Shown here: positions 1-64,000 of the stretch, one piece after another
Numbering within the stretch: the stretch's first letter is position 1
Layout: every line of letters begins with the position of its first letter
Assembly (NCBI GenBank): GCA_965240325.2
Contig: OZ251240.1
Location: forward strand, 992,001-1,056,000
Direction: 5' to 3'
From: Rebecca billardiae RCC1528
Taxonomy: Eukaryota; Protista; Haptophyta
Length of the DNA stretch: 64,000 nt
Notes under the pieces: generated by a model
What the model saw: only the letters and a program-made list of their open reading frames with translations
Database searches by the model: none
Told to the model about the DNA's origin: nothing
Made by a program: the position numbers and the translations under genes

Positions 1-88
1 GGCGGCGGTGCCGTCCGATCCGCGCGGCGCGGCGAGAGGTGCGCCCGCGCGCTCTTCGCGTGCCCGCGCGCAAAGCCGGCGCACGCAC

Positions 89-3000
89 CTCCCACAGCAC
101 AGCGCCGGAGGCAACGTCGACCATGGCGACCGCTTTGTCGCGCCCGCCGACCGCGAGGCGCGTGCCGTCGCGGTCGAGGGCGACGGCGTAGACGCGGTCC
201 TTCCGCTTCACGACGCACGCCTCGTCGAAGCGCAGCTCGTAGTCCGGCCCGACGCCGACGATGTGCTTGCCGCCGATCGTCGGCGTCGTCTTCACCGCCG
301 CCGCCCCGTCCGCGCCCGCGCCGCCGCCACCGTCGGCCGTGGGCTGCGCGTTGGCACGCTTCTGCTCAGCGAGGTCGTACACGTAAGCCGAGCCGTTCCA
401 GCAGCCCACCGCGAGCCTGCGCCCGCTCGCCGCCCAGCAGCACGACCAGACGAACGCGGGCGGCCCGTCCGGCGTCGCGTACTTGACCGTGCCCACCTCG
501 TGCCCCGTCTTGAGCTCGTAGACGTGCACGCAGCCATCGTACCCCCCGACCGCGCAATACGTGCCGTCAAGCGTGAGGCGAGCGCACCACACGGGCCGCG
601 GCAGCGTCCACCTGCGGTCGCGCGCGTGGTCGCGCCGCCTGTCCATGTGGTACACCAGCGCGAAGCCCGTGCCGTTCGACTCGCCCGCGATCGCGATCAT
701 CCGGCTCAGCTTGTGCACCGAGCGGACGATGTCGCCGCGCGCCGGCGACGGGAAGCGCATCACCTCCGCGCCAGCCGACGTCTTGTACAGTGTCACGTGG
801 CGGTCGAAGCCGCCAAAGACGACATGCGAGCCCGAGCTCGAGAGCGCGACGCAGCGCACGCGCGAGGCCAGCGTGTACACCTTGAGCACCGCGCCGTCGT
901 GGATCGCGTGCAGGCTCACGCGCTCGTTGCCCGCGACCGCGAGGCGCGACGCGTCCGCGGAGAAGGCCACCCCGCCAGAAATCGCCGGCGCGTCGATTGT
1001 GGCGAGCGGCTCGCAGTCCCAGCGCAGGAGGGTGCGCCCGTCGACGAGGCGCTGCCACACGATCACCCACAGCTCGGTGTGCGTCGCGAGCCCCACCGCG
1101 AGCGTCGAGCGCACCGTCTTCACGCCCGCGTGCTCGGCCAACGACGGCTTGTCGCGCGCGAGCGCGATCGAGTGCACTGTGCTGGACGTGGCAAACCGAC
1201 AGCGCAGCAGCAGCGAGTGCCGCGAGTCGGCCTCCTCCGCCTGCGTGGGCCACTTCTGCTGCCGCCGCGCCGCGCGGAGCGGGCTCATGCAGAAGTTGCC
1301 GATCGGCGAGCGCGGGATGTGCGGCGAGCCGAACGGCGACGGCTCGTGCGACGAGTCGCGGCCGCCGCCCGAGGCGCGGGCGCCCGGGCCCGCGGCCGCG
1401 GCCGCGCCCTGCTGACAGGTTTGGCTGGTGCGCAGGGAGAAGCGCGCGGGCAGCCCGCCGATGCCGCTGCCGCTGTGGTTGGGGACGGGCGAGTCGAGCG
1501 GCGAGGGCGGCATCGGGCGCGGCGGCTCGATCGCGTACACCTCCACCATCTTCGCCTCGCCCGCCACCACGACGAACTCGCTCTCGTTCTCGAGCTCGAT
1601 GCCCTGCACGTTGCCCGTGTGCTGCGAGCGACCGCACTCCTCGATTGTGAACGACCACTCCCGCTCGGGCTCGTCGCCCGCCGCGCTGGCGGCGGAGGAC
1701 TCGGAGCTCGCCGCGCCGCCGCCCGCCTTGAAGCCCTGCGCGACCGGCCCGGGCGAGTCCGCCACCGCGCTGCCGCCCGAGTTCTTCCGGCCGGCGGTGG
1801 GCGTGCCCAGGCCGAGGCCGAGGCCTCCGCGAGGCGTACTGGCCACGTCGGACGGGCGCATCATGCGCACGCCGATGGAAGGCGCGGCGAGCGCGCCGGG
1901 GGAGCGCTCGCTGGCGGCGCTGCCCGGCGGCGTGAGCGGCTCGCCCGGCAGCGTGAGCGGCAGCGGCACGCCCGGCGGCGAGGGCGAGCACGCGCTCAGC
2001 TGCAGCGGCGTGCTGCGAGTGGTGCCGCCGCCGCCGCTCGTTCGCGCCGCCGCGGCGCCCGACTGCCGCGGCGTCGGCCCCTCGGCCTTGTCGCTGAGGA
2101 CGGGCGAGTTGGCCATCGACGGCTCGACGCGCGTGACGCTGAAGAGCACAAAGTCCGACGTCGCGCCGCCCACCGCGAGCATCCGCCCGTCCTTCGAGAT
2201 CGACATCGCCGAGATCGGCGTCTCCGCGCGGTCCCACGTGTGCGTTGCCAGCTCGCGGTGCGTGTTGGTGTCGTAGATTCGGATCACGCCGCCAAACGTG
2301 CCGATCACGACGTAGGTCTCGTCGAGGTGGCGCATGAAGAGCACCTTGGTGATGCCCGACTTGGCCTGCAGCTTCGCGATCGGCGAGCCGTCGCGCGTCG
2401 AGTACACCAGCGCCTCGCGGTTGTTCCCGCCCGCGACGAACATGCCGTTGTCGGGCGAGACGTCCACAGAGATGACGGTATCCCCGCAGTACACGCGCGC
2501 CTTCGAGATCTCCACCTCGTTCTTGGTGACGTAGAGGTTGGCGAGCAGGGAGGAGTGGCAGCCCGTCTGGATGCGTCGGCGCGGCTTGCCCTTCGGCGGG
2601 CGGCCGACCGACGTGATGCGCTGCAGCACCGAGCGCAGCGGGTGCGAGGTCGAGCGCTGCAGCTTGCCGACGAGGCCGGCGGCGGCGGGGTCGCCGCCCT
2701 CGCCGGGCGAGGGGTGCGAGGTGAGCGACGCGTCGTCGACGGCGTCGCGGCGCGCCGGCGCGGCGGGCTCGCCGCGCACGGCGGCGAGGGTCGCGGCGGC
2801 CGAGCTCGACTTGCGCTGCACGCGCTGCCCTGCGCCGTCGCTCGCTGTGCGCGTGTCGCTCAGGCAGCTCAGCCGCACCGGCACGCCGAGCGAGCCGGGG
2901 CGTGACGAGTCGGCGGGCTCCGAGCCGCGGGGCAGCTTTGGCACCAATGGCTTGAGCCACGTGGAGCGCCCGCCCTCGCGCGCCTGCGCGCCCTCCACGA

Positions 3001-3157
3001 CTGGCACCGCCGCGTCCTCGTCGGCGTCGGCCGTCTGGATCTCCAGCATTCCTGATGACGCCGGCCGAATGATACGGCGCGGGGTCGTCGCGGCTGGGGG
3101 CTGCGAGCCAGCGGTGCCGGGCGCGTCGGATGGGCCCTCGGGCTGTACTGACGCCAT
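89..3157 (-). CDS. WD40-repeat protein, first exon; the gene continues past the window's left edge
   Basis: Open minus-strand frame, the antisense partner of the 8..2905 shadow ORF, from ATG 3157 (MASVQPEGPSD). It has WD40-like blades (VISVDVSPDNGMFVAGG, YVVIGTFGGVIRIYD, ISAMSISKDGRMLAVGG) and a GT donor at 88. Confidence 0.75.
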
Positions 3158-3642
3158 ACGCGTCGGCACGATGGGCGGCGCCGGACGATCCGCGCGCCCT
3201 CTCTAGCGCGTGGCGCCGTTAGAGGCCACCACCACCCCCCTGAAAGGCTGCCCTCGAGCTCCGGCCGCGATTTAGAGCAAGCAGCGCGGCGTTGCAACTT
3301 GCACTGCTTTCACTGCTTTCAGACTCACTCGACTGATGAGCAGCCGAGCCGGGTGTCTGGTTTGACGATACTGATGATAGGTGAACCGCATTCCATGTAT
3401 GATCATCGCGCATGGTCATTTGTGTGTGCTATGATCATGCACCGGCCTCAATATCGGACAAAACATGGCTCATGTAAATGTGCACCCGCCTTACGAATAC
3501 TTTTTTAGCTACGGGTACGCTTCGGGCTACTCACCATACCCGGACCAGGTCAGGCTGAGCGAGACCGACTCACTCACCGTCAAGACTCAAGTGCTGTCGA
3601 AGCAGTCTGACAAGTCAGACTTGCTGATGCCAGGCATACATC

Positions 3643-4674
3643 CTAAGACTCCGAGTCGTCATACTTGTCATCTGAGTAGTCCCACACAGAGCGATAGCCC
3701 CCGAAATTGTGCGTGTCAGACACTCCCGGCGCTGCGAGAATCACGTACGCCATCGGGCGCGGGCGATCGCTCCTCCGGTGCTCGCGGCCTCGGTGGTGCG
3801 TGCGGAAGTCAAAAAGGAGCAGGCTCCCCGCGGGCATATCCGCTGCGATGCCCACCTCTCGCGCGATGACGTTCTGGAAACGCGCACTCCGGTCGTCCCT
3901 GTGCGTCCCTGGCTTGAGCTCCGTGCTGCCGTTGCGGTGGTCCACGTCCACGAGCGGGACGAAGCAGTTGACGAGTCCAGGGGACGGGCCGTCGGGGTGA
4001 AAGTGCTGATGGCACGCACTCGGGAAGCTGGTGACGCAGCCCGCCATGTCCACACGGATCTCGCCCTGCGCCGCGCACCGGCCGGCAAAGAGGCCTGACC
4101 GGTGTATGATGGGGCGGGCCAAGCGCGCCACGGCCTCGCGCAGGTCTGTCCAGCACGCCTCGCCGCCTGGACCGTCCACGCGCATGTCGTATCGCAGGCC
4201 ATTGTCGACGCGATGGCAGATCTCGGCCGTGTAGAAACGCCTCTCGAAGACGTTGATCTTCATCCTACGCCCCACCTCGGCCAGGAGCCACTCGCACTGC
4301 GCCACCGCGGCCTCCTCGCAGCGTAGGCGCAAGGCGGGGCCGATGAGCGCGGCGCAGCTCGGCGCAGCAGGCTCTACGATCACAAAGCCGTTCTCGGCGA
4401 GCGAGAGGGCCGCCGCCGCCTCGTCCTCTGCCTGAAGGTCGGCGCTCATGTCCATGACACGGATGCGGTGTGCGGGCAGCTCGGCCGGCGCTTGCACGGC
4501 GTCGGTGTGCGCAGAACCGGCGTCGCTGTCGGCAACGCGCACGGCCGCCATCGCGGCAACGATGTCGGCGTTACGCTCGTGCTGCGCAAAGTCGAGCATG
4601 GTGTCGGGCAATGCCACGTCCTCGTCGGAGTTGTCATCGCCACTTGAGGCCGGTGCCAAGTGCGCATCGGCCAT
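3643..4674 (-). CDS. Phytanoyl-CoA dioxygenase (PhyH)-like 2OG-Fe(II) oxygenase
   Basis: HxD motif QHFHPDG, VPLVDV..NGSTELKPGTH, and GSLLLFDFRTHHRG carrying the distal His; intronless. Confidence 0.8.
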   Translation of the reverse strand: MADAHLAPASSGDDNSDEDVALPDTMLDFAQHERNADIVAAMAAVRVADSDAGSAHTDAVQAPAELPAHRIRVMDMSADLQAEDEAAAALSLAENGFVIVEPAAPSCAALIGPALRLRCEEAAVAQCEWLLAEVGRRMKINVFERRFYTAEICHRVDNGLRYDMRVDGPGGEACWTDLREAVARLARPIIHRSGLFAGRCAAQGEIRVDMAGCVTSFPSACHQHFHPDGPSPGLVNCFVPLVDVDHRNGSTELKPGTHRDDRSARFQNVIAREVGIAADMPAGSLLLFDFRTHHRGREHRRSDRPRPMAYVILAAPGVSDTHNFGGYRSVWDYSDDKYDDSES

Positions 4675-4884
4675 CCCCAACTCAGAGTGGTCAGCGTTCC
4701 CCCCGCCGAAGCCAGTAAATAGCGTTCCGATTCATTCCGGTTGACCGGTTCCGGCAACTTGGGTGGGCGTCTGGGCGTTGCCGGTTGCGATCATCAAGTC
4801 GGCGGCGTGCGGCCCGATCGCGGATCGGACGATCACGACGGCGTCCACAACAGTGAAGTCTTGGCGCGCGATCATCGTGGTCTG

Positions 4885-5532
4885 ATGTGCCGTCACTCTC
4901 CGTCCGCAGCGCTGTGGCTGGTGAGTGCCTTGGCCACGCTGGTCACACCCGCGCGTGCGTTCACGCCGGCGGCGGTGTCCCGCTCGTCGCTCTCCACCCA
5001 CACACGACCCTTCACGCCAAAAATAGTTGCCGCGGTGGACGAAGACGCATCGCCTCTCGACGGTGTGAAGACGTTTGCACGCGTCTTCTCAAAGTCGCTC
5101 AGCGACGGACGCGGCTTCAAGCAGGCGCTTACCGGAGGGCTGGCGGGCGAGTACGATCGCGCCGCCGCGGATGCCAAGATCACCCAGACGATCGAGAGCG
5201 CGCCAGTCGTCATGTTCTCGTGGACGATGTCCCCGGCATGCAAGAAGGCCAAGGAGCTCTTCGCATTGGCAGGCATCTCGCCGCTTGTGGTCGAGCTGAA
5301 CGAGCCGTGGTCGGAGGGCAATCCCATCCGCGCGGAGCTCGGCGAGCGCACTGGGCGCACTTCTGTGCCGTCGATCTGGATTGGCGGCAAGTACGTAGGT
5401 GGCTGCGACGATGGGCCAAGTGAGGAGGCGCCTGGCATCGTCAAGCTCGCGTTCATGGGCAAGCTGCAAGACATGGTGGCTGCCGCTGCAGCGAGCGCTG
5501 GTTCCGCCTCCGCGCTTGAGAGCGGCGAGTAA
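4885..5532 (+). CDS. Glutaredoxin-like protein, probably plastid-targeted, with atypical SPAC active site
   Basis: Signal peptide ending ARA-FTP, then VVMFSWTMSPACKKAK, TSVPSIWIGGKYVGGCDD (cis-Pro and GGxD motifs). Confidence 0.85.
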   Translation: MCRHSPSAALWLVSALATLVTPARAFTPAAVSRSSLSTHTRPFTPKIVAAVDEDASPLDGVKTFARVFSKSLSDGRGFKQALTGGLAGEYDRAAADAKITQTIESAPVVMFSWTMSPACKKAKELFALAGISPLVVELNEPWSEGNPIRAELGERTGRTSVPSIWIGGKYVGGCDDGPSEEAPGIVKLAFMGKLQDMVAAAAASAGSASALESGE

Positions 5533-5861
5533 ACTATATATATGAGTACCCCCATACCGCGCACTGGCAGCACGGGCACGGCCCCGCGGGCCCCGGCACT
5601 GCGGCAGCACCAGTTGGCAGTGGCTGCTATAGTATAGTTCAGGTCTCAGTCCGAAGACGGTCATCCCCGAAGATCCGCGCGCACACAGCCAGCACTTGCC
5701 CTTGGTCAGCATCAGCCGCAGCGGCGGACTGATGAGCCGCCAGCCAGTAGGTACCCACGTGGCCCCAATCGGACCCTGATTGACGCCTGAGTGGCTCACT
5801 GGCTCCGCACCATCCTCGGGTATCGGCAATCGGCATCCGTCGGATCACTCCGTGCCAACGC

Positions 5862-7606
<1,745 letters not shown>

Positions 7607-7782
7607 GACGATCACGAATCTCTCTGATGAGTTTGGCGCCAGTTTGTATTCGCGGCAAATGAGTTGGAGTGGAAGGCTGCGTCCACGCGGCCGGCCGCCA
7701 TCGTGCGCTTCCGATCTCGAGGTCGCGATCGCGCGGCTTCGCTGCAGCTCATCTCCGCCGGCCGCGCGCGTGCTCGGCTCCC

Positions 7783-8686
7783 ATGCAGCCCGTGTTGTGG
7801 CTGGCCCTGCTGGGCGCGCGGACGCTCGTGCGTCCGCACTGCACGCCGGTGGCGCGCAGTCGCGTCGTGATGGCAGCCCCTCGCGGGAGAGGACCGCCAC
7901 CGCCGGAGCACATGATCAACGACCACATCAAGGCGAGCGAGGTGCGCGTGGTCGTCGAGCCGGAAGACCCGTCGCAGCCCGACGAGCCGGTGCGCGCGGC
8001 GCGCCGCGCGGCGTGAGCGCGCGGAGGGGCACGTGGGCGCACCACACGCGCCGCCCGCCGCGCGTGTGCGCGCTCGTGCACGCGTGCGCGATGTAAGCCG
8101 AGTGCCGCGTGCGCCCTGCCGCGACGATTGCGCGGAGCAGCTTGGCGTCATGTCGAAAGCGGACGCGCTGGCGCAGGCGAGCGAGGCCGGTGTGGACCTG
8201 GTATGCATCTCGCCCGGCGCCGACCCGCCCGTGTGCAAGATCATCGACTACGGCCGCTTCAGGTTCCAGCTCGAGAAGAAGAAGAAGGCGCAGAAGAAGG
8301 CTTCTGTCACGCAGGCGCTCAAGGAGATCAAGCTCTCGTACACAATCGAGTCGCACGACTTCAACGTGCGCGTGCGCGCGGCGGAGAAGTTCCTCACGCA
8401 GGGCAACAAGGTGCGCGCGCATGCGCGCCCGCGCCCGCCACGCCCGCCACGCCCGCCGCACACGCGGCTCACGCGCCGCGCGCCGCGCGTCGGCGTGGCC
8501 CGGTGCGCGCAGGTGAAGGCGGTGGTTCAGTTCCGAGGCCGCGAGATGCAGCACACGGCGCTGGGGGCGGATCTGCTGCAGCGGCTGAGCGAGCAGCTCT
8601 CCGACATCGGCTCGCCCGACGGCCCGCCCAAGCAGTCGGGCAACCGCATGGAGATGTACATCACACCAAAGCCTAAGAGCAAGTAG
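7783..8686 (+). CDS. infC: Organellar translation initiation factor IF-3; exons 7783-7989, 8141-8410, 8513-8686
   Basis: IN..IKASEVRVV, DLVCISPGADPPVCKIIDYGRFRF, KEIKL, KFLTQGNKVK..VQFRGRE; hydrophobic N-terminal leader. Confidence 0.92.
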
Positions 8687-9307
8687 AGTGGGGGGGGGGG
8701 GGGCTCTTGAGTCTGAGAGCGCCGGAGGCACGACGCAGCCTGGCGCTCGCCGTGAATGATGAACGCTCGCCACCGGAGGGCACGCCGGCGCCGGGAGCGC
8801 GACACGCGTCTTGCACGCCGACCGCTTCCTCGCGTGGGTCGGCGCGCGCGCCAGGCAGCGGCCGTACTGGCGGCGCAGTCCCGCGCCGGCTGTCGCTCAC
8901 ACCGCTCGGACCGGACGAGACGACGAGACCCGAGAGCACCGTTGGCAGGCCTGGATCATCTCAGACTTCAGAACCGTGCTCCGGCTTCTCCGTCACTGCT
9001 CCGTCACTTTATTCTTTAAGCGCGGGCTCGGGGCTCAGTCAGTAGTCACAGTGACTACCGGGCTGCGCGGCCCGGGGACCGTGCGCGGTCGATCGGGCCC
9101 GGCAGCTGCTGCTCCGACTCAGCCTGAACAGACGTTCTTCGATCCGGGAGCCAGCCCGACTCCGAGGCGTTCGGGCCGATCGCAATTCCGTGAATTCGCG
9201 CCGCATCCGATTCCGCCCGCATCCGCGGGCATCGGATCGGGGCGCGCAGCCAGCACTCGGGCCACGCCGCGCACGCGCCAATGACTACCGTGGCATGCGT
9301 GCACCGT

Positions 9308-9393
9308 CTATATCTATATCTATATCTATATCTATATCTATATCTATATCTATATCTATATCTATCTATCTATATATATATATATATATATAT
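9308..9393. repeat. (ATATCT)n then (TA)n microsatellite
   Basis: Seen directly in the sequence. Confidence 0.95.
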
Positions 9394-11240
9394 AATCGGT
9401 CCGTGTAACTATAACGCCGGTCTGTGGCCGAGTGGGAGTACTGGCGTGCTCTTGCGTCTGAGGTCAGGGGTTCAAAACCAGTTTCCAGGTCTCTCTTCGG
9501 AGAGCGTGCGATGAAGGACGGCGCGGCAACCTGCCACCGTGAGCCTTACGCACGTTAACTGAACAAATAAACTGTAGTAGAGTACCGCCCGCGGGGCGCC
9601 GCACCCGCGCCACCGAGAGTTGCGGCCGACCGCGGCCGGGGCCGGGGTCGCCGCGGGCACGCGGCGGACTCTGGAGCCGCCGGCAAGTGGATCGGCGGAG
9701 CGCGGACGGCGGAGCCTGGCGCCGTGCGCAGCCGCGGATGCCGCCCGCGGATCCGACGCCCCCGGATCGTTCGTCGCGACGATGAAGTGCGCGCGCGTGC
9801 CAAGCTGATCAATCACTGCCGGGCACTCGGCGGGCTGCGTTGCGGTTGCGGCCGCCGGCACGTGTGAGTGACGACAGTGTGACGGCGACGGTCCGCGGTG
9901 ACGAGGGCGACGAGCCACGGCGAGGGCGAGGCGGGAGGCCCGCGGGCCAGGCCGGCGACGCTGTCGCTGCCCCGGAGTGGAGGCCGCTCTTAGGCGCCAA
10001 CGGTCAGCAGGGCCCTCGGAGTCACGCACGTCGGACATGACTTGCCATATACAATATATATATATATATATAGCCACTCCGCCATGCCCGGCTCGTGCAA
10101 GGCGTCGGGTACGACTGGACTCTGGAGCTGGATGGTCGCGGCGCGCGGCGTTGTGGAGTAGACGACCACGCCGATGATCATGGAACGATCAGGTTATAGC
10201 TATGTTGGGATTTGAGCAACGAACGACAGCGGGCGCTGGCAGCGGCGTGGCGGTTGAGCTGCTGCCCGAGGTCGAGAGGGCGCCCGCGAGTCGTCAGTCA
10301 CTGAGCAAGGTCGATTAAGGCTGACGGCTCGCTGACACTGCAGTGCACGTACGTATGGAACCCATTCCATATCCGCCAGAGGCAGAGGGTGGGCGGGTGG
10401 GCAAACGATGAAGCGTGCGGGTTGACGCGACAGCGGCGAGAGCAAGAGGCCATTGCATGAGGGGCGACGCGGCGAGGACAGATGACGTCGTCGCGCCGCC
10501 GACGATCAGGCGGGGAGCCGGGCCACACAGACAGCCAGCGACCTTACCGAGCAGAGGGGCTGCGGCGACTGCGGTGCGCCTCCTGCAGCGGAGCGTGCAC
10601 CCGGCAGTGCCCATGATGCAGGCGATCCCCCTGCCCAGCTCGGCGCCTTCGTCGTGGGCAGCCCGATGTCGCCCGAAGAGCGAGACCTGATGGCCACGAT
10701 GGGCGGTAATCAACCGAGTCCTGCGGGTGCGCCGCTGTGTGCCGGATTGGCAGCGCACCAGGACAGTCCTGCGCGCGGCGGTGCGCGCGGGACCGCAACG
10801 CAGGAATGCCATGCTAGCCGGATTCTTGGCGTCGCTCATAGACACTGCTCAGTTATAGGTTCCCTATAACGCCACATATATAGCAGCTATCTGTCTATAT
10901 ATAGTGATGCGTCGCAGTGTCGTGACAGCCAAGGCCAAGGGCCTCCATCGTCTACCTGATCCTGCAGGTAGTTGCTTCGTGCTGGTACGGCGCTCGAGAT
11001 CATATCCAAGATCATCTGCAGTCATCCGAGTGGCAGCTTTCCAGTTCATCAAGCAACTAACCAGTCGAGCTCACACAAATCGGCACTTTACGACCTTTCG
11101 CGCCGAGCTCACAAGCTGCTCATCAGTTACTGCCAGTCGGCCCCTTGCCTCATCATCAGCAAACGAGGCCCCATCTCCTTCGCCGTCGCGTGCTTCTTTG
11201 CTCGTGCTCGCTCGCTCGTCGCTGCTGCCGCCAAGGCGCG

Positions 11241-13461
11241 CGGTGGTGGTGCCGCTCGCACTCGGCGTGGCCGTGCTCGCCGCACACTCCATTCGCGCCA
11301 CCGCTCGCTGCCGCTCGCCCGCAGCGGGGCGAGCGCGCGCCCACACAACGCAACAGGCGCGCGATGGTGGTGGTGCTTGTTTGCTCGTGCTCGTCGTCGC
11401 TGCTGCCGCCGCCACGGCGCGCGGTGGTGGTGCCGCTTGCACTCGGCGTGGCCGTGCTCGCCGCGCACTCCATTCGCGCCGCCGCTCGCTGCCGCTCGCC
11501 CGCAGCAGGGCGAGTGCGCGCTCGCACAACGCAACAGGCGCGCGATGGTGGTGGTGCTTGTTTGCTCGTGCTCGTCGTCGCTGCTGCCGCCGCCACGGCG
11601 CGCGGTGGTGGTGCCGCTTGCACTCGGCCCGCCACGGCGCGTGGTGGTGGTGCCGCTTGCACTCGGCGTGGCCGTGCTCGCCACACGCTCCATTCGCGCC
11701 ACCGCTCGCTGCCGCTCGCCCGCAGCAGGGCGAGCGCGCGCCCGCACAACGCAACAGGCGCGCGATGGTGGTGGTGCTTGTTTGCTCGTGCTCGTCGTCG
11801 CTGCTGCCGCCGCCACGGCGCGCCGTGGTGGTGCCGCTTGCACTCGGCGTGGCCGTGCTCGCCGCCCGCTCCATTCGCGCCGTCGCTCGCTGCCGCCCGC
11901 CCGCAGCAGGGCGAGCGCGCACTCGCGCAGCCCAACAACAGCCTGCTGCCACACTGCCGCCGCGCTCGCTGCTGCCGCGCTCCTGCCTCGACGGCTCGCT
12001 GCCCGCTGCGCCTGCTGCCGCCACAGCACGCGGTGGTGGTGCCGCTTGCACTCGGCGTGGCCGTGCTCGCCGCACGCTCCATTCGCGCCGCCGCTCGCTT
12101 TTGCTGCCGCTCGCCCGCAGCAGGGCGAGCGCGCACTCGCGCAGCCCAACAACAGCCTGCTGCCACACTGCCGCCGCGCTCGCTGCTGCCGCGCTCCTGC
12201 CTCGACGGCTCGCTGCCCGCTGCGCCTGCTGCCGCCACAGCACGCGGTGGTGGTGCCGCGTGCACTCGGCGTGGCCGTGCTCGCCGCACGCTCCATTCGC
12301 GCCGCCGCTCGCCTTTGCTGCCGCTCGCCCGCAGCAGGGTGAGCGCGCACTCGCGCAGCCCAACAACAGCCGGCTGCCACACTGCCGCCGCGCTCGCTGC
12401 TGCCGCGCTCCTGCCTCGACGGCTCGCTGCCCGCTGCGCCTGCTGCCGCCACAGCACGCGGTGGTGGTGCCGCTTGCACTCGGCGTGGCCGTGCTCGCCG
12501 CACGCTCCATTCGCCCCGCCGCTCGCTGCCGCTCGCCAGCAGCAGGGCGAGCGCGCACTCGCGCAGCCCAACAACAGCCTGCTGCCACACTGCCGCCGCG
12601 CTCGCTGCTGCAGCGCTCCTGCCTCGACGGCTCGCTGCCCGCTGCGCCTGCTGCCGCCACAGCACGCGGTGGTGGTGCCGCTTGCACTCGGCGTGGCCGT
12701 GCTCGCCGCACGCTCCATTCGCGCCGCCGCTCGCTTTTGCTGCCGCTCGGCCGCAGCAGGGTGAGCGCACGCTCGCGCAGCTCGACACAGCCTGCTGCCA
12801 CACTGCCGCCGCGCTCGCTGCTGCCGCGCTCCTGCCTCGACGGCTCGCTGCCCGCTGCGCCTGCTGCCGCCACAGCACGCGGTGGTGGTGCCGCTTGCAC
12901 TCGGCGTGGCCGTGCTCGCCGCACGCTCCATTCGCGCCGCCGCTCGCTGCCGCTCGCCCGCAGCAGGGCGAGCGCGCACTCGCGCAGCCCAACAACAGCC
13001 TGCTGCCACACTGCCGCCGCGCTCGCTGCTGCCGCGCTCCTGCCTCGACGGCTCGCTGCCCGCTGCGCCTGCTGCCGCCACAGCACGCGGTGGTGGTGCC
13101 GCGTGCACTCGGCGTGGCCGTGCTCGCCGCACGCTCCATTCGCGCCGCCGCTCGCTTTTGCTGCCGCTCGCCCGCAGCAGGGTGAGCGCACGCTCGCGCA
13201 GCTCGACACAGCCTGCTGCAGCGCCGCCGCCGCGCTCGCCGCCGCCGCGCTCCGGCCTCGACAGCTCGCCGCCCGCTGCTGCCTCCTCGGCGCGCGGTGG
13301 CGGTGCCGCTGGCACTCGGCGTGGCCGTGCTCGCCGCACGCTCCATTCGCACCGCCGCTCGCTGCCGCTCGCCCGCAGCAGGGCGAGCGCGCGCTCGCGC
13401 AGCTCAACAACGGCCTGCGGCCGCCCCGCCGGCGCGCTCGCTGCCGCAGCGCTCCTGCCTC
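11241..13461. repeat. Tandem array of two related unit types (about 3 units of ~183 bp, then about 8 units of ~208-214 bp)
   Basis: Shared core ggtggtggtgccgcttgcactcggcgtggccgtgctcgccgcacgctccattcgcgcc recurs throughout. Confidence 0.9.
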
Positions 13462-13512
13462 GACACTGCTCAGTCAGCGACGTTCTCTGCCTGACTGGCA
13501 CTTGGTTTTGGC

Positions 13513-14740
13513 GACTTTGTTTTGTTCCAGTTCCGCAGCATGCGTATGCTCGGCGGGGGGCGGCCCCTTCGCGGCTGCCCCGGGCTTTTCTGCCCCACTG
13601 GCCCGGGCTTTTCTGCCCGGGTGACTTTGTTTTGTTCCAGTTCCGCAGCATGCGTATGCTCGGCGGGGGGCGGCCCCTTCGCGGCTGCCCCGGGCTTTTC
13701 TGCCCGACTGGCCCGGGCTTTTCTGCCCGGGTGACTTTGTTTTGTTCCAGTTCCGCAGCATGCATATATGCTCGGCGGGGGGCGGCCCCTTCGCGGCTGC
13801 CCCGGGCTTTTCTGCCCGACTGGCCCGGGCTTTTCTGCCCGGGTAACTTTGTTTTGTTCCAGTTCCGCAGCATGCGTATGCTCGGCGGGGGGCGGCCCCT
13901 TCGCGGCTGCCCCGGGCTTTTCTGCCCGACTGGCCCGGGCTTTTCTGCCCGGGTAACTTTGTTTTGTTCCAGTTCCGCAGCATGCGTATGCTCGGCGGGG
14001 GGCGGCCCCTTCGCGGCTGCCCCGGGCTTTTCTGCCCGACTGGCCCGGGCTTTTCTGCCCGGGTGACTTTGTTTTGTTCCAGTTCCGCAGCATGCGTATG
14101 CTCGGCGGGGGGCGGCCCCTTCGCGGCTGCCCCGGGCTTTTCTGCCCGACTGGCCCGGGCTTTTCTGCCCGGGTGACTTTGTTTTGTTCCAGTTCCGCAG
14201 CATGCATATGCTCGGCGGGGGGCGGCCCCTTCGCGGCTGCCCCTGGCTTTTCTGCCCGACTGGCCCGGGCTTTTCTGCCCGGGTAACTTTGTTTTGTCCC
14301 AGTTCCGCAGCATGCGTATGCTCGGCGGGGGGCGGCCCCTTCGCGGCTGCCCCGGGCTTTTCTGCCCGACTGGCCCGGGCTTTTCTGCCCGGGTGACTTT
14401 GTTTTGTTCCAGTTCCGCAGCATGCGTATGCTCGGCGGGGGGCGGCCCCTTCGCGGCTGCCCCGGGCTTTTCTGCCCGACTGGCCCGGGCTTTTCTGCCC
14501 GGGTAACTTTGTTTTGTTCCAGTTCCGCAGCATGCGTATGCTCGGCGGGGGGCGGCCCCTCCGCGGCTGCTCCGGGCTTTTCTGCCCGACTGGCCCGGGC
14601 TTTTCTGCCCAGGTGACTTTGTTTTGTTCCAGTTCCGCAGCATGCATATGCTCGGCGGGGGGCGGCCCCTTCGCAGCTGCCCCAGGCTTTTCTGCCCTAC
14701 TGGCCCGAGCTTTTCTGCCCAGGTGACTTTGTTTTGTTCC
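13513..14740. repeat. 110-bp tandem array, 11 near-identical copies
   Basis: Unit gactttgttttgttccagttccgcagcatgcgtatgctc...gcccgggt with period 110. Confidence 0.95.
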
Positions 14741-15792
14741 TGTTCAGTTGAGCATGCAAATGCTCGGCGGAAAGCAGCTGCCCCATCCAGCTGCTGCAGG
14801 CTTTTCTGCCCGTCTGGCTGGGGCTGCTGCCTCTGGCTTTTCTGCCCAACGCACCGGCGCGCGCGTGCGCGCGCGCGCGCACAGGACACACACAACCTAC
14901 CCAAAAAAAAAAACCAAAAAAACACGAGGACGTGCCACCTCGCCACCTTCGGCCTCCTCCGTGTCGCTCGCCTCCAGCATCTCGCTGCAGCGCCCTCATC
15001 CTCAACGGGATCTCTCCTGCTCACAAACGGGACCTTGCTGCCACACGCTGGCGCAGTCTGCGCGCAGCTTTGGCACCGTCGGCTCAGTCGCTCTTCCCGT
15101 CATCCAGGGACAAATCCCCACCTCACACAAGTATATATACACATCGATTGGCGCCGCTTCAATCTTTGTGCAGGAGGACACGTGGCGTTATAACGCAGTT
15201 ATAACCGAATGTGTCGGGAGGCTGGAAGGTGATGCGTCGCAGTGTCGTGACAGCCAAGGCCAAGGGCCTCCATCGTCTACCTGATCCTGCAGGTAGTTGC
15301 TTCGTGCTGGTACGGCGCTCGAGATCATATCCAAGATCATCTGCAGTCATCCGAGTGGCAGCTTTCCAGTTCATCAAGCAACTAACCAGTCGAGCTCACA
15401 CAAATCGGCACTTTACGACCTTTCGCGCCGAGCTCACAAGCTGCTCATCAGTTACTGCCAGTCGGCCCCTTGCCTCATCATCAGCAAACGAGGCCCCATC
15501 TCCTTCGCCGTCGCGTGCTTCTTTGCTCGTGCTCGCTCGCTCGTCGCTCAACCCGCCATCCGCCCCTGCAGCCTCCGTTGTGGTTGACGAGCTTGCTGTT
15601 GTCAGGCCTGTGAGTGCTATGCTCGCCTGAGCCAGGGACCTTGCTGCCACACGCTGGCGCAGTCTGCGCGCAGCTTTGGCACCGTCGGCTCAGTCGCTCT
15701 TCCCGTCATCCAGGGACAAATCCCCACCTCACACAAGTATATATACACATCGATTGGCGCCGCTTCAATCTTTGTGCAGGAGGACACATATA

Positions 15793-15825
<33 letters not shown>

Positions 15826-16471
15826 ATTATTGTATAATTAATAACTGAATTTTGAATAATCAAGTCAATCGCGCAACGTGAGACTCTCAGTCTGCTGCCT
15901 CTGCTGCTCACTGCTACGTCTGTCTGCTGGCAACCGGCCGCCTGACGGCCATCGCCATCTCTGACGTCGGTGATCGCACCGTCCGTGCGGTCAGCCGCCG
16001 GCAGGCCCGAGCCCGGCCCCGCGCCACTCGCGGGGCGTCAACGATCACGCACGTTTGCCATCACGTCGACCCATCACCTTCTGCTGATGCGGGTGTTGGC
16101 GACGACGATGTCCACCACGCTGGTCGCGACAGCCTATGGCATTGCGGTGACGGGTTGACAAGTCCGAGCCTGAGACGGGCTGAGTCGCAGACCGACAGTT
16201 GGCGGGCCACGCCCGAGGACCTCTCTGATGCCCCGGCTGGTGACATCCTGACGCCGGCGATGGTGTCCGTCTACTCCACCATCGGGCGCTCGCCTCCACA
16301 CTCGTGCGCGGGTGGTGGGTGCACGGCACGGCAAAGGGCGGCGCGCGGTGGTCCAGCTGCCTCCGCCGGGCGTATCGTCAGCGCGCGGTGCACGCCACGC
16401 GCGTGCCCACAGCGCCGAGGCGGAGCCCGCCTCGCGCACGAGGAGGCCGCGCCCCGAGCGCCGGAGTACCA

Positions 16472-16639
16472 TCATCCCTCGGGTCGTCGAGCTGTGCGCT
16501 GCTCGAGCCACTCGCGGGCAGCCGCGCGATTGCGCACGCCGCGCTCGCCGTACATGGCCATGCCGATGCTGAGGTTGATGGCCGCGAAAGCAAGTGTTGT
16601 GACTCCCAGCGCGAAGAGGGCGGAGCGTGGGGCCGCCAT
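16472..16639 (-). CDS. Putative 55-aa single-pass membrane microprotein
   Basis: MAAPRSALFALGVTTLAFAAINLSIGMAMYGERG... has a good ATG context and lies head-to-head with the kinesin, 111 bp away. Confidence 0.45.
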   Translation of the reverse strand: MAAPRSALFALGVTTLAFAAINLSIGMAMYGERGVRNRAAAREWLEQRTARRPEG

Positions 16640-16750
16640 CGTGGACACGCCGCCCCGGAGGGAACACGGCTTGGGGGCGCAGACGCAAATTCGTAGCAGG
16701 AGGCCCGCAGGCAAACCGTTCCGGCAAGGCGCGGCGCCGGGCGTATCCCC

Positions 16751-18370
16751 ATGGGGGAGGAGGAGAACGCCGCCGGCGAGGGCGACCACCCGACGGTGAA
16801 GAAGGCCGGCACCGCCATCGTCGCGAGCCAAGCGCTCGAGAAGAATGCGGCGCCGCCGACGTCGGTCAAGGTATGCCTGCGCGCGCGCGTGCGCGTGCAC
16901 TCGCGGCGCGCGCGGCGCGCGCGGCACGCGCACCGTTCGAGGCAAGGGTCGCGGCGCGGCGAAGCGCGCGGCGGCTCACTCGCGCGTCTGCCCTGCCACC
17001 TTGCTCTCCCTACTTTCAGGTGGCCGTCCGTGTCCGCCCGCAGAATCGTGCGCAGCGCCGCGCGGGCGCGTGGCGGGCGCGCGAGCGGCCGGCGCGGATG
17101 CCGAGCGCCTCCTGACGCGCGGCGTGCTCCCGGCGCCGGCGTGCGCGCAGCGCGCGAGATCTCGCAGGGGGAGGAGAACGTGGTGGACATGGGCGAGAAC
17201 GGTTACTGCTCGATCACCAACAAGAACGACCCGACGGGCAAGGTGCGCCGCGGCGCGCCTCGCGCGCTCGCGGCGCGCCGGCCGCACGCGCCGCGCTCGC
17301 GCCACTCACGCCACTCACGCCGCGCGCGCGCGCGCGCACGCGCGCTCGGCTCCGCGCTCGGTCGCGCGCAGATGCACGAGTTCACCTTCGACCACGCGTA
17401 CACCGAGGCCACCGAGCAGGCCACCGTGTACAACGACCTCGGCGCGCCCGTGCTGCACCGCGCGATCGCCGGCTGGAACGGTACCATCTTTGCGTACGGT
17501 CAGACGGGCTCGGGCAAGTCGCACTCGATGACGGGCCCGCCGACCGACCCGGGGATCATCCCGCAGCTCAACGACGAGATGTTCCGCCGCATCGGCGAGA
17601 TCAACGCCGCCGAGCCCGACCGCAAGTTCCTGGTGACGTGCTCGTTTATGGAGATCTATAACGAGGTGCTGTACGATCTGCTCGACCCTTCGATGAAGAA
17701 GGGGACGTCGAAGGACCGCTCGTACTCGCACCTCGACGTGAAGGAGCACCCGACGCTGGGCGTGTACGTCGCCGGGCTGCAGGAGATCGCCGTCGACTCG
17801 CACCACAAGATCAAGGAGCTGATGGACCAGGGCAACCAAATGCGCGCGGTCGCGGCGACCGCGATGAACGCGACCTCGTCGCGCTCGCACTCGATCTTCA
17901 TCATCCGGCTGCTGCAGAAGGAGGTGGTGGGCGGGCAGCAGAAGGACACGCGCGCGACGATCAACCTCGTCGACCTCGCCGGCTCCGAGCGCCAGGCCAA
18001 GACGGGCGCGACGGGCGAGCAGCTCAAGCAGGGCGCGAACATCAACAAGTCTCTCTCCGCGCTGGGCAACGTGATCAACGCGCTCGCGGAGCAGTGCAAG
18101 AAGCCGAACAAGAAGGTGTTCATCCCGTACCGCAACTCGAAGCTCACGCGCGTGCTGCAGGAGTCGCTCGGCGGCAACTCGGTCACCGTGATGCTCGCCG
18201 CGCTCTCGCCCGCCGCGTACAACTTTGACGAAACGCTCAACACGCTGCACTACGCCGAGCGGGCCAAGTCGATCCAGCTGAAGGCGCGGAAGAACACGCA
18301 GATGACGGAGGTGGGCCAGCTCAAGTCGCAGATCGAGGAGCTGCGCAAGCAGCTCGAGGAGGCGCAGAAG

Positions 18371-18411
<41 letters not shown>

Positions 18412-21400
18412 GGTCTCTGAGGAGGCGAAAGCGGAGCTGGAGACGAAGTATCAGGAGCAGCTTGCGGAGATGGACCTGGTGCTCAAGTCGCAGTTCGAGG
18501 AGAAGGCGCGGATCGCGAAGGAGCGCGAGGCGGAGCGGCAGGAGCTCATGCTCAAGCAGGCGGAGGAGAAGGAGGCGCTGCTGCGCGAGCAGGACGGACA
18601 GAGGCGCGCGGTGCTCGCCGCAGGCACGCGCGAGTGGGTGCGCGTGATCCTTCAGAACGCCCGCTCCGAGTCGGCGCCGTTCGCGCAGGCGATCGACGCG
18701 CTGAACGAGCAGCAGCTCAAGGCGCACGACCGGCTGGACGAGCAGCTCACCTTCATCGGCGTGCTCAAGACGGCGGTGCAGGCGGAGATCCGCACGTACG
18801 CGCGCACCGAGGCCGACCAGGCGTCGCTGCCGGTCGAGGAGCAGCTCGACGAAGCTTCGCGGAAAGTTCTGATGGACCAGATCCTGATCAAGCTGAAGAA
18901 CTTCAAGGAGGAGGCGGCGAAGGCGCTCAAGCTGCGCGAGGAGGTGGACGCCGTGCTCGGCCAGCTCGAGGCCGTCGTCGGCCAGCAGCGCGAGCAGATG
19001 CACGCGGAGCAAGAGGCGGCGCTCGCCGAAGAGTACGGCGAAGACACGCTCGGCCAGTACGAGCGGAAGCTTCGGGAGGACGCGCTCGCGCGCGTCGAGC
19101 GCGACTTCGAGCTGTTCTCGGAGTACGCGGCGGAGCACCGCGCCAAGATGCTCAACCCGATGGAGGACCCGACCGCCGTCTCCGCCATCAAGGAGCTGGC
19201 CTCCTCCCTTGACCTCACCGTGGGCGGCGAGCTCGGTCAGGTCGAGACGCGGCTCGCGGCACTCGAGGAGAAGGGGGCGGGCGCGGTCGACGCCGCGCAG
19301 CGCGAGGGGATGGCGAAGCGGGTGCAGGTGCTGCAGAAGGAGCAGAAGATCCTCAAGGAGGTGGCGACGCGCTCCGACCTCGCCAAGACGCTCCCCGCCA
19401 TCGTCCACGTCCTGCAAGGCGTGGTCACGCGCGCGGCCAAGCGGCTGACTGCCAAGGACAAGATGAAAGAGAAGACGCTGGCCGCCAAGGAGCAGCAGGT
19501 GCAGGACCTGCGCAAGGAGTCCGAGGCGATCCGGAAGGCGCTGTTCGACGAGAACGTCACGCTGAAGGAGGCGAACGAGCTGCTGTCGCAGGAGCTCGCC
19601 GCCGCGCGCGCGCACATCGCCGAGCTCGAGTCTTCGCTCTCGCTCGCGCGCGAGGCCGCCAACTCGGCCGCGGCCGCGGCCGCGGACGGCGGCGGCGGCG
19701 GCGCCGAGGCGCCGCGCGACGCGGCGGAGGTGGAGGCGGAGCGCGCCGAGCTGCTCGCGCGGATCGAGGCGATGGGCCGGCAGCTGTCCGAGGCGGGGCG
19801 CGCCGGCGCCAACGCCGACGACGACGGCGCCGCCGCGCACCGGCCCCCGGTCGTCACCGAGACGGTCACGGAGGAGGTCGCTCTTCTCGAGGATGGCGAG
19901 CGCGTGATCACGCGCGTCGTCACGCGCGACATCGTGCACGGCGGCGGCGGCGGTGGCGCTGGCGCTGGCGGGCAGGGGCAGCAGCCCGACGCGGCGGCGC
20001 TCGAGCTCGCGGAGCACGAGCGCTCCGCGTGGCGCGAGCTCGAGGCGCGCCTCCGCGCCGACGCGGACGCCGCGCGCTCGCTCGTCGAGGAGCGGGATGA
20101 AGCGCTTTCGCTCCGGGCGCTCGAGCTGGAGGAGGCGCAGGCGCGGATCGCCGAGCTGCTGCGCGGCGCGCCGGGCGGCGGCGGCGGTGGCGGCGAGGGC
20201 GGCGAGGGCAGCGAGCTCGAGATCCGCGGGATGGAGCTCGCCTCAAAGACGCGCGCGCTCGACGACCTCAGCCGCCAGCTGGCCGAACGAGACGCTGCGA
20301 TCGCCACGCTCGAGCAGCAGCTGCTGGCGGTGGCCGGCGCGGCGGACGAGCGCGACGCGCGCGCCGACGGCGGCGGCGGGCTGGGCGACGAGGGCGAGCC
20401 GGTGTCGCGCGGCGCGGCGCTCGCCGCGGCCGCCGCGCAGGCCGTCGCCGCCGCGGCGGGCGTGCACGACGGCGGTGCGGCGGAGGAGGCGATGGCGTCC
20501 GCCGCGGCCGCCGCCGTCGCCGCCGCGCTCGCCGACGGCGCCTCCGACGACCAGGCGCGCGCCGCGGCGATGGGCGCGGCGGCGGCGGCGCTGAAGGAGG
20601 CGGCGGGCCTCGAGCTCACGCCGGCGCAGCACCACGCCGCCGCCGACGCGCTCGCCGCCATTGACGCCGGCGTCGTCGCCGACGCGGCCGAGCACGCCGC
20701 CGCGGGCGGCGCGGGCGGCGGCGCGGGCGGCGGCGCGCACGCGCTCGGCAGCCGCGAGCAGCTGATTGTACGGGCGGCCGCGTTTGCCGCGGCGGCGGCG
20801 GTGGCGGCGGAGGGCGAGGAGCCGAGCGTGGAGGCGCGGCTCGCCGCGGCGCACGCCGCCGCCGAGGCCGTCGCCGCCGCCGCGCGCGCCGGGCACACCT
20901 CCGCCTCCGCGCTGAAGGGCGCGGCCGTGGACGCGGCGGTTGCGGCCGTCGGCGCGCACGCGGGCGCGGCGCTCGGCGCGGACGAGCGCGCGCGCGTCGC
21001 CGCGGCGGTGGACGCGGCGGCGGGCGTCGCGCCGGCGCACGCCGGGCTGTCCGCGTCGGACCGCGCGCTCGCCGCCGCCGCGGCGCAGGCCGCCGCCGAC
21101 TCGTCCGCCGCCCCGCTCAGCGGCGCGGCGCGCGAGCGTGTGGGGCGCGCGGCCGAGGCGGCGGTGGCGAGCGCGGCCGCGGACGGCGCGGACAGCGCGG
21201 CGCGCGCGGCCGCGGCGGCGAAGGCGGCGGTGCAGGCGGCGGCGCACGAGGCGGGCGGCGCGCCCGCCGACGCGGCCGCCGAGGCCGCCGTCGCCACCGC
21301 CGTGCGCGCCGTCTCCGAGGCGCAGCCCGGCTCTCACGCGGCCGCGCGCCGGCGCGCTCGGGTGATTGGCCTTGCGGCCGCGCGCGCCGCGGCGCTCGTG

Positions 21401-23663
21401 TCTGGCGCGGCGCTGAGCGATGCGCAGGGTGAGCACGTGGCGGCGCTGGCGGAGCGCGCGGTGCTCGGCGTGGCCGCGTCGGCGGCGGGCGGCGGGGCCG
21501 ACGCCGACGCGCGCGTGCTCGACGCCGCCGCCGACGCCGCCGCCGACGCCGTCGAGTTCGCCTCCGGCGCGCGGCTGGGCTCCGACGCGCGCGCGCGCAT
21601 CGCCGCGGCCGCGGCGGTCGGCGCCCGGCTCGCGGACGTCGCCGCGTCCGACGCGGGCTCGGGGCAGGCGCAGGCGCACGTCTCGGCGGCGGGGTACGTG
21701 AGCGGCGGCGCGCAGCCCGCGCCGCGCGCCGCCGCCGCCGCCGCGCTCGTCGCCGCCCTCGACGGGCGGGCGGGCGCAGGCGGGCTTGCCCTGGGCGCGG
21801 ACGCGCGCGCGCGCGTGTCCGCGGCCGCGGCGCGCGCGCTCGCCGACGCGGACGCCCGCGGGGAGATGCCGGCGTCGGCGGGCGCGCTCGCGGCGGAGGT
21901 GGCGGCGGCTGTGGAGGCGGCGCTCGCGGCGGAGGCCGGCGCCCCCCTCGACCCCGCGCACGCCGACGCCGTGCGGCTGCTCGCGGCGGTCGCGGCCGAG
22001 TCGAGCGGCGCGGCCGCGGCGGCGCACGCCGCGCCGCCCGCCGTCACCGCCGTCGCCCTCGCCGCCGTCTCCGCCGCGGCGGACGCGTCGGGCGTGCACG
22101 TCTCGGACGCGCAGCGCGCGCGCGCGCACGCGCTCGTCGAGCGCGCGATGCTCGCCGCGGGCGGCGGCGCGGACGTCTCCTCCGCCGCCGCGCACGCCGC
22201 GGCGGTGCAGGCCGCGTGCGCCGTCGTGGCTGAGGTGACGGGCGCGCCGGCACTGAGCGGCGAGCAGGTGGCGGCGGTGGAGGCGGCGGTGGCGCTGGCG
22301 TCGCGCGCGGCGCACGCCGCCGCGCCCGCGGCGGTGCGGATCCAGGCCGCCGCGCGCCGCCGCGCCGCCGTCACCGCCGCGGGCGCCGCGCACGCCGCCG
22401 CGCACGCCGCGGCGATCGCGGGCGGCGGCTCGCTAACTGCGGGCCAGCTCGCTGAGGTTCGGGCGGCGGCGGCGCACGCCATGGAGGAGGCGGAGGGGTC
22501 GGACGCGCTGGCGCAGCAGCGCGCGGCGGCGGCGGCGGCGGCGGACGCGATCGCGCTCGCCACCGGCACCTCGCTCGGCGAGGCCGAGCGCGCCGCGATC
22601 GCGCGCGCCGCCGCATTCGCCGCGGACACGGCGGATGCCGCCGCGCCCGAGCCAACGCCCGCCGCGCGCGCCGTTGCCGTCGCGGCGGCGCGCGCGGCGC
22701 TCTCGCTCGCCGCGGCGGCGCTCGACGGCGAGGGCGCGCAGCCGCCCGCGGCGGCGCGCGCCGCCGTCGAGGAGCGCGTGCTCGCCGCCGCGGGGCGCGC
22801 CTCCGCCGAGCCCGCCGACGCGCTTCATGCGCTTTTGGTCGAGACAGCAATCGCGGCAGTCGGCGGCGCGATGGGCGTGGCGCTGGACGAGGCGGCGGCG
22901 CGGCACGTGGCGGAGACGGCGCGCGTGGCGGCGGCGGCCGCGCCGGGCGCGGGCGGGCGGCGGCGCACGCTCACCGACGCCGCCGCCGCCGCCGACCCGA
23001 TGGCCGTGCGCATCCAGGCCGCCGCGCGGCGGCGCGCCGCGCGCGTGCGCGCCGCCGCGCGCGCCGCCGACGTGCCCCGCGCGCTCCCGCAGTCTGGCTC
23101 GAGCGGCGGCGGCGCGGCGGCGGCGGGCGGCGGCGGCGAGGGCGGCGCGCGCGGCAGCGGGCTGGACGAGAACCCGATCTTCGCGCAGCTCGCCAAGGCG
23201 CTCGGCGTCACCGGCGCCACCTCCGACTCGGGCGAGCAGCTGTATGCCGGCCTCCGACCAGACGAGCGCGCGCGCCTGCTCGAGATCGAGCTGAGATCGA
23301 AGGCTGCCGCGCTCACCGCGGCCGAGGACAAGATGGCGTCGCTGGTGCGCGAGAAGGCGGCGGCGGCGCGCTCGGCGGAGGAGGAGGTGTTCGCGCTCAA
23401 GTCCGAGCGGCTCGCGCTCAAGGAGACCGCGCTGCAGCACGAGGAGGCCGCGTATGCGGCGCAGGAGGAGAAGGCGCGGCTCGCACAGGCCAACTTGGAA
23501 CTTTCCGAGAAAGTCTTTTCGCTCGAGCAGCGGCAGCGGCTGCACGAGGAGCGCGCGGAGGCGGCGGAGGCCGAGCTCGCCGCGCGCCGGCTCTCGGGCG
23601 CGGCGGACGAGGCGTCCGCCGGCGCAGCCGACGCCAACGTCGACTCGGAGGTCGACGATCCCA

Positions 23664-23697
<34 letters not shown>

Positions 23698-24914
23698 GCC
23701 GTCGTCGCAGCTCGAGGCTGAGCTAGCGCGGCTGCAGCGCGAGCACGACGCTTTGGAGGAGGAGAAGTACACGCTGGCGGGCGACATCGAGGAGCTCGAG
23801 GCGGAGCTGGAGGAGGCGCACGCGCACGAGAAGGAGTACTACGAGCGGATGATGGAGCTGCAGGGCCTCGTCGACCGGCTGGGCGGCCACCGCGAGACAC
23901 TCGAGACGCAGCTCGCCACCGAACAGGAGAGGGTGCGCCGAGCGCAGCGGCGCCCGCGACAGCGCTGCGTGCTGTGCTGCGCGCTGTGTGTGCCGGCTGC
24001 GCGCGCGCGCGCGGCGGGTGCGCTGCGTCGTGTGGCGGGTGCCGCGCGTCTGCACACGCGTGTGCTGTGTGGCGCGCTGTGTGCGCGCGCGCGCGCGTGC
24101 GTGTGCGCGTCTTGCCTGTGCGCGCGCGTGCTCGCTGCGGCCAGCACGCGCCTCCCCCGCACGGCGCGCGCGCGGCGGCGTGCGCGGCGGGGCCGCACGC
24201 GCGCGCGCGCGCGCACACGCCCACACCCGCCTCGCCGCGCGCGCGCCCCTTCTCCGCGCGCACGGGGCCAGGCGGAGGGCCTCGCGCGCGAGAACGAGAG
24301 ACTCGATCGCACCGTCGCGCCCGCGGTCGGCGAGGACGACGACACGCTCTTCGACAACTTGCGGCGCGCGTCCGAGGAGAACGAGAGGTTCCAGCGGGAA
24401 ATCCGGCAGCTGCGCGCGCAGGTGGAGTACCTGTCGCACACGGTGGACGCGGAGGAGTCGGGCGGGCGCGGCGGCGGCGGGAGCGAGCGCCCCGCGCGCG
24501 CGGCGCGCGCCGACTCGCTCGGCGCCGCCGACGATGAGCTCACATACGCGAGCGCGCAGGAGTTCCAGGCGGCGCAGGCGGCGCTGCGCGAGGCCAAGCG
24601 CGAGGCGGAGTCTCGCGCGGAGCAGCGCGACGCGCACGCGCGCGCGGTCGAGCGCGAGCGCGACTCGCTCGTACGCCGCGTGCACGAGCTCGAGGCGGCG
24701 ATGTCCGGAGCGAAACTGGGCGACGCACAGGCCGCCGCCAAGCTCTCGCAGGCGCAGACGGAGATTCGAAAGCTCGAGGCGGCGATGCGCGAGCAGAGCG
24801 CCGAGCACGGGGCGCGGGAGGAGGTGCGTGCACGCACACACCGCGCGCGCGCCTTGTGCGTTGGATTTGTTTGCGTGGTCGGTGTGTTTGTGTTGCGTGA
24901 GCCACGGCACACGC

Positions 24915-25003
<89 letters not shown>

Positions 25004-25663
25004 TGGCTCGAGGCCCCACGCCGGCACCGCCGCCGCCGCCGCCGCCCGCATGGGCGTGCGTGCACCGGAGGCGGCGTGGCGCTGGCGCGCGCCCGCGGCA
25101 CGCGCGCGTCCGCGGCGCGCGGGGCAAGCGCCCGCCGCCGTGCGCCACCGCGCCGCGCCAAGCCGTGCCGCCTGACGCGCGCACGCCTGCGCGCTCGGGC
25201 CCTGCTGCTGCGCAGGAGCTCACCGAGCTGCAGGACAACATGTACACGCTCTCGACGCAGCTCGAGGAGGAGCAGGAGGCACGGGAGGCGCTCCACAAGG
25301 AGAAGGCGGAGGCCGAGGTGCGCGGCTGCTGAATTCCTTCTGAATTCCGTCTGGATTCCTTCTGAATTCATGACGCGCGCGGCGCGCGCGCGCAAGCCGC
25401 GAGCGACCGCCTGCCTGGCACGTCCGCCGCGCGAGCGCGCGCTGCGTGCGCGCGTGGCTGGCTGAGTGAGCGCCGTGCGACCACGCTGCGCATCACCCAC
25501 TGCGCGCGCGCGGACGCAGGAGCGCGCGCGCAAGGCGGAGGAGGCGGCGGATGGCCTCAAGACACTCCGCTCCGAACTGAGCTACCTCAAGAGCGAGCTC
25601 GACGACGAGCGCACCAAGCGCGAGAAGGTGGAGGCGCAGCTCAAGCAGGCGCTCGGCGGCTGA
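16751..25663 (+). CDS. Large N-terminal-motor kinesin (kinesin-3-like motor) with coiled coils and an Ala-rich insert; exons 16751-16870, 17020-17047, 17151-17242, 17372-23932, 24272-24823, 25216-25317, 25520-25663
   Basis: VKVAVRVRP (spliced), FAYGQTGSGKS P-loop, SSRSH, LVDLAGSER, INKSLSALGNVI, IPYRNSKLTRVLQESLGGN. Confidence 0.92.
24917..25002. repeat. (CCCGCG)n hexamer repeat inside a kinesin intron
   Basis: Seen directly; it produces the false PAPAPA tract in the ORF track. Confidence 0.9.
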
Positions 25664-25934
25664 GCTGGGCACCGGACGAGTGACCGTCGGCAACTCGTCG
25701 TATTATGTGCTGTAACCTGCTGCCGGGCCGGACACGGGGTCACACTCACAGCCGGCCAGGCGCGACGAGCCGACGACGAGCCACGAGTACCGCCGTCGTC
25801 GTCAGGATGACGAGAGCGCCCTCCGTCGTGCCACTCGCGTGGTGACTGACTGATGCGGTCGTCGTGCTGTCGTGCAGCTGGCGTACGGCCTGTGGCTGCC
25901 TCGCGCGGGGTCAGGAGCGGCCAGCTCGGCTCGT

Positions 25935-38174: not shown

Positions 38175-38810
38175 TGCGTTGGACGACGACGGCGCCAACG
38201 CGCTCGCCGGCCTGTCCGCGCCGCTCTTCGTGCCCGGCATTGAGGACGAGTCGAGCGACGAGGAGGGGCTTGCGCCACGCGCGATGGCCGCTGATGACGC
38301 CGACGCCGACGCCGATGCCGGCGCTTCGCCACCGGTCGACTCAGCTGCGGAGGAGGATGAGCCCATGCCGTGCGCGCCGGCGCCCGCGCCGAGTGCCGCG
38401 GAGCAGGTGCCGGCGCCGGTGCTGCCGCCGACTCCCGCGGCCGCGCCGCCGGCGCCGCCCGAGCCGGAGGTGGAGGACCTTGACGACGAGGAGGAGGAGG
38501 AAGAGGAGGAGCTCGTGCTCGTCGGCGCGGGCGCCGCCGTGCATGCCATCCCAGACCAAGCTCCAGAGGGCTCGCCCGCCGCCGAGGCGACGACAGCAGC
38601 GGACGCGGTAGCGGCGCCCGCGCTGCGGCGCATTCGGAAGCGCGCGGTTGCGGAGGAGGAGGAGGAGGAGTTGGCGGTGGAGGAGCAGAAGGGCGACGCT
38701 CGTGGCCGTCGGCCGGCCGCCCAGATGGGCGCCGCCGCCACCGACGCGACAGCCGCGGTTGCTCCCGCGCCCCAGCCGCCGCCCAAACGCCCGCGCCGCG
38801 TCGTGGACGA

Positions 38811-38849
<39 letters not shown>

Positions 38850-39303
38850 TGATGGCGCCGCCACAGCGGGCGCGCGCGCTGCCGGGTGCGCGCCGCGCGG
38901 CGCCGCGCGCCGTGTTCGCGCGCACGCGCGAAAACGCGGCTCACCCCGCCTCTCGCGCCCGCGCCACCTGCCTGCGCGGCGCAGGCGCAGCTCGCCCTCG
39001 GAAGATGGCGGCACACGCGAGCGCAGCAGCGTGGCACAGGAGGCGCAGGCCGTGCCGCCCGCAGCCGCGCAGGTGGCTCCACAGAAGCGGGTGCGCGGCG
39101 CGCGCGGCTGCTCGCGCGGCGCCGGGGCGTCCGGTGCCACCGGGCGCGCCTCGGCTGAGAGCGCGCGCGCGCGCGCACGCGCCGCCGCTCCCGCGTGTGC
39201 GCAGAGCACGGTGCCGATCGTGGATGACGACGACGACGACGACGATGACGATGACGACGACGACGCAGAGATGGATGCTCTGCTGGCGGGGCTCAACAAC
39301 TGA
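35287..39303 (+). CDS. Timeless/Tof1 family replication-fork protection protein; probable in-frame introns 38886-38984 and 39091-39204; alternative ATG at 35206
   Basis: YYPGEECMACLQDLQRYLRRD, LLVKLTMP, IELVLTLFRNLL, VRHGNFGG, EALFWK, Myb-like WSAEEDAVL. Confidence 0.85.
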
Positions 39304-39873
39304 CGAGCTCCGCAAGGTCTCGCCCTGGCCCTGCTGGGCCACGGCTGGGCGCGCTACTGCTGCTGCTGCTGCCGCTGGCCGATGCCTGCCGCACGTGCGT
39401 GGCAGCGGCGGGCGCACCTCGGCGCAGAGCCAAGCCGGGCTGCGCACGCGTCGCACGCGTCGCGCGATGGCCCATCTGCGTCGCGCGCGGTGCGCGACTG
39501 CTGCGCCATAATGCTGCTGGGGCCGCTGCCTGCCCGGCGTGCGTCTCGCGTCGTCGCTCATCGGCATCGCCGTTTGCGCGGCGTGGCGCGGTGACGCGAG
39601 CGCATCATTCTATATATTTATTGCTGGTAACAGTGTCAGCACTAAGCTGATACTCATCCGACGCTGCGCTGCGAGTGAGTGCGATATCGTCGATCGACGA
39701 TAGTTAGATCATCAGCCACGATCGACGAATCACGACGATGATGACAACGTTCACGTTGTAGTCTGAGTCGTCATCGGCTTGTCGATCGCCCTGATGAGTG
39801 ATGGCTGATGGGCTGACGGCCTAGCTGTAATGCGCGGAGCCTGTAGTCTGTAGACAGACTGGGTCTGGTATTA

Positions 39874-39910
<37 letters not shown>

Positions 39911-40227
39911 TATAGACTATAGTAACACTCACTACACTCAGACGACAGAGACCTGCATGTAGAGTGATGTAGTCGGGATCATCATAGGCGGACGACTCAT
40001 ATATATGGCAAGCTAGGCCGGGGGCGGCGGGGGCGGCGGCGGGGTCCTTAGCAGCACGACCCCTCAGCATTGGACGAACTCGAGCGCACAGCCTCGGCGG
40101 GCGTGCATGCTGAAGCAGTGCAGCACAGCGGCGCGCGGTCTGAGTCCGCGACCGGGCGGCCTCGGCCTGCCTACCTCCCCTGGCTGCGGCCGCGCCGGCG
40201 CCGAGCAGCGCGGCCTGCCGCGCGCTC

Positions 40228-41565
40228 TCAGCGCCCCTCGGCCCGCTCGAGCTGCCCCGCCTCCGCCATCCCGAGCGCCGCGCGCAGGAATCCGTCCCGC
40301 CTCAGCAGCTCGACGTAATGCGCGCACGCCGCTGGGTCATCGCCAAAGAATCCCATGTGCCCGCCAGCAATCTCGACCGAGCGCTGCGCGACGAGCTCGT
40401 CGGCGGCGGCGGCGCCCTTGGGCGCGTACCGCGCGCTCAGGATGCGCCGCGCCGCGTCGGGGTGCATCATCTCGTCGTCGCGCGCGCGGATCACGAAGAC
40501 CTCGCCCTGGATGGAGCGCGCCTTGTGCACATTGTCGAACAGGTCCGTCTTGGCGCAGCCGGCGCCGTCGCCGCCGAGGCCGCGCTTGAAGCACATGCGC
40601 ACGAGCATGAAGGAGGCGGTGCTCGCGAGCGGCGGCGCGATGCACACGCGCGCGGCGGGAACCACGCACGCCCACCGCTTCGCCGTCAGCCACTTGCTCA
40701 CCAGCCCGTCCACCACCTGCTGCGCCATGTTGCGCGTCACCTCCTTGAGCGTGCAGAAGGGCTGGTCGAGCGTCAGGCGCACGCCCGGGTGGTTGAGCGC
40801 GACGGCGGCGCCGACGGCGCCGCCGATCGAGACGCCGTGCACGAGGACGCGCTCGCTGGCGAGGCCGCGCTCGCTCGTCAGGTACGCGAACGCCGCCTCG
40901 CCGTCCAGGTACGCCGTCAGCTCGGTCGGCACCAGCACAGGCGCGGCGTCGGCAGAGGCGGCGGCGCCTGAGCCTGAGTGAGCGCCCGCCGCCGCCGGGC
41001 CGCCGGCCATGAGCGGCGTGGTGACCGAGGGGTTGGCGGTGGGGTTGGGCTCGGCGGCGCTGACGCTCGCGCCGTGCGCCGGCTTCCGCCCCTCGCCGCC
41101 CTTGCCACCGCCGCCGCCCGCCGCCACCTTGGACGCCTTGGCAGCCGCGAGCTGCGCGTGCGGCGGGTTCGCCGGGTCAGGGTACGACCAGAGGTTGACG
41201 AGGAGGACGGGGACGCGGAGGCGGTGGAGGTACCACTCGGCGTACTCGAGCAGGTCGTCGAGCACCATCGCGTTCGCGCCGAGCAGCAGCACGCCCGCGT
41301 CCTCCTGCGACGCCTCCTGCGGCTCCGCCCACACGGCGGTGATCACACGCTGGTCGCGAGTCACCAGCCGCACCTGCACGCCGCGCAGCCGGCGGAGGAC
41401 GCGCTGGCGCTGCACGGCGTGGTGCGGGCGGGTGGTGCCGCCAAGCGGGAAGAAGAACATGTTGCGCAGCTTCGGCCAGTCCTGGCTGATGATGTGCTGC
41501 ACGATGCCCCACACGCCGACGCTCAGCGGAACGCCCACCATGAACGGAATGAGTGGGAGGGGCAT
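40228..41565 (-). CDS. Alpha/beta hydrolase (ABHD-like) with N-terminal membrane segment
   Basis: Nucleophile elbow VHGVSIGG, acid in RDDEMM, His in AGGHMGF. Confidence 0.8.
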   Translation of the reverse strand: MPLPLIPFMVGVPLSVGVWGIVQHIISQDWPKLRNMFFFPLGGTTRPHHAVQRQRVLRRLRGVQVRLVTRDQRVITAVWAEPQEASQEDAGVLLLGANAMVLDDLLEYAEWYLHRLRVPVLLVNLWSYPDPANPPHAQLAAAKASKVAAGGGGGKGGEGRKPAHGASVSAAEPNPTANPSVTTPLMAGGPAAAGAHSGSGAAASADAAPVLVPTELTAYLDGEAAFAYLTSERGLASERVLVHGVSIGGAVGAAVALNHPGVRLTLDQPFCTLKEVTRNMAQQVVDGLVSKWLTAKRWACVVPAARVCIAPPLASTASFMLVRMCFKRGLGGDGAGCAKTDLFDNVHKARSIQGEVFVIRARDDEMMHPDAARRILSARYAPKGAAAADELVAQRSVEIAGGHMGFFGDDPAACAHYVELLRRDGFLRAALGMAEAGQLERAEGR

Positions 41566-41835
41566 GGCGGCGCTGGGCGCCGGCCGCGGCTCTGGCGCGC
41601 GGACGCGGAGGGCCCGGCGCGTGCCCCAGCGGCCAACCGCGTCGACGACGGCGTGCGCTCGGCGATGGACGGCGCGCGCGTGCGTGCGAGCGCCCTGCTT
41701 GGGATCTGGGCGCACGGGGAAGCGGCGGCGGGCGCGCGCTTGCTCCAGCGCCCTCCACCACCGAGTCCGGCGAAGACCGGCAATCCGGCAGGGCGTGAGG
41801 AGCGCGGGCTGCGGTCGATCGCCGACGTCGGCGTG

Positions 41836-43780
41836 ATGGCGCGCGCGTCAATCGCTCTGCTCGCGTGCGCGTGCGCGGCGCTGGGCGGCAACCCGGCCTC
41901 GGCCGCGGGCAGCGGCGCCACCGGCGCCCCGCTGCCACGCGCGGTGACGCTCGTCGCGCCGGACCGCCAGCTGCCGCGCCCGGACTGGCCGGCGCTGCGC
42001 GCGCTCGAGCGCGAGCTCGATCATGAGCTGCGCGACGTGCAGCTCGACTCGTACACGCCGAGCGGGCTGACGTTGGTGCTGCGCGCGATCTCGCTGCTCC
42101 TCATCTTCGCGCCGGTCCTCTTCTTCGCGCCGCTCGCCGCCTTCTCCACGTGGTTCCGCGAGGCGCAGTGGTACGCGCTGCTCGCGCGTACGCTCGGCCG
42201 CGGCGGCATCGCCTTCATCAAGTGGGCGCAGTGGGCGTCGACGCGGACGGACATGCTGCCCGAGGCGCTGTGCCGCGAGCTCGGCGCGCTGCGCTACGGC
42301 GCGCCCACCCACTCGCGCGCGCACACCCGCCGCCTCGTCGAGCGTGCGCTCGGCGCGCCGCTCGCCGACGCGTTTGACCACTTCTGTGTCGACCCGATAG
42401 CGAGCGGCTCGGTGGCGCAGGTGCACGCGGCGGTGCTGCACGGGCTGCGCGTGGCAGTGAAGGTGCGGCACCCGCGCGTCGTCGAGCGCATCGCCACCGA
42501 CTTCATCCTGATGCAGGCCGCGTCCGCGCTGCTCGCGCGCCTCGGCCTTCTCCCCGGGTTCGATTTGGAAGAAACGGTTCGGCAGTTCTCGTCCGTGATT
42601 GGTGCGCAGACGCAGCTGCAGGTCGAGGCGCGCCACCTGCGGCAGTGCCGCGCCAACTTCGCGCGCTGGCGGGACTGCAGCTTCCCGCGCCCGCTGCTCG
42701 CGACGCCGGAGGTGCTCGTCGAGACCTTCGAGGAGGGCTGCCATGTCTCGGACTTCACAGATGTGGGGCACACGGGCGAGACGCAGCAGCCGCCGCAGCA
42801 GCCGCCGCAGCAGCCGCCGCAGCAGCCGCCGCAGCAGCCGCAGCAGCAGCCGGCCGCACCGGCGGCACCGCCGCGCCCGGAGGACTCGACCTCGAGCTCG
42901 CGCGAGCTCGCGCGCGCCTCGGCGCGGCCGCCGCTCACCGTGGCCGACTCGCACTTCATCGTGCGGCGCGGGGAGGATGTTTACCTGAAAATGCTCCTCG
43001 CCGATAATCTGATGCACGCGGATCTGCACCCGGGGAACATCCTGCTCAAGGCGTCGCGCGCGCGCACGCCGGACGGCGGGCCGGCGGGCGCGCCCACGCG
43101 CGCCGCGCCGCCCAAGATCGTGTTTGTCGACCTCGGGTGCGCGCGGCCCTGCGCGCGCGCAGCCGCCCTGCGCGTGCGTGTGCGCGCCCGCGCGATCGCG
43201 CGCCGTCGCGGCTCACGCGCACGCGCCACGCCGCGCCCCTGCGCGCGCCGCCTCGACGCACGCCCTCCGCGCCGGCCGACGCCTCCTCCCTGCCCGGCCG
43301 CACGAGGGCAGCATGGTGGCGGTGCTCAGCCGCGAGGAGCAGACCAATTATCTGGGGCTACTGCACGCGATGGGCGCGGGCGACGGGCGCGCGGCGGCGC
43401 GCTGCGTGCTGCGCTTCGCCTCGGAGCAGCCGCACGCGGACGGTCCGGGCTTCGAGCGCACGATGGCGGCGCTGTTCGACGAGCGCTGCCGGGGGTACGG
43501 CACCGCGGCGGACTTTGGCGCCGTCGTGCGCGGCGTGCTCGCCGCCGTGCGCAAGCACCGCGTCCGCGTCGAGCCCAACTACATGACGCTCATCATCAAC
43601 GCGATGTGCCTAGACGGCATGGCGCGCTCGCTGCAGCCGACATACAACGTGCTGGACGCCGCGCGCCCGCTGCTCAGGCTGCACGAGCGGCTGCCGCGGC
43701 CGCTGTTCGAGCTGCTGCTGCCGCTCGCGCGCGCGGCCAAGGCGCGGCGCGACAGGCGCCACCTGCGCAGCGCGGCGTGA
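41836..43780 (+). CDS. ABC1/ADCK (UbiB family) atypical kinase; intron 43137-43311
   Basis: FIKWAQWASTRTD, IASGSVAQVH, VAVKVRHP, MHADLHPGNIL, spliced VDLGMV. Confidence 0.92.
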
Positions 43781-44278
43781 TTGATGGCCAGCCGACGACA
43801 GCACGTCGTGGGCGGCGCCGCGGGGCGCTGCGTGGATCGCGGACTGCAGCCACCGCCGCTAACTCCCGCCAATCGGTGCCCGTGCCGTGGCAGACATCGA
43901 GCCCGCCGATTGGCTGCATGCCTTTGTCAGAGACAGAATCTAGCATCAGCGCAGTCTAGCACTCGTACCATCCTCCTCGGAGCCGTCGGAGCCCGCGCGC
44001 GGCGCGGTCGCTACTTGGCTCCCGTCGTCGCGGTAATTATTTGGCAAATAAAATATATTTTTGGCTGTCCTACGGTCCGCCTACCGCTACCGGACCCGGT
44101 CCTAGGCGGTACGCCCGCGGTACGCCGGTACGGCCACGGCCCACGGCCACGGGTGCCGTCCCGTGTCCCGCCCTGTGTCGATTCGAGCACTTGGCAGCAA
44201 GGCCGCATGATATACGCCATATACCTGAGACACTGCCCGCATACACCGCGCCATCCGCAGCGTGGCCCTGCTCGCTAA

Positions 44279-46888
44279 CTAGAAGTTGCGCGAGTACGTC
44301 TTGATCTCGGTCATGATGGTCGAGATGGTGATCATGTACTGCGCGAACGCCCCCCCGTCCGGGTGCAGCTGCTTGACGATGTCGAGGAAGCGCGTGTGGT
44401 AGAGCAGCAGCTGCGTGAGCGTCTGCTTGAGGATCTCCATCCCGTTCTTCAGGTTAGAGAACGACTTCATCACCTCGACGTTGATCGCCTCGATGCCCCC
44501 CTTCCAGTTCGCGTGGAAGTCCTTCACGATCTGCTCGAGCTGGCGGAACTCGTCGAGCTGCCGCACCGCGCCCACGCCGCCCTGCGCGAGCGGGCCCTCG
44601 GTCGACTTGACAAAGCGGATCAGCCGGCCAAACTGCGCGGAGAGCACCTCCTCGACAAAGATCGCCTTGTTCGCGTCGAGCAGCTCCTCGAAGGTGCGCA
44701 CGTCCTCGCCGGCGGCGCCGCGCTCGCGCATGATCGAGAGTATGACGTCGGCGTTGTTGATCAGGAACGTCGCCTGCTTCTTCCGCTGCTGCCTGAGCAC
44801 GCCGCCCAGCCGCTGCGTGAGGAGCGCGTGCATCGTGCTGCGCAGCGTGCTCGTCGACGAGAGCACGCGCTGCTCGGCCGCGCCGCTCGCGAGCAGGTGC
44901 AGCGACGCGGAGAGCTCGGCGTACCGGCGCGACACCGGCAGCGGGTGCACGTCGAGTGAGCTCGGCGGCGGGCTCGCCGTCTTGCCCAGCGAGTGCTGCT
45001 GGTGCTCCACGCACTCAAAGTAGCGCGCCCACACCAGCTCAGAGACCTTCTCGAAGAAGCCCTCGAGCTGGCCGCTCACGCCGCGCTGCGCGACGAGGTG
45101 CTCGTGCGCCGCGGCGATCTTGATCAGCAGCAGGCAGCAGATCGTGTCGTACGTTGTGCCCAGGAACGCCTGCGCGGTGCGGGCGCGCGCACCGCGCGAG
45201 CGCGTGCGCCGCGCCACGGCGCGCGCGCGCGACGGCTGAGCCGCGGTGCCGAGGGCGCGCATCCACCGGCTCGGCGCGCGCGCGGTGTGCCGCGCGGCGC
45301 ACCTCGAGGTGCTCGAGCAGGTAGAAGAGCGTCTTGCCGAAGATGTTCTTGAACGCGGGGTTGGTGCTGCCGAAGAAGTCGGAGCAAAACGCATGCTCCG
45401 AGCACACCTGCGCGCGCGACGCACACGACACGTGCGGCGCACGTTGACGCCCCGCGCACGCGGTGCGCACAAGCGGCACCCCGCCGCCAATCCCGCCCGC
45501 CGTCCCGCTCGCCACCCTGCGCCGTCCCGACCCACGCCCGGCTCCTCCACGCCACACGTGGCGATGGCGGAGGCGATGGCGGTGGCTGCCGTCTCCTCCG
45601 GAGCGAGGCCGGGGCCCTCGCCTCACGCCTCCCCGCGCCGCCGCGCCCCGCGCGCACGCACCGTGCCCGCACGAGCAGCGTGCAGGCGGAGGCACCCCGC
45701 GCCACGCCCCGCTCCTCCCCGCGCCCCCGCGCCCCGCGCGCACGCACCGTGTCCACGAGCAGCGTGCAGGTGGAGGCGAAGAGCTCCTCGTACAGTATCG
45801 TGCGGCCCTCGCGCTGCACGATGGCGGGGATGATGGGCGTGCAGGCGGAGACGTTGAGCACCTTGGCGCGCTCGCCGAGCTTGAACGCGCCCTCGCCCTT
45901 CACCGCGCCCTTGCCGAACAGCGACGCGCTCATCGACTCCGCCTCCTCGCCCACCACGTCCGCGCGCGTCGCGCACTCGACCCGAAGCCGCGAGAGGTCG
46001 GAGACGTGGGCGCGGAAGTAGCGCAGAAAGATGGCGGTCATCGTGGTGTTGTACGCCTCGAGGACCTCGGAGGCCTTGTCGGGGGCGTGCTCCGTGAGGA
46101 ACGCGTAGAACGTCTTGAACTTGAGCAGCACCGCCTGCTGCAGGATCTGGACGTTGGTCATCCGCTTGCGCAACGTGCCTGCTCGCCGTCCGCGCGTACG
46201 CGGCCGCTCGCGCGCGCGCGCGCCGGTCGGCACGGGCGCGACGCCGACCGGCGCGGGCGGGCCGCCGCTCGGGCGCGCGCGCACCGATCTTCTGCAGCAA
46301 GAAGTCGCGCATCCGCTGCGCCGCGCGCGCGCGTAGCCTCTCGATGTCGCCGTGGATGTCCCTGTACGCCATCGTGCGCTGCGCAGACTCTTGCCGTGCG
46401 AAGCGGACCTTGGCGTTGAGCTCGGTGACGTACTCGATGTACGCCTCGTTCACGTCGGCGACGCAGATGTTGGTCACGAGCTGCGGCGGGATCACCGCCT
46501 GCGTGACGAACTCGGAGAGCTGCCCCTCAACCGCCTTGCGGTTGCGCAGCCGGATGTTCATCGAGATCGACTCGTCCTGCAGGTGCTTGATCTCGGCGGA
46601 GATATTGGCGAGATCGCCCTGGAAGCCGGAGAGCGTGGACTCCATGGTGTCCAGGATCGTGTCGCACTGCTTGATCTGCGTGTGCAGCGACGCGAGCTGC
46701 TCCGCCTCGGCGATGTAGTCGAGGATCGAATCGCACTCCACCTGCCGCAGCTCGTCGTCGACCTGCTTGGCATACTGGCGGAGGTCGACGCCCTTGGCGA
46801 GGGCGGCCTTCACCATGTCATCCTGCTCGAAGCTGCGCAGGTCGCTGTCGTTCAGCTCCTCGGTGAGGATCGCCTCATCCGTCGCCAT
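44279..46888 (-). CDS. VPS52: GARP complex subunit Vps52; exons 46285-46888, 45748-46178, 45303-45407, 44279-45169
   Basis: GVDLRQYAKQV, LHTQIKQCDTIL..LSGFQGDL, RRYAELSAS, FLINNAD, SFSNLKNGMEIL..LTQLLLYH. Confidence 0.92.
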
Positions 46889-48061
46889 GGCGATCGGCGG
46901 CGGGTGAGGATTTGTCGGCGCGTCGGCTTCGGGAGTCAAGCCGCCATTGCTACTGAGCCGCCTTGCTCGAGTCCTCGTCGGGTTGGCCGTTCCCGGACGG
47001 GCCCGGACCTCGATGGCGCCTCCAGCGGGCCCTGCGCTGAGCGTCTCCGCGGGTCGCGGAAACTCCAGCACGGCCCTCAGCATCGATACGGACGTTGAGC
47101 GTGGCCGATGGGCTTGAAGAGGGCCACACGCGCATGTCCACGGCGCGGATCTGCCGCCGCCTGCTTTTCCTCCGCCCGTGCAGCCCGCACGATCAAGCCG
47201 ACGGCTGATGGAAGTCTTTGCGCCGACTGCTTGCGCACGAGCGGGAGGTGCTGATGAGCCGCGAGGAAGGCGAAACGCGCTGCGCCCTGTGGGCGAACGC
47301 GCGCAGCACCAGCTGCGACCTTCCGTAGGCTACGAAGGGCTCTGACGCCGCAACAGCTCACTGACACACACACGGACCGTGATGCAAACGTTCAAAACAA
47401 GGCCACACGCCACTTGAGCCGGGTCCACGCGCGCGCTCCATGGTGGCGGCGGCTGATCAGCATAGCCGCCTGGCACTCCCCATACAGCCCGGCGCGCGTG
47501 CCGCTTGGGCGGCGGGTCAGGGCGCACGATGGCGGCTGCGGCCGTGGCGACAGGCGGGACGTGGTGACTGGTGATTCTGACGCGCCTCCGCCGCCATTCC
47601 TCCGCGCCATTCTCGCCAGCTTGGCCGGCGCGGGTGCCGGCCAGGTGCTCAGGCAGTGCGCTCGGGGGCCTCCACGGCCGCGCGCGAGCGAGTGACGGGT
47701 GTCGAGGTCTGCCCGGGCGGTGCGAGAGGGTTCATATTGGCCCACTACTGTAGTGCGCCTGACCACCCACGACGGGCCGTCGCGGTAGCTTACTTATTAC
47801 TTACTACGTCTACGAGCCAAATGCCAAATCCAAATTGGATACCCCGTGCGCAACGCTTGGCGCCCGGCGCCCGAGGGCCCGCCAAGCCCGGTGGGTCGCG
47901 TGCACTCCGCCGGGGACTGGGAGTGGAACGCAGGGGTGTTTAGTGTTATCCCAAGCGGGCTCGCGTCGAGCCCGCTCGGCCATTTCAGGCTAATAAGATC
48001 TATGCACATGGCCGCTGAGTAGTTCTGATATGTATCAATCATACTTGTGATCCAGTTTAAG

Positions 48062-49243
48062 TTACTCGCCCGAGACGAAGCTTGCCTCCGCCTTGCGCAG
48101 GTAGCGCGTGAGCAGCACCGACAAGTCCTGGCTGACGATGACGAGCACCACCGAGCGCACGAACGCGTCCACGTGCTCCAGCAGGTGCAGCCCGCGCGCG
48201 AGAGCCGCCGGCGCGCCCGGCGCGTCCAAAGCGTCGCGCAGGCGCTCAAAGATGCGGAGCTCTGCGAGGAGCGACGCGAGGAGCGCGACGTACTCGGCCG
48301 TGTCCGCGACGCGCGCGGTGTTCGTGCCGAGCATCGACGCGGTCCGCGCCATGTAGTGCCCGAGGCCCTTCATGCGCTCCGCCAGCCGGCTACTCTCCGC
48401 CTCTGCCGCGCCGGCCGTCGGCGCAGCGCCCCCGCCGCCGCCCGTGGCGGCTGCGCCGCCGCCCGCGGGCACGCCGCCGCCACTGGGCAGCACAGTCGCG
48501 TGCGAGGGCAGGCTGCGCGCGAGGTGGTCACGGATGGCGTCGATGGTCTCGCAGTACAGCCCCAGCTCGCGCAGCACGAGCTCCGCGTCGGGCTCGGGCA
48601 GCTCGAGCAGCGCGGCGAACGGCGCGGTCTGCGCCAGCAGCTCGGCAAATGCTGCGCACTTGACGGCGGGGGCGACAAGCCGCACGCCGCGCTGCGCCCA
48701 CACGGCGCGCGGGACGAAGACGCTGCCGTCCGCCGTGAGGTGGCCGCCGCCGAGCATCGACTGTCGAAATAGGCCGAGCAGCCAGTACGTTCGACGCCAC
48801 TCCTCGCTCGGCGCGGGCGCGGGCACGGCGGCGAGCTGCTGCGCGCTCGTCTCGCGCAGCGCCGTCCGAAGCAGCTCGGCGCCGTGGTGCGCCGGCTCGG
48901 CGGAGGTCGGCGGAGGGCGCAGCGCGAAGCGTGCGGCCTCAACTGGATCGCCGAGATCAATCCGGTCGATCTCGGCCGCCGCGAGCCCCGCCGCCGTCGC
49001 CACCGCGCGCGCGCGCTCCTGGTAAAGCACGGCATACTTGAGCAGCGAGGTTCGGCGCGAAGCGTCCGCCTCGACGGCGAGCTGCGTGCCGATGAGGGTG
49101 ACGCTGCGGCGGTAGCGCGACACGACGAGCCGGCGCGTCGCCTCGTCTGCGGACGACTTGTCCGCCTGGACCGCGAGCTGCGCAACGAGCACCGCCCGGT
49201 TCACCAAGCTCCCATGGCCCAGGCCGAGGCCGGGAGCCGCCAT
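48062..49243 (-). CDS. Hypothetical protein with MIT-like N-terminal three-helix domain
   Basis: [17 protein letters not shown]...L.KYA..Y.ERA pattern; conserved-looking [23 protein letters not shown] block. Confidence 0.65.
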
Positions 49244-49350
49244 TATTTTGTGCGGGAAGCCGCCGCTGCGGCGGACCGGCCGGGGCGGCGTGGCCGTCTC
49301 GCCGAGCGACCACGCGGCGACCCGCGTCACTTTCGAGAGCCGTCATCATC

Positions 49351-49734
49351 ATGGCGAGGGCCTCGCTCGCTCTTGCCGCCCTGCTGTGCTGCGCGGCGTC
49401 GGCGCTGGGCTTCCAGCCGCCCGTGGTCGGGCGGCCGGTCGCCACCATGCTCGCACGGCCCGTCGCCTGCGCGCGCGCGCCGCCGGTCGCGCGCTGCGCC
49501 GCCGCCATGATGGCAAAGGACGACGTGATCGAGGTCGACGGCCTCGTGACCGAGAAGCTCCCCAACGCCATGTTCCGGGTGGAGATCGCCAACACGGAGC
49601 AGGTGATCCTCGCACACATCTCGGGCAAGATCCGGAAAAACTACATCAAAGTGCTCGTCGGCGACAAGGTGAAGGTCGAGCTCAGCCCCTACGATCTGAC
49701 CAAAGGGCGGATCACCTTCCGCTCACGCAAGTGA
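49351..49734 (+). CDS. infA: Plastid-targeted translation initiation factor IF-1
   Basis: Signal peptide and transit peptide (ASALG-FQPP), then [57 protein letters not shown]. Confidence 0.96.
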
Positions 49735-50773
49735 GCGCCTCAGATCCAGCGCCCTGCCTGCGGCCCTGCGCCAGCCCGGGGCATGAACATGTGCACTCGA
49801 GGCGGTCCGATGTGCGGCGTGCAGGTGCTCTCGCCGTCCTCGCGCCATCAGCAGCGGGCTGCGCGCCGAATGCGGTGCCATGGGCCTGCGGCACCATCCA
49901 TATCCAATCAGTCAGACGCACCGCCGTCGCAGGCGCACGCGCCCTGGGCCGAGTGCACTGCCCTCAAGAGCGCCTGCGTGACTGTGCCGGACCTGAGGAG
50001 CCTACTCGGTCGCGGCGCGATCCGCGGGACGAGGTGCGTCTCTCGAAGCCGCACCGGGCAGGGGCAGCGGCTCGTCCCGACGTCCGCAGTGACCCGGACC
50101 GCCGGCCGGCCGGCGGCGCCATTCCGCATTCGGACCACTCCCAGCGGCACTCGAAGCTTGCCAGTTTAAGGCGCAGCGACGCTGTATCGGCTGTATGATA
50201 CATACAGTACTCAGTAGTAGCAGTGTATCCCGGCTCAGAGTAGTATACCGTGCCATCCGCGTCTCATCATGATCATATGATTGATGATGGCGCGGCGCCA
50301 TTATATTGTAGCTTAAAACGCATATCGATCTCGTCGTCTGCTAGCTGATTTTTTTATAATTACTCATCGTCACCGTGACTCACACGGCCGGAATTCTCGT
50401 TTATTATTCTCAGTCTGACTCGGCGGTGATGAGTCTGTCGCGGTGATGAGACTGACTCTAGTGAGGGCCGATCCGCCGCCCAACTGCATCCGGGCCATCC
50501 GGCCATCGCCGGGCCCGGGCTGCACTGTCGCATAACTTGCTGTCAGTACTTAACCGGACCGCAACCGCCATTATTGAACTTATTGAAGGCGTGAATGAAC
50601 CTCCGCTGTCCACAGGCGTCAACCGGCGCCCGCCGGTACGGTCGGGCGTGACGCCGTAACGGCGAGTTACAACGCGCCGTTCGAGGCGTCCGACATGCGG
50701 GATGCGGCCGCCGCCCGGCGCGGCCGCTCCTGCATCAGCGCCTCTGCCTAGCCCTCACACTCTGAGACACTGC

Positions 50774-53259
50774 TCACAGCAGCGACTCCTGCAGCGCGTC
50801 CTCGTCCGCCGCTGAACTGCTGGCAGTGTCGCGCTGCGGCCGCTCGGCACGGCGCACGCGTCGCGTGCGCACCACCATCCTCAGCTTGGTCACGACGAGC
50901 GCCAGCACGGCCGCAAGCGCGACGCAGCCCACGAAGAGCTCGAGCAGCGCCCACTGCGCCGCCCACGTCCGCTGTGCGCGCGCGTCGCCGCGGCGCACGC
51001 TGTCCCAGGAGAGACGCAGCGCGGGCGCACGCCCAAGTGGGGCGTGCTCGGCACCACTCGCGCCCGTGTCTACATCGGCTGCGGCTGCGGCTGCGCCCGG
51101 TGCCCGGCTCGGCTTGAAGAGGTTGAGGTCCTCCAGCCCGGTGAGGGTGCCCAGCTCTGTGGGCAGCATCCCGCTGAGCGGGTCGTCGTCCACCTCGAGA
51201 CTGCTCAGCGCCGTCACACGGCCCAGCTCGGTGGGCAGTGCGCCCGTCAGCGCGTTGCCATCCACCTGGTGTCGGAGAGGCGGCGGCGTGTGGGCGCGCG
51301 GCAGGAGGGTGCGCAGGCACGCGGGGCGCGCGGGGCGTGCGCAGCGAGGGGCGGCGCGCGTGAGCGCGCGTCGGCTGCCGCTCGCTCGCAGGCGAACGCT
51401 CCGCCGGCGGCCGGTGGGCCACGCGCGCTAGCCGCCGCGAGCAGCGCGCGCGCTTGCGCGCGCGCTTTTTGGCGCGGGCATTCGCGCGCGCGCGGCACCG
51501 CGCTCACGTTCAGGTCCGTGAGCACGCTCAGCTCGCCGAGCTCGGTGGGCAGCGCGCCGCCGAGCCGGTTGGACGACACGTCCAGCTCGAGCAGCTCCGT
51601 CAGCTCGCCCACCGAGCGCGGCACCGAGCCGCTGAGCGCGTTGCCGCCGAGGTCCAGCACAAGCAGCGAGCTCAGTCGGCCGAGGGTCTCGGGGAGAGTC
51701 CCGCTCAGCCGGTTGTTTGCCGCACAGAGGGAGGTGAGGAGGGTGAGGCTGTCGAAGAGCGCGGGGGGCAGGCTGCCGTTGAGCGCGTTGTCGCTCAGCC
51801 CGAGCACGCTCAGCGCGCTCAGCCGCGCGAGGCTGGGCGGCAGCGACCCCGTGAGCGCATTCGCTCCGAGCAGCAGCGAGCGCGCGGCCGTAAGCGCGCC
51901 AAGCGAAGGTGGCACTGTGCCGACAAGGGCGTTGTGCGCGCCGCCGAGGCTGGTGAGCAGCGTGAGGCCGGAGAGCTCGGTGGGCAGCGTGCCGCTCAGC
52001 CGGCACTCGGAGGCGTCCACGACCGTCAGCTCGCCCAGCCCGCCCACCTCCGTCGGCACCGCGCCGCCCAGCGCCGGATTGGAAGCCAGCAGCAGCCGCG
52101 ACAGCGCCGTGAGCTCGCCAATCTCGGTAGGCAGTGAGCCGCTCAGATCGTTGGACTCGAGCTGGGCAGCGGCGGGGAAGGGAGGAGGAGGGTGCGGTCG
52201 GAGGCGGGTAGCCGTCGCGGGGCGGCGGGCGCGCACGGCCGACGCGCGAGCAGGCGTGCGAGCGCCCGGCACTTGCGGCCGCGGGCGGTTCGCGGCCGCG
52301 CGCGCACACGGCGCGCGGCCGCGCGCATGCTGTGCGCCGCGCGGCGCGGTGTAGGGACCCCGTGCGTGCGCGCGCGCGCGCGCGGCGCGCGGCGCGCGGC
52401 GCGCGGCGCGCACATTGAGCTCGCGCAGCCGCTTCATCCCGCCCACCAGCGTCGGGATCGGCCCGCGCAGCGCGTTGCCGCCCACGCGCAGCGCGGTCGC
52501 CGCGTGCAAGCGTCCAAGCTCCGATGGCAGCGGTCCGCCGAGTCCGTTGCCCTCGAGCGAGAGCTCGCGCAGCTTGGGCAGCCGGCCGAGGGTGGTGGGC
52601 AGCGAGCCGCGCAGCGCGTTCCCCGCGAGCTTGAGCGCCTCGAGCAGCGGCATCGACGCGGGCAGCTCGGGCGGCACCGAGCCGGTGAGAAGGTTCTCAT
52701 CGAGAAGCAGCTGCTGCAAAGAGCCGAGCCCTGAGAAGGCCACGGGCAGCGTGCCGCTGAGCTCGTTGGCCGAGAGCCCGAGCCTGCCCAGGAGCGTGAG
52801 CCGGCCGAGCTCTGCGGAGAGGCGCGGCGCGGCGCACGCGCGCGCCGTCGCGCCGGGGTGAGCGTGTGCCGCGCTCGGCCGCGCGCGCGCGCGCGCGCAC
52901 GCCAGCGCGCAACAGGCGCATGCGGGCGCGCTGCGAGCGCGCATGGCGCGCGTGGCGCGCCCCGCCGCACGGTGCCGGCGGGCTGCGCCGCACCTGAGGG
53001 CAGCTGCGCGCTCAGCACGTTCTCCTTGAGCTCGAGCTGCCTGAGCTTGTGCAGCAGCCCCAGCTCCGACGGCACCGGGCCCATCAGGTTGTTCTCCGCC
53101 ATCGCCATCGCCTGCAGCTCGCGCGCTCGGCCCAGCTCCGTCGGCAGTAGCCCCGTGAGCTCGTTGGAGCCGAGCTGCGAGGGCGCACGCGCGCGCGCGG
53201 AGCGGGGGCGGGTGGACGGGCGGGGCAGACACGCGCGAGGATGCACGCGCGCGCAGACG

Positions 53260-53297
<38 letters not shown>

Positions 53298-54522
53298 AAC
53301 ACAGGGGGCGGGGGCACGCACGCAGCCGCGGGTGAGGGCGGCAGGGACGGAAAACACGCACGCGGGCGTCAGCAAAAACGCGTTCAGTACGGGCGCAAAT
53401 CAAAGCCGCACCGCCGCGCGGGCGCCGCGCCCCCTGCGTGCCGGGCGAGCGCGCGCACGTTGAGCTCCGTCAGGTTGCCCAGGTTGCCGATCTCCGGCAC
53501 GAGCGAGCCCACGAGCTTGTTCTCGCCGAGGTTGAGCGCGCGCAGTGACGAGAGCTGCCCAGCCTCGCACGGCAGCGTGCCGGAGAGGGAGCAACCGGCG
53601 CAGTTGAACACCTCCAGCCGGCTGAGCCCGCCGATGTGCGGCGAGATCGTGCCCGAGATACTGTTGGCCTCGAGCTCGAGCACGCGCAGCCGCGTCAGGC
53701 TCGACAGCTGCGGCAGCGTGCCCGTGAGCGCGCACGCGTTCGAGCGCAGCTCACGCAGCGCCGCCATGCCGCCAAGCTCGTGCGGCAGCGAGCCGCGCAG
53801 CCGCGCGTTGCCGTTCAGCTGGAGCACGCCCAGGTCGCGGAGGAGGCCGAGCTCGGCTGCGGCCGGGGTGGGTGGGTGGTGCGTCGGGCGAAGCGCGGGG
53901 CGACGTGGTACGCGGGCGAGCGGGCGGCGGCAGCGGAATCGTCGGTGGGGGCGGTGGCGGGGGGTCGGCCGATGCGCATCAGTACCGGGTGTGCCGCCAT
54001 GCGCGGAGCAGGGCGCGAGCCGACGGCCGTCGTGGGCTGCGCGTGGCGCGCAGCGTACTTGTGACGGTGCCACTGAGCTCGTTCTTGGCGAGGTGCAGCT
54101 CCTGCAGCTGCACGAGCCTTCCCCTGCAGATGGGAACGATCGCAGCGCCGCGCAGCAGCGCCGAGCGCCGCGCGTGCAGCCGAGGGCGTGAGCGCGCTGC
54201 GAGGGGCGCACGGGCGCCGCGCGGGCCCGACGGTGTCGTATCGCGCGCACAGCTCGGTCGGGATCGTGCCCGTGATGGCGTTCTTCGAGAGCGAGAGCAC
54301 GGTGAGCGCGACCAGCAGTCCGAGCTCGCTCGGAACGGACGACGTGACGGCGTTCTCGTCCAGGTCGATTTTCTTGAGGTGCGTCATGTGGCCGAGCTCT
54401 GTCGGGATACGCCCAGTCGTGCGGAAGAAGGCGGACACGGGCTGAGCCGCGAGCAGCGCAGGATGCAGCTCATCGTCCGCGTGTTCTCGCGCGGCCGCGG
54501 CGGCCGCGGCGGTGAGCCCCAT
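50774..54522 (-). CDS. LRR receptor-like protein (about 30 plant-type LRRs, C-terminal TM, short tail); exons ~54251-54522, 54059-54123, 53459-53856, 52994-53174, 52414-52811, 51508-52161, 50774-51265; start uncertain
   Basis: Repeated LxxLxLxxNxLSGxLPxELG; TM segment WALLELFVGCVALAAVLALVVT followed by basic residues. Confidence 0.85.
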
Positions 54523-54657
54523 GATTGTGTGCACGCCGTCGTCGTCAGCGATGACGAGTTGTTTGCGCTTCGTCACACCCGCGGGGCCGTTTCACCCTAA
54601 TCATTTATTCCGGTGCGGGTGATAACCGAGGTTTGATGCCAACCAGTCTCGCGAACG

Positions 54658-55965
54658 ATGGCCGCCGCGCGGCTGGCGCTCGCAGTTGCACTGCTGCAGC
54701 CCTCACCCGGCGCCTCGGCCGGTTTTTGGAAGGCCGTGCGGCACGCCGTCGGACCGCTCGGCCTTGAGACGCGCCATGTCGCCGACCCTGTGCCCGTTCT
54801 GCCCGCGGGCCTCTCGTTTGCGACCGTCGAGCTCGCGCAGCGCTCCGGTGGCGCGCGCGAGCTGGCGCGCTTCCTCTCCGAGCACTACCAGGGCGACGAC
54901 GCGTTCGCCGTGCGCCAGCCCTCCGCACGGCTACGATGGGTGCTCCGCGCCCCCGCCATGCGCGCCGACTGGGCATTGTGCGTGCGTGACCAGCGCAGCG
55001 GCGGCCGTCTGGTCGGCTTTGTCGCAGCCGTCCCGCGCGCGCTGTGGCTCGACGGCGCGCAAGTCGACGGCGTGGAGGTGTGCTTCCTCTGCGTGCACCC
55101 GGGGTACCGTGGGCGCGGGCTCACGCCGCTCCTGCTCCGCGAGCTCGCGCGCCGGCTCGCGCGCCACGGCGTGCGCGTGGCCGTGTACACGGGAAGCAAG
55201 CGACTACCCGGCGCGCTTGCTGAGGCGCGGTACTACCACCGGCCGCTGCAGCCGCTGCGGCTGGCTCGCAGCGGGTTCGTCGAGGTGGAGCCCGCCTTCG
55301 TGCACCTGTACGCGCTCCACTTCCGCCTGCCCCGCCGCACGGCCACCGCGGGCCTCAGGCCGATGCGCAAGGCCGACATCGCGCAGTGCGCGCGGCTGCT
55401 AGATAGCGCGCACGCGCGCGCGCGGCTCGGACTCCGCTACCGCTCGCCCGCCGAGCTGGCGCACTGGCTCCGGCCGCGCGCGCGCGAGCAGATGGCGGCG
55501 TACGTCGTGGACGAGCGCGCCACGGGCGCCGTCCGCGCCGTCGTCGCCTTCTCGCTCTCCACGGCCGTGCGCACCTGCGCCGCCGCGAACGCGACGCCAT
55601 CGGACCGCACGCGCGCGCCGTGGTGGGCTCGGCCAGTGTCGGCGGTGCGCGGGCTGTGGCCGCGCGCGAGCGTGCGCGGCGCAGTTCTGCACGTGCTCGC
55701 CGCGGACGCGTCGGTCGATGTGGCCGAGCTGCTCCGCGACGCCAGCGTCCTCGCGCGGCGGCGTGGCTGCCACGTCCTCAGCGCGCTCGAGTCGCACACC
55801 ACGCCGCGCGCGGCGCTCGGCGCCGCCAAGTTCCGCGAGGGCGACAACTCCCTCCACTTTTACCTGTACAACTATGGCCTCGCGGCCGTCAGGGCGGCGA
55901 TCAGAGGGCGCGGCGGCGGCGGCCCCGTGATGCCTGCGGGGAGCGTGGCGCTGATGCCCGTCTGA
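54658..55965 (+). CDS. Divergent N-myristoyltransferase-like protein with a hydrophobic N-terminal leader
   Basis: FLCVH..RGRGLTPLLLREL, AVYTG, YYHRPL, GLRPM, KFREGD..LHFYLYNY. Confidence 0.85.
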   Translation: MAAARLALAVALLQPSPGASAGFWKAVRHAVGPLGLETRHVADPVPVLPAGLSFATVELAQRSGGARELARFLSEHYQGDDAFAVRQPSARLRWVLRAPAMRADWALCVRDQRSGGRLVGFVAAVPRALWLDGAQVDGVEVCFLCVHPGYRGRGLTPLLLRELARRLARHGVRVAVYTGSKRLPGALAEARYYHRPLQPLRLARSGFVEVEPAFVHLYALHFRLPRRTATAGLRPMRKADIAQCARLLDSAHARARLGLRYRSPAELAHWLRPRAREQMAAYVVDERATGAVRAVVAFSLSTAVRTCAAANATPSDRTRAPWWARPVSAVRGLWPRASVRGAVLHVLAADASVDVAELLRDASVLARRRGCHVLSALESHTTPRAALGAAKFREGDNSLHFYLYNYGLAAVRAAIRGRGGGGPVMPAGSVALMPV

Positions 55966-57480
55966 TGGCGCTCGGCCCTCAGTCGCTGAGTAATCCGCGG
56001 CGAGTCGCACTGTGTAGTCTGAGTCTCAGCGCGGACCAGCAGCCCTGTCTGTGTCAGTGTGATATGCGAATCAAGCCTCGACTACGGGCGTCGGCCAACC
56101 CGTCGGCCACAGGATGCCCACTTTCGCCCGTTCGTCGGCCAGTGGCCGACTACGACGAATAAATGAATAACTAAAGGACGATATATATATATATATATAT
56201 ATATGCCCGTTGCATACCACGTCGTTACTATATATATTCATACTTTATTTTCTTTATATATATTATCGGCGCAATATTATTCAATGTCACTCCCGGCAGA
56301 TGAACGTATGGTACCCCAACGAGGCCAACGAGGTTGGTCGACTCTGTCTGGTCATGATCTCGTCGTCAGCAGAAGCTGCTTGCAGCCGACTACTGTGCTG
56401 CAGCAGCCACCGCTCGTCCGCTCGCCGCGAGGCGCCCGCAGTCGCCGCGTCCGGGCAGACGATGGCGCTGCTGGCCGAGTGCAAGCGCGAGCCGTGGCAG
56501 AAGTAGGGGTCGTCGTGGGCGCGGGCGTGGGCGCGGTCGCGGGCGCGGGTGCGGCCGCTGACTCGCCCTCTGAGTCTCGCCGGGCTCGCCGCCTGCACCT
56601 CGCGTCCTACACTGACACTCGCCGGGCCGGCGCGCAGATGCAATATAGACATAGTCTGAATATCAGATTAACACACACACACACACACCTGCCAAACTCG
56701 GTCGAGACCGCCACTCAGGGGCTCAACAAGTCCACCAGTTGGGTCGGCCGAGCCCCGGGGCCGCCCTCTCGGACTACGACTGTGCAGAGTCGGACGACAG
56801 CATATGCCGCGCGGCGGCGTGCGCACGCGCGGCCACGCGCCGGCGCCGGCGCCGGCAGTGCCGTCTGGCGCGGCCTCCGGCGGTCCGGCCGCCGGACGGC
56901 CATCGGCCAATACCCATCGGCCAGAGATGGCTGGTCGACCGCTATCCATCGGTCGGACGATCAATAAGCGAAAGTCATATAGGTGCAATTTTAGGCCCAA
57001 GTGCTACGGCGAGACTTACTCACGTCATTATTAACAGAAGGTTACCCGCTGCTCAACTTTCGTCCCGCTGGAGCGACGTCTCGACCAATGGCGCGCGTGG
57101 GATGAAAGAAAGGTTCTCTGATTCTGATCTCGCGTAATAAAATTTCTGGCGCTGGGGCCTCAGGAACGCAGCGGGTCGTCTGGCGATCGGTCTGATTGGA
57201 CGAGTGCTGCGCGTCACCGGGCCTACACTGAGGGGCTAGCCGTGCTAGCCGCGATCGGATGCCCCACATGGTCAGCAGTGAGCAGCTGTCGTCCCGAACT
57301 CTCGAAGTACAGATCGATAGTCATCGTCGCGTGCAGCACCCCCAGGTCAGGGAGCGTGCCCCCCGCGTGCGCACGTGAGCCATGCAGGCACGCAGGTCGG
57401 ATGAGCGTCTTGGCCCTGCTGGCCGCAGGCAGCGCGTGCCGAGCCAAAAGCAAGACAGTCTGGGCTCCAGCAACAGCCCC

Positions 57481-60400
57481 TCAGCCCATGGCTGGCGGAA
57501 CACACCCGGGTGGGCACTTGGGCTTGACGAAACCGCCAAAGAGTAGAGTATGGCCACCGTTCAGCATCCGCTTCTGCCGCCCACGACGGATGCGCACACA
57601 CTCAGCGGGGCAAGTGACACTTGGGGTAGGTGTGGGCTTGACGTCTGGTGCTGGCGTCGGCGTCGGCGTCGGCGCCAGCCCAACCTGCACGTCGGCAGGC
57701 GCGGCGGTGGGACGGCGCAGGGGGCGAAGGCGCGCGTCGCGCGTCAAAGGGCGCGCAGTGCAAGCACGCGCCTGGAACGCTGGGCGCACTGCGCACCGGC
57801 AGGGGCGGCGGCGACGGCGGTGGCGGTGGCGGCGGCGGCGAGGGAGGAGGCGAAGGTGGTAGCGGCGGCAGCGGCGGCGGCGGCGAGGGCGGCGGCGTGG
57901 GTGGCGGTGCGTCTGGGAGCGTCGCCGGCCTGACGGCAGGATAGCCGTGCGTGCCACCCGGGTGCCACATCTGCGTGCCGAAGACATTCCTGCAAGCAAG
58001 TGTCGATGGTACCGATGCGCGGTGACGGGGTGAGGGCACAGAGGAACACGTGGCAGCGTCAGCGGCGGGCAGGGCAAGCGTGGCGCGGCGTCGGATCGCC
58101 GGGGGCACGCTAGGACAGGCTCAAAGCACGAGCGCCGCCGCCTCTCGGCCCCGCCTATTCCTCCTGCCGCACGTACATCTCATACATAAACGTCATGAGG
58201 CCGATCTCACTTGGAAGGGTGCCATCGAACGAGTTGTCGCTCACAGCCCTGCGCAGCGCGTGAGTTGCATGCACAGACGCAGAGCACTCGAGCGGGCGGT
58301 CAGGCTCGGCATGGCGAGCACCAGCTATGCGCTCGCGTGGCTGGCAAGAATATGGAGCGCCACCACCACCAGCGCCCCTGGCCGGCGCTCAGGGAATGGC
58401 CGCGCATACATCCGCTCCATAGCCGTCATGAGGCCGATCTCGCTTGGAAGGGTGCCATCGAACGAGTTCAAGGACACATCCCTGCGCAGCGTGTGGTGGC
58501 GTGCACAAACGCACAGCACACGAGCGGGCGGTCAGGCTCGGCAGGGCAAGCACCGCGCTGCGCGCTCGCGTGGCCGGCAAGACTCTGTAGCACCACCACC
58601 ACCAGCACCCCTGGCCAGCCCTCAGTGATGGTCGCGCGTACATCTGCCGCATAGCCGTCATGAGGCCGATTTCACTTGGAAGGGTGCCATCGAACGAGTT
58701 GTCATTCACCAGCCTGCGCAGCGCGTGAGTTGCATGCACAGACGCAGAGCACACGAGCGGGCGGTCAGGCTCGGCAGGGCGAGCGCCGCGATATGCGCGC
58801 GCGTGGCTGGCAAGAATATCTAGTAGCACCACCACCACCAGCACCCCTGGCCGGCCGATGGTCGCGCGTACATCTCAACCATAGCCGTCATGAGGCCGAT
58901 CTCACTTGGAAGGGTGCCGCCGAACGAGTTGTAGTTCACAGACCTGCACAGCGCGTGGTGGCGCGCACAAACACACAGCACGCGAGCGGGCGGTCAGGCT
59001 CGCGCAGGGCGAGAGCAGCGCTATGCGCTCGCGTGGCTGGCAAGAATATGTAGCACCACCACCAGCAGCACCCCTGGCCAGCCCTCAGTGATGGTCGCGC
59101 GTACATCTGCCCCAGAGCCGTCATGAGGCCGATCTCACTTGGAAGGGTGCCATCGAACGAGTTGAAGATCACCACCCTGCGCAGCGCGTGAGTTGCATGC
59201 ACAGACGCAGAGCACACGAGCGGGCGGTCAGGCCCAGCAGGGCGAGCACCTCGCCGCGCGCTCGCGTGGCTGGCAAGACTCTGTAGCACCACCACCACCA
59301 CCACCCCTGGCCCGCAATCAGTGATGGTCGCGCGTACATCGACTGCAGAGCCGTCATGAGGCCGATCTCACTTGGAAGGTTGCCATCGAACGAGTTGAAG
59401 TGCGCATACCTGCGCAACGCGTGGTGGCGTGCACAAGCGCATAGCACGCGAGTAGGCAGTCAGGCTCGGCAGGGCGAGCGCTGCGATGTGCGCGCGCGTG
59501 GCTGGCAAGAATATCTAGTAGCACCACCACCAGCAGCACCCCTGGTCTGCCCTGGGTGATGGTCGCGCGTACATCTCCGTCAGAGCCGCCAAGGTGCCGA
59601 TCTCACTTGGAAGGGTGCCATCGAACGAGTTGGTATTCACACCGCTGCGCAGCGCGTGGTGGCATGCACAAACGCACAGCGCACGCATGGGCGGTCAGGC
59701 TCGGCAGGGCGAGCGCAGCGATGTGCGCGCGCATGGCTGGCAAGAATATCTAGTAGCACCACCACCAGCAGCACCCCTGGCCGGCCGATGGTCGCGCGTA
59801 CATCTCAACCATAGCCGTCATGAGGCCGATCTCACTTGGAAGGGTGCCGCCGAACGAGTTGTCGACCGCAGACCTGCGCAGCGCGTGAGTTGCATGCACA
59901 CACTCGCAGCACACGAGCGGGTGGTCAGGCTCGGCAGGGCGAGCGCCGCGATATGCGCGCGCGTGGCTGGCAAGAATATCTAGTAGCACCACCACCACCA
60001 GCACCCCTGGCCAGCACTCGGTGCATGGTCGCGCGTACATCCGCGACAGAGCCGTCAGGAGGCCGATCTCGCTTGGAAGGGTGCCAGAGAACGAGTTGGA
60101 GTCCAAAGACCTGCGCAGCCGGAGTGGCGTGCACAAACGCACAGCGCACGCGTGGGCGGTCAGGCTCGCGCAGGGAGAGCGCCGCGCTGTGTGCTCGCGT
60201 GGCTGGCAAGAATATGTAGCACCGCCACCCCCCAGCACCTCTGGCCCGCGCTCAGTGATGGTCGCGCGTACATGTACGTCAGAGCCGTCATGAGGCCGAT
60301 CTCACTTGGAAGGGTGCCATCGAAAAAGTTGGATGGCGAATTCCTGCGCAGCGCGTGGTGGCGTGCACAAACGCATAGCACGTGAGTGGGCGGTCAGGCT

Positions 60401-61952
60401 CGGCAGGGCGAGCGCCTCGCTGTGCGCTCGCGTGGCTGGCAAGAATATGTAGCATCGCCACCACCCCCAGCACCTCTGGCCCGCGCTCAGTGATGGTCGC
60501 GCGTACATCAGCACCATAGCCGTCAGGAGGCCGATCTCGCTTGGAAGGGTGCCAGAGAACGAGTTGGCGAACACAGTCCTGCACAGCGCGTGAGTTGCAT
60601 GCACACACGCAGAGCACACGAGCGGGCGGTCAGGCTCGGCAGGACGAGCGCCGCGATATGCGCGCGCGTGGCTGGCAAGAATATCTAGTAGCACCACCAT
60701 CACCAGCAGCACCCCTGGCCGGCCGATGGTCGCGCGTACATCTCAACAATAGCAGTCATGAGGCCGATCTCACTTGGAAGGGTGCCATCGAACGAGTTCA
60801 AGTTCACAGACCTGCACAGCGCGTGGTGGCGCGCACAAACACACAGCACGCGAGCGGGCGGTCAGGCTCGCGCAGGGAGAGCGCCGCGCTGTGTGCTCGC
60901 GTGGCTGGCAAGAATATGTAGCACCGCCACCCCCAGCACCTCTGTCCCGCGCTCAGTGATGGTCGCGCGTACATGTACGTCAGAGCCGTCATGAGGCCGA
61001 TCTCACTTGGAAGGGTGCCATCGAAAGAGTTGGATCGCAATTTCCTGCGCAGCGCGTGGTGGCGTGCACAAACGCATAGCACGTGAGTGGGCGGTCAGGC
61101 TCGGCAGGGCAAGCGCCTCGCTGTGCGCTCGCGTGGCTGGCAAGAATATGTAGCACCGCCACCCCCAGCACCTCTGGCCCGCGCTCAGTGATGGTCGCGC
61201 GTACATGTACGTCAGAGCCGTCATGGTGCCGATCTCACTTGGAAGGGTGCCAAACAAGTTTTCGGTCACAGTCCTGCGCAACGAGTGGCGTGCGAACACA
61301 GCGGGCAGGCAAGGACGGAGAAGCCGCGTCAGCGCACGCTGCCCGTTCGTCGCAGCTGCCTACTGCCAGGCGACCGCACGACTGCGTGCAGAAGCGCACG
61401 GCGCGAGCCCTGCTGCTGTGGCCGTCTCGGTTGGTTGGTCGCAGAGGACACGTGCAGTCTCGCACTGGTGCGCGTCCTATCGCCGCTGCGTGCTCATTGG
61501 CTGGCTGGCTGGCTGCCCCCGCGCGCGCCGCGCCGTGCGCGTACAGCTCGGTCAGGGCGGTCAGCGTCCCGATCTCAGTTGGCATCGTGCCAGTGAGGCC
61601 TGAAAAGTCCTCCTGCGCACGTGCGACGCACGCGCGGCGAGTCGCAGATGGTGGGCCAGGCGACCGTGTGGCGAGCGCGTCATCACTCCTCGCGGCAGCG
61701 CATGCCGATTGCCGTCGCACGCATGTGCGGCATGGCCGCTCGCCGGCTCGCGCGCCATGAGCCAAGGTTTGCCGCGCCGTCGCGATGGGCGCGGGCGCCT
61801 CGCGCACGCGCGACAGCCGCGACACGCACATTGATGCTTGTGCACGCAGCCGGGCTGGCGATGCAGTTCGTGTAAGCGGTGCTGGTCTCGAAAGGGACGG
61901 CGGCAGCCGCGCCCGACGCCAGCAGACTTATCGTCACGAGCGCGACACCCAT
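57481..61952 (-). CDS. Secreted LRR protein, ~530 aa, 18 exons: 61830-61952, 61545-61612, 61205-61273, thirteen 72-bp exons (60973-61044, 60740-60811, 60507-60578, 60272-60343, 60039-60110, 59802-59873, 59573-59644, 59338-59409, 59105-59176, 58872-58943, 58642-58713, 58410-58481, 58177-58248), 57797-57989, 57481-57684; alternative ATG at 61988
   Basis: Signal peptide MGVALVTISLLASGAAAA, Cys cap CIASPAAC, 15 LRRs of type xVxxNSFDGTLPSEIGLMTAxxxM, Pro-rich stalk, Cys-containing tail. All junctions are GT-AG and the summed CDS of 1593 nt is in frame. Confidence 0.85.
58177..61273 (-). repeat. Tandem exon+intron cassette array, period ~229-237 bp, 14 exons
   Basis: Recurring ccgatctcacttggaagggtgcc (exon) and gcggtcaggctc...gcgtggctggcaaga...atggtcgcgcgtac (intron). 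Confidence 0.95.
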
Positions 61953-62159
61953 GGCATGCCGCAGCCCCGTCGTCACGCTGGTGGGCATGGGCCTTGATGC
62001 GGCTGAAAGATGGTCGCGTGCAGATCTGGCGCACCGGCGCGGAGGCACCCGCCCTCGGCCCTCGCAGGTCGCCGCGAAGATTCTACTAGGTGCGGCAACG
62101 CGCCAGCACTCACCTGTTGCGCCGGTCTGTTTTGTGGCGGTGTCGTTGTGCACTACTGT

Positions 62160-62298
62160 TTACTAAGAATAAGAGACGCACACAGCTCATCAGGCAGGCG
62201 AGATTGACGCCCGCCAACTGTTGGCGGGCTACGGCCCTTGGGCGGGCGTCATCAATCTCGCCTGCCTGAGCTGTGTGCGTCTATAATATTCTTAGTAA
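62160..62298. other. ~140-bp imperfect inverted repeat (MITE-like or RNA hairpin)
   Basis: Left arm ttactaagaat..agacgcacacagctc..caggcaggcgagattgacgcccgcc pairs with ggcgggcgtca..tcaatctcgcctgcctgagctgtgtgcgtct..attcttagtaa. Confidence 0.85.
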
Positions 62299-62967
62299 GC
62301 TGTGTTGGATCATGGTTGGATTATATTGCGTCAATCACGCCTGCTGCATGAACCAAGCGTGCACGTTAAATAATCAGCGCATAGGAAATCACGCCTTAAC
62401 CAACATAACCAAGTTGAAAGTGTGCACGTTAAAGCACGTATGATTTAATAACGACATAGGTCGTAAAGTATTGAGAGTTGAGACGACGACGGCTCAAGGT
62501 CTCCTGATTCGTCGCAATGGCCCTTTTCCCTTATGGCGGGCTATTATATTCCCCCCCGTGACGACGATTCAGGAGAACCCGCCGATGTGCGGCTTGTTGT
62601 CGTATGGGGGGGGTTGGGTTTTGTATATGGGGGGGGTAAAACCACCCCTCGCGGAGAGGCTCAGGGACGGACGCAAAGATGGGCATGCACTCCCCTCCGG
62701 CCCTCGCCGTCGAGCGGTCGAGGACAATCCGGAGGACGCCCGTGTCGGTATGGCACCCGCTGGGGCCGGGTCGCCGCGGCCGCACATGCTCGCGCAAGGC
62801 GCCTTTGAAAATGATGACCCCAAACGACCCCAGCCCAAAACTAACCCGGGGGGCGCGTGCGCACGCACGGCGCGGGCTTCGTCTGGGCAGCCTGCGACCA
62901 TAAGCAGCCTGGCAGCAGTGCGTCGGCCGTCGTGGTGAACCGATGATCCATCTGATGCGGCTGCGGC

Positions 62968-64000
62968 TCACGCTGACGAGGGCGGCGCCTCCGACGCCGC
63001 GGACGGGCCTCCGGGCAGGGGGCTGCCTTCGGCTTCGGCCCACGCCTCGCCAAGCGCGGAGGCGAAGAGCGCGATCGCGCCAAGCGTGCCGCGCCCGTCC
63101 GAGCGCGCCGCGGCCGCGAACGCGCGGCGCGCGAGATCGCGATCTCGTCGCAGCAGCGCGACGACGGCGGCGAGCAGCGGGCGGCGGAGCACCGCGTCGG
63201 TGACGGCGGCGTGCGCGGGCACCCAGCCGGTCGGGCTGAGCGCGCGCGCCGCCGAGCCGCTCAGCGCCGCGCTCGCCTCGGTCGGCAGCCCGTCGAGCAG
63301 CCACGGCACGAGCGCGGCCGTGTGCTCGGCCGGCGCGGCGCACGCGGCGCGCAGCGCGCGCAGCCGCGCGTAGGGGTGGACGACGTCCGCGCAGAGCACG
63401 GCGGCCGCAAGCTCCGCAGCAGAGGGTGCGTGGGTGCGCGTCGCGTGCGCGACGTCCGCGTCGCGCGCCCCGCCGGCTGTCGTCGGCCACCCGTGCGCGC
63501 CGCTGCGCGCGCGCGGCTGCGGCTGCGCCAGCAGCAGGCCGCCGTCCGCAAGCGCGCCGAGCGCCCAGCGTGCCTCGGCCCCGAGTGGCAAGCAGCCGTC
63601 ACGCAGCGCGCGCGAGAGGGCCTCGCGCGCCCTGAGCTGCGCCGCCGAGAGCGGCGGCGGCAGGCGGCGCGCGAACGCGTGATTCGACGTCGGTCGCAGC
63701 ACGATCTCGAGTGAGCCGAGATCGACGGGTGCGTCCACGCCCTCGGCGGCGGCGGCGTTGGCGTCGGCGGCGGCCTCGCCGACGGCAGGCTGACGAGGGC
63801 GGGCGCGGGCAGCTCGGGCAGAGCCGTCGGCGCGCGCGCCGCGCTCGGCGTCGGCGTCGGCGCGGCCGGACGCCTCGAGCACGAAGGTGGCAATCTCCTG
63901 CGGCGGCGCGGCGAGCGCGCGCGACCACGCGCGCAGCGGCGGCGCGCGCGGCGTCGCGCCGCGCCACGCGTCGACGAGCGCGCACACGCCCGCCTCGTCC
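62968..64000 (-). CDS. 3' part of a hypothetical helical protein entering from the right edge
   Basis: Open frame of more than 339 codons with Ala/Leu-rich, GC3-biased composition; no family recognised. Confidence 0.55.
   Translation of the reverse strand, partial: DEAGVCALVDAWRGATPRAPPLRAWSRALAAPPQEIATFVLEASGRADADAERGARADGSARAARARPRQPAVGEAAADANAAAAEGVDAPVDLGSLEIVLRPTSNHAFARRLPPPLSAAQLRAREALSRALRDGCLPLGAEARWALGALADGGLLLAQPQPRARSGAHGWPTTAGGARDADVAHATRTHAPSAAELAAAVLCADVVHPYARLRALRAACAAPAEHTAALVPWLLDGLPTEASAALSGSAARALSPTGWVPAHAAVTDAVLRRPLLAAVVALLRRDRDLARRAFAAAARSDGRGTLGAIALFASALGEAWAEAEGSPLPGGPSAASEAPPSSA

Follow-up and report, generated by a model that had tools for sequence, protein, structure and literature searches.

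An array of one-LRR exons with hypervariable exposed codons in a GC-rich alga

One-LRR-per-exon genes in other lineages

In the solenoid of leucine-rich repeat (LRR) proteins the xxLxLxx residues lie on the concave sheet, and in the extracellular LRR proteins of plants (RLPs, PGIPs and LRR-RKs) these positions are hypervariable. Plants also provide a precedent for genes with one exon per LRR. The protein described here resembles the plant extracellular LRR proteins in its 24-residue consensus.

In brown algae, including Ectocarpus, each 24-residue LRR is encoded by a 72-nt exon of symmetric phase, and these exons have been duplicated and shuffled, with positive selection on the concave face (Zambounis et al. 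2012, PMC3341825; Teng et al. 2024, PMC11378527). The same two studies have already put forward an 'adaptive-immunity-like' hypothesis for these exons. The shuffled exons are of 'type I' (GxxP...NxLx) and belong mostly to cytosolic ROCO GTPases, and the type II exons show no signs of shuffling (PMC3341825, PMC11378527). In Tetrahymena, many uniform 90-bp LRR exons with phase-2 introns have been explained by unequal crossing-over and exon shuffling (PMC6564038). Published accounts of LRR-exon arrays invoke positive selection together with either shuffling of exons or unequal crossing-over (PMC3341825, PMC11378527, PMC6564038).

The present gene lies in a 64-kb window, the whole stretch of DNA that was analysed, from a genome with a GC content of about 70%, and its design is already known in brown algae. 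Its LRR register, xLxxN...LxxL, is that of the brown-algal 'type II', and the sites selected there, 3 and 23, are hypervariable positions here. The type I register (GxxP...LxLxxNxLx) does not occur at this locus. The array here, in the type II register, is clearly dynamic, whereas exons of that register were reported as static in Ectocarpus. The protein also differs from the Ectocarpus ones in that it is predicted to be secreted, has a Pro-rich stalk and is without a ROC-COR or kinase domain, and neither the array introns nor the rest of the window contained the inverted or inactivated orphan exons known from Ectocarpus. The numerous LRR exons of uniform length between phase-2 introns are shared with Tetrahymena, but that organism is a ciliate, its LRR unit has 30 residues, and its genes are associated with non-LTR elements; no analysis of exposed-residue hypervariability comparable to the one given below was found in the Tetrahymena literature.

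The reading that we favour, and hold to be probable, is that of a conventional germline gene with a young tandem LRR array that is reshuffled in the germline and is under diversifying selection at its exposed positions. The product would be secreted, or attached to the wall or cell surface; it would begin with a signal peptide and a two-Cys cap, continue with 15 plant-type 24-residue LRRs and end in an extensin-like Pro-rich stalk. One-LRR-per-exon shuffling would then extend beyond the cytosolic ROCO genes of brown algae to a predicted secreted plant-type LRR protein in a GC-rich alga, an organism suited to asking whether protist cassettes serve only evolutionary time or also one lifetime.

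Gene anatomy and predicted product

A splice model on the minus strand gave a gene of 17 exons running from 61988 to about 57602 or 57481 (Table 1): an exon for the signal peptide and Cys pair, LRR exons of 68 bp, 69 bp and, thirteen times, 72 bp, and an exon for the Pro-rich tail. Across these 17 exons the reading frame stays open, and the splice sites are uniform and canonical. All array junctions are in phase 2, with CAG acceptors throughout and GTACGC donors, except for GTATGC after exon 15 and GTACGT after exon 16, and a branch-point-like CTGAC is conserved in every array intron.

Table 1. Coordinates of the gene and its parts within the 64-kb window
Feature	Position	Strand	Description
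Exon 1	61830..61988	-	159 nt; ATG at 61988; donor GTGCGT, phase 0
Exon 1 product			hydrophobic signal-peptide-like segment, residues ~13-30, then C-x6-C N-terminal cap
Exon 2	61545..61612	-	68 nt; first LRR, degenerate; enters in phase 0, leaves in phase 2
Exon 3	61205..61273	-	69 nt; LRR one codon short; phase 2/2
Array of thirteen 72-nt LRR exons	58177..61044	-	phase 2 at both ends; homologous introns of 157-165 nt between
72-nt exons 1-7 of array	61044-60973, 60811-60740, 60578-60507, 60343-60272, 60110-60039, 59873-59802, 59644-59573	-	
72-nt exons 8-13 of array	59409-59338, 59176-59105, 58943-58872, 58713-58642, 58481-58410, 58248-58177	-	
Tandem repeat	58191..61252	-	Tandem Repeats Finder: period 233 (also 465), 13.1 copies, 83% matches, score 3818
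Intron 8-9	59874..60038	-	165 nt, multiple of three, stop-free
Exon 17	57602..57989	-	short linker, then Pro-rich (SPPPP-type) stretch; continuous frame stops at 57602
Possible extra intron	57685..57796	-	112 nt, GTGCGC...GTGCAG, phase 0; putative; links Pro-rich frame to TP-rich four-Cys tail
Alternative last exon	57481..57684	-	67 aa without a Pfam match; depends on the putative extra intron

This model reproduced the series of thirteen consecutive 72-bp exons with 68- and 69-bp variants in phase 2 that had been proposed in an earlier, sequence-only reading, and every exon-start and exon-end peptide listed there was recovered. The array intron splits the LRR strand (LxxL|xLxxN), so that each exon carries exposed residues at its two ends, and the thirteen 72-nt cassettes are neutral with respect to frame, as that reading had also stated. 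Its description of the ~160-bp introns as 'nearly constant' was too strong, their pairwise identity being 82-99% (mean 88%). The start of the span that it gave to the gene, 61988, stands; the end at 57481 needs the one extra putative intron, and the C-terminus is ambiguous between the stop at 57602 and this longer tail. Exons 4 and 7 differ by three point substitutions, and the idea of a 'compensated frameshift' between them was rejected on that ground.

The protein belongs to the plant-type 24-residue LRR family. The product of the 72-nt unit, xVxxNSFDGTLPSEIGLMTALxxM, carries the expected residue class at 11 of 11 positions of the plant-specific consensus LxxLxxLxLxxNxLxGxIPxxLGx, which has a 24-residue period. 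In homology searches, for which exon profiles took the place of the full spliced protein, the exon profile matched 7,260 protein representatives (best E = 6e-120; 44 at E ≤ 1e-30), including proteins with Pfam LRR_14 or LRR_8, and the best PDB sequence match was the ectodomain of AT5G25930, a plant LRR-RK (E = 1e-4). A Pfam scan of single 31-aa units gave no match, and a search for a close relative with a 102-aa query (exons 8 and 9 with the in-frame intron) returned two weak matches only.

The N-terminus appears signal-peptide-like from its hydrophobicity, though it may instead be a signal anchor. The Pro-rich tail has 75% Pro across 40 residues, with four SP(3-8) motifs. Neither this tail nor the next 1.5 kb downstream yielded a Pfam domain of any kind, whether kinase, ROC-COR, NB-ARC or other. 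The hydrophobic N-terminus, the C-x6-C pair, the Pro-rich tail and the lack of a downstream Pfam domain agree with the earlier description of a protein with signal peptide, Cys cap, Pro-rich stalk and no kinase. Of the 150 closest family representatives, 84 have a TM-like internal segment before the LRRs and none has a Pro-rich segment. The protein would be secreted, would bind a ligand by its concave face and would serve in recognition or adhesion.

The cassette structure could also serve combinatorial alternative splicing, with cassettes skipped in varying combinations and one gene giving rise to many LRR ectodomains, as reported for Ectocarpus ROCO genes; in the annotated transcripts of Ectocarpus as many as nine combinations of LRR exons occur (PMC11378527). 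In the present gene the 69-nt exon and the thirteen 72-nt ones, 14 symmetric exons in all, are skippable in frame, and with splice sites this nearly alike a donor could be joined to whichever acceptor lies downstream. However, short introns spliced by intron definition favour sequential removal and intron retention over exon skipping, and the array introns, at 157-165 nt, are of this short kind. Retention of intron 8-9, as a stop-free multiple of three, would stay in frame; that of any other array intron would shift the frame.

Insect Dscam, as well as the VLR genes, is like the present locus in having modular cassettes whose combination would alter the binding surface. Its mutually exclusive exon clusters depend on docking/selector RNA pairing, but such pairing was not detected here: the longest perfect complements between unique and array introns were 7-11 nt, against an expectation of 8-9 nt from dinucleotide shuffles, a comparison that covers perfect stems only. 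The longest-complement test with shuffled controls was used instead of whole-length RNA duplex energies, which proved uninformative in GC-rich RNA. The consensus fold of the introns contained no compensatory pairs, and searches for intronic small RNAs gave no Rfam match. The proposal of a Dscam-like system is therefore not borne out, intron complementarity being at the level of dinucleotide shuffles. Combinatorial skipping of the cassettes is considered unlikely.

Divergence at the exposed codons

In disjoint nearest-unit pairs, the exposed codons, whose assignment to the concave sheet (xxLxLxx) rests on textbook LRR structure, differed at 38 of 90 sites, versus 76 of 956 in the introns on either side (odds ratio 8.5, p = 3e-16). 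Elsewhere in the exon 28 of 342 sites differed, which is the intron rate. Over all unit pairs, the exposed codons had a divergence of 0.60, compared with 0.117 for the introns and 0.09 for the remainder of the exon. The locus is thus a natural experiment of unusual clarity: its introns serve as an internal neutral clock, and relative to them the five exposed codons of each repeat change about five times as fast.

Nei-Gojobori counts gave pN 0.67 and pS 0.35 at the exposed codons (pN/pS 1.9 at the five x positions), against pN 0.064 and pS 0.104 in the exon core (pN/pS 0.61); selection is read here from paralogous repeats under gene conversion, which breaks tree-based assumptions. Synonymous divergence is also raised at the exposed codons; these may be of older ancestry, or the rise may be an artefact of path counting. 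Where two units carry the same amino acid at an exposed position, the codon is identical in 35 pairs and different in 8, which indicates that the excess is one of amino-acid-changing differences and not of general hypermutation. Both the codon-wise ratio and the contrast with the introns support the earlier suggestion that the exposed residues diversify. In the germline reading, diversifying selection would act on the five solvent-exposed x of xxLxLxx, and the scaffold and introns would drift at the neutral rate.

These rates bear on the possibility of a purely structural wall or matrix protein, an LRX-like scaffold in which the number of repeats matters and binding specificity does not. The variable positions of such a protein would be unconstrained and expected to diverge at the intron rate of about 0.08-0.12, whereas the exposed codons diverge at 0.42-0.60 and their changes are overwhelmingly amino-acid-altering. 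The arrangement of signal peptide, LRRs and SPPPP-type stalk does resemble the layout of plant LRR-extensins (PMC7132299), and a signalling domain is absent, as expected of a scaffold. The present protein has the hydrophobic N-terminus and a C-x6-C cap, but the stalk is about 45 residues long, the primary model differs from LRX in having neither a Cys-rich hinge between LRRs and stalk nor a C-terminal cap, and the resemblance is one of layout. A purely structural role is unlikely.

Recent expansion of an array without function would leave an unexpressed or decaying gene copy. In line with this, the sequence reads matched to the locus consist of low-complexity matches and one identical 251-bp DNA contig (shares of 0.05 in a DNA run and 0.04 in a marine metatranscriptome), and the product was not found in protein collections. 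However, the product is absent from databases because the genome is unannotated, and a neighbouring gene was likewise matched only in a raw Logan contig. With 17 of 17 exons open, splice sites intact, CTGAC retained throughout the array and the core ratio below one, a decaying copy is quite improbable.

Recombination between units

The units of the array have recombined. Their introns are mosaics of segments identical to different partner units, and all four gametes were found in 76 of 231 informative site pairs in the four-gamete test, in keeping with the earlier claim that cassette recombination has occurred. Germline exon duplication and shuffling, together with diversifying selection, are well supported. 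The LRR domain would have been expanded as exon-plus-intron units, and would still be reshuffled, via unequal crossing-over and gene conversion of short tracts. With a 72-nt phase-2 exon in each unit, such events would always preserve the reading frame. Since the intron lies inside the LRR strand, an exchange that falls within an intron, or within the conserved core of an exon, would recombine the two halves of a binding strand. Diversity would build over evolutionary time, among repeats, paralogues and probably alleles, and not inside one individual.

Use of the cassettes within an individual, by regulated exon skipping or mitotic recombination, for a secreted recognition repertoire is decidedly improbable. 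If true, the split beta-strand would yield a new binding strand at each new exon junction, and the locus would represent a diversified recognition system of a microbial eukaryote that evolved independently of animals.

Least credible, and highly improbable, is VLR-like somatic recombination, in which cells would rearrange or copy cassettes into individual receptors: homologous, recombination-prone, mosaic units would permit it, and it has been raised as a hypothesis for brown algae (PMC3341825), but germline unequal exchange leaves mosaicism anyway, the gene in the germline lacks no part and could be expressed as it stands, and all cassettes bear splice sites, unlike VLR donor cassettes. In the lamprey VLR the germline gene is incomplete, donor cassettes flank it and assembly proceeds by somatic copy choice; no such feature was seen here. 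The comparison with VLR made in the sequence-only reading was therefore not upheld, since the frame is complete and spliceable and the search for orphan donor cassettes found no exon or intron copy outside 58.1-61.7 kb of the window, which reaches only 2 kb past the 5' end of the gene. An origin of the introns as introners or dispersed introns was rejected as well, as the window contains no copy of the intron apart from those of this gene.

A screen of metagenome contigs for the same species gave 37 loci, each of them from another organism (GC 0.36-0.59). One metagenomic locus (Ga0115102_10477294) is like the present gene in its 72-nt one-LRR exons, in its GT[LI]PSEIG motif and in having introns that resemble one another; these measure about 110 nt. 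It differs in coming from an organism of 38% GC and in having its intron after LxL, in phase 1. This is a third register, and it suggests that the one-LRR-per-exon design has arisen repeatedly, from independent origins.

Structure of the LRR gene and its array

The thirteen consecutive 72-bp LRR exons and the 68- and 69-bp variants described from the sequence alone proved to be real, as judged by the splice model and by a tandem repeat at 58191-61252 with a period of 233 bp (also 465 bp; 13.1 copies, Tandem Repeats Finder score ~3800). All of the exon-start and exon-end peptides listed in that reading were recovered from the model. The acceptors in the array were all CAG, and the donors were GTACGC except after exons 15 and 16, where one base differed. 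Array junctions were phase 2 throughout, and the array introns were 157-165 nt long, each with a CTGAC branch-point-like motif. One of them, the stop-free intron 8-9 (59874-60038, 165 nt), was the sole array intron with a length that is a multiple of three, so that its retention, and that of no other array intron, would insert 55 residues in frame.

Features of the LRR gene and of the genes beside it
Feature	Position	Strand	Basis
LRR gene, first ATG	61988	minus	splice model
Exon 1, 159 nt; hydrophobic signal-peptide-like segment and C-x6-C cap	from 61988	minus	splice model
Exon 2, 68 nt; phase 0 in, phase 2 out		minus	splice model
Exon 3, 69 nt		minus	splice model
Thirteen exons, each exactly 72 nt, after exon 3		minus	splice model
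Final exon; short linker, then Pro-rich stretch with SPPPP-type motifs	begins 57989	minus	splice model
Plausible extra intron, 112 nt, phase 0	57796-57685	minus	alternative tail model
Neighbouring LRR gene; Pfam LRR_1/LRR_8/LRR_14	51247-54300	minus	
N-myristoyltransferase (NMT) ORF, apparently single-exon, convergent with LRR gene	54658-55965	plus	

The Pro-rich stretch of the final exon reached 75% Pro over 40 residues. The uninterrupted frame of this exon stops at 57602, and the end at 57481 proposed earlier is reached only with the extra intron, which would plausibly yield a TP-rich, four-Cys tail instead. Neither alternative tail contained a Pfam domain, nor did any minus-strand ORF within the 1.5 kb before the convergent NMT gene, so the claim that the gene has no kinase holds for the available DNA. 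We infer that the gene is transcribed and spliced, and that its product is secreted and binds a ligand.

Divergence and recombination among the array units

The repeat unit has the consensus xVxxNSFDGTLPSEIGLMTALxxM. The intron interrupts the codon for the first Leu-position of LxL (Met here) after its second base, so that the exon upstream of it encodes two exposed residues of each xxLxLxx strand and the exon downstream encodes three. Mean divergence over all unit pairs was 0.60 for the five exposed codons, compared with 0.117 for introns, 0.09 for the 57 non-exposed exon positions, and 0.078 for core third positions. In Nei-Gojobori counts, pN was 0.67 and pS 0.35 at the exposed codons, and 0.064 and 0.104 at the 16 core codons. 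The dN/dS above 1 that had been anticipated at exposed positions was thus found, as a pN/pS ratio of 1.9. When six disjoint nearest-neighbour unit pairs were chosen to limit non-independence, 38 of 90 sites differed in exposed codons versus 76 of 956 in the halves of the introns next to them (odds ratio 8.5, p=3e-16), and the remaining exon (28 of 342 sites) was indistinguishable from intron. This indicates that the core and the introns, which the sequence-only reading had called nearly constant, are not specially conserved and tick at the neutral rate, with the exposed codons changing about five times faster than both. Where two units shared an amino acid at an exposed position, the codon was mostly identical (35 pairs versus 8), and GC3 of the exposed codons equalled that of the core. 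These data argue for selection on amino-acid replacements and disfavour local hypermutation of the exposed codons.

The array introns were found to be chimeras. In intron 4-5, for example, the 5' segment was nearest to intron 3-4, the middle was identical to intron 7-8, and the 3' end was identical to intron 12-13. All four gametes were present in 76 of the 231 informative site pairs, and no correlation was found between exposed-codon divergence and flank divergence. Repeated unequal crossing-over and short-tract conversion inside an array would be expected to leave these patterns, and the suggestion of cassette recombination was borne out. The evidence supports cassette shuffling in the germline under diversifying selection.

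Exon skipping would be arithmetically possible for 14 exons; introns so short are normally removed one after another, by intron-definition splicing. Searches of sequencing runs for reads from the locus yielded none that bear on skipping or rearrangement. Dscam-type choice would depend on docking/selector pairing. Perfect complements shared by the array introns and the three unique introns reached at most 7-11 nt, versus 8-9 nt in dinucleotide shuffles, and the array introns had no Rfam match and no compensatory pairs in their consensus fold. VLR-like assembly presupposes donor cassettes and a germline gene that is incomplete. This gene is already complete in the germline, splice sites are present at every cassette, and no other exon or intron copies lie in the window outside 58.1-61.7 kb. 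Only 2 kb of the window is beyond the 5' end of the gene, so cassettes may exist farther away. Operation in a VLR-like or Dscam-like manner, as first proposed, is without support and partly contradicted.

Homologues and comparable gene designs

When rotated, the unit matches the plant-specific 24-residue LRR consensus (LxxLxxLxLxxNxLxGxIPxxLGx) at 11 of 11 positions, and the best PDB sequence match was a plant LRR receptor-kinase ectodomain. A 31-column exon profile compared with 1.84 billion representatives matched 7,260 proteins at E<=0.001, of which 44 reached E<=1e-30; the best were about 46% identical to the spliced protein model. The matches included Pfam LRR_14/LRR_8 products encoded on a bacterial-looking contig and in a eukaryotic NCBI assembly, whose gene contains few introns. 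Thousands of matches across such contexts indicate that the repeat family is very widespread and that the special part is its per-exon packaging. The protein of the LRR gene itself was not found in the searched protein collections, and the neighbouring NMT gene was carried only by a raw Logan contig, so the genome appears to be unannotated there. One protein, P0001 (2,440 residues; ENA sample ERZ25071132), contained 36 near-identical GxLPTEIGNLTNL-type LRR copies plus Calx-beta and was flanked by luciferase-like monooxygenase genes on a bacterial-looking 48-kb contig, which indicates that this repeat class is highly homogenised, without introns, in a prokaryotic context too.

In Ectocarpus LRR domains a 72-nt exon also encodes one LRR; the exons are described as intensely shuffled, the concave face as positively selected, and somatic recombination has been explicitly proposed (Zambounis et al. 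2012, PMC3341825). This work was widened to four brown algae and to alternative transcripts with differing LRR-exon combinations (Teng et al. 2024, PMC11378527). Two registers are distinguished in Ectocarpus. Shuffling affects type I (GxxP...NxLx); type II (xLxxNxL...LxxL), which occurs in LRR-kinases and at eight further loci and is under selection at sites 3 and 23, shows "no tangible sign of exon shuffling" (PMC3341825). The exons studied here share the type II register and its selected positions, yet their array is clearly dynamic and belongs to a stalked, putatively secreted protein. In Tetrahymena, ~72,000 exons that encode LRRs measure exactly 90 bp and have phase-2 introns, and unequal crossing-over is held responsible (PMC6564038). 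A marine metagenome contig (L014:193-1184; Ga0115102_10477294; 38% GC) shared the 72-nt one-LRR exons and the GT[LI]PSEIG motif, with mutually similar introns of ~110 nt. Unlike those of the present gene and of Ectocarpus type I, these introns follow LxL in phase 1. This third register suggests that the one-LRR-per-exon design probably had several separate origins.

The nearest domain layout was that of plant LRR-extensins (PMC7132299), which differ in having a Cys-rich hinge and a longer stalk. Since a Pro-rich segment was also absent from all 150 of the closest family representatives, the predicted product could be called LRX-like in layout only. The locus offers a clean, quantifiable example of the one-LRR-per-exon design in a lineage and a protein context that are new for it, and is well suited to testing the long-standing idea of "algal adaptive immunity".

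Neighbourhood of the array

The window also contained ordinary eukaryotic genes (kinesin, Timeless, Vps52, NMT). The neighbouring LRR gene belonged to the same plant-type class but was encoded contiguously, with several, much more diverged repeats per exon, so both gene designs coexist side by side. The nearest ESM Atlas feature-space clusters to the NMT ORF were dominated by Nucleocytoviricota NMTs, which is only a lead towards a possible viral origin. About 150 nt upstream of the ATG of the LRR gene, an AT-richer island (62140-62350) contained a long imperfect fold-back (arms 62155-62210 and 62267-62351) in which ~150 nt are 77% self-complementary. It had no other copy in the window and may represent a promoter-located MITE or fold-back transposon. 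GC content was ~70% across the window, which excludes brown algae given the base composition of that group, and rose to 82% at 20001-24000, inside the long kinesin-containing ORF (16751-25465).

Follow-up and report, generated by a model that had tools for sequence, protein, structure and literature searches.

Codons at the exon edges of a tandem leucine-rich repeat array diverge faster than the adjoining introns in Rebecca billardiae

The window analyzed here, a 64,000-nucleotide stretch of the ~70% GC, 72-Mb genome of the haptophyte Rebecca billardiae RCC1528 (GCA_965240325.2, contig OZ251240.1, positions 992,001 to 1,056,000), carries on its minus strand an array of 14 tandem units of ~233 bp (58177-61276). 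Each unit pairs one leucine-rich repeat (LRR) exon, 72 nt long in 13 units and 69 nt in one, with an intron of 157 to 165 nt, and TRF reported a period of 233 with 13.1 copies and 83% matches. The 72-nt exons start at 58177, 58410, 58642, 58872, 59105, 59338, 59573, 59802, 60039, 60272, 60507, 60740, and 60973. At every junction a codon is split after its second base (phase 2) between AG and GT borders, and the first ~14 and last ~12 nt of the introns are near invariant. The 72-nt exons fit x4-N-x-[FL]-x-G-x-L-P-x-x-I-G without exception (13/13), with L or M at the scaffold positions, and their period of 24 residues matches LxxLxLxxNxLxGxIPxxLGxL, the plant-specific type of LRR. By repeat register and established LRR structures, the exposed x residues of LxxLxLxx probably correspond to codons 22, 23, 1, 3, and 4, such that five residues per repeat would lie on the concave, ligand-binding face.

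The gene model predicted from the sequence is complete, with canonical splice sites throughout (Table 1), and it appears to be a germline gene for an LRR protein that is putatively secreted and ends in a proline-rich tail. The signal peptide in exon 1 was called solely from a hydrophobic stretch. Pfam returned no match at E<=1 for single 23-residue LRR exons used as short queries and none for the terminal exons, whether the signal-peptide-like start or the proline-rich tail. These terminal exons flank the array, and ROC GTPase and COR domains were absent from them.

Table 1. Features of the LRR gene, in window coordinates
Feature	Position	Strand	Description	Basis
Exon 1	61830..61952	(-)	ATG, hydrophobic signal-peptide-like N terminus, short Cys-containing cap, GT donor at end	Translation and ATG position
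Divergent first LRR exon	61545..61612	(-)	68 nt, phase 0 to 2	Motif G-T-M-P-T-E-I-G and AG/GT borders
69-nt LRR exon	61205..61273	(-)	One codon short; opens the homogeneous array	
13 LRR exons of 72 nt	58177..61044	(-)	Introns between them of 157-165 nt, GT-AG, phase 2	
Hypervariable codons 1-4 of exon 60272-60343	60331..60342	(-)	Codons 22-23 of the same exon at 60274-60279	
Hypervariable codons 1-4 of exon 60973-61044	61032..61043	(-)	Codons 22-23 of the same exon at 60975-60980	
Young duplicated or converted block, copy A	60154..60506	(-)	Intron, exon, and part of next intron	Alignment
Young duplicated or converted block, copy B	60856..61204	(-)		Alignment with copy A
Last exon as read	57605..57989	(-)	Proline-rich (SPPP/PPPP) extensin-like tail to stop codon; further splicing possible	

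Diversity along the unit is concentrated at the exon edges. Across 13 aligned units, introns had a per-site diversity of 0.117, the exon core one of 0.081, and codons 1 to 4 and 22 to 23, here called hypervariable, one of 0.54 (hypervariable codons versus introns in this array, Mann-Whitney p=1.6e-10). No intron window equaled the exon edge, as the highest 12-nt intron window reached 0.31 versus 0.52 at the edge. An earlier sequence-only reading had proposed that exposed LRR codons diverge faster than neighboring introns, to be checked by aligning all cassettes, and the alignment upheld it. Moreover, the contrast was repeated in seven further arrays of the genome (eight in all). When the nearest unit was picked from one flank only, divergence was 0.10 in the other flank, 0.07 in the core, and 0.41 to 0.45 in the hypervariable codons. 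Each of the 13 5' patches is unique, and the closest patch among 78 cassettes differs at at least 2 of 12 nt.

How the hypervariable codons change is dominated by replacement. Array-wide, pN was 0.67 at hypervariable codons versus a pS of 0.07 in the core. Apparent synonymous divergence within the hypervariable codons was also raised (0.35), and the pN/pS ratio there, 1.9, is imprecise because the codons are saturated array-wide. Cassettes encoding the same residue used different codons in 19% of cases at hypervariable codons versus 6% in the core; this mixed codon use and the raised synonymous divergence are not predicted by selection alone. In young pairs, altered hypervariable codons comprised 15 nonsynonymous and 0 synonymous changes.

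The youngest pair of units illustrates the pattern at close range. Exons 60272-60343 and 60973-61044 (minus strand, 72 nt each, AG and GT flanks) differ at 60340/61041, 60338/61039, 60335/61036, and 60326/61027 and are identical at the remaining 68 nt. The changes (T/A, C/T, C/G, and T/C) fall one per codon in codons 1, 2, 3, and 6, and all are nonsynonymous (N/K, S/L, P/R, and F/S). Two substitutions and one 3-nt indel separate the upstream introns, 60344-60506 and 61045-61204, such that the sequence-only reading, which by eye had found four replacements in the first six codons beside introns with about that many differences, was exact on both counts. Near identity continues into the downstream intron to form a block (60154-60506 versus 60856-61204; 353 nt in copy A) with two indels and, over 277 aligned intron nt, three substitutions (1.1% divergence). 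Four of the seven block substitutions lie within 18 nt, with exon nt 4 to 18 holding all four (Fisher p=1.6e-4), for a pair that was picked by eye among 13 units. With hypervariable sites predefined from the other arrays, three of the seven coincide with such sites, which number 18 out of 349 (p=0.004). Each patch has the other as its nearest relative, and a pattern search of the 72-Mb genome with each 27-mer (<=3 mismatches) found no donor for either, returning only the site itself. With intron divergence at 1.1%, four replacements within 15 nt that each alter a single nucleotide of a different codon thus indicate descent with point substitution.

A second pair has a different history. Between exons 59802-59873 and 58872-58943 the differences (4 nt) are confined to codons 2 to 4, as the sequence-only reading had stated, but its account of the pair as another case of focused substitution did not hold. 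From exon nt 13 to 72, unit 58872 matches unit 59802 exactly. Its last 56 intron nt are those of unit 60740, and in the first 12 exon nt it has a single mismatch to that unit. Unit 58872 is a recombinant mosaic, 60740-like in its 5' part and 59802-like in its 3' part, and not a product of point mutation. Moreover, the four-gamete test fails for 38% of informative site pairs, and the nearest neighbor shifts along the unit. Tree-based tests are invalid for the array because of recombination. Finally, C3 and C4, near-identical copies of another array, differ by one cassette, which suggests ongoing unequal exchange.

We consider it likely that unequal crossing-over and gene conversion amplified and homogenized the cassettes while diversifying selection acted on the concave face. 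The LRR domain would be encoded as one repeat per 72-nt exon, and because all introns are phase 2, any exon-intron unit could be duplicated, deleted, or exchanged with the frame kept. Unequal crossing-over and gene conversion between units would keep introns and scaffold codons young and alike and give rise to recombinant units. The five exposed beta-strand residues would gather and keep replacements under diversifying selection, and each unit would contribute a different patch to the concave, ligand-binding face. Since each intron splits one beta-strand, exchange within introns may also reshuffle half-patches. Compared among paralogous repeats of one genome, diversifying selection is the best-supported cause of the fast coding divergence. 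The sequence-only reading had offered either strong diversifying selection or targeted mutagenesis; the first is favored by the replacement bias of young pairs, the unique patches, and introns free of constraint, and the second has no positive evidence in its favor, as taken up below.

Alternatively, but with a rather low probability, the patches could be old and the remainder young. Concerted evolution would homogenize introns and scaffold, selection would reject tracts that overwrite patches, and codon substitution would not be accelerated. Mosaicism is indeed pervasive in the array, and the raised synonymous divergence within hypervariable codons fits this account, as does their being equally diverged within arrays (0.54 to 0.60) and between them (0.58 to 0.63). 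Moreover, three unit pairs are identical in the last 56 intron nt, yet differ at 1 to 5 of the adjoining 12 exon nt. The youngest pair argues otherwise, as its patches are mutual nearest relatives, one nucleotide apart in each of four codons, inside a continuous near-identical block of 353 nt. Descent and point substitution fits that block better than two conversion tracts halting on either side of a 15-nt island.

Far less probable is a targeted mutagenic process at exon edges, germline or somatic, by hypermutation or templated microconversion. Divergence is sharply local, ~15-fold over the adjoining intron in the youngest pair, and third positions of hypervariable codons are raised too (0.39 versus 0.08 in the core). 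The absence of a donor for either version, however, led us to reject microconversion from a donor. The mutation spectrum had been put forward as a check on targeted mutagenesis, and it has no base-specific signature (Ts/Tv 0.41, a value that saturation or selection would produce), nor do the four changes of the youngest pair. Altered codons are nearly all replacements, and the related array L032 keeps the 12 nt equivalent to codons 1 to 4 nearly invariant while its codons 22 and 23 vary. C3 and C4 show only three differences before the one-cassette indel and 0 at 126 hypervariable sites, an allelic comparison of little or no power. Diversity-generating retroelements are marked by a template repeat and adenine-specific changes in the variable copy; mutagenesis of that type is not supported, as the 27-mer genome search found no second copy of either patch and the changes are not adenine specific. 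More doubtful still is a dedicated mechanism, whether local hypermutation or microconversion, that diversifies LRR cassette exon edges in the germline or in clonal lineages; if true, it would provide an anticipatory recognition repertoire in a unicellular alga.

It is very improbable that the variable codons are neutral and the introns conserved as functional. Intron ends are near invariant, and introns of arrays on different contigs are similar enough to align. Between arrays, however, introns diverge by 15 to 32%, tracking the core exon and at least as fast, and unit periods vary from 194 to 237. Thus, array introns are not constrained, and we reject constraint as an explanation. Moreover, synonymous sites of the core show as little divergence as the introns do, and the replacement bias of young pairs counts against neutrality. 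Least probable of all is an assembly or sequencing artifact, for although tandem arrays are prone to collapse and two exact-ORF look-ups found no independent read-set contigs over this one, length, frame, and splice sites are intact in 14 of 14 exons, the exons differ by substitutions at structurally meaningful codons and not by indels, eight arrays share the pattern, and an assembly from an independent read set matches the window without a difference over 2,456 nt in a neighboring gene ~2 kb from the array.

Measured against adjoining noncoding DNA, the five putatively ligand-facing residues have changed faster, by ~5-fold in the raw comparison and by ~15-fold in the youngest pair. The homogenized introns serve as an internal neutral reference for LRR residues, which makes the array a clean case. 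The family is a candidate surface or extracellular recognition system, perhaps for pathogens, mates, or symbionts. In plants, receptor-like proteins of the Cf-4/Cf-9 type and PGIP are hypervariable at xxLxLxx, with diversifying selection on five exposed beta-strand residues, and LRR domains usually occupy one or few exons. The present repeats belong to the same 24-residue class with variable exposed residues, but here each repeat has its own exon with a homogenized intron. Lamprey VLR also combines LRR cassettes with a variable concave face, but it requires a germline gene that is incomplete, donor cassettes on the flanks, and deaminase-driven copy choice. A somatically assembled VLR-like receptor is disfavored, as the present gene model is complete with conventional splice sites and the 27-mer genome search found no donor bank.

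The closest known cases are the LRR exons of Ectocarpus ROCO genes and the 90-bp LRR exon arrays of Tetrahymena. In the brown alga Ectocarpus, ROCO and LRR-kinase genes have one LRR per exon, exon-cassette shuffling, and positive selection on concave-face residues, and they are proposed candidate immune receptors (PMC3341825; PMC11378527). The present gene is alike in its single repeat per exon, cassette exchange, and excess replacement at concave-face positions. Unlike those genes, it begins with a signal-peptide-like segment, ends in a proline-rich tail, and lacks a ROC-COR GTPase or kinase domain, it resides in a ~70% GC genome that is not that of a brown alga, and its intron gives a direct internal neutral yardstick. 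The Tetrahymena arrays have tandem exon-intron units visible at the nucleotide level, equal exon lengths, and an extreme phase-2 bias, and they expanded in a lineage-specific manner via unequal crossing-over (PMC6564038). Nucleotide-level tandem units, equal exons, phase-2 introns, and exchange between units are found here too, but the exon is 72 nt instead of 90 nt, the repeat is the 24-residue plant type, and no retrotransposon association was seen in the present array. The array displays the features of an exon-cassette LRR gene, namely, equal exon length (13 x 72 nt, one 69 nt), one intron phase, unit exchange, and a concave-face replacement excess. The pattern, that of a fast-evolving recognition protein, is real, but brown algae and ciliates offer precedents for it, and no new mechanism is shown. 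What is extended is the exon-cassette LRR design, to a putatively secreted, proline-rich-tailed protein of a very GC-rich, alga-like eukaryote. A metagenome scan with the conserved exon core gave no match. We note that a Chi-like octamer, GCTGGTGG, lies in the introns of this array and its closest relative only, and it was rejected as a general feature of the family for that reason.

The window, about 70% GC, lies in an assembly of 72 Mb and 41 contigs (C23:992001-1056000). In it, Tandem Repeats Finder detects one array, at 58191-61252, with a period of 233, 13.1 copies, and 83% matches. Every unit matches a 24-residue LxxLxLxxNxFxGxLPxEIGxM type. Pfam returned no match to single short pieces of the gene searched individually, and thus our assignment of the array exons to LRR rests on the repeat pattern. 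A codon is split at every exon junction, with two bases from the previous exon and one from the next (usually AT plus G). Because the first base of each exon completes the codon of the previous one, every intron is in phase 2 and every exon symmetric.

Exons and introns of the LRR gene, with window positions
Feature	Position	Strand	Remarks
Exon 1	61830-61952	minus	ATG and hydrophobic signal-peptide-like stretch
More divergent LRR exon	61545-61612	minus	upstream of the thirteen 72-nt exons
69-nt LRR exon	61205-61273	minus	upstream of the thirteen 72-nt exons
LRR exons, 13 x 72 nt	58177-61044	minus	open, AG/GT borders
Introns of array units		minus	157-165 nt each; start GTACGCGC, end CTGCGCAG
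Exon after last LRR exon	57989 to stop at 57605	minus	proline-rich SPPP/PPPP tail

The beta-strand of each repeat runs across the splice junction, in the register L (codon 21)-x (22)-x (23)-M (split codon)-x (1)-V/L (2)-x (3)-x (4)-N (5). Thus, codons 1-4 and 21-23, which the sequence-only reading had proposed as variable, correspond to the five x positions of LxxLxLxx, established as the exposed concave face in solved LRR proteins (restated in PMC3341825). Every intron interrupts a single strand, so that each patch is begun by one exon and completed by the exon after it.

Exons 60272-60343 and 60973-61044 had been noted as differing at four sites beside nearly identical introns, and alignment showed those counts to be exact. 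The exons differ by one nucleotide in each of codons 1, 2, 3, and 6 (N/K, S/L, P/R, and F/S), and two substitutions and one 3-nt indel separate the upstream introns. The near-identical block (60154-60506 versus 60856-61204) extends downstream of the exons, and similarity is lost sharply past 60153/60855. Within it are two indels in all, 3 intron substitutions in 277 nt (1.1%), and the 4 exon substitutions, confined to exon nt 4-18. The substitutions are clustered (Fisher p=1.6e-4), and 3 of the 7 fall within the 18 of 349 sites that are hypervariable, a class set in advance from other arrays (p=0.004).

Excess diversity at the exon edges was borne out array-wide. Among 13 aligned units, mean pairwise diversity was 0.54 at the hypervariable codons (1-4 and 22-23), 0.117 in introns, and 0.081 in the exon core (Mann-Whitney p=1.6e-10, hypervariable codons versus introns). 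Three or more alleles occurred in 12/18 hypervariable columns versus 9/169 intron columns, and the peak 12-nt intron window reached 0.31 versus 0.52 at the exon edge. In a less biased test, the nearest neighbor of each unit was picked on one 100-nt flank only and the rest was then measured; differences in this array were 0.41-0.45 at the hypervariable codons, against 0.10 in the other flank and 0.07 in the core. The same kind of contrast was seen in seven further arrays of the family (C36, C7 [two], C10, C12, C20, and C3).

The array appears to have diversified by both recombination and point substitution. The four-gamete test was failed by 38% of informative site pairs, and the identity of the nearest neighbor shifts along the unit. 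Exons 59802-59873 and 58872-58943 do differ only in codons 2-4 as first noted, but the difference does not reflect focused mutation. Unit 58872 shares its last 56 intron nt with unit 60740, from which it departs at 1 of the first 12 exon nt, and from exon nt 13 to 72 it matches unit 59802 exactly. Unit 58872 is thus a recombinant mosaic, and the difference marks a crossover or conversion breakpoint. Point substitution is nevertheless required in addition, because the patches all differ (13/13 5' patches are distinct, and among 78 cassettes in eight arrays the nearest is always at least 2/12 nt away), because a whole-genome search with either version of the focal 27-mer found no other site within 3 mismatches that could serve as donor, and because the focal patches are mutual closest relatives. 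Simple constraint on introns is ruled out: divergence between arrays is 15-32% in introns, slightly above the 12-23% of core exon, and the unit period ranges from 194 to 237 nt. Within the array, core synonymous divergence (0.07) is no higher than the diversity of introns, and introns and scaffold appear young rather than frozen.

We consider it probable that diversifying selection acts on a recombining, homogenized cassette array. In young pairs (both flanks at most 4% diverged), flanks differ by 2.7%, core by 8%, and hypervariable sites by 25%, and array-wide pN at the five exposed codons is 0.67 versus a core pS of 0.07. The original observation that coding sites outpace introns stands, and its interpretation is borne out in part, with selection as the favored cause. 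Pointing the other way, third positions of hypervariable codons have raised diversity (0.39), apparent synonymous divergence within these codons is raised (0.35), and a shared residue has different codons in 19% of cases versus 6% in the core. These observations fit convergence, older patch ancestry, or extra mutation alike. Old patches on young flanks are accordingly compatible with them, but we think that account improbable, as the focal patches are separated by single nucleotides in four codons, as descent with substitution predicts. Targeted mutagenesis at the exon edges, the other cause first suggested, seems very doubtful. The spectrum at hypervariable sites, once examined, had no base-specific signature (Ts/Tv was 0.41, versus 1.30 in introns), and none of the 15 changed hypervariable codons in young pairs was synonymous. 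Moreover, in the related C36 array (L032, G000:C36:672500-681500), with upstream introns 0-3% diverged, codons 1-4 encode DVST in 5/6 units and DVSS in the other, but codons 22-23 are mostly different from unit to unit (RS, LS, FG, and FI once each, EF twice). Variation there is confined to half of each putative binding patch, and a process directed at set DNA positions would not be expected to leave the same 12 nt nearly invariant. An assembly or sequencing artifact is unlikely, as length, frame, and splice sites are kept in all exons and an independent read-set assembly (Logan, ERR14847148) matches the window without a difference along 2456 nt, some 2 kb away from the array; look-ups for such contigs spanning the array yielded none, and the exon core had no match in a metagenome scan. 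Remaining explanations are negligible.

The array is a further instance of an already known exon-cassette LRR design. In Ectocarpus, ROCO and LRR-kinase genes carry one LRR per exon, with intense exon shuffling and concave-face sites under positive selection (PMC3341825), findings since extended to further brown algae (PMC11378527). In Tetrahymena, LRR genes number in the thousands, and their tandem units consist of an exon of exactly 90 bp plus an intron, with extreme phase-2 bias and growth by unequal crossing-over (PMC6564038). The design is common to all, but the domain partners differ: unlike the Ectocarpus genes, the present gene lacks a ROC-COR or kinase domain and has a predicted secretory-type start and extensin-like tail. 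It is not like lamprey VLR, because it is complete, conventionally spliced as modeled, and without a donor bank, nor is it DGR-like.

We note that two copies of another LRR array, on C3 (L038, G000:C3:1049000-1057000) and the short, 17-kb contig C4 (L039, G000:C4:1-5000), are >99% identical, with 3 differences in ~2300 nt, after which one 211-nt cassette (YLQF...ALID) is missing from C4. Either haplotypes differ in copy number by unequal crossing-over or the contig end is collapsed. The E. coli Chi octamer, GCTGGTGG, lies on the gene strand in 7/13 introns of the present array. Another six copies lie in L032, the region of the most closely related array, and few or none in other arrays and the rest of the window; the octamer is probably just lineage-specific intron sequence. 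About 200 nt 5' of the gene's ATG, a locally AT-richer stretch contains an imperfect foldback (62155-62303) whose inverted repeats are nested, one 18-nt pair being perfect (62190-62207/62252-62269), followed by G-runs at 62550-62640. Possibly this foldback represents a small foldback or MITE-like element. A short AT-rich island (56160-56290) that includes a (TA)n run stands out from the 70% GC background between the LRR gene's 3' end and an intronless N-myristoyltransferase gene (54658-55965). Upstream of and divergent from the latter is a second, minus-strand LRR gene (53600-54580) with another type of repeat, and its LRR Pfam families are recorded for the matching Logan contig.
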